From the NCBI GenBank assembly GCA_016432445.1, contig CP066689.1, positions 270,001-302,000 of the forward strand: a stretch of 32,000 nucleotides of DNA, read 5' to 3'. Both the position numbers and the translations under genes were made by a program. Under the pieces are notes generated by a model. The model did not search any database, was not told where the DNA came from, and worked only from the letters and a program-made list of their open reading frames with translations. Shown piece after piece: positions 1 through 32,000 of the stretch. The DNA comes from Candidatus Saccharimonadota bacterium. Its GTDB lineage: Bacteria; Patescibacteriota; Microgenomatia; UBA1406; GWC2-37-13. Position 1 is the first letter of the stretch, and every line of letters begins with the position of its first letter.

Positions 1-349
1 TCATGTTTTTGAATATTTCCCGAGATAAAAAGAAAATAGTTATAGGGAATAAAAAAGCGACAAATGAATTAAGAGCTCTAACGCTGCCCTCATTTAATCC
101 GGAAATAGCTATAAAAGGAATTGATAAATAAGAATAAAGAGGCATTTTATAATCACCAAAAGATTTAAGCCGTAAAGGTAAAAAATTACCATACTCATCT
201 TTTCCTGTTTTTAAAATTGAGTAAGAATTATACCCAAAAGCGGCTTCATCAGCGTTTAAACAAGGAGGAGCATTACTTTGTCTGTAAATATTTAAAAATA
301 GAGATAAAGCAGAAATAAAAATCAGAATAACTATGATTTGTTTATTCAT
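1..349 (-). CDS. N-terminal fragment of an ArnT/PMT-type (GT39-like, GT-C fold) membrane glycosyltransferase; the gene runs off the left edge
   Basis: Absent from the ORF track because it is truncated. My reverse-strand translation from ATG at 349 reads MNKQIIVILIFISALSLFLNIYRQSNAPPCLNADEAAFGYNSYSILKTGKDEYGNFLPLRLKSFGDYKMPLYSYLSIPFIAISGLNEGSVRAL... It has a TM helix followed by the DE..GYN.YSILKTGKDE.G..PL..K.FGDYK.P.Y.Y.S.PFI layout, collinear with the N-terminus of the 11196-12899 protein. Confidence 0.7.
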   Translation of the reverse strand, partial: MNKQIIVILIFISALSLFLNIYRQSNAPPCLNADEAAFGYNSYSILKTGKDEYGNFLPLRLKSFGDYKMPLYSYLSIPFIAISGLNEGSVRALNSFVAFLFPITIFFLSREIFKNM

Positions 350-1241
350 AGAAGCGCTTTAGAATTTTTTCATCATTTATTATAAACGTTTTTTTATTAG
401 AAGAGCGGCGCTGAAATACAAGATTTAGTTTAGATAAAGCTTTAAAAAAACCTCTTGAAAAAGAGAATTCTCTTTTAATTAAAAAATAAATAATATTGGG
501 GAAAAGAAAAAATAGATGAGAAAATAATAATTTTATATCAGTAATATTTTTCCAAATAAAAAGGATTTGATTGCGGTAAGAAATAGTTTTGATAGTTTGG
601 GATGAAAAATATTTGCCAATTGTGGATTCATGATGATGTTCAACGATAACGTTTGGATCAAATATAACCTCATAGCCGCTTTTCCAGGCACGATAAGAAA
701 GATCAATATCCTCCCAGTAAAAAGGAGCATAAATCTGGTCAAAACCTCCAAGTCTGAGGAATTTATCTTTATCTATAAGACATGCCCCTCCTTCGGCCCA
801 GGCATTGTATCCATAATTAAGATCTGCTGCTTTTTGATGGCGCATTAAACCTGCTTTCCAAAAGAGTTTATTTTTACCAACAATTTTGCCACCTTTTTCT
901 TTTTGAGCAAAGCTTATGGCAAATAATAATTCGTTCTTTTCAAAGGATGATATTGGAAATTTAAAACGGGCGTTAGATAAAATGACATCGCTGTTAAGAA
1001 GCATAATATATTTATTTTTAGCAACGCCTGCTCCGCGGTTTACAGTTAATCCAAACCCTAGGTTCTTTGCATTTTGGATTAAGATAATTTCTTTAAATTC
1101 ACGTAAATCTTTATTTAGATTTTCTTGAGGATAATCGTTGACAATTATTACTTCACATCCTTCAAGATAGGTCAGATTATGCCTCAAATTTTTTATGAGC
1201 TGTTCTTTATTTTTATAGGTGGGAATAATTACTGAAATCAT
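342..1241 (-). CDS. Family 2 glycosyltransferase (GT-A fold)
   Basis: 299-aa ORF. It starts MISVIIPTYKN, has NSDV (DxD-type) and YWEDIDLSYR motifs typical of GT2 enzymes. Its stop overlaps the start of the downstream GT-C gene by 8 nt. Confidence 0.8.
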   Translation of the reverse strand: MISVIIPTYKNKEQLIKNLRHNLTYLEGCEVIIVNDYPQENLNKDLREFKEIILIQNAKNLGFGLTVNRGAGVAKNKYIMLLNSDVILSNARFKFPISSFEKNELLFAISFAQKEKGGKIVGKNKLFWKAGLMRHQKAADLNYGYNAWAEGGACLIDKDKFLRLGGFDQIYAPFYWEDIDLSYRAWKSGYEVIFDPNVIVEHHHESTIGKYFSSQTIKTISYRNQILFIWKNITDIKLLFSHLFFLFPNIIYFLIKREFSFSRGFFKALSKLNLVFQRRSSNKKTFIINDEKILKRFYE

Positions 1242-2329
1242 ATTTTTAAAACAACTTCTTTTACCTTTTCTTTAAAAATTGAGTAATTAAATTTGCTTTT
1301 GATAAAATCTTTGGCGTTTTTTTGGATATCGCTCATTAATATTTTATTTTCAATAACTTCATTCATCTTATTCTCTAACTCGTTTAAATCATTAAATAAA
1401 AAACCATTTTTTCCTTCATTGATAATTTCTTTAGGCCCTCCGGCATTGAAACAAAAAGTGATACAGCCCATGCTCATTGCTTCCATTGGGGTTATTCCCA
1501 AGTGTTCTACAAGATGAGGATTTATTTCCTCATTAACCATGTGACCAGTGAAATGCCAATAGATTAAAGATTTCTTGTACAAATCAAAAAGCTCTGTGTG
1601 TGAGATATTGGTTTTTAAAATAATTGAGTCATCGTGACCGATAATATTTTCAAGTTCTTTTAAATAATTTTTATCTTCTTGTTTTAGTCCTCCCGCAAGA
1701 ATAAGTTTGTAATCTTTAAACTTGGGATTATCATGTTTTAATGATCTGAAAGCGTTTATTATTACATCTTGTTTTTTGGAATGCAAATGTTTAAAAAACC
1801 GTCCAACGGATAAAATAATTTTTTCTTTTGGTATATTATTAATTGAAAGATTAAGATAATCTTCATCTAAAAAAGGATAGATGACCTGTGAATTAATCTT
1901 CCATCTCTTAAGCCAGTCATGGGTAAACTGAGAGTTAGCTATAAATTTGTAGTTTAATGTTTTTAATCTGTTAACTGTATTCATCTCATACAAATTTTTT
2001 TTAGGAACCATAGAAAATACATAATTATTTTTAGCTGTTGAGAAAAAATAACTGCCGTCAGTAACATAGAAAAAAATATCAAATCGGTTAAGAGTAAAGG
2101 CTTTATTAAGAAAATTACCTGATTTAAAGATATTTTTCTGAAATTTTATCTGAGGATCAAACTTAAGATTCAAATTAGTATCAAAAGATTTATTAAGGTC
2201 TTTATCCCAAAAAATGGTAATTTCATAACCTTCATCTTGAAGTATTTTTAATATTGAAAGAATATGTTTTTCTCCGCCGCCTAAAACATCAAGGTAAGGA
2301 TCATAAAGAGCCGCGTTTCTTTTTTTCAT
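1238..2329 (-). CDS. Family 4 (GT-B fold) glycosyltransferase
   Basis: 363-aa ORF. The C-terminal EHLGITPMEAMSMGCITFCFNAGGPKEII matches the E-x7-E retaining GT-B signature. It has an ATGA stop/start overlap with the next gene. Confidence 0.8.
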   Translation of the reverse strand: MKKRNAALYDPYLDVLGGGEKHILSILKILQDEGYEITIFWDKDLNKSFDTNLNLKFDPQIKFQKNIFKSGNFLNKAFTLNRFDIFFYVTDGSYFFSTAKNNYVFSMVPKKNLYEMNTVNRLKTLNYKFIANSQFTHDWLKRWKINSQVIYPFLDEDYLNLSINNIPKEKIILSVGRFFKHLHSKKQDVIINAFRSLKHDNPKFKDYKLILAGGLKQEDKNYLKELENIIGHDDSIILKTNISHTELFDLYKKSLIYWHFTGHMVNEEINPHLVEHLGITPMEAMSMGCITFCFNAGGPKEIINEGKNGFLFNDLNELENKMNEVIENKILMSDIQKNAKDFIKSKFNYSIFKEKVKEVVLKI

Positions 2330-3068
2330 ATAGGAATAAATAGGTTATTGTTTTTGAATAAGCCTGATAAATACTCTCAATTATACCAATACTGCCGTCT
2401 AAAAAGCCCCGGTTCTTCAAAAGTCTACGGTAAGTTTCACCTAAGAGTTTTTTAAAAAAAATTAAAACTGATACTTTACGGCTAGCTTTATAAAGCAGAT
2501 CTGACTCAATATTCTCAAAAACAATAGTCTTTTTGACAATTTCTTCATAATCATTTTTTGAAAAATGAGTTAAAGGTTCTTTTAAATAGCCTAAATTACC
2601 ATCAATAACCGGTGTTGAATGAATTTCTTTAGGCCATTGTTTAAAATAGTTTTTATTTATCAGTCTGATCTGATAGTTTGGCCACCAGCCGCCATGTTTT
2701 AGCCATTTCTTTTTTCCAAAAATTTCTTTTCGAGGTACTTTATAGTAGGTATATTTATCATCACTCATGATTTTTTTGATTTCATCAGCAAGCTTTGGTG
2801 TTATTCTTTCATCAGCATCAAGAATAAAAACCCAGTCGGTTTGAGCTTGGTTTATCCCAAATTCTCTTGAAGGTTCAACGTATTTTGAAAATGGGAAATT
2901 AAGAACATGAACTCCTATTTCATTGGCTAAGGTTACAGTCTTATCATTACTTCCAGTATCAATTAAGATTATGTTGTTTGATAAAAGCTGAGCTGATTTA
3001 ATGCAATCTTTTATATTTAATTGTTCATTAAAAGCCGCAATTATGACAGTTAAAGATATTGTTTTCAT
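2301..3068 (-). CDS. Family 2 glycosyltransferase; paralog of 12902-13819
   Basis: ISLTVIIAAFNEQLNIKDCI start, ILDADE (DxD) and a GGWWPNYQIRL motif shared with WWPDYQVRF in the 12902-13819 protein. I moved the start to M13 (ATG at 3068) because a TATAAT box (3076-3081, minus strand) lies 7 nt upstream. The track ORF extends to 3104. Confidence 0.75.
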   Translation of the reverse strand: MKTISLTVIIAAFNEQLNIKDCIKSAQLLSNNIILIDTGSNDKTVTLANEIGVHVLNFPFSKYVEPSREFGINQAQTDWVFILDADERITPKLADEIKKIMSDDKYTYYKVPRKEIFGKKKWLKHGGWWPNYQIRLINKNYFKQWPKEIHSTPVIDGNLGYLKEPLTHFSKNDYEEIVKKTIVFENIESDLLYKASRKVSVLIFFKKLLGETYRRLLKNRGFLDGSIGIIESIYQAYSKTITYLFLYEKKKRGSL

Positions 3069-3097
3069 CAATCTGATTATAGCTTGAGTGTAGTAAA

Positions 3098-4201
3098 ATG
3101 ACAATTATGACTGTTATTTATTATATTTTTTTAGCTTTTCTTTCAATATTTTCCTATGTTCTGATTGATCCTAACTTAACACTTTTTAATCATGAATATT
3201 GGAATATTTTTAGAAATTTTATGGTTAGCTATGGTTATTATCGGAGAGATCTAACCTCAGTTATTTATATTTTTATTATTTTAGTTCTTGTTGGTTTTAA
3301 TTATTATTTTATTCATAAATATAAGCAGTTTAATCCTTTTAAATTAGCAATCGGTATAGCCGTAATTCTTTTTTTCTCCTATCCTTTTTTATCCCACGAT
3401 TTTTTTAATTATATTTTTGATGCTAAGATCTTAACCTTTTATCATCAAAATCCTTATACTCATAAAGCATTAGACTTTCCTGATGATTCATGGCTGAGGT
3501 TTATGCAATGGACTCACCGCACTTATCCTTATGGTCCTTCATTTTTACTGATTACTTTAATACCTTCATTCTTAAGCTTTGGCAAGTTTATTTTAAATTG
3601 GATTTTATTTAAGATTATGTTTATTGTCTTTTATCTTTTATCTGCTTATTTACTAACTAAGATGAATAAAAAATGGGGTATGTTAATGGTAACTTCTCCT
3701 TTAGTTATTATTGAAGGTTTAATATCATTACATAATGATTTTATTGCTTTAGTATTAGCCATAGTAGCAATATTTTATCTGCAGAAAAAGAATAAGATTC
3801 TGAGTGGAACATTTTTTTTACTTTCAGGAGGCATTAAATACATTACTTTACCTTTTGTTTTTTTAGTAATAAATAACAAAATTATAAGAATCGTATCCTC
3901 AGTTATTATTATCGGATTACTAATATATTTATCTTTGTTTTTTGCGATTCAACCTTGGTACTTTTTTGCTTTACTAGTGTTGATACCTTTTTATGAGAAC
4001 TTAATAATAAGAATGCAGATTTTTTTTGGCGGTCTTCTTTTATCTTATTATCCTTATATGAGATTTGGAGAGTGGAGCAGGCCTGAGAATGTTGTCTTAA
4101 AACAACAGATCATAATAGTTTTCTTGATAATAAATATTATTTATCTGCTAATATACTTCTTTCTAAGAAGAACGAAAAAATTTTTTAATAAAAATAAATA
4201 A
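3098..4201 (+). CDS. Polytopic membrane protein, possible GT-C-type glycosyltransferase (family unassigned)
   Basis: 367-aa ORF, hydrophobic throughout with roughly ten helices. It has a loop FLSHDFFNYIFDAKILTFYHQNPY...HRTYPYGPSF. The function rests on context and topology only. Confidence 0.4.
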   Translation: MTIMTVIYYIFLAFLSIFSYVLIDPNLTLFNHEYWNIFRNFMVSYGYYRRDLTSVIYIFIILVLVGFNYYFIHKYKQFNPFKLAIGIAVILFFSYPFLSHDFFNYIFDAKILTFYHQNPYTHKALDFPDDSWLRFMQWTHRTYPYGPSFLLITLIPSFLSFGKFILNWILFKIMFIVFYLLSAYLLTKMNKKWGMLMVTSPLVIIEGLISLHNDFIALVLAIVAIFYLQKKNKILSGTFFLLSGGIKYITLPFVFLVINNKIIRIVSSVIIIGLLIYLSLFFAIQPWYFFALLVLIPFYENLIIRMQIFFGGLLLSYYPYMRFGEWSRPENVVLKQQIIIVFLIINIIYLLIYFFLRRTKKFFNKNK

Positions 4202-5587
4202 CAGTTTATCATCTGTTTTAGTTCTTACATAATCTTTATCCTGAAGCAGAAAATCTCTTATCAATCCTAGGTCTTTCTCTTCCATTGACCAGAAATTATT
4301 GGCGCTTTGTCCCGGGGTCATGTTAAAAATAATTATGTCGGGCTCAACTTCTTTATAATACTTATTTAAAAAAGATAATTTTTCAGTACGCGCTGAAAAG
4401 TAAGGGAGCAGGTTGTTTAAACTCATGACTGTTCCTTTTTTTGGTATCTTGTCAACCCAATTAAAATTTTGTCCATTTGTTTTTAGCTCTTTCCAGAAAA
4501 CATGGTTAAAAGCTAAATTAATAGGCGATTTAGTTATTTTTCTTGCCGAAAATAACGATATAATCAGGAGGTAAAAAATAATCAAGCTAACCAGCCATTT
4601 TTTGGGATAGATTTTTTTTATGTTAGTAATTGCGTAAATAGTGGTCAAAGTTAAGATTAGACTTAAGTAAACGCTGTAATGGGAGCCGAGAGTAAAATTT
4701 TGAAAAATTGTTTTTGTCGGAGCCAGTCTTATGGCCAGTTCTCCAAATACAGCAATAACTCCAAAAACTGAAAAAAACGGCAGAAATCCAAAAGAGATTA
4801 ACGAATCAAAAACAAGTTTTCTCTTTTCGGGCGTTGAGAAAAAATTAGTTATCATTTCCCAAGGTGAGGTTGGCAGTTCGGGGTAATAAAGATAAGGCCT
4901 TTTGCTAAAAATAAATGAAAATATATTGGTTGAAACATAAAGCCAGGCTAAAGAGGCAGCTATAAGCATAAAGATATCTTTTCTCTTTTCTTTATTGAAA
5001 ACTAAAAGGCAAGTAAGAACAAAAATAAAAGTTATCGCATTGCTTTCTTTAAAACCTAAAAAAATAATAGCTGTAAGATAATACAAAACCCTTTTTTGAG
5101 TAAAGGAAAAAAGGTAAAAAAATAAAGCAAGGAAAAAAACAGCAGTAGGTTCAGCGTGCCAATCAGTGACTAAGGGATTTTCTGTTCCAGCAAAGATTAA
5201 ATAGCTTAGGGAAATAACCAGAGAAGGTATATATCCCAATTTCACTTTACCTGCAATTAAAAAAATTAATATTCCTGTTAACACTAAAGCTAAAGCCTGT
5301 TCAAAAAGAAGTATTTGAGGGTTGGATACTAACCAATAAAAAGGGGCAACAAGAGTTAAGCTTGGGTTAAAATGATCGCCTAAGAAGAATATTCTTCCCA
5401 AAACAACGTGATCTATATAGGGCGTTTGGAATCGGGATAACTCCCATAAAATTCGCGAAAAAACTCCGAAATCATAATAAAAGATTTGATAAGAGTAGTA
5501 ACGGGATAAGGAAAGCGAAAAGAAAAAAACAAAGAAAAAAGAAAAAAACAATGCGGTGAAAATAATGCGTAGTTTTCTAAGCTGCAT
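4163..5587 (-). CDS. DUF2079-like polytopic membrane protein (GT-C-like)
   Basis: 474-aa ORF. YYDFGVFSRILWELSRF...LGDHFNPSLTLVAPFYWL matches my memory of the DUF2079 N-terminal signature (DxG.f...lW ... HF.P.l.l.aP). Its 3' end overlaps the convergent 3098-4201 gene by 39 nt. Confidence 0.55.
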   Translation of the reverse strand: MQLRKLRIIFTALFFSFFFVFFFSLSLSRYYSYQIFYYDFGVFSRILWELSRFQTPYIDHVVLGRIFFLGDHFNPSLTLVAPFYWLVSNPQILLFEQALALVLTGILIFLIAGKVKLGYIPSLVISLSYLIFAGTENPLVTDWHAEPTAVFFLALFFYLFSFTQKRVLYYLTAIIFLGFKESNAITFIFVLTCLLVFNKEKRKDIFMLIAASLAWLYVSTNIFSFIFSKRPYLYYPELPTSPWEMITNFFSTPEKRKLVFDSLISFGFLPFFSVFGVIAVFGELAIRLAPTKTIFQNFTLGSHYSVYLSLILTLTTIYAITNIKKIYPKKWLVSLIIFYLLIISLFSARKITKSPINLAFNHVFWKELKTNGQNFNWVDKIPKKGTVMSLNNLLPYFSARTEKLSFLNKYYKEVEPDIIIFNMTPGQSANNFWSMEEKDLGLIRDFLLQDKDYVRTKTDDKLLFIFIKKFFRSS

Positions 5588-5592
5588 TTTTT

Positions 5593-6426
5593 TTAACGGA
5601 TGTAATCGAGGACATAATTTTTTAACAAATGAAATTTAGAGCGAAGAGGAGCGTATTTTAATCCAAATTTTAGACGATTAATTTTTTGATATTTCTGATG
5701 AATCTTTGATCCTGCTCCTTCTGTTGATTGGGCATTTTTGTGCCAGATAACAATGGAAGGATCATAATACAAACTTATTCCTTTTCTTTTGGCGCGGACA
5801 CAATAGTCTGAGTCTTCATAATACAAAAAATATTTTTCATCCCAGTAGCCGATTTTTTCGATTATTTTTTTATCAAAACACATTAAACATCCGGTAACGA
5901 AATCTGTTTCTTTAAAATCATCAAACTTTTCCTTGTCAATTTCATCTACTCCTTGGTGGAGAGTTATCACATTATCCCAGTCATTTATGCCGCCAGCATA
6001 CCAGATAACTTTGCCTAAATCTTTTTTGTTATAGCGGGTCTTATGATACTCAAAACCCGGAGCGTAATAAATTTTTCCACCGATTATTGAGCGAGGATGA
6101 TTTTCCAAAGATTGAAGAACGTCTTCTACAAAACCATCTTTAAAATACGTGTCATCATTTATTATGCAAAATTTATTGAATCCTTTATTTATTGCGTTTT
6201 TAATTCCCATATTTACACCATGAGCATAGCCTAAGTTTTCACCATAATTAACTGTTAAATTAAATTTAAGAAGGTCCTCATTAATGGGTTTTTTATCATC
6301 AGAAAGATCACTGATAAAAAGATGAAAATTATCGTTTGATTGATTTTGCAAACTGTTTAGGAAATCATCTAGTACTGTATAATTTTGATACGCAACAGTT
6401 ATTATGGCTAAACTATGAAGACCCAT
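5593..6426 (-). CDS. Family 2 glycosyltransferase
   Basis: LAIITVAYQNY start, ISDLSDD, and YYEDSDYCVRAKRKG near the C-terminus. I set the start at M9 (ATG at 6426) because a TATAAT box (6434-6439, minus) lies 7 nt upstream. The track ORF extends to 6450. Confidence 0.8.
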   Translation of the reverse strand: MGLHSLAIITVAYQNYTVLDDFLNSLQNQSNDNFHLFISDLSDDKKPINEDLLKFNLTVNYGENLGYAHGVNMGIKNAINKGFNKFCIINDDTYFKDGFVEDVLQSLENHPRSIIGGKIYYAPGFEYHKTRYNKKDLGKVIWYAGGINDWDNVITLHQGVDEIDKEKFDDFKETDFVTGCLMCFDKKIIEKIGYWDEKYFLYYEDSDYCVRAKRKGISLYYDPSIVIWHKNAQSTEGAGSKIHQKYQKINRLKFGLKYAPLRSKFHLLKNYVLDYIR

Positions 6427-8127
6427 GTATTTGATTATATCAAAAGGCATAAACTGCTATGGTTAGTTATTATTCCAGCCTTTTTCTTTCATCTTTTAAC
6501 AATCTTCCTAAGCGGCAATGACTACTGTTATCAGAATAAATGCGGAATTTTTTTTTGGGGATCAAATGCTCATGATGCCATTTGGCATTTGGCGGTAACG
6601 GCTGTTTCTTTCAATGAACTTCCTTTTATCTCACCTATTTTTAGCGGAGAGAAATTATTCGGATACAATTATTTTCTTGACTTAATTATTTTCTTATTAT
6701 CAAAAGTAGGAATTTCCTCAAGCATTGCTTATTTTAAAATTCTTCCTTTAGTCTGGTTTGCTTTATTTACTTATGCTGCCGTAGCTTTGGGGCGGAAGAT
6801 TAAAGATTCGCCATTATTTATAGCCCTTCTTCTTTTCTTTTTTTATTTTGGAGGGTCGTTTAGTTATTTACTTACTCTATATCATCAGCAGACTATTTGG
6901 GGATCTTCCGGTATATTGGTTATGCAGTCGGGGTTAATGATGAGTAACTTACAGTTTGCTTTTTCTTTGGTAATACTTCTTTATGCTATTTTACTTATCT
7001 TGAAAAAAGAGATAGACCTCAAAAAGACTTTTATTCTTAGCTTGCTTGTTTTTTTAAGTTTAGGGTTAAAGTTTTACGGGGGAGCAGTTATTACATTTTT
7101 AACAGTAATTTTTTTCCTGGAAAGTATTTTATCAGGGAAAAATTTAGTGAAGAAATTTAAATATTTGAGCGTATTTATTTTTTCAGCTGTTGTGGCGGTA
7201 GTAGTTTTTTATAATCCGTTTTCATCTTTTAAGACAGGTTCTGTTTTAAGCTTTGATCCATTGGCTACAGTGCATCCCATCATTGAGGAGCCTGGACTTG
7301 TTTATTTACAAAATATGGTTGATGCCCGTTATTTTCTTGAAACAAAAGGTATTGGTCCAAGGCTCATTGGCATTGAGCTTTTAACTATATTTATCTTTAT
7401 TCTTTTTAATTTAGGCACTCGATTTTTTGGATTTTTTTATCTTGCCAAACAGCTGATTAAAAATAAAATTTCAAGAATGGATGTCTATTTAATTTTGTCC
7501 ATGATATTCTCGGCATTTTTAGCAATGTTTTTTGTTCAAAAAGGCCAGTGGTGGAATACAATTCAATTTTTTTATTATACGATTTTCCTCTCAAGTTTCT
7601 TTGCCGCAAAATTTTTATATGAGATTATGAATAAAAAAAATATGTTAACAATCTCAATTGGCGCTATAATAATTATTCTTACTTTACCAACATCAATTGA
7701 TCTTTTAAGAGGATTTAGCGCTTATCCGGCTCCTTCTTATGTTCCAGCAGAGGAAATACAAGCATTAAAATTTTTAAAAAGCCAGCCTGAAGGAACAGTA
7801 TTTTTTCCGTTAAACCAAAATAAGGAAAAGAGTCCTGATCCTCAGCCTTTATATGCTTATGAGGACAACTCTTATGTGGCAGCTTTTTCCGGGCAAAAGC
7901 TTTACTTTGCCGATATTGTTCAGTTGCAGTTGACAGGTGTCAATTATAAGGAGCGTTTAAATCGCATTAAAGAAACAGACTGTAGTATATTAGAGGAAAT
8001 TAATTATTTTTACCAAATTAAACCAATGGCTGATAGATTTTTCAACAGTTGTTATTCAATAGATAAATTCAAAAAGATTTACGAAAATGATTTAATTAAT
8101 ATTTATAGAATTAAGCATTATGACTGA
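6415..8127 (+). CDS. Large polytopic membrane protein with a C-terminal extracytoplasmic domain (possible GT-C transferase or polymerase)
   Basis: 570-aa ORF with more than 10 hydrophobic segments, followed by a soluble tail of about 140 aa (PAPSYVPAEEIQALKFLKSQPEGTVFFPL...). I recognise no family motif. Confidence 0.4.
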   Translation: MKTHVFDYIKRHKLLWLVIIPAFFFHLLTIFLSGNDYCYQNKCGIFFWGSNAHDAIWHLAVTAVSFNELPFISPIFSGEKLFGYNYFLDLIIFLLSKVGISSSIAYFKILPLVWFALFTYAAVALGRKIKDSPLFIALLLFFFYFGGSFSYLLTLYHQQTIWGSSGILVMQSGLMMSNLQFAFSLVILLYAILLILKKEIDLKKTFILSLLVFLSLGLKFYGGAVITFLTVIFFLESILSGKNLVKKFKYLSVFIFSAVVAVVVFYNPFSSFKTGSVLSFDPLATVHPIIEEPGLVYLQNMVDARYFLETKGIGPRLIGIELLTIFIFILFNLGTRFFGFFYLAKQLIKNKISRMDVYLILSMIFSAFLAMFFVQKGQWWNTIQFFYYTIFLSSFFAAKFLYEIMNKKNMLTISIGAIIIILTLPTSIDLLRGFSAYPAPSYVPAEEIQALKFLKSQPEGTVFFPLNQNKEKSPDPQPLYAYEDNSYVAAFSGQKLYFADIVQLQLTGVNYKERLNRIKETDCSILEEINYFYQIKPMADRFFNSCYSIDKFKKIYENDLINIYRIKHYD

Positions 8128-8878
8128 AATAAGAGAAAAGGATAGAAATATGGGGCACTATCAGCGGTTTTGGCAATGGTATGGATTAGATAATCCCCGC
8201 AAATGGCCACAATGGGAGTTAATTGAACCTTTTGTTTCAAAAAAAAACCGAGTTTTGGAAATTGGAGCAGGTTTAAGGCCGAAGATTCAAATAGATGAAG
8301 GATATTTTACTGATATAAGTATTACTGCCTTAGAGAAGCTTAAAAAAAAGGGAGCCAATACAGTTTTATCAGATTTTAATGAAGGACTGCCTTACAAAGA
8401 TAAATCATTTGATGTCGTTTGTGCTTTTGAAGTTTTGGAACATGTAGACAAAGATAGAATAGCTCTTGCCGATATTGGTCGTGTTCTGAAGTTAGATGGA
8501 CAGGCGTTTATTAGTTTTCCTTTGCACGAAGAATTGTTTAATAATTATGATGAAGTTGTAGGACATAAACGAAGATACGATACTAATGAAATAGAAGCTT
8601 TATTTAGAGAATGTGGATTCAAGATTGAACAATATGCTGCCCAAGATGTTCCTTGGCCTACAGAAAAAGAAGCTGGAAAACTAGTTTTTTTATCAAGATA
8701 TTTACCTTGGGTGATACCTCTTGTTACAAAGATTTTAGATTTTTTGCCTTCCTCAGCAGTCCGTCAACCATTAAATCTTAAACGGTGGAATGCCGATTGT
8801 GCCAAAGAAGATTTTAATGGAGTGTCCACAGGTTTTTTTGTATTAAAAAAACAAACAGATGATTCTTCTAATCTTTAA
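8120..8878 (+). CDS. Class I SAM-dependent methyltransferase
   Basis: 252-aa ORF. VLEIGAGLRP is motif I and FDVVCAFEVLEHV is the post-II/III region typical of Methyltransf_11/23-type enzymes. It overlaps the upstream gene by 8 nt. Confidence 0.8.
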   Translation: MTEIREKDRNMGHYQRFWQWYGLDNPRKWPQWELIEPFVSKKNRVLEIGAGLRPKIQIDEGYFTDISITALEKLKKKGANTVLSDFNEGLPYKDKSFDVVCAFEVLEHVDKDRIALADIGRVLKLDGQAFISFPLHEELFNNYDEVVGHKRRYDTNEIEALFRECGFKIEQYAAQDVPWPTEKEAGKLVFLSRYLPWVIPLVTKILDFLPSSAVRQPLNLKRWNADCAKEDFNGVSTGFFVLKKQTDDSSNL

Positions 8879-8880
8879 AG

Positions 8881-9486
8881 TTATTTAAGATTTACGGAGG
8901 TTATACTGAGCCAGGATTTATCTTTGTAGATCTTGACATCTTCGTCGTTTCTGTAATTATAAAAACCATTAGCTAAGACCATTTCGTCAACAGGTTTAAT
9001 AAATAAGATCTTAACGGTTTTGTCGCTATCATAATATAGATGAGATGAAGGAGTATTTAGGATCTCTTTTTTTACATTAAGAGTTAAGTCATTAACATTA
9101 TTAATAATTTTGTTTAATTCATTAGTTTGAACTAAAAATTCTATGCTGTTTAATTTATCGGAGTTATAGATTAAGAAAGGATGGTAGTAAACATTGCTGT
9201 TTAAAGAGATTCTAACTTTTTTTAAAGCTTCAGCAGTTTGTTTCTTTGATAAGCCGTCTCTTTCAAAGGTGAAATAGCCAGGGTTAAAAAATTCCCTAAA
9301 CTCCCAAAACGTGCGGGCATTTATAGCCTTATTTTTTTGAACATCAGCCATAAAGTTATTAAATATGCTTTGACGCTTAAAAGAAAAAAGCCATGTAGAA
9401 AGTTTAGGCTGGAATATAAGAAAACTGCCTACTATTGCTAAAAAAAGGATGATGAAAAAACCGCTGCTATATTTTACCTTGTTCAT
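8881..9486 (-). CDS. Hypothetical membrane-anchored extracytoplasmic protein
   Basis: 201-aa ORF with a single N-terminal TM (FFIILFLAIVGSFLIF) followed by a soluble domain. No motif recognised. Confidence 0.5.
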   Translation of the reverse strand: MNKVKYSSGFFIILFLAIVGSFLIFQPKLSTWLFSFKRQSIFNNFMADVQKNKAINARTFWEFREFFNPGYFTFERDGLSKKQTAEALKKVRISLNSNVYYHPFLIYNSDKLNSIEFLVQTNELNKIINNVNDLTLNVKKEILNTPSSHLYYDSDKTVKILFIKPVDEMVLANGFYNYRNDEDVKIYKDKSWLSITSVNLK

Positions 9487-9517
9487 TTTAGAAACAAATT
9501 ATATATAATCTATTGAT

Positions 9518-11203
9518 ATGACAAAAAGCAAATTAGATAGAATTTGTATATTATTTATTGTTATTATATCAGTTCTTGTAGTTTTTGACCTCTTCTTTAA
9601 TAAAGGTCACTCCGCTTGGATGGATGGTAGAGTTCATATAACCACCATTACCCAGTTTTTTTTGGCTATAAAAGATGGTGATTTTAAAGTTACGTGGCTT
9701 GACGGTATTGCTAACTATGGTATGCCGTTTGGATTTGTTGGTCATCAGTTAATATCTTATCTTGGAGCTTTTGTAACATTTTTGACTAATGATGTTCTTA
9801 CCTCCTGGAAAATAATTGCACTTATTGGAGCCCTTTTATCAAATCTCTTCTTTTACTTCTTCTTAAGAATTTATTTTTCGCCAGTATCCTCTTTGCTGGC
9901 AGTTTTTCTTTATAACGTGGCTCCTTATAGAATATTAAATCTTTATGTGAGAGAAGCACTTCCTGAATTTTTTGCTTCACTTTTTTTTCCATTGATACCC
10001 TTATGTTTATATTATCTAATAAAAAAGAGAAAGTTTTGGGCAATACCTGCTCTTACTATAGCTACGGCATTGTTTACTCTTAACCATCCAATGTTACTTG
10101 TGGTTAGCGCTTTTTTCTTTATTTCATATTTAATCTTTCTTTTAAAAGATGAAAAATCAAGATTAAAACTTTTAATATTATCAGGAACCCTTATGGCTTG
10201 GGGAATCTTAATTGCCGCTTATTACATTATTCCCCTTCAAGTTGAGATCAAATATTTTTATTATGGTATTGGTAATCACTTAACTCCCGGTCAGTACTTA
10301 AGTCTTAAAAACTTTATCGATCCCAATTGGTATTACTTTCTTTTATCCCAAGGAGATATCATTAATAGGGGACACTTTGTAAAAGTAGGTGAGATAGAAC
10401 TGATAGGTGTTGTCATAGGTTTGTTGTTAGTTATATGGCGTTTAAGGAATAGGAAAAAATGGCAGTTTACAATCTTGGAGTTAACACTTTTTTTAAGTTT
10501 ACTGGTTTTGTTTTTAACTACCAAGTATTCTCTGTTTCTATATCAAAAAATTAATCTATTAAGCAATATTCAGTTTCCTTGGAGAATGCTTTCTTTATTC
10601 ATTTTTTTGCCGCCGATTATTTTTGCTTATATTTTTGAAAAATTTAATTGGAAAGTTTTGATGATTATCTTTGTCCTGGTAGTAGCATTGATGAGATTTC
10701 CTCAGCTTTACAGTAAAAATAATACAGATCATCCTATGAGCCGCTATTTATTCACAACAATTAATATCCATTCAACTAATATGAACACGGTTTGGACAGG
10801 CGAGACAGATGATTATCCTATTAAGAAAAATAAAGGAGAGATAATAAGAGGTAAGGGTAAGATTACATCTTATGCCAAAAAGAATTCCTCGAGAAAATAT
10901 AAAGTTGAGGCTGAAAGTGATATTCGCATGGCCGATTATACTTTTTATTTCCCCGGCTGGACTGTATATGTTGACGGAGTAAAAACCAATATCGAGTTTC
11001 AGGATCCTGATTACCGAGGCGTCATAACTTACAATGTTCCTGCCGGCAAACATGATATTCTTGTTAAATTTGAAGACACGAAAGTCCGCACACTGGGAAA
11101 TATAATCTCGGTTGTCTCACTTGACGGATTTTTGATAGCAGTTTATTTACAAAAAAGATTTCGTTATCTGCAGAGAATTTTTAAATATCCGAATTTTAGT
11201 TAG
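9518..11203 (+). CDS. Polytopic membrane protein of the PTPS-related/COG5617-like family (putative GT-C)
   Basis: 561-aa ORF. The N-terminal HSAWMDGRVH...WLDGIANYGMPFGF motif and the C-terminal YFPGWTVYVDG...ILVKFEDTKVRTLGN domain are both paralleled in the 15227-16903 protein. Confidence 0.5.
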   Translation: MTKSKLDRICILFIVIISVLVVFDLFFNKGHSAWMDGRVHITTITQFFLAIKDGDFKVTWLDGIANYGMPFGFVGHQLISYLGAFVTFLTNDVLTSWKIIALIGALLSNLFFYFFLRIYFSPVSSLLAVFLYNVAPYRILNLYVREALPEFFASLFFPLIPLCLYYLIKKRKFWAIPALTIATALFTLNHPMLLVVSAFFFISYLIFLLKDEKSRLKLLILSGTLMAWGILIAAYYIIPLQVEIKYFYYGIGNHLTPGQYLSLKNFIDPNWYYFLLSQGDIINRGHFVKVGEIELIGVVIGLLLVIWRLRNRKKWQFTILELTLFLSLLVLFLTTKYSLFLYQKINLLSNIQFPWRMLSLFIFLPPIIFAYIFEKFNWKVLMIIFVLVVALMRFPQLYSKNNTDHPMSRYLFTTINIHSTNMNTVWTGETDDYPIKKNKGEIIRGKGKITSYAKKNSSRKYKVEAESDIRMADYTFYFPGWTVYVDGVKTNIEFQDPDYRGVITYNVPAGKHDILVKFEDTKVRTLGNIISVVSLDGFLIAVYLQKRFRYLQRIFKYPNFS

Positions 11204-12899
11204 TTTTTAGCAGATTGTTACAGCTTACCTGATTGTTAATCAAACTTTCTGAATCATAAGCATAAAAAAGTCCAAGAACTTTATCGGTATTCATACCTAT
11301 ATATAATGTTTTAGCTGGTATTTTTTCATCAGTGATAATTAACGTAGGTGTATTATTTTGTTTTGCTTTACAGGAAATTACAGCAAGAGGCTCTTTCTGG
11401 ATATTAATATTTCCTAGCTTTACGGCCTTAAAAAATCCGTCCTCTGCTGCCAATCCAAAATTAACCGATTGTTGATAAATTTTGGGATCAAGTTTTGAGT
11501 AAAAAGCATAGTACATGATTGGATGTGGAAAGAAATCTTTGATATAAATTTGAGTTTCTTTATTTTGTTTTGAAATATATTGCATAAGTTCGGCAATATA
11601 ATTATTGTAAGTTATCTCAAATTTTCTTAAATGAACATGAGTGTAATTGAACAAAAAGAAAAGAGCAAAAAAAATTAATAAGATTGTTGTTAAACTACCA
11701 TAAATATTACGAATAAAATTTATTTTAATTTTCTCTTTCAAAAAAATAAAGCCTAACATCATTAAGATTAAAACAAAAGGATAAAGAGCCGACAATTGCA
11801 CTCTTTGAGGTGCGCCAGCAAGAGATGAAGGTAACCCTGAGATTAATAAGCCCAATACTAAAAATATTTTTATATAGTCTTTACCATTAATAGCGGATTT
11901 ATCAATTAATTTTACAAAACCAAAAAGAAAAAAAGGTACAAGAAATATTGGTAAAAGACCAAAATTTGCGATACTCAGATATCTGGCTTCCTCTCCCTTT
12001 ACAAAAAGAAAATTAAGAGAAAACATTTCAAAATAGCGTTCAGTAATAATTCTTGGAATAACTAATATTTTATTGGAGTTTAAGTAGCACAAAATTTTAG
12101 GAGATTTTTCAGTACAGTAAATACGGCTTTCATTAATTTCTTCTAAGGCGCCTGTAGTATTTGTTTTGGACAGAATACTAGTTTGTTTTAATCTTGCTGT
12201 TCCAGATGTTGAAAAAAGAGAAGGTATTAAAGGTGAGATAACAATTAAAAAAGCAGTAGCAATTATTAATAAAGATGGAATTTTTATATATCTGGTCTTT
12301 ATAAGATAGATAGTGAACGGGATAATCAAAAGCATTGTAATTAACCGATAGGTAATATAGCTATACCAGGTTAAACCAAAAAAAAATCCCGTCAAAATCA
12401 AATAGTAAATATTATTTTTTGAAAGTGATCTAAGTAAAAAAATAATGCCAGTTGTAAAAAATAACAATGCTAAATTAGATTCCCAGGCAAAGCGGCTAAG
12501 TATAATTGTCCAAGGGCTACCAGCAGTTATAAGAGCGGCAATTAAGCTATTTTTAAAACTAAAACTTAAACTACGAAATAAAAAATAAACAGCAATTATC
12601 AATAGTGTTCCTGCGATAACTGAAGGTAACCTGACAGAAAAACTATTTAATCCGAATGTTTTTATAAAAGGGATAGATGAATAAATATAAGCCGGCAGCT
12701 TGTAATCACCGAAGGCTTTAAAAGTTAAAGGATAAGCTGTCCCAAACTCATCTTTACCTGTTTTTAAAATAGAATAAGCGTTATATCCATGGCTGACTTC
12801 ATCAATAAGCATGCCTGAAGGTGCAGTACCTACATTATAAATTCTTATCCAAAAACCAAAAAAAGTAATTAAAATAAGAAAGAGAAAAGCTTTTTTCAT
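11196..12899 (-). CDS. ArnT/PMT_2-type (GT39-like) membrane glycosyltransferase
   Basis: MLIDEVSHGYNAYSILKTGKDEFGTAYPLTFKAFGDYKLPAYIYSSIPFI plus about 12 TM segments and a C-terminal soluble domain. I set the start at M22 (ATG at 12899), 2 nt after the stop of the upstream GT2. The track ORF extends to 12962. Confidence 0.7.
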   Translation of the reverse strand: MKKAFLFLILITFFGFWIRIYNVGTAPSGMLIDEVSHGYNAYSILKTGKDEFGTAYPLTFKAFGDYKLPAYIYSSIPFIKTFGLNSFSVRLPSVIAGTLLIIAVYFLFRSLSFSFKNSLIAALITAGSPWTIILSRFAWESNLALLFFTTGIIFLLRSLSKNNIYYLILTGFFFGLTWYSYITYRLITMLLIIPFTIYLIKTRYIKIPSLLIIATAFLIVISPLIPSLFSTSGTARLKQTSILSKTNTTGALEEINESRIYCTEKSPKILCYLNSNKILVIPRIITERYFEMFSLNFLFVKGEEARYLSIANFGLLPIFLVPFFLFGFVKLIDKSAINGKDYIKIFLVLGLLISGLPSSLAGAPQRVQLSALYPFVLILMMLGFIFLKEKIKINFIRNIYGSLTTILLIFFALFFLFNYTHVHLRKFEITYNNYIAELMQYISKQNKETQIYIKDFFPHPIMYYAFYSKLDPKIYQQSVNFGLAAEDGFFKAVKLGNINIQKEPLAVISCKAKQNNTPTLIITDEKIPAKTLYIGMNTDKVLGLFYAYDSESLINNQVSCNNLLKTN

Positions 12900-12901
12900 A
12901 A

Positions 12902-13819
12902 TTATTTTAAGATAGTTTTGATTAAAAAATTTCGAAGTTTTCCCTTTATCCTGTTTATCCAATTTTTAGAGATTCTTTTATCGATCCAGTGATTTATTTC
13001 ATAAAACCCTTGCTGGAATAAATTCTGTGAATTATAAAGAATCTCATTTTCTTTGACTTCAAAGTATTTTTTTTGTTCCCAATAATAGAAATAAACCAAA
13101 AAATAATAAAACATCTGCAAGATTGAAAGAACAAAGCCGTGCATTCCGTCCTCATACCCTTTATTGGCAAAAAAGCGGCTGACAAACTCCGATAATGACT
13201 TTTTAATTGTCTCAGCTAGGGTAAACTCTTTGTTATCTTTAATGAATTCACTGGCTTCTGCTTTAGCATATCTTCTTGATTTTTCAATGTATTCGTCAAG
13301 ATTAAGGTAGTTGTAATGAATTATGGCTATATTTTCCTGAGGTTCAATGATAAGTCCTATTCCTTCAACTTTTGGTTGTTGATGGATTTTAGTTGGCCAG
13401 ATTACTTTATTCTTTTTAAAAAATCTTACTTGATAATCCGGCCACCAGCGGGAATTTTTAATCCATTTTGAAAAAATAATATTTTTTCTGGGGATTGAAA
13501 AATAATCATAATCTGAAAGATTTTTTAAAATCAGATTTTTAAGATCTTGAGGTATAACTTCATCAGGATCAATAAATAAAATATATTCCCCTTTAGTTTT
13601 TTGTTTTAACTCTTCTCTTATAAGCTCAACATAAGGAACTGATTTTTCTATCTTAATAACTTTTACCTTTTTAAAGCTGTCTAGAAAATTGAGTGTTTCC
13701 TTATCTATCCCAATATCGGCAATAATGATTTCAGACACAAAATCTTCTATAGAGTCTAATGTCTCCTTAAGATGTGAAGGATTATTTTGAACAACAATAA
13801 TGGCTGAGATATTATTCAT
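12902..13819 (-). CDS. Family 2 glycosyltransferase; paralog of 2301-3068
   Basis: ISAIIVVQNN start, FIDPDE (DxD), and SRWWPDYQVRFFKKNKVIWPTKIHQQP shared with the 2301-3068 protein. Confidence 0.8.
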   Translation of the reverse strand: MNNISAIIVVQNNPSHLKETLDSIEDFVSEIIIADIGIDKETLNFLDSFKKVKVIKIEKSVPYVELIREELKQKTKGEYILFIDPDEVIPQDLKNLILKNLSDYDYFSIPRKNIIFSKWIKNSRWWPDYQVRFFKKNKVIWPTKIHQQPKVEGIGLIIEPQENIAIIHYNYLNLDEYIEKSRRYAKAEASEFIKDNKEFTLAETIKKSLSEFVSRFFANKGYEDGMHGFVLSILQMFYYFLVYFYYWEQKKYFEVKENEILYNSQNLFQQGFYEINHWIDKRISKNWINRIKGKLRNFLIKTILK

Positions 13820-15245
13820 TATGAAATAGCAACTTGAACTCGGTTACTAAATTTATTTTAAGCAAAAATAATGAAGATATGTAACTAATAGATCCGACAG
13901 TGATCAAAAGTAGGATAGAAAAAAAAGATGCGGTAGTCAAATTAATTATTAATACTGTCATAATAAGCATGACACCTGACGACAGTAAAGGTTTATAAAC
14001 ATAATTAAAGAAACGGAAATATAACATTTTGCGTGCTTTATAAACAACAGCTACTGAGGTTAAAGAAAGTATAAGCTGAACTAAGGGAAACCCGTAAAGG
14101 CCGAATTTGGTAACAAATAGAGGTGTAAAAATCCAGGTAATTATAGTCCAGATAAGCATAAAAGAAAATGATATTTTCACCTTTCCTAAAGCGTTGAATA
14201 AATTTATAAAAGGCGTAGAGTAGGATGAAAAAAATGCGGCTACAATGAATAAATAAAATATGGGTAGAGCCGGCGACCACTTGGTATATTTGGGGATAAA
14301 CTCAATCATAAAAGGCATAATTATGCTTAAACCCATTAAGAACGGAGCCAGTAATATAGTCTGATAATGAAGTATTTTTTCTACCAAACGGGAAGTCTTT
14401 TCCTTATCAGCTTGAATTCGGGCAAAGACTGGGAAAAGAACCCGGCTTAGATTATCCATAATAATTCTTATCGGGGCTTCTGCCCATTTTTTAGCCCACC
14501 CAATATAGCCTACACCTTCAAATCCCAAGGCTTTTCCTAAAAACAATATGATTAGATCATCTTTAAACAAAGCCAAAAACGAACTGGTTTGAAAAGGAAC
14601 GCCAAATGACAAAAGATGTTTCAAATGTTTAAAAGAAATACCGATTTTGGGAACCCAAGGAGAGATGATATAAATGGCTACGAGCCCAACTAAAGCCCGC
14701 GCGACAACGGCAATAGTAAAACTATGTAACCCATAATTTAATAAAGCTAAAATTGTTACTATGAAATAAAACGTGCTATTTTCGATTACCTGAACAAAAA
14801 CAATTTTTTGAAACTGAATCTTTCTTTCAAGAAAAATTGAAGGAATTGTCTTTAAAGAAGACAAAAAAAACGATATAAGCAATGCCCAATAGAGATACAC
14901 ACCCTCAAGAGGAAGATTGTAAAAACTTTTAATAAAAGGAGTGGCTAAAAATCCCAATGTAACAAGAGTAATAATTAAAATTTGCTGTATGGTAAAAGTA
15001 CTTTTAATATCTTCCTTATCGATCTCTTTTTTTTGAATTAATGAAGCGGCTAGCCCAATATCAGAGAAATAATTAAGCAAAGATATTAAAGATAAAACAG
15101 TAATAAATATTCCAAATATTTTCGGAGAAAGGAGGATAGTTAGAATAATATTAGCGCCAAATCCAAGCATAGCGGTATAACCGCTTTGAAAAAAAAGACT
15201 TATGGCGCTTATAACTGTTCTTCTTTTTAACTCATTGTTTTCCAT
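13812..15245 (-). CDS. Wzx-type oligosaccharide flippase (MOP superfamily, polysaccharide biosynthesis protein)
   Basis: 477-aa ORF with about 12-14 TM segments. The N-terminus RRTVISAISLFFQSGYTAMLGFGANIILTILLSPKIFG is typical of the Wzx/RfbX family. Confidence 0.75.
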   Translation of the reverse strand: MENNELKRRTVISAISLFFQSGYTAMLGFGANIILTILLSPKIFGIFITVLSLISLLNYFSDIGLAASLIQKKEIDKEDIKSTFTIQQILIITLVTLGFLATPFIKSFYNLPLEGVYLYWALLISFFLSSLKTIPSIFLERKIQFQKIVFVQVIENSTFYFIVTILALLNYGLHSFTIAVVARALVGLVAIYIISPWVPKIGISFKHLKHLLSFGVPFQTSSFLALFKDDLIILFLGKALGFEGVGYIGWAKKWAEAPIRIIMDNLSRVLFPVFARIQADKEKTSRLVEKILHYQTILLAPFLMGLSIIMPFMIEFIPKYTKWSPALPIFYLFIVAAFFSSYSTPFINLFNALGKVKISFSFMLIWTIITWIFTPLFVTKFGLYGFPLVQLILSLTSVAVVYKARKMLYFRFFNYVYKPLLSSGVMLIMTVLIINLTTASFFSILLLITVGSISYISSLFLLKINLVTEFKLLFHNE

Positions 15246-16903
15246 AATTTTCTATTTAACGTCAATAGAATAAATATTCCTATGGCGCCTATGCCTAAAA
15301 GATTACCTAAATTTTCTACTGGGGTTTGTTCATATTTTAACAGGATAGTTTTTTCATTTTTGTCTGATTTTATTATTGGACGGCCTAAACGGTCAAACTC
15401 TTTTGGTATATAAGAAACATTATTAATAAAAATTTTCCAGTAAGGGAAATAATGAATGTTTAATCGGAGGTTAGAAGATGAGGTTTTAGCTGATTTTATA
15501 TAGTCATGATCCTTCATAACTGTAACTTTTTGATTATCATTAGCTTGAATAAATTTTTGATTCAAAAGCGAACTGAAATTATTTTTTTCCGGTGAAAATT
15601 TAAGCCATTCTTCTCGGCTGGCAGTTTTTGGCAGGTATTCAGGGATATTATAGGCAGCTTGCTGAATATAAATTTCACTTAATAAGGATTTATTTATCTC
15701 TTCTTTTTTTAAATCAGTTTTAGTAAAGAATTTAGCATTGTAAAAGATAGCTGTAATTATAAGAACAAAAGTTAAAACTTTAATAAAAAAAGATTTGCTT
15801 TGTATTACATAAGCTCCAAAAAAAGAAACTGCAAATATGCCAAAAACCAAAAAACGCCAAGGAAACTGCAGAATAGAAAAAAAAGGTTTCAATATTTCCC
15901 AAACTGCTGTGGAGGAATAAGTTGATAAAAAAATACTGCCTAGACCTAAAAGAAAAATGAAAAAGAAAATCTTAAAATAATAGTTTTGTTTTTTGCGGAT
16001 AAGATTATAAAAAAAAAGTAAAATCCCAAGAAATCCTGCAATTATCTGAGTTTTCCCAATCATAAAAGACATGCCGTCACCGTTGCATCCTGGAGCTGAT
16101 CCTGCATATCCCCAAGGACTATACCATAGCTGATTCCAGCATAAAAAATGCTGATTGTATACAGTCAGTTTTGCCACTTCCTTAGCGTATGTTAGACTCA
16201 TTTCCGTTAAAAACGGTAAAAGGAAATAGGAGGATAAAAGCAAAGCGGAAAATAAAACGAAAAGATTTTTTTTAATGTTGGAAAGCGTGAAGATATAAAA
16301 AAAGAGAGGAATTAAAAATAAAAGAGAGAGTGCGTTGTGAGAGGTTAAGGTAAAAGATAAGGTAAAAGCAGTAATTATAAATAAAATAACTGAGTGTGAA
16401 CGACTATTACGATAAATCAGATAAAAAGCTAAAGGCAAAAGCGTTAAGAACCATGATTCTCCCAAACTTCCGCGGACAAATATCTCAACTGCAAAATAAG
16501 GTGAGAACGAGTAAAGAGCGGCACCCAACAAAGAAGAATGAAAATGAAAGAATAATTTTAGAAATTTATACATAAAGATGAAAGCCAATATCAATGAAAG
16601 CAGGAAAGAAAATTTAATGCTTGAGGCAACATCAAATCCGGTAAGGTGAATCAGGCTGGTTATCCAGTAGGAGAAGGGAGCGTAGAAATTAAAAACAGGG
16701 TAGCCTAAGTTATAGGAAAAATGGGGAGCCATTCGCGGAGGAATTTGAAAGGTTTGAAGGGCATATGTAAACTCGCTGACTCGGGCAAATTGGGTAATGT
16801 CATGAAAGCTAAACATTCGGTCGCTAAAAGGATTCAAGTTCTTTGACCATAAAAATATTGAGACGCTTAAAATAATTAAGAATAATAAAATGCGAATTTT
16901 CAT
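15227..16903 (-). CDS. Polytopic membrane protein of the PTPS-related/COG5617-like family (putative GT-C); paralog of 9518-11203
   Basis: FSFHDITQFARVSEF...PPRMAPHFSYNLGYPVFNFYAPFSYW at the N-terminus and HYFPYWKIFINN...ILLKYEQTPVENLGN at the C-terminus. I set the start at M14 (ATG at 16903). The track extension to 16942 runs into the GC-rich element. Confidence 0.5.
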   Translation of the reverse strand: MKIRILLFLIILSVSIFLWSKNLNPFSDRMFSFHDITQFARVSEFTYALQTFQIPPRMAPHFSYNLGYPVFNFYAPFSYWITSLIHLTGFDVASSIKFSFLLSLILAFIFMYKFLKLFFHFHSSLLGAALYSFSPYFAVEIFVRGSLGESWFLTLLPLAFYLIYRNSRSHSVILFIITAFTLSFTLTSHNALSLLFLIPLFFYIFTLSNIKKNLFVLFSALLLSSYFLLPFLTEMSLTYAKEVAKLTVYNQHFLCWNQLWYSPWGYAGSAPGCNGDGMSFMIGKTQIIAGFLGILLFFYNLIRKKQNYYFKIFFFIFLLGLGSIFLSTYSSTAVWEILKPFFSILQFPWRFLVFGIFAVSFFGAYVIQSKSFFIKVLTFVLIITAIFYNAKFFTKTDLKKEEINKSLLSEIYIQQAAYNIPEYLPKTASREEWLKFSPEKNNFSSLLNQKFIQANDNQKVTVMKDHDYIKSAKTSSSNLRLNIHYFPYWKIFINNVSYIPKEFDRLGRPIIKSDKNEKTILLKYEQTPVENLGNLLGIGAIGIFILLTLNRKLWKTMS

Positions 16904-17033
16904 ATTGTTAAAGCGGGGCCTGTCGCTCGTTTTTTCCCACAAATGCTCTCTTCGTTGCGCGTTTGTGGGATCCCTGAACTCGCGCCACCCGCAATACTAT
17001 TTGCAACGAACTGTGAACGACGAACTACGAACG
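16904..17033 (-). other. GC-rich structured intercistronic element with pseudoknot-compatible helices
   Basis: I counted 30/60 G+C in line 16921-16980, against about 30% in the flanks. CCCACAAA (16936-43) pairs with TTTGTGGG (16962-69). TTCGTTGC (16951-58) pairs with GCAACGAA (17003-10). The four segments are interleaved in the order S2,S1,S2',S1'. Confidence 0.4.
17005..17032 (-). repeat. Four tandem heptads; minus strand reads GTTCGTA GTTCGTC GTTCACA GTTCGTT
   Basis: The plus strand reads AACGAAC TGTGAAC GACGAAC TACGAAC, lying directly beside the stop codon (17034-17036) of the 17034-18551 gene. Confidence 0.7.
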
Positions 17034-18551
17034 CTATTTCTCTTTTAATTCCAGTAAATACGTGACTGATTCGTTACCTGGTTTTTCTATTTTTTTTATA
17101 AGTTTAAGAGGCCAATTGGCAGGATAATCAAACTGGTGGGCAAGGACAACAAAAACGTAATTTGATTTAAGATCCTTTTGATGATCCAGGAGTTCCTTCT
17201 CGCCGATAGGCCAGTAGCCTCTAATGTAGATTCGGTCATCTTTTTTCAAAAAAACATCCAAGACATCAGCGGCCAGTCCGAAGTTTCCTTCAGCCACAAT
17301 GACAACTGGTTTTTCTTTTGATTTTTCGCGGGCAAAATCAATAATTTCTTTCATACCCCACCCAGCTGTCCAGCCTTCAATATACTGTCCGCGATCAATG
17401 GGAGGAAAGGGAAGATACTGAGGTTTAAACAAAATTGCATAGTTGTAATAAAAAGCTGATAGCACAAAACCTAAGATTAAAAAATTGAATATTTTTTTAT
17501 TTTTAATATGAGTAAAAAAGTAAACTGACGAGATGAGCAAAAGACTGCCAAAAAAGATAATATACCTTGGAAAGAGGACTTTAGAGAGGAAAGAAACAAT
17601 AAAAAAAGGAATAACTAGCCACAAAATAAAATATACAAATAATCTTTTATCTCTTTTATAAAGAATAAATAAACCAACAATACCGAAAACACTAAGAAAG
17701 AAACCCATTTCCCAGGAAATGTATAAAGGTATAAGTTTAATATTGCTGAAAAATACTGCAAAAGGATTTTGAAAAAATTCATCAAAGGTCATTACGAAGG
17801 TGGTATTTTTTTGAGAAACATAGTGAAAAAAAGGAGAAAGGCGCTGAATATTATAAATGACTATGGCTAATAAACTAGCCATAATATAAAGAAATATAAA
17901 ATTACCTAGATGCTTTGTGAATCTTTCTATATTTTTTTCAAGAAATAAAACTGGAGCCAGGCCAGCCAAACCGATAAAAATCCTCACTGATGATTTACTA
18001 AGCAAAGCTAATCCCCCAAGTAATCCAAAAAGAAAAGCTACATCAATACGCCGCATTTTTGCAAAAATTATAGATAAAAACAATATCCAGATAAAAAATG
18101 CATTTACACCTGAATCAATTAAAGCCAAGCGGTCATAAAAAAGGAAGAATGGAGTAAAGATATAGAAAAAAGCTCCTAAAAAAGCTGCTTTTTTGCCGAA
18201 AAGATACGCAAGTAAACTAAAAATTCCAGTCAATGCAAAAAAACCTGTGGTTACGGCAAACAGGCGAGCTCCAAACAAAGCGTTATCGGGGAAAAGCTTT
18301 AAAAAAGGTATAGTTGCCCAAGTTTGCAGTGGCTGTTTTCCATCAGTAAGGGAGATAAAACGCCAGCTGGCGTCATGCCAGGCTACTTTTGCCCAGCGGA
18401 TGTAAATGCCTTCATCGGAGAAAATAGGGAACTTATCAAGATTAATCAATCTTGTTGCCAGGTATAAAATAATTAGTACAGTAATCAACAAAATATCTTT
18501 ACGTTTAAAGGTTTTTTTGAGGAAAGAATAAATTAAGCTTAAGTCAAACAT
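17034..18551 (-). CDS. GT39/PMT_2-type (ArnT-like) membrane glycosyltransferase
   Basis: 505-aa ORF. LATRLINLDKFPIFSDEGIYIRWAKVAW is the DE-type first-loop motif. About 11 TM segments precede a C-terminal soluble domain. Confidence 0.75.
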   Translation of the reverse strand: MFDLSLIYSFLKKTFKRKDILLITVLIILYLATRLINLDKFPIFSDEGIYIRWAKVAWHDASWRFISLTDGKQPLQTWATIPFLKLFPDNALFGARLFAVTTGFFALTGIFSLLAYLFGKKAAFLGAFFYIFTPFFLFYDRLALIDSGVNAFFIWILFLSIIFAKMRRIDVAFLFGLLGGLALLSKSSVRIFIGLAGLAPVLFLEKNIERFTKHLGNFIFLYIMASLLAIVIYNIQRLSPFFHYVSQKNTTFVMTFDEFFQNPFAVFFSNIKLIPLYISWEMGFFLSVFGIVGLFILYKRDKRLFVYFILWLVIPFFIVSFLSKVLFPRYIIFFGSLLLISSVYFFTHIKNKKIFNFLILGFVLSAFYYNYAILFKPQYLPFPPIDRGQYIEGWTAGWGMKEIIDFAREKSKEKPVVIVAEGNFGLAADVLDVFLKKDDRIYIRGYWPIGEKELLDHQKDLKSNYVFVVLAHQFDYPANWPLKLIKKIEKPGNESVTYLLELKEK

Positions 18552-18577
18552 ATTTGATATCCATTAATTATACAATT

Positions 18578-20044
18578 TTAGAGCGATCTTTTTTGAAAGA
18601 GATACTGAGAATCAAAGTTTTTGATCAAATTTAAATTATATTTTTGAGGGTTAAAATCAAGATCAACTTTTTCTAAAGTTAAACAGGCAGTTTTCTTAAT
18701 TGAAGGGATCTTACTTATAAATTTATTTTTATTATAAATAAGCGATACCTTTTTCTCGAAGTAATAAATGATCGAAGGATGAGGACCATACATCTCTGAA
18801 GTTGAGATTAATAAATTCATTGAGCGTAAAGTATCGTAGGTGTTGCGGTCAGTCGGTGATATTAAGACATAAAGTGAGCTGCATTTTTCTTTAGCTAGCC
18901 ACGATACTTTGTATATCGCGTCATAAGCGGAGTAAAAGCTGTTGAAAAAATTATCAGTAAAGATAACTCTATAGCTTAATGATAAAAATAAAGTTAAAAC
19001 AAGAAAATTTAGTAAATATTTATGTTTTTTTATTAAAACTAAAGGATAGGCTAAAAGAAAAGTTACTTGAGGTATAGCTGGGTAAAGGTACCAGCTGATT
19101 TTTGTTTTGGTTAAGTTAAGAAACAGAAACCAAGGCAGTAAAAAAAGGCTTAAAAATAATTTATCGTCTTTAATTTTTTTAGAAATATAATCTTTGAAGA
19201 TTATAATTAAACTGGCTAAAGCAGCTAGTAGGAAATAAGAGTACTGTGATATAAATACATCAATATAAAAGGTTCTCTTTCCAAAATGAGATTCAATTGA
19301 ACTAGTAACTCTTCTTAAAAGATGGTCGGTAAAATGGACTTTAATAAATGTTTCTTTGTAGACAAAAAGCATTAAAAAAAACCATATTGAAAGAATAAAA
19401 ACTTGCAAGACTGATTTTTTTGCAAATTTAAGAAACTGATTTTTACTTATTTTCTTTCCAATAAGTTGATAAACATAAAACAATCCTAAAATTATTAATG
19501 GATAAAATCCTAAAAGAGATTTACTAAAGACGCCTAAAAATAAGAAAAATAAGCCTAGCCAAAAATTAGAAAAATACAAAAAATAACCAAACCAGCCGAT
19601 AAGCAAGAAAATATCAGTATTTAAAGTTTGTGCCCTTTGCAAAAATATGGGGTTAAAAGCAGTTAAAATAACAGCAAATAAGGAAATCTTTTTACTTTTA
19701 AAAATTTTATTTGACCAGGCATAAATTAAAAGTAAAGCGATCACAGACAAGATTAAACTTAAAACTCTTGTGCTTATTTCAGGCGTAATTGGGACATTAT
19801 TTATTAAAATTCCATTGATAAAAGGCACAAGAGGAGGTTTCTCAAGCCAGGCTTGACCTTGCCATAAAGGGACAAATGATTTTTGAGCTACCATCTCTTT
19901 TCCCACTTGAGCGTATATTGATTCATCCCAGTCGAAAAACGGCATAGGGAAAGCGGCTAGTTTGTAAAAAATTATTAAGAAATAAAAGATTAAAAATCCG
20001 GCCAAAAGCGAGTTTTGTTTAAAGAGAGCAATAATCCGTCTCAT
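18578..20044 (-). CDS. GT39/PMT_2-type (ArnT-like) membrane glycosyltransferase
   Basis: FFDWDESIYAQVGKEMV...WLEKPPLVPF is the classic ArnT/PMT first periplasmic loop. The track starts at a TTG (20053). I prefer the ATG at 20044, which lies 9 nt downstream of a TGaTAGAAT extended -10 box (20054-20062). Confidence 0.75.
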   Translation of the reverse strand: MRRIIALFKQNSLLAGFLIFYFLIIFYKLAAFPMPFFDWDESIYAQVGKEMVAQKSFVPLWQGQAWLEKPPLVPFINGILINNVPITPEISTRVLSLILSVIALLLIYAWSNKIFKSKKISLFAVILTAFNPIFLQRAQTLNTDIFLLIGWFGYFLYFSNFWLGLFFLFLGVFSKSLLGFYPLIILGLFYVYQLIGKKISKNQFLKFAKKSVLQVFILSIWFFLMLFVYKETFIKVHFTDHLLRRVTSSIESHFGKRTFYIDVFISQYSYFLLAALASLIIIFKDYISKKIKDDKLFLSLFLLPWFLFLNLTKTKISWYLYPAIPQVTFLLAYPLVLIKKHKYLLNFLVLTLFLSLSYRVIFTDNFFNSFYSAYDAIYKVSWLAKEKCSSLYVLISPTDRNTYDTLRSMNLLISTSEMYGPHPSIIYYFEKKVSLIYNKNKFISKIPSIKKTACLTLEKVDLDFNPQKYNLNLIKNFDSQYLFQKRSL

Positions 20045-20053
20045 CAGAATCAA

Positions 20054-20062
20054 ATTCTATCA
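20054..20062 (-). promoter_or_regulatory. Extended -10 box TGaTAGAAT for the GT39 gene; the transcript would be near-leaderless
   Basis: Plus-strand attctatca reverse-complements to TGATAGAAT. The same 9-mer occurs at 31240-31248 upstream of another gene. Confidence 0.45.
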
Positions 20063-20077
20063 CAAGTAGTTAATGTA

Positions 20078-20138
20078 TAAAAAGCAAAAAGGCATGGGGT
20101 GTAAATGGGAAAATCTCCCATCAGGGACCACATGCCTT
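20078..20138 (-). terminator. Rho-independent terminator (minus strand)
   Basis: AAGGCATG (20131-38) pairs with CATGCCTT (20089-96) as read on the minus strand. An inner ATGGGA/TCCCAT hairpin sits at 20105-10 and 20116-21. On the minus strand the stem is followed by TTTTTGCTTTTT. On the plus strand the run is A-rich and lies on the wrong side, so the terminator is minus-specific. Confidence 0.75.
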
Positions 20139-20481
20139 CTAGCACTATTCAGTTGCGGAAAGTCTATTGCTTGCCTGGAAAAAACACGTCGACGGGCACG
20201 GCATTTCTTGGCAGCCGGTTTAACTTGGTCTTCAAATGATACTTCTCACTGGCAGGAACTACGACAGCGCAAAGGGGTACTCTGAAAGACCAACCTAGTA
20301 GTCGACTACCCAGAGTGAGAGTCATGTGGCCGGCGTTTTCACCATGTAGGAATTTTCCAATCGCCTCGATAGTGAGTGCACCTGTCGGATACGTCGGTTG
20401 AGCAACGGCACCAGATTGATACTATCGCTTTAAGAATCGCGGGTCACCTATTTTACTGCTATTCATTGCAATTCTCCTTCT
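20139..20481 (-). ncRNA. Unclassified GC-rich structured RNA region: a long 3' UTR or an independent ncRNA
   Basis: No ORF of 60 aa or more on the minus strand. I counted 28/60 and 31/60 G+C in two lines. Nested helices: GCCGG (20214-18) with CCGGC (20330-34) encloses TCTCACT (20244-50) with AGTGAGA (20314-20). CGATAGT (20367-73) pairs with ACTATCG (20421-27). Palindromes GTAGTCGACTAC (20298-309) and CGTCGACG (20187-94) are present. Confidence 0.45.
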
Positions 20482-20760
20482 CTAGTTTTCTTCCCTGCGA
20501 GGTAGTTTCCCTTCTAGGAAATCTTCATAGGAGACAGTTGTTCCTTGCGGTCCAGCCCCGAAAGCTCCTCCGCTTATTCGGACTATGTCCACACCGTCTT
20601 GTCTCTTAAGTCCAGTAAATGGCTCATAAGAGAAGTCTACACCTCCTGTCCCTTTGCAGTCATGACAAACAACCGCTACTCCCTTTGGTTCCTGATAACC
20701 TCTGTAAACTCCAGTTCCACTACACGATTTACACTGAATCTTGACTGTAACTTTATCCAT
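20482..20760 (-). CDS. Small zinc-ribbon protein with two DnaJ-type CxxCxGxG motifs
   Basis: MDKVTVKIQCKSCSGTGVYRGYQEPKGVAVVCHDCKGTGGVDF... The ATG at 20760 follows GGAG with a 6-nt spacer, a canonical SD that is rare in this window. An alternative ATG is at 20772. The track's GTG at 20847 is less likely, because the 8-bp stem pair GGTGGCTA/TAGCCACC (hairpin spanning 20800-20844) lies in that extension. Confidence 0.6.
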   Translation of the reverse strand: MDKVTVKIQCKSCSGTGVYRGYQEPKGVAVVCHDCKGTGGVDFSYEPFTGLKRQDGVDIVRISGGAFGAGPQGTTVSYEDFLEGKLPRREEN

Positions 20761-20940
20761 CTTTTTCTCCATGTAAGCTAAGTACTCACCATAATTGCAG
20801 GTGGCTAAATACGCACGAATCATATTCTTACGTAAATAGCCACCCACAGTGTTTCCGCAAACTGTTAAAGTGCTCTAAATTGGAAATAAGCCGCAAAAAT
20901 GGCCATTTTATGGCTAAATTGAGCTTATTTTCATGGCACT

Positions 20941-20969
20941 ATTATACCACGAAGAGACTTAAGAAGCAA
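20941..20969 (-). promoter_or_regulatory. Near-consensus sigma70-type promoter with an extended -10
   Basis: The minus strand reads TTGCTT (20964-69), a 17-nt spacer ending in TGG, then TATAAT (20941-46). It would drive the zinc-ribbon gene with a leader of about 175 nt. Confidence 0.6.
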
Positions 20970-20996
20970 ACTACTATAGGTTAACACTCGGGGGTG

Positions 20997-21260
20997 CTAT
21001 TTTACAGATTGAAGTTTTTCGGTTATCCAAAGGCGGGCGAGAGAGGAAACACTAATGCCTTTACTTTTTGCAATGCGTTCCAATCTATTTTTTATTCCTT
21101 TTTGAAGTCGAACGATCAATGTTTCCTCTTTTGGTTTTTGAAGTTCCACTGATAAATCAATCTTTTTAAAACTACTCCAATAATCCGCCAAACTATGTGT
21201 ATCCCAAAACTTGGCTTCTTCTGACATTGATTTAAATTTAGGAATTTTTTTCTTTTTCAT
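20997..21260 (-). CDS. Ribbon-helix-helix (CopG/BrnA-like) antitoxin-type DNA-binding protein
   Basis: 87-aa ORF. The N-terminal SEEAKFWDTHSLADYW segment and the C-terminal LIVRLQKGIKNRLERIAKSKGISVSSLARLWI (beta-strand, helix, helix) match my memory of BrnA/CopG-family antitoxins. Confidence 0.6.
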   Translation of the reverse strand: MKKKKIPKFKSMSEEAKFWDTHSLADYWSSFKKIDLSVELQKPKEETLIVRLQKGIKNRLERIAKSKGISVSSLARLWITEKLQSVK

Positions 21261-21269
21261 AAATGAGAC

Positions 21270-21314
21270 TACATGTAATCGTATTACATTTGTATGACAA
21301 ATGTTTACATTATA
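21270..21314 (-). promoter_or_regulatory. Promoter -10 box and overlapping palindromic operators upstream of the RHH gene
   Basis: ACATTTGT-atg-ACAAATGT (21286-21304, 8-bp arms), TGTAAT-cgt-ATTACA (21274-21288) and TACATGTA (21270-77). A minus-strand TATAAT lies at 21309-21314, so the large palindrome covers the predicted transcription start. Confidence 0.55.
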
Positions 21315-21321
21315 TTTGTTT

Positions 21322-22503
21322 TCAAAACTTCACAACTTTTTCGAGGGGTTTTTTGACTTTGAAGGCGTCGTCTTCAAAGACCAGTGATTGAAACATAAAA
21401 TAAGTTCTTATTTCATAAATTGCCGAGATTACAAAAAGTAAGATAAGTATTTTTACCAGATGATTTCTTTTTATTTTTAAAAGATAACTGACAGCATTGC
21501 CGATAAAATAAATGATTGAAGGAATAACAGTATAAGTGCGGAGCATATTTGGGTTTTCTGAAGGAAAAGTAAGTAAAGCGGGGATAATCGAAATAACAAA
21601 ATACCCAAGAAAAAATTGATTATAAAAATTTTTTCTATTTGAAATAGTTACAATAATTCCCAAAATGAAAAAAACGCCAATAATCGGATTTAGCGCGGGT
21701 TTGCCTGTATAGTTATGACGGCCATTCATATCGCCTTTGAAAGAAAACATCAAAGCTGTTTTAGAGATATTCTCTATTGTAAGGCCGGCTTTTTGTACGA
21801 CTGTAAGTTTGGGATGTTTTAAATATAATTGTTGATCCAGACGCTTGTCAGGGTGTCCCAACAAATAAATGATTAAAGGAGAACTTACGAGCAAAAAGAT
21901 AAAGAGATAGGAAAGGATATATTTTCTTTGTTCAATTATTAAAAAGACTAGCGGTAAGAGAAAAAATATCCGTCCCGGATAATAGGAATGAAAAGCCAAA
22001 CCGGCAAATAATCCGCAAAGAATAATATAAATCAGTTTTTTCTTTTCTTTAAAGAGGAAGAAGAAATATAAAGAGGTCAACTCCAAAAATAAGAGAAAGG
22101 TAGTTTCAAATGAAAAACGGGCAAAATTAAAAAACCACCGTTGGGTAACAAAGACAAAAAATAAAATTAATGCTAAAAAATAAGGTTTATGAAATATTCT
22201 TTGGATAATAAGATAAAATATAAGGGCGCAAAGCACTCCAAAAACTGCTGCAGGTAATCTTAGTGCAAAAGTGCTAATGCCTAATACTTTAAAAAAAATA
22301 AGGATAACGTAAAAATACAAAGTGGCATGTCCGGTTGCCAGTTCACTATAAGGAGTATAAGGAATAGTGTTTAAAGAAAGCGCCAGTCTGGCAAACTCGA
22401 CTTCATCAAAAAATAAATATTTGGGAATTTTTGTAAACTCAAAAAAAATAATTAAAGAACAAAATAATAGAAGCAGGGGAAAAGAATTTTTTTTAAAGAT
22501 CAT
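21322..22503 (-). CDS. ArnT/PMT_2-like (GT-C) membrane glycosyltransferase, short form
   Basis: 393-aa ORF. FFDEVEFARLALSL...YSELATGHATLYFYVI is the acidic first-loop motif. It is all-TM and has no large soluble domain. Its start overlaps the upstream GT2 stop by 11 nt. Confidence 0.6.
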   Translation of the reverse strand: MIFKKNSFPLLLLFCSLIIFFEFTKIPKYLFFDEVEFARLALSLNTIPYTPYSELATGHATLYFYVILIFFKVLGISTFALRLPAAVFGVLCALIFYLIIQRIFHKPYFLALILFFVFVTQRWFFNFARFSFETTFLLFLELTSLYFFFLFKEKKKLIYIILCGLFAGLAFHSYYPGRIFFLLPLVFLIIEQRKYILSYLFIFLLVSSPLIIYLLGHPDKRLDQQLYLKHPKLTVVQKAGLTIENISKTALMFSFKGDMNGRHNYTGKPALNPIIGVFFILGIIVTISNRKNFYNQFFLGYFVISIIPALLTFPSENPNMLRTYTVIPSIIYFIGNAVSYLLKIKRNHLVKILILLFVISAIYEIRTYFMFQSLVFEDDAFKVKKPLEKVVKF

Positions 22504-23254
22504 ATTTGCCGGTCATATGATAATACTTAATCTGGGCAATATCTTTTAAGCTTTCTATGGCATCATGAATGAAATTTACATTTTTAGTTTCTACATGCCG
22601 CCAGATTACTGGGACTTCTTTGATTTTATAGTTTAATTTAGTAGCTAAAAATAAAAACTCAAGATCAAATCCGGCAGATACTGAAGGGCCATTTACTTTA
22701 TGGTTTGGTCGAAATACTTTCAATTTACTTATAATTTTTAAAGCGACATCTTTTTTAAATATTTTAAATCCGCATTGAGTATCATGGATACCTCTCAGTC
22801 CTATGGCATAACTTCGGACTACTATTGAGCCCAAGGTAAGTATTTTTCGTGAAAGAGGAGCGCCTTCTCTTGTGCTAGTTCGAGAGCCGATAATAATATC
22901 ATAGCCTTCGTTTACAGCTTTAATCAGTCTTTCTACTTCTTCAATTGGAGTGGCCAAATCAATGTCTGAAAACATTACATAATTGCCTTTAGATTCTTTT
23001 ATTCCAGTTATAACTGCAATAGCTTTTCCCTGATGGGAGTTTTCCACAAGTTTAAATTTTGGAAACTGAGGAAGATATCTTTCTTTTATTATTTTTTTTG
23101 ATGAATCACTTGATCCGTCATCTACAATAATAACTTCGATAAAACGATTATTATTTTTAGTATAGTTGCCTATTTTATCCAATACGCCTTTTTGTATATT
23201 AGCTTCTTCGTTGTAACATGGAACAATGAGAGAAACAATGCTGTTATTTTTCAT
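22493..23254 (-). CDS. GT2 polyprenol-phosphate hexose synthase (DPM1/Alg5/GtrB/ArnC-like)
   Basis: IVSLIVPCYNEEANI, IIVDDGSSDSS, FSDIDLATP and IHDTQCGFKIFKK. The DTQCGFK motif is as in dolichyl-phosphate glucosyl/mannosyl-transferases. Confidence 0.75.
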   Translation of the reverse strand: MKNNSIVSLIVPCYNEEANIQKGVLDKIGNYTKNNNRFIEVIIVDDGSSDSSKKIIKERYLPQFPKFKLVENSHQGKAIAVITGIKESKGNYVMFSDIDLATPIEEVERLIKAVNEGYDIIIGSRTSTREGAPLSRKILTLGSIVVRSYAIGLRGIHDTQCGFKIFKKDVALKIISKLKVFRPNHKVNGPSVSAGFDLEFLFLATKLNYKIKEVPVIWRHVETKNVNFIHDAIESLKDIAQIKYYHMTGKYDL

Positions 23255-24734
23255 GTATCAGTTTATATATTTTAATACCTTCGAAATCCCATATTTTATC
23301 AATTTTTGCTTTACCAAACATGGAAATATTCCATGAAGGTGAGTTAATGACAAGACAAGGTTCCTCTTTGCATAAAACAAACATTTGATCGGTAATCTCC
23401 AGTTTTTCACGGTTGGCCGCGATCTGTCCTTTTAATTCCAGGAAATATAAAAAATTATCCTCGCCAAAAGATATCGGCCAGGTCGCAAAGTTAAATGGTT
23501 TATTGCCAATTTCTTTTGATAGAGAATTAGCTACCCTTTTGGCTTGATTAATTTGACTCCAGTAAGGATCGGCATTTTTAAAAAAATAATAATTTTTTGC
23601 GTTTAAAAATATATAAATAATTAAAAATAAGACAGGAATTATATATTTGACTCTTTGCAACTTAAATAAATTGCTTAATAAATAGCCTAAGATTAAAAAG
23701 AAACTATAGTAGATTGAGGCGAAATAATGAGGATGACGGGCACTTGAAAGTAAACTAAAAGATAAAAGATATAAGCAGACAGCATAAAAATTAATTTTTA
23801 AAAATAATCCGGCATTATTTTTTTTGAATAGCAAGAAATAAAGGACAATAAATATTAATAAAACGGCTATAGCTCCATTTTGGTTCAGATCTGTTTTAAA
23901 AATATGGTTAATAAACGCTTGGACAGTATCTGAAAATCTCGAAAAGAACGAAGAATTGGAAACAAGTTCCTTTTGAGAGAAAAGCTTTAAGAAATTTTTG
24001 CTATTTAAAAAACCATGTCTTAGATCAAAAAGAATTAAGGTTGACGAAAATAAAATGAAAGAAAGCGCAGTCACAAAAATATTTTTTAATATTAAAATTT
24101 TATGTTTATCTTTTATTAAAGACTCAAGGAAAAGAATTCCCAGAGGAATAAATAAGAAAATAGCCAGATAATGAAGCTGAATGGAAAAAGAAAGTAGAGC
24201 GCCAAAAATAAATGAGGTGAAATAATTTTTAGTAGTTAAAGATTTATAAAAAAAATAAAGTGAGGCAAAAGAAAAAATAGGCAGTAAATTAGGATTCCAA
24301 GAGAAACGGCTAAATTCAATTTGAGTAAAAGAGAAAACAACTAAGAGAGTAAAGAATATAGCCGTTAATTTTCCCAGTTTTTTTTTAACAGCCAGGTAGC
24401 TTAAAACAATACCGATTAAGGATAAAAAAGCTACTCCATAGGCCATACCGGCCGGATTAAACTGAAAAATAAATAAGAAAGGAGCAATAAGATAATAATA
24501 AAAAGGGCCTAAAAAAACTTGTCCGATTGAGGTAGGGGCACCTATGAGAGGAAAATTTTTAAAAGTAAGAATCCTTTCAACAATGATGGCATCTCTTCCT
24601 TGGTCGCTTAAAAAAATAGTTAGCTTATCAAGCTGATAAAGTCTTAAAACCGCAGCAATGAAAATTAAGATAAATAAAACCTTATTTTTTGATACAATAT
24701 TTAAAATGTTCTTCAAGACTTTTCCAAAGGGCAT
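23244..24734 (-). CDS. ArnT/PMT_2-like (GT-C) membrane glycosyltransferase
   Basis: AAVLRLYQLDKLTIFLSDQGRDAIIVERIL plus about 12 TM segments and a C-terminal soluble domain. I set the start at M39 (ATG at 24734), which has a TAAAAT box 8 nt upstream. The track ORF extends to 24848. Confidence 0.6.
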   Translation of the reverse strand: MPFGKVLKNILNIVSKNKVLFILIFIAAVLRLYQLDKLTIFLSDQGRDAIIVERILTFKNFPLIGAPTSIGQVFLGPFYYYLIAPFLFIFQFNPAGMAYGVAFLSLIGIVLSYLAVKKKLGKLTAIFFTLLVVFSFTQIEFSRFSWNPNLLPIFSFASLYFFYKSLTTKNYFTSFIFGALLSFSIQLHYLAIFLFIPLGILFLESLIKDKHKILILKNIFVTALSFILFSSTLILFDLRHGFLNSKNFLKLFSQKELVSNSSFFSRFSDTVQAFINHIFKTDLNQNGAIAVLLIFIVLYFLLFKKNNAGLFLKINFYAVCLYLLSFSLLSSARHPHYFASIYYSFFLILGYLLSNLFKLQRVKYIIPVLFLIIYIFLNAKNYYFFKNADPYWSQINQAKRVANSLSKEIGNKPFNFATWPISFGEDNFLYFLELKGQIAANREKLEITDQMFVLCKEEPCLVINSPSWNISMFGKAKIDKIWDFEGIKIYKLIHEK

Positions 24735-25857
24735 ATATGCATATTTTACCGTAACTTTAATCGTTTTAGCCAGTAGTTTTATTTTATGGTTGCCTTTTAT
24801 TTTAAAGACAGACAATTGGTTTGGACTAAGAGTTGATAAACCTGGCATGAGATATGTTTATGGCCAGTTTGACGGGCCCCTTTACATAATCCCTGCAAAA
24901 ACATTTTATGAGTTAACTAAAATAGATGTTCCGGGAAAAGGTTTAATTGTTTCTTTGCCAATAAGACCTCAATATTTTGCCGCACATCTGCCTCTTTATC
25001 CGGTATTTATTAATCTTTTTGCTCAATTAACTGGTTTTTTACAGTCTACGGTCATAGTTAATATTCTTTTTACAGTTCTTTTAGCCTGTTTTTTTTATTA
25101 TTTGATTAAATCTTTTAAATTGTCGGAAAACCCGCTCTTACTGACAGCTGTATTTTTGTTTTTGCCAAGGTTTTTAGTAATAAGATCAGTTGGTGCGCCT
25201 GAGAGTATGTTTATTTTTTTTATTCTTCTATCATTATTCTTTTTTGAAAAAAAGAGATATCTGTTGGCAGGAATTGCTGGAGGGTTGGCTACTATGGTTA
25301 AAATACCTGGTATTTTACTTTTTATAGCTTATTTTGTGGTTTTAGCGGAACAATATATAAGACTGAAAAAAATTAACTGGAGAGCCTGGGGAATAGTATT
25401 TATTCCTGTAGGTTTGTTAACAGTTTTTACAATATATCTTATTCAATATAGAGATTTTTTTGCTTTTTTCCATACTGGGGGAGTTGTTCCAATGTTATTT
25501 CCTTTTTCTGTTTTTAATTTTCAAGCCAAATGGGTGGGAACAGCTTGGCTTGAAGAAATAATTTTTTATTTTGTGATGTATCTTTTGGCAGTATTTTATC
25601 TTAAAGATACAAAGTACCGGAGTTTTTTCTATTTCATTTTAATTTTCTTTATAGCTACTGTTTTCGTTCAGCACCGTGATATATCCCGTTACAGTCTGCC
25701 TTTATGGCCTTTTGCCGCAATAGCTTTTGAGAAATTTTTTACAAATAAGAAATTTGTCTTAGCATGTCTTATAATTTTGCCGGCAATATTTTTTTACGGC
25801 TGGAATTTTTTGGTTTATAATATCATGCCGATTTCTGACTGGAGCCCATTTTTGTAA
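24706..25857 (+). CDS. Polytopic membrane protein, PIG-V/GT76-like mannosyltransferase-family candidate
   Basis: YGQFDGPLYIIPAKTFYE...YFAAHLPLYPVFINLFA resembles the WD..Y..IA..GY...FFPLYP layout of PIG-V-type GT-C proteins, as I recall it. I set the start at M17 (24706) because TACAAT (24693-98) lies 7 nt upstream. The track start is 24658. Confidence 0.45.
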   Translation: MFFKTFPKGIYAYFTVTLIVLASSFILWLPFILKTDNWFGLRVDKPGMRYVYGQFDGPLYIIPAKTFYELTKIDVPGKGLIVSLPIRPQYFAAHLPLYPVFINLFAQLTGFLQSTVIVNILFTVLLACFFYYLIKSFKLSENPLLLTAVFLFLPRFLVIRSVGAPESMFIFFILLSLFFFEKKRYLLAGIAGGLATMVKIPGILLFIAYFVVLAEQYIRLKKINWRAWGIVFIPVGLLTVFTIYLIQYRDFFAFFHTGGVVPMLFPFSVFNFQAKWVGTAWLEEIIFYFVMYLLAVFYLKDTKYRSFFYFILIFFIATVFVQHRDISRYSLPLWPFAAIAFEKFFTNKKFVLACLIILPAIFFYGWNFLVYNIMPISDWSPFL

Positions 25858-25865
25858 TTTAAGGT

Positions 25866-26705
25866 TTATTTTTGACACGTGGGACAGTAGAAGGTGCTGC
25901 GTCCGCCTTGTTTAATTCTTTTGACCGTGCCTTTGCATCCTTGGCAAGGTTTTCCTTCTTTTTGATAAACTTGAGCTATGGTTTGAAAATCGCCCCGGTC
26001 TCCAAGGGGCGCAATATAAGCTTCATCTCCGGCGGTTGTGCCTTTATGTTTGATGCCGTCTTTAATGGTTTCAATAACTTTCTGGTAAAGAACTTTTACT
26101 TCTTTATAGTTCAAGTTTTTAGCAGGTTTAAATGGATTAATGCGGGCTCTGAATAAAGCTTCATTAGCGTAAATATTCCCTACGCCGGCGAGTTTATCTT
26201 GATCCATCAGGGCGATTTTTATCGGGCGAGCAGTTTTACTTATCGCTTTTGAAAAATAATCTAAAGTAAAATCAGGCGACAAAACATCCAAAGACTTAGG
26301 TTCTTCAGCTTTTTTTGCTACCTTAATCCAGCCGAACTTGCGCATATCATTAAAAAATAAGGCCGAGTTGTCGTTAAAATAAAAAATAATCCTGGTAGTT
26401 TTGCCAGGCATTTTATTAGTTGAGGAAAAAGGGATGTTAGTTTTAAAAACTGCATTATTTTTATCTTTATGAAAAAGAAGCTGTCCGGTTAGTTTAAGAT
26501 GAATGTTTATGAATAGTCCTCCGCTCAACTCAATAGCTAATATTTTTCCTGTTCGGTTAAGACCAATGACTTTTTTTCCAAGAATATCCTTTTTTTGGCC
26601 ATGGAACTGTTTTTCTTCAATTACGGAAACCTCTTTTATTGTTTTTCCAATAATATTTTTGGCAAGCGATAGACGGATAGTTTCAACTTCTGGAAGTTCG
26701 GGCAT
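25866..26705 (-). CDS. mutM: Formamidopyrimidine-DNA glycosylase
   Basis: MPELPEVETIR N-terminus (catalytic P2/E3), an H2TH region and the C-terminal zinc finger CQGC...CPTCQ. I set the start at M4 of the track ORF. Confidence 0.9.
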   Translation of the reverse strand: MPELPEVETIRLSLAKNIIGKTIKEVSVIEEKQFHGQKKDILGKKVIGLNRTGKILAIELSGGLFINIHLKLTGQLLFHKDKNNAVFKTNIPFSSTNKMPGKTTRIIFYFNDNSALFFNDMRKFGWIKVAKKAEEPKSLDVLSPDFTLDYFSKAISKTARPIKIALMDQDKLAGVGNIYANEALFRARINPFKPAKNLNYKEVKVLYQKVIETIKDGIKHKGTTAGDEAYIAPLGDRGDFQTIAQVYQKEGKPCQGCKGTVKRIKQGGRSTFYCPTCQK

Positions 26706-27813
26706 GATTAACAAAATTTAAAATTTTTTCTTTGAATTTCTCTTCAGAATATTGTTCAGCGGATTGGCGGGCGGCGTGGCTCATTTTTTGGTATTCTTCA
26801 GAAGAAAGATTTTCCAATTCTTTTATTTTTTTTATTAAACTATCTTTATTAAATTCATTAAACAAATAACCGTTTTTTCCTTCATTTACAGTTTCTTTTA
26901 AGCCGCCATCAGAATAAGCAATAACTGGTAAACCATAACCCATAGCTTCAATTGGAGCAATGCCAAACTCTTCATCAACTGCGGAAAAAAGAAAGGCTTT
27001 GGAATTTTTGTATAAATCTGCTTTTTCTTTATCGTCGACTGCTCCTAAAAGTTCAACATTTGGTCCTGCAATTGACCGCAGATATTTTTCATCACGTCCG
27101 CTGCCAACTATTTTGAGTTTAAATCCATGTTTATTGGCTGCTTCAATAAGAATATCAACGTGTTTTGCCCTTGCTAATCTTGAGACAGTCAAGTAATAAT
27201 CTCTAACATCTAAGATCGAAGATCTAAGATCTAGTTCTTGAGGTATCTCAACCGGCGGATAAATGACTTGCGCATCACGGCGGTAAAATTTTTCAACTCT
27301 TTTTTTAGTTTCTTGAGAGTTGGCAATGAAATAATCAACACGTTGAGAAGATAAATAATCCCAAAGACGAAGATTATGATTGATTAGATTACCGTAGATT
27401 TTAATAGGCCAGTATTTTTGCCACTCAACTGCGGTTTCATAATAATAAAGATAACGGGGAGGGTGATGGAGATAGCAAATGTGTAAGGTTTCCGGTCGCG
27501 TTATTATTCCTTTACACATATAGGAGCCTGAGGAAGAGATGACCAAGTCGTAATCTTTCAGGTCTAAACTTTCCCAGATCAATGGAGTTATGAAACGTAA
27601 GGGAGAATAGAGTCTTTTTAAAAATGGTACTTTTTCAGCCCAGGATGTTTTAATATTCCATCCTTCAAAATTATCCCGGTGAATTCCTAAAGTCTGCGGA
27701 TTGTAAAAAGAAGTGTAAATATCTGTTTCTGGAAAGATTTTTTTAAGAGATACTAATACTCTTTCGGCTCCCCCAAATTCCTGAAGCTGATCATGGATTA
27801 TCGCAACTTTCAT
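26683..27813 (-). CDS. Family 4 (GT-B fold) glycosyltransferase
   Basis: MKVAIIHDQLQEFGGAERVL start and EEFGIAPIEAMGYGLPVIAYSDGGLKETV, an E-x7-E motif. Confidence 0.8.
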   Translation of the reverse strand: MKVAIIHDQLQEFGGAERVLVSLKKIFPETDIYTSFYNPQTLGIHRDNFEGWNIKTSWAEKVPFLKRLYSPLRFITPLIWESLDLKDYDLVISSSGSYMCKGIITRPETLHICYLHHPPRYLYYYETAVEWQKYWPIKIYGNLINHNLRLWDYLSSQRVDYFIANSQETKKRVEKFYRRDAQVIYPPVEIPQELDLRSSILDVRDYYLTVSRLARAKHVDILIEAANKHGFKLKIVGSGRDEKYLRSIAGPNVELLGAVDDKEKADLYKNSKAFLFSAVDEEFGIAPIEAMGYGLPVIAYSDGGLKETVNEGKNGYLFNEFNKDSLIKKIKELENLSSEEYQKMSHAARQSAEQYSEEKFKEKILNFVNHARTSRS

Positions 27814-27835
27814 TGTTTATATTATACTTTAAGAT

Positions 27836-28615
27836 ATGAATGTAGTTCAGGCAATAATCTTAGGTGTAGTTGAGGGAGCGACAGAGTTTTTACCAGTATC
27901 TTCCACTTTTCATCTCATTTTTACTTCAAAATTATTAGGAATTCCTCAATCGGATTTTATCAAACTATTTGAAGTTTTTATTCAAGCCGGTGCCATTCTT
28001 TCGGTGCTTTTTCTTTACTTTAAAGATATTTGGTCAAATAAAGAACTGCTAAAAAAATTGTTATTTTCTTTTGTGCCAACTGCAGTAGTCGGGCTTCTTC
28101 TTTATAAAGTCATCAAAAATGTATTTTTTGAATCAGATTTTTTAATGTTGGGTGTGTTTGGGGGATTAGGGATATTTTTTATAGTCTTTGAGTACTTAAT
28201 AAAAAAAGATAGGATCAAACTGTCAAAAAAAATAAGTGATCTTTCAGTCGGGCAGGCTATTATTGTCGGTTTAATTCAAGCTTTAGCAATTTTACCCGGA
28301 GTCTCGCGGGCTGGAGCTGTAATGTTGGGCATGATGTTTATGCGATACAATCGCGATGAGGCAGCTAAGTACTCTTTTATGCTGGCGATTCCAACCATTT
28401 TTGCCGCTTCTTTTTATGATCTTTATAAAATGAGAGATGTGGCCTTCGCTTATTCTAATAATTTTTTAGTTTTAATAATCGGATTTGTCACAGCTTTTAT
28501 CTCTTCTTACTTTATAGTTAAGTGGTTTATTGGATTTTTAAAAAGCAACACTCTTATTCCTTTTGGAGTTTATAGGATAATTCTTGCTATAATATTACTG
28601 CTATATTTGTTTTAA
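27836..28615 (+). CDS. uppP: Undecaprenyl-diphosphate phosphatase
   Basis: ILGVVEGATEFLPVSSTFHL and LPGVSRAGAVMLG are the two conserved BacA/UppP motifs. 259 aa, 8 TM segments. Confidence 0.9.
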   Translation: MNVVQAIILGVVEGATEFLPVSSTFHLIFTSKLLGIPQSDFIKLFEVFIQAGAILSVLFLYFKDIWSNKELLKKLLFSFVPTAVVGLLLYKVIKNVFFESDFLMLGVFGGLGIFFIVFEYLIKKDRIKLSKKISDLSVGQAIIVGLIQALAILPGVSRAGAVMLGMMFMRYNRDEAAKYSFMLAIPTIFAASFYDLYKMRDVAFAYSNNFLVLIIGFVTAFISSYFIVKWFIGFLKSNTLIPFGVYRIILAIILLLYLF

Positions 28616-28617
28616 AT

Positions 28618-28689
28618 GTCCCCGTAGTTCAACGGATAGAACATGGGCTTCCGGAGCCTAGGATACGGGTTCAATTCCTGTCGGGGACA
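28618..28689 (+). tRNA. tRNA-Arg (anticodon CCG)
   Basis: Hand-folded cloverleaf: acceptor GTCCCCG/CGGGGAC, D arm GTTC/GAAC, anticodon arm TGGGC-TTCCGGA-GCCTA, T arm ACGGG-TTCAATT-CCTGT. 72 nt, no encoded CCA. Confidence 0.85.
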
Positions 28690-28762
28690 GGGCTCGTAGC
28701 TTAGTTGGTAGAGCGCCGCATTCGCATTGCGGAGATCAGGGGTTCGACTCCCCTCGAGTCCA
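28690..28762 (+). tRNA. tRNA-Ala (anticodon CGC)
   Basis: Acceptor GGGCTCG/CGAGTCC with the G3:U70 Ala identity pair, anticodon arm CCGCA-TTCGCAT-TGCGG, T arm AGGGG-TTCGACT-CCCCT. 73 nt, no encoded CCA. Confidence 0.9.
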
Positions 28763-28765
28763 CTT

Positions 28766-29320
28766 TTAGATAAATCTTGGGACGCGGTTTTTATACTTAA
28801 TATAATCTTTTCCAAAGTGTTTCTCTAAAAGTTGTTCTTCCTTCTTAACAATTTTATTAATAATTAGCAGATGGATGATCATAAGAAAGACCGCGTAACT
28901 TTTTATAGCTAGGCAGTAACCTCCAAAAACAAGCATTAATCCCAGATAAATTGGGTTACGGGAAAAAGCGAAAGGGCCGCTTTTGATGATTCTATTTTGT
29001 TCTTTTATTTCATGCTGTCCCGGCAGACCCCAGATTGATCTCATTTCCAGTTTTGCCCAGGCACTTATGAAAAATCCTAATACATAGAGTAAGATTCCTA
29101 TAATTTTAAGGACGCCATCTGCAGAAGTTTGGGGTAAAGGAAAGAAAAAGGCGCTTAAAATGGCAAAAATCAAAGAGATAAATACGATAAAAGGAGTCTT
29201 TAACCTTTCCAAGTTCAGGTGCCTTTTAATATTCCAATATCTTTTTGGCGCTGTTATGGTCCATATTATCTGGAGTATGATGATTCCTGAGGTTAATATT
29301 ATTATTAATATTTTTTGCAT
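28766..29320 (-). CDS. Isoprenylcysteine carboxyl methyltransferase (ICMT/PEMT) family membrane methyltransferase
   Basis: 184-aa ORF with 4-5 TM segments. GPFAFSRNPIYLGLMLVFGG is the NPIYLG signature of the ICMT/phospholipid methyltransferase family. Confidence 0.75.
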   Translation of the reverse strand: MQKILIIILTSGIIILQIIWTITAPKRYWNIKRHLNLERLKTPFIVFISLIFAILSAFFFPLPQTSADGVLKIIGILLYVLGFFISAWAKLEMRSIWGLPGQHEIKEQNRIIKSGPFAFSRNPIYLGLMLVFGGYCLAIKSYAVFLMIIHLLIINKIVKKEEQLLEKHFGKDYIKYKNRVPRFI

Positions 29321-29432
29321 AGATTGATTGTAGTATACATTTCTTAAGATTATTTATTTATTTCTTGACTTAAATATACAATTTTCGTACCATTGGAACA
29401 TTGTTTAACAATAACAATTCAATGGTTCCACT

Positions 29433-30110
29433 ATGACAAAAGCTGACATTAGACGAATTGCAGTTTCTCTGAGAAAAGAAGGGGAAAGTTATAGTCAAAT
29501 AAAGAAGAAAATAAAGATTAGCAAGAGTACTTTAAGTCGATGGCTAAAAGATTATCCTTTAAGTAAAGAACGGATCCGAGCATTAAGAGATAATAATCAG
29601 CAACGTATAGAAAAATTTAGGCAAACAATGCTAAAAAAAAGAGAAAAGTTATTAGCCTCTTATTATAAAGAGCAAAGGAAAAAAATTTTACCTTTATCGA
29701 AAAAAGAATTATTATTAGCTGGTCTTTTTCTTTATTGGGGGGAAGGAAATAAAGCGGTTAGACATATTATTAGTTTAAATAATACAGATCCCCAGGTAAT
29801 AAAATTTACATTAGTTTGGTTAAGGAAAATTATTAATATCCCGAAAGAAAGAATTAGAGTTTATTTACATTTATATAGTGATATGGATGTTAAAAAAGAA
29901 ATTCAATTTTGGGCGAAAACTCTAAATATGCCGGTTGGGTATTTTGATAAACCATATATAAAAAAAAGCAAGCGAATAGACTTAGATCAAAAGGGTTATG
30001 GTCATGGTACGTGTGGTTTAAGAGTGTCAAACACGGTATTAAAAGATAACATCATAATGGCAATTAAAGTAATTGCCGATTTTTATGGAGAAAAAGTTGA
30101 GGAAGTTTGA
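29433..30110 (+). CDS. HTH-domain protein with a LAGLIDADG-like homing-endonuclease-type C-terminal domain (tentative)
   Basis: The N-terminal SYSQIKKKIKISKSTLSRWLK is a resolvase-type HTH. LLLAGLFLYWGEGNK followed by IISLNNTDPQVIKFTLVWLRK ... GTCGLRVSNTVLKDNIIMAIKVI resembles the single-motif LAGLIDADG helix plus beta-sheet layout. Confidence 0.4.
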   Translation: MTKADIRRIAVSLRKEGESYSQIKKKIKISKSTLSRWLKDYPLSKERIRALRDNNQQRIEKFRQTMLKKREKLLASYYKEQRKKILPLSKKELLLAGLFLYWGEGNKAVRHIISLNNTDPQVIKFTLVWLRKIINIPKERIRVYLHLYSDMDVKKEIQFWAKTLNMPVGYFDKPYIKKSKRIDLDQKGYGHGTCGLRVSNTVLKDNIIMAIKVIADFYGEKVEEV

Positions 30111-30128
30111 TATACTTTAACGTTATGA

Positions 30129-30200
30129 GGATCTGTAGTTAAACGGTTATAACGGGACTCTTATAAAGTCCAGTAGAAGGTTCGACTCCTTCCTGATCCA
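30129..30200 (+). tRNA. tRNA-Ile (anticodon UAU)
   Basis: Acceptor GGATCTG/CTGATCC with one U-U mismatch at 6:67, D arm GTTA/TAAC, anticodon arm GGACT-CTTATAA-AGTCC (anticodon TAT at 30162-64), T arm GAAGG-TTCGACT-CCTTC. 72 nt. Confidence 0.8.
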
Positions 30201-30284
30201 CATATGCAAAGGTAGGCAAGCCCTCCGAATCGGAGGGCCAGATACGTGTTCACTTGATGAGAACTTTTAAGTAATAATTTATAA

Positions 30285-30357
30285 GCTGAGGTAGCCAAGG
30301 TGGTCACGGCGGAGGTCTGAAAAACCCCAGATGTCAGTTCGACTCTGACCCTCAGCA
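30285..30357 (+). tRNA. tRNA-Phe (anticodon GAA)
   Basis: Acceptor GCTGAGG/CCTCAGC, anticodon arm GAGGT-CTGAAAA-ACCCC with one A-C mismatch, T arm GTCAG-TTCGACT-CTGAC. 73 nt. Confidence 0.8.
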
Positions 30358-30395
30358 CCCTTCATCTCGATTACATCGAGATTCAGGGTAAACTA

Positions 30396-30641
30396 ATGAT
30401 ATATCTATACATTATTAAATGTAAGGATGGATCATTCTATACAGGTATTACATCTGATCTTGAACGAAGGATAAAAGAACATAACAGCAGAATGAAAAGT
30501 TGTTTACAAAAAAGTAAAGTTCCTGTTGAACTTGTATATTTTGAGAAGTATTCTACAAGAATAGAAGCGGCTCGGCGAGAAAAGGAAATAAAGGGCTGGA
30601 GTAGAATAAAAAAAAGAAAATTAATAAATAGTTTACACTGA
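30396..30641 (+). CDS. GIY-YIG nuclease family protein (small stand-alone URI domain)
   Basis: 81-aa ORF. IYLYIIKCKDGSFYTGITSDLERRIKEHN ... REKEIKGWSRIKK is the canonical GIY-(x10)-YTG, R, E, K.W layout. Confidence 0.85.
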   Translation: MIYLYIIKCKDGSFYTGITSDLERRIKEHNSRMKSCLQKSKVPVELVYFEKYSTRIEAARREKEIKGWSRIKKRKLINSLH

Positions 30642-30674
30642 GGAGCACATTTATCCTTTTCAGTGCTACGAAGT

Positions 30675-30746
30675 GCGGTGGTAGTTCAGCGGTAGAATGT
30701 CTCCTTGCCAAGGAGAAGGTCAGGGGTTCAAATCCCCTCCACCGCT
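30675..30746 (+). tRNA. tRNA-Gly (anticodon GCC)
   Basis: Acceptor GCGGTGG/CCACCGC, D arm GTTC-AGCGGTA-GAAT, anticodon arm TCTCC-TTGCCAA-GGAGA, T arm AGGGG-TTCAAAT-CCCCT. 72 nt. Confidence 0.9.
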
Positions 30747-30751
30747 CTTAC

Positions 30752-30894
30752 AGTTCAGCGGTAGAATGCCCCGCCAAAGGCGGGAAGGTCGCCGGTTTCC
30801 CGCTTCACTTATGTTTTGCGGGACTAACTGTCCGTAATACACCCGCTTCGCGGATCGTAAACGGACAGTTGAGCAAATCCCCTATGCCGCTCCA
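30752..30894 (+). other. tRNA-Gly-derived tRNA-like element with an 83-nt structured insertion (pseudogene or novel RNA)
   Basis: It repeats the tRNA-Gly D arm exactly: 17 nt AGTTCAGCGGTAGAATG at 30752-68 versus 30683-99. It also repeats GAAGGTC (30784-90) and CAAATCCCCT (30874-83), then ends CCGCT-CCA (30887-94). It has no 5' acceptor strand. The insertion 30791-30873 folds into TCCCGC/GCGGGA and the 10-bp AACTGTCCGT/ACGGACAGTT hairpins. Confidence 0.45.
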
Positions 30895-30914
30895 ATTGAC
30901 TTTATATACAGAAA

Positions 30915-31223
30915 ATGACAATACGTTTTCTATATTCTACATTAAGTATAATATTAATTATGAGAGGAGCTTTATTAGCTATTTTTATAGCGTTAGTTCT
31001 AACAGCATTTTCTTACTTTGTTAATAATAACGGTACATGTTGTGATCAGATATTTCAAGCAGGATGGCCTTTTCCATTTTACGGAGGTAGTGGAGGTTTC
31101 ATGGGAATACAAGAAGATAAGTTGATTGTGAGTGGTCTTGTGTTAGATGTTATCTTCTGGTTTGTAATATCTATAATCCTAATATTAGCGTTAACATATA
31201 AGAAAAATAAAACGCCAGCTTGA
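30915..31223 (+). CDS. Hypothetical small membrane protein (2 TM)
   Basis: 102-aa ORF with two hydrophobic helices flanking GWPFPFYGGSGGFMG. No family recognised. Confidence 0.4.
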   Translation: MTIRFLYSTLSIILIMRGALLAIFIALVLTAFSYFVNNNGTCCDQIFQAGWPFPFYGGSGGFMGIQEDKLIVSGLVLDVIFWFVISIILILALTYKKNKTPA

Positions 31224-31248
31224 CAGTGTTTTCTTAAATTGATAGAAT
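31220..31248 (+). promoter_or_regulatory. Consensus sigma70-type promoter: TTGACA, 17 nt, TGaTAGAAT
   Basis: TTGACA lies at 31220-25 and overlaps the upstream stop codon. The 17-nt spacer ends in TGA, and TAGAAT lies at 31243-48. The ATG at 31259 is only 10 nt downstream, implying a leader of 3-4 nt. Confidence 0.65.
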
Positions 31249-31258
31249 CCTTAAATTC

Positions 31259-31981
31259 ATGTCAGCTGAAGCAAGAAGAGTTTTAATCAGTACCGATATC
31301 GATGGAATTCAGGAACATGCTCCTTTTCCTTTTGGGACATTCAAAGATGCTATTTTAAAAGGGCAAATTAAAATCCCAGGTTCAGACAGCGAACGTGTGC
31401 CGTCTTCTAACCCAACAGGATTAATAGGTATAGCTTTGATGGGATTTAAAACTTTATTCCATGAAATTAGACCAGATGATAAAAGAGGGAATGAAGGATT
31501 AATTAATACCTGCACTTTATTTCAAGAAAGAGGAGCAGAAACAAAAGTAGTGGCATTATCTGGAAGAGAATCGTTTATTCATGAGATGACTATTCGTAAA
31601 CTTAAAAAATCTAGAATAGGTGGATTGGTTTCAGAATTTCATTTAAGTGATGAGAAGAGTTCTTCAAAATTCAAAGTAAGAAGGTTTAAAAAATTTATGA
31701 AAGAAGATCAGGAACAGATCCTTATCCATTTTGAGGATGATCCGAAGGCTGCCGAGGCTATTGCCCGATTGGGAATTGAGGAGGCTCAAAGAACAGGTCA
31801 ATCCAATAGAGTTTGGGTAGTGATGAAAGAAACTTTGTCTTCAAGCGTGTGGGTTCTTAAGCGGGGAAAACTTGAACTTTCCCCAAATGTTATTAGAAAA
31901 CGTGATTTACGAAAAGTACCGGAAGAATTTAAACAAATTATTGCCAGCGGACAAATGCAACTGTTAAAAGCAGCCGTTTAA
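31259..31981 (+). CDS. HAD-superfamily phosphatase-like protein (tentative)
   Basis: 240-aa ORF. VLISTDIDGI fits the hhhDxDG motif I, VVALSGRE fits the S/T-G-R motif II as in PNK-type 3'-phosphatases, and IHFEDDPKAA fits an acidic motif IV. The motif order is right but the similarity is weak. Confidence 0.4.
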   Translation: MSAEARRVLISTDIDGIQEHAPFPFGTFKDAILKGQIKIPGSDSERVPSSNPTGLIGIALMGFKTLFHEIRPDDKRGNEGLINTCTLFQERGAETKVVALSGRESFIHEMTIRKLKKSRIGGLVSEFHLSDEKSSSKFKVRRFKKFMKEDQEQILIHFEDDPKAAEAIARLGIEEAQRTGQSNRVWVVMKETLSSSVWVLKRGKLELSPNVIRKRDLRKVPEEFKQIIASGQMQLLKAAV

Positions 31982-32000
31982 TTTTTACTTTTAAATTGTT

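Follow-up and report, generated by a model that had tools for sequence, protein, structure and literature searches.

Ribbon-helix-helix (RHH) antitoxins of the CopG/BrnA family (PF12441) are usually found together with a BrnT toxin encoded upstream. Promoter-gene-terminator islets are known as 'morons', and propagated ('mobile') promoter/5'-UTR sequences occur upstream of non-homologous genes. To our knowledge, CPR bacteria are uncultured and almost nothing is known of their gene regulation. In Staphylococcus aureus, the 3' UTR of icaR pairs with the Shine-Dalgarno region of this single gene (PMC3868564).

The locus described here lies in a 32,000-nt stretch of DNA (the window) and is very likely a horizontally acquired islet in Candidatus Roizmanbacteria (CPR, Microgenomates), with two transcription units and no large noncoding RNA. 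Like morons, it brings a promoter and a terminator of its own, a deviant composition, and phage-related cargo, and it sits between host genes without disrupting either, one of its own genes being in decay; unlike them, it resides in a bacterial chromosome rather than in a prophage, and its leader/trailer frame is common to other cassettes. Altogether, the segment is an ordinary acquired, decaying islet. Bacterial genomes commonly contain acquired islets in which a gene is broken, and the insertion flagged at first matters little in itself. The leader/trailer RNA motif pair is the only unusual feature of the islet. The features are as follows, the promoter, terminator, and operator roles being assigned from sequence only.

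20059-20054 (-): -10-like box TAGAAT of the GT39 gene itself, 9 nt before ATG 20046-20044; host sequence, outside the insert
20066..21343 (-), approximate bounds: islet, an insertion relative to related Roizmanbacteria-type genomes, bounded by the relatives' empty site
20079..20136 (-): intrinsic terminator, stem GGCAUGUGGU...ACACCCCAUGCC with a nested hairpin, then UUUUUGCUUUUU
20142..20161 (-): leader motif in inverted orientation, TTTCCGCAA-N7-GTGC, directly after the ORF-X stop
20164..20466 (-): ORF-X, ~100 codons, uncharacterized protein family, pseudogene here, from protein homologues
20482..20772 (-): zinc-ribbon gene, start ATG 20772 or ATG 20760, TAG stop
20776..20934 (-): conserved 5' leader, from motif matches and P1 covariation
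20847-20797, approximately (-): long hairpin P1 in the leader, from covariation
20873-20852 (-): 22-nt leader motif GCACTTTAACAGTTTGCGGAAA
20914-20902 (-): small hairpin and T-run in the leader
20941..20980 (-): cassette promoter, so assigned, in an arrangement common to other cassette loci
20997..21260 (-): RHH gene, 87 aa, CopG/BrnA-type antitoxin family (PF12441)
21286..21314 (-): RHH promoter and putative operator, so assigned

Insertion site, RHH gene, and zinc-ribbon gene

The sequence-only reading of this DNA had proposed that a foreign insert (20054-21321) splits a GT-C gene from a GT39 gene, and comparison with relatives bears this out. In L005 and L006, whose GT39 proteins are 60% and 58% identical to that of the window, only 12 nt lie between the stop of GT-C and the ATG of GT39, and the insert is absent; in L007, the two genes overlap, likewise without it. 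Homology to L005/L006 stops near 21349-21343 and restarts at ~20066 at 'atagaa..gattc..ATG'. Moreover, an independent Logan assembly (L008) is 100% identical to the window over 5.5 kb. As judged from this synteny, the segment is a genuine insertion, and in this Roizmanbacteria (CPR) genome it interrupts a glycosyltransferase operon. The raised G+C seen in that reading is also real, though uneven: it reaches 0.44 to 0.50 across 20000-20800, versus ~0.30 in the flanks and 0.32 in the whole window, with 0.33 (host-like) in the RHH gene, 0.45 in the zinc-ribbon gene, and 0.48 at 20139-20481, so that the RHH unit (0.33) stands apart from the zinc-ribbon/ORF-X unit (0.45 to 0.48). Third codon positions are at 0.27 in the RHH gene, also host-like, and at just 0.37 in the zinc-ribbon gene. 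A donor of higher G+C, together with proteins rich in Gly, Cys, Val, and Ala, rather than RNA structure, would account for the rise.

Neither an integrase nor a transposase was found in the islet, whose only open reading frames (RHH, zinc-ribbon, and ORF-X) match no such family, nor did a search for flanking direct repeats return a clear one, in agreement with the first description. Both ends of the islet bear a weak resemblance to the native junction, TATAATAGAAAGATTCC, seen in the rather distant relatives, and the inverted 22-nt motif pair sits within the insertion, not at its ends. The whole insert has no blastn match among GenBank phages, and ARAGORN detects no tRNA or tmRNA in the segment. 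The islet would follow the stop codon of the first glycosyltransferase gene and precede the promoter-proximal start of the second. As the GT39 gene retains its own -10-like box (TATAAT/TAGAAA at the equivalent position in L005/L006) and the islet terminator would insulate it, the insertion is probably neutral for the glycosyltransferase genes.

The RHH protein matches PF12441 (CopG_antitoxin) at E = 2.1e-15 and 57.7 bits (cut-off 28), from end to end (residues 4 to 81 on model positions 1 to 78 of 79), while the NCBIfam BrnA and RelB equivalog models reach only 20 bits, below their cut-offs of 50 to 60. Its -10 box, TATAAT, lies at 21314-21309, and just downstream, at 21286-21304, is a perfect 8+3+8 palindrome, ACATTTGT-ATG-ACAAATGT, which, given the general behavior of RHH repressors, may serve as an autoregulatory operator. 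The end-to-end model match and the palindrome at its own promoter are as in PF12441 antitoxins; the difference is that it has no neighboring gene for BrnT or another toxin, the GT-C stop being just 61 nt from the RHH start with no upstream open reading frame, which makes this an orphan regulator. The first transcription unit would accordingly consist of an orphan CopG/BrnA-family RHH gene that probably represses itself through the palindrome over its promoter.

The zinc-ribbon protein carries two DnaJ-type CxxCxGxG motifs, kept in all of its relatives, and in this it resembles the central cysteine-rich domain of DnaJ and the zinc fingers of the anti-TRAP type (PF00684, PF15777). It differs from the DnaJ domain in having two motifs instead of four, no J domain, and a score of 17.8 bits against PF00684 (DnaJ_CXXCXGXG), under the cut-off of 32.7, and the conserved C-terminal half of its family, (V/I)SYE(D/E)F, has no counterpart in the DnaJ/anti-TRAP zinc fingers. 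Also unlike these, its relatives are phage-borne, being found on phage-like and IMG/VR contigs of 45 to 224 kb. A tblastn search of GenBank phages with the protein gave no match. Close homologues number only four, and a protein from a Roizmanbacteria MAG is 100% identical. The structure model (pLDDT 47) is too poor for use.

Most of the individual signals named by the sequence-only reading could be located again. The islet carries its own promoter, Shine-Dalgarno sites, and terminator, including an operator-rich promoter at the RHH gene, supported here by the PF12441 match and the perfect palindrome, an extended -10 promoter at 20941-69 (TTGCTT / TGgTATAAT), a GGAG Shine-Dalgarno 6 nt upstream of the zinc-ribbon ATG 20760, and a strong terminator at 20078-20138, seen as a hairpin at 20136-20091 followed by a U-tract at 20090-20079. 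A consensus scan had passed over the promoter because its -35 hexamer matches at only 3 of 6 positions, and the terminator because its loop exceeds 8 nt. The resident gene starts do lack Shine-Dalgarno motifs, as had been noticed: none of 23 has one. In contrast to 12% of control positions, 12 of the 23 host genes have a -10 box 4 to 15 nt before the start codon, which implies leaderless mRNAs; this placement and the scarcity of Shine-Dalgarno sites point to widespread leaderless translation in the genome. The Shine-Dalgarno contrast behind the impression that the translation signals of the islet are imported is real, and it is largely explained by the leaderless-type -10 placement of the host.

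ORF-X and the proposed structured RNA

The ~400 nt that follow the zinc-ribbon gene had been taken for an ORF-free structured RNA, and this part of the sequence-only reading does not survive. The region holds a 100-codon frame, ORF-X, with a Shine-Dalgarno AGGAG located 7 nt before ATG 20466; from the ATG, 14 codons lead to an in-frame TAG (20424-20422), beyond which 85 codons are open up to a TAG stop (20166-20164). Homologues P0125 to P0128 align over 93 to 100% of the query with 49 to 58% identity (E = 4e-26 to 7e-17), and a set of 1.84 billion proteins contains 91 representatives of the family, including 57 at E <= 1e-10. Differences from the L010 copy amount to 0.27, 0.27, and 0.48 per codon position, and at position 3 they rise to 0.68 with other relatives, i.e., the third-position bias of a coding sequence. 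Opposite the in-frame TAG, 42 of 47 relatives carry a Trp, and other changes (W12L, G79K, and a 4-residue deletion) also fall on conserved positions. As read from these alignments, ORF-X is most likely a pseudogene, in which the TGG of a conserved Trp has become TAG and other damage has occurred, in one genome lineage of which the recovered assemblies are identical. The sequence-only reading had itself named a degraded protein-coding gene as a finding that would count against the RNA, and ORF-X is such a gene; the stretch had appeared ORF-free because of its nonsense codon. Alternative genetic codes 4 and 25 were rejected for ORF-X, as its in-frame stop, a TAG, keeps the frame closed under both.

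Pfam, PHROGs, PADLOC, and PDB sequence searches assign ORF-X to no family. Its longer relatives include one domain fusion, a GT2 enzyme with an ORF-X-like C-terminus. The structure model reaches a pLDDT of 68.6 and has no significant match in PDB or BFVD (best E-value, 0.34). The alignment of 39 sequences is too diverse to yield a search pattern, and no relative was confirmed by peptide pattern in viral, genome, or metagenome contigs. On the RNA side, Rfam returned nothing for the whole window at gathering thresholds and only chance-level hits (U4, sRNA_1300, ceN54) for 19950-21350 at E <= 10. The folding z of the region is unremarkable (minus strand, -2.0; plus strand, -0.07), and the region shows no DNA similarity to the sequence downstream of zinc-ribbon homologues. 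Because a single nonsense codon can mimic an ORF-free stretch, high G+C without a long open reading frame does not imply an RNA gene, and in AT-rich genomes this combination should be considered insufficient to call one.

These results bear on three other ways of reading the segment. A functional three-part module made of the RHH gene, the zinc-ribbon gene, and a ~400-nt noncoding RNA, e.g., a new toxin-antitoxin or defense system, could draw on the raised G+C of the region and its lack of a long uninterrupted frame, on a minus-strand fold slightly better than that of shuffled sequences (the z of -2.0), and on the terminator that comes after it. We consider it extremely unlikely, since the region encodes a recognizable protein family across one TAG with a coding substitution pattern, Rfam and PADLOC return nothing for any part, and nothing resembling the region at the DNA level follows the zinc-ribbon homologues. 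PADLOC-DB v2, searched at E <= 1, gave no families for the RHH protein, the zinc-ribbon protein, ORF-X homologues, or P0004. The module proposed at first falls on two points that the sequence-only reading had itself named, its RNA being a gene and its parts not co-occurring at the other loci recovered: the ORF-X relatives (L009 to L012) have no RHH or zinc-ribbon neighbor, the zinc-ribbon relatives (L001 to L004 and L013 to L016) have no RHH or ORF-X neighbor, and in 16 loci no RHH gene was found beside any zinc-ribbon or ORF-X homologue. The same absence of an RHH neighbor at the recovered loci weighs on a decayed type II toxin-antitoxin system, in which the RHH protein would act as antitoxin and ORF-X or the zinc-ribbon protein as toxin, the nonsense mutation being of the kind that commonly inactivates toxins. 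The antitoxin family PF12441, the palindromic putative operator at the RHH promoter, and the nonsense mutation in a small downstream gene fit such a system; nevertheless, a separate strong promoter and a ~160-nt leader come between the RHH gene and the downstream genes, BrnT is absent from the short space before the RHH start, and PADLOC and Pfam yield no toxin family for either candidate, which leaves this reading quite unlikely. ORF-X might, alternatively, still be functional within an active two-gene operon, with the TAG read through or suppressed or with a product started at Met48 (ATG 20325). The 85 codons open beyond the TAG, the intact Shine-Dalgarno, start codon, and 3' motif, and the identical sequence in independent assemblies would agree with this; on the other hand, ORF-X itself and both other islet genes (RHH and zinc-ribbon) end in TAG, as do 3 of 23 resident genes, the residue lost is the conserved Trp, the other changes hit conserved positions as well, and a Met48 product would be without the conserved N-terminal half. 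We regard a functional ORF-X as unlikely.

We favor the reading of an acquired islet with a broken ORF-X. Its second transcription unit would be an operon of ~900 nt composed of the extended -10 promoter, the leader, the zinc-ribbon gene, ORF-X, the inverted motif, and the terminator, carrying as cargo a phage-related DnaJ-type zinc-ribbon protein and a ~100-aa, beta-rich ORF-X. This unit would belong to a family of Microgenomates cassettes that have the same promoter, leader motif, hairpin, and 3' motif around unrelated cargo.

Leader and trailer motifs of the cassettes

The frame formed by the promoter, the 22-nt leader motif, the P1 hairpin, and the inverted 3' motif, which is absent from Rfam, occurs with unrelated cargo in five other distinct Microgenomates-type cassettes. 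Its hosts are Roizmanbacteria, Gottesmanbacteria, and other Microgenomates-type contigs, and the leader family comprises ~9 distinct sequences, mostly retrieved by searching with the motif itself. In the window, the promoter consists of CCTATAG (20980-20974), a -35 TTGCTT (20969-20964), 17 nt of spacing, and TGgTATAAT (TG at 20949-20948, -10 TATAAT at 20946-20941); L010, L018, L019, L020, and L026 show the same order of elements, with CCyATAG ahead of a -35 (TTGAC/TTTGC) and a -10. The 22-nt motif has ten exact matches in JGI metagenomes and two in one Gottesmanbacteria genome. Two other promoter types were rejected, namely, a sigma-54 promoter with the motif read as GCAC..TTGC, whose spacing is 4 nt too long for -24/-12, and a sigma-70 promoter with TTAACA as the -35, which has no -10 at 16 to 18 nt downstream.

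Across six sequences, 91.9% of the cells of P1 pair, compared to 37 to 43% in slid controls, both sides change in 14 of 23 pairs, and none of 500 shuffles reached the observed values; P1 also keeps G-U pairs. On this comparative evidence, the leader has a conserved secondary structure backed by covariation of P1 in the six sequences. Model R1 scores 67.8 bits on the window leader. No Rfam family matches the leader, and neither nhmmer nor model R1 detected additional copies in the window, in the Roizmanbacteria relatives, or in the phage contigs. At the other end, an inverted motif after the last cassette gene is also found in L018/L028, L019/L022, L024, L026, and L010, and whole-transcript folds predict that the 5' and 3' motifs pair with a probability of 0.87 to 1.00. 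The fold of 20060-20170, around the terminator, is at -31.3 kcal/mol. In predicted folds, the Shine-Dalgarno of L018, L019, and L021 pairs with the motif-adjacent segment (unpaired probability 0.00 to 0.02) and is not so paired in the window copy (unpaired probability 0.68), L010, or L026.

Pairing of the motif copies would close the mRNA into a panhandle, which may act as a device for stability, processing, or translation. As in icaR (PMC3868564), the 3' UTR of the modeled window mRNA would be complementary to its own 5' UTR; the motif differs in lying upstream of the Shine-Dalgarno and in being common to many unrelated cassettes, with a predicted pairing. The cassettes also resemble mobile promoters in that near-identical promoters and leaders precede unrelated genes within one genome (L027 versus L028, L021 versus L024), but their promoter comes with a covarying hairpin and with a matching element at the 3' end, which suggests a functional RNA frame over mere promoter copying.

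We tentatively propose that this frame could be an undescribed Microgenomates RNA device for interchangeable small-gene cassettes, in which the panhandle would control stability, RNase III processing, or translation and in which the repeats may aid spread. If true, transfer of cassettes from one genome to another by means of the repeats would account for the present insertion. A hypothesis of low likelihood is that the 22-nt motif and its inverted counterpart work at the DNA level instead of the RNA level, as terminal inverted repeats or as recombinase or regulator sites of a mobile cassette; by analogy with modules flanked by inverted Xer sites, this could explain the spread of the cassettes. 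The half-sites TTGCAC and TTTGCGGAAA are inverted around unrelated cargo in six distinct cassettes, the window cassette is a demonstrable insertion, and one Gottesmanbacteria genome has at least two copies with different cargo. Nevertheless, conservation reaches well outside the repeats, with the promoter and CCTATAG 70 to 110 nt upstream and hairpins past the 3' copy, so that the conserved unit does not end at the repeats. Moreover, the window insertion extends beyond the repeats to take in the RHH unit, none of the cassettes is associated with a recombinase, and the G-U pairs retained in P1 point to a constraint at the RNA level. The leader/trailer frame would provide a concrete and testable handle on posttranscriptional control, and possibly on cassette mobility, in CPR bacteria.

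On the plus strand, GCGGAAAGUC had been considered as a lookalike of RNase P CR-I and was rejected, as no RNase P model scores; this string, RNase P-like by eye, is the inverted cassette motif.

An insertion between two glycosyltransferase genes

The ~1.3-kb segment between the GT-C and GT39 genes is an ordinary decaying islet, most likely acquired and composed of two units: an orphan RHH regulator, probably autorepressed, and a Microgenomates-type framed cassette, in which a promoter, a leader motif and a hairpin (P1) upstream and an inverted motif copy downstream enclose a phage-related zinc-ribbon gene together with ORF-X, a gene now dead. It sits in a minus-strand run of PMT_2/GT39-type and GT2 glycosyltransferase genes of an AT-rich CPR (Microgenomates) genome (window G+C, 0.32), and a hypothetical protein from a Candidatus Roizmanbacteria MAG matches its 121-aa ORF at 100% identity. 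The sequence-only reading, which saw here two otherwise contiguous genes split by a segment of raised G+C, was right on both points. In the relatives L005 and L006, which share with the window the gene order PMT_2, GT2, PMT_2 (400 aa), GT39, PMT_2 and have GT39 proteins at 60% and 58% identity to its own, only 12 nt separate the GT-C stop from the GT39 ATG; a third relative, L007, likewise lacks the insert. The insert is present in an independent Logan assembly (L008), 100% identical across 5.5 kb. G+C reaches 0.44-0.50 at 20000-20800 against ~0.30 on both sides, and the rise is uneven across regions.

Base composition within the segment
20997-21260 (-), RHH gene: G+C 0.33, GC3 0.27, host-like
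20482-20772 (-), zinc-ribbon gene: G+C 0.45, raised chiefly at codon positions 1 and 2 (GC1 0.56, GC3 0.37)
20139-20481, region containing ORF-X: G+C 0.48

As reported earlier, neither an integrase among the segment ORFs nor a clear target duplication at the insertion boundaries was found. The insertion ends (21300-21317 and 20046-20068, minus strand) weakly resemble the native junction of the relatives, TATAATAGAAAGATTCC-ATG (compared with L005 6975-7003), with 12/15 matches at the left end and ATAGAA..GATTC..ATG kept at the right, a resemblance that could stem from a target duplication since diverged or, the sequence being AT-rich, from chance. The RHH gene belongs to the CopG_antitoxin family (PF12441, E = 2e-15), and at its promoter, first described as operator-rich, a perfect palindrome, ACATTTGT-ATG-ACAAATGT (21286-21304), lies directly downstream of a TATAAT as a putative operator.

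ORF-X, a pseudogene in place of the structured RNA

The RHH gene, the zinc-ribbon gene and ~400 nt of ORF-free structured RNA had been put forward together as the best candidate for an undescribed module. This module is not real: its parts do not co-occur elsewhere in the recovered loci, with no RHH or ORF-X neighbour at the loci of zinc-ribbon relatives and no RHH or zinc-ribbon neighbour at the ORF-X loci L009-L012, and its RNA part is a broken gene. Neither Rfam (even at E <= 10) nor ARAGORN gave a match in the supposed RNA region, and its fold barely beats shuffled sequence (z = -2.0). Genuine RNA genes are conspicuous in this genome: the five clustered tRNA genes at 28617-30747 (+; Arg-CCG, Ala-CGC, Ile-TAT, Phe-GAA, Gly-GCC) have a G+C of 57-60%.

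On the minus strand, the ORF-X frame reads AGAAGGAG, 7 nt, an ATG at 20466, 14 codons, a TAG at 20424-20422, then 85 open codons up to a stop at 20166-20164. Its conceptual 100-aa product matches four proteins of 99-121 aa (E = 4e-26 to 7e-17; 49-58% identity over 93-100% of the query), and searching 1.84 billion cluster representatives with a profile yielded 91 relatives, mostly ~100 aa long, 57 of them at E <= 1e-10. The in-frame TAG aligns to a Trp found in 42/47 relatives and therefore marks a TGG-to-TAG transition; W12L (Trp in 42/47), G79K (Gly in 39/47) and a 4-residue deletion are further changes in the window copy. Against the four homologous genes, differences amount to 0.48-0.68 at third codon positions and 0.27-0.42 at positions 1 and 2, and TAG is an ordinary stop codon in this genome. 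Altogether, the coding homology, the Trp-to-TAG change, the substitution bias and the ordinary use of TAG make ORF-X a recently inactivated protein gene; a degraded protein-coding gene, the outcome that the sequence-only reading had set against its own module, is thus what the region contains. The family has no Pfam or PDB match and no significant fold match, and the predicted ORF-X model is beta-rich (pLDDT 68.6). The sole domain fusion found for it is in P0195 (659 aa), where the ORF-X-family domain (residues 587-658) forms the C-terminus of a cellulose-synthase-type GT2 (Glyco_trans_2_3).

A conserved frame around the cassette

When the insert was compared with the ORF-X loci by blastn, a second, non-coding match emerged between the 5' leader of the zinc-ribbon gene and the region upstream of the L010 cassette. 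The 22-nt pattern GCACNTTAACANTTTGCGGAAA (20873-20852) has 10 exact matches in JGI metagenome contigs and 2 in Candidatus Gottesmanbacteria GW2011_GWC1_43_10, with none in IMG/VR. One layout is common to about nine distinct lineages: CCyATAG, -35 and -10 elements, a small hairpin and its T-run, then the motif, P1 as a long hairpin, and finally the Shine-Dalgarno site and the ATG. Its hosts are Microgenomates-type contigs, including two loci in one Gottesmanbacteria genome, and the genes behind it are mutually unrelated. Among their products are a lipoprotein, a secreted protein and small membrane proteins; in L010 the gene of an 86-aa protein comes first, ahead of ORF-X. L004 combines the closest zinc-ribbon homologue with a partial form of the leader. 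An inverted motif copy lies directly 3' of the last gene of its own cassette; the window's copy, TTTCCGCAA-N7-GTGC (20161-20142), follows the ORF-X stop and precedes the terminator, and such a copy is also found in L018/L028, L019/L022, L024, L026 and L010, against a chance expectation for the 8-mer of ~0.02 per 1.3 kb.

Copies of the leader and of the inverted motif
Window 20776-20980 (-), leader and promoter
L010 55-300, leader and promoter
L018 2315-2560 (-), leader and promoter
L019 1360-1640 (-), leader and promoter
L021, L024, L026, L017 and L020, further leader copies
L004 45-140, further leader copy
Window 20142-20161 (-), inverted copy
L018 ~1663-1695, inverted copy
L022 ~3413-3442, inverted copy
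L024 ~1774-1804, inverted copy
L026 ~139-166, inverted copy
L010 1438-1463, inverted copy

Covariation supports P1 as a predicted pairing in a set of six sequences, mostly recovered via the motif itself: 91.9% of cells pair against 37-43% with slid partners, both sides have changed in 14/23 pairs, and 0/500 shuffles reached the observed values. Its conserved G-U pairs indicate a strand-specific constraint at the RNA level. A covariance model built from the six leaders also recovers L010, L017 and L020 and found no copy in phage contigs or Roizmanbacteria relatives; none of these leaders matches an Rfam family. The Shine-Dalgarno site is predicted to be sequestered by a segment adjoining the motif in three leaders, the window copy not being among them.

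The 5' and 3' motif copies pair at a probability of 0.87-1.00 in 6/6 whole-transcript folds (630-1320 nt); the mRNA may form a panhandle, and the frame may have a regulatory role. A 5'-3' UTR interaction of the same general kind is documented for the icaR mRNA of Staphylococcus aureus (PMC3868564). The motif pair could instead be an inverted repeat acting at the DNA level, but conservation runs well past both repeats and the window's RHH unit sits outside them. For the study of gene expression in CPR bacteria, the leader/trailer frame is a genuine, if modest, lead.

About 20 nt past the predicted transcription start, the window copy has the short hairpin GCCAT-AAA-ATGGC with a T-run behind it (20902-20914, minus strand), and L018, L019 and L020 have an equivalent of different sequence; this element could be an attenuator. 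In the L010 cassette the third gene (1076-1310), apparently split by a frameshift, encodes a KGG-repeat sequence (YciG-like general stress protein), a hint that cassettes may carry stress-response genes. At 1257-1365 (+), L020 matches the AdoCbl-II riboswitch aptamer below threshold (27.8 bits, gathering score 36.5; E = 0.003).

Expression signals and relatives of the zinc-ribbon gene

The extended -10 promoter (20969-20941), the GGAG 6 nt ahead of the zinc-ribbon ATG (20760) and the terminator (20136-20079) are all present as first described, and promoter and terminator are probably active, judging from their sequences. The lack of a Shine-Dalgarno motif at resident gene starts also held (0/23, including 9486, 9518, 18551, 20044, 27813 and 27836). 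A -10-like hexamer (at least 5/6 matches) ends 4-15 nt ahead of the start codon in 12/23 resident genes against 12% of random positions, hence the host seems to use leaderless or near-leaderless mRNAs, which suggests that such mRNAs may be widespread in this Roizmanbacteria genome. The inserted operon needs Shine-Dalgarno sites because it has a ~160-nt leader and an internal gene. The translation signals called imported thus do differ from those of the host, but the difference owes as much to transcript architecture as to foreign origin. GT39 has TAGAAT 9 nt ahead of its ATG, with TATAAT/TAGAAA at the equivalent site in relatives; it would retain its own promoter, insulated by the cassette terminator, and the insertion would be neutral for the glycosyltransferase genes.

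No toxin or defence family was assigned to the zinc-ribbon protein or ORF-X by PADLOC, Pfam or PHROGs, and no DNA similarity was found downstream of the genes of zinc-ribbon relatives. These relatives (46-70% identity) occur in phage-like contigs, including four IMG/VR contigs of 45-224 kb, and several adjoin polynucleotide kinase-phosphatase and RNA ligase genes or HNH endonucleases. At four loci in phage-like contigs (L001 5069-7258, L002 3303-5492, L003 123-1590 and L015 8013-10972) the zinc-ribbon homologues lie beside or between polynucleotide kinase-phosphatase genes, with Rnl1- and Rnl2-type RNA ligase genes nearby, a setting that hints at a possible link to phage RNA-repair modules.
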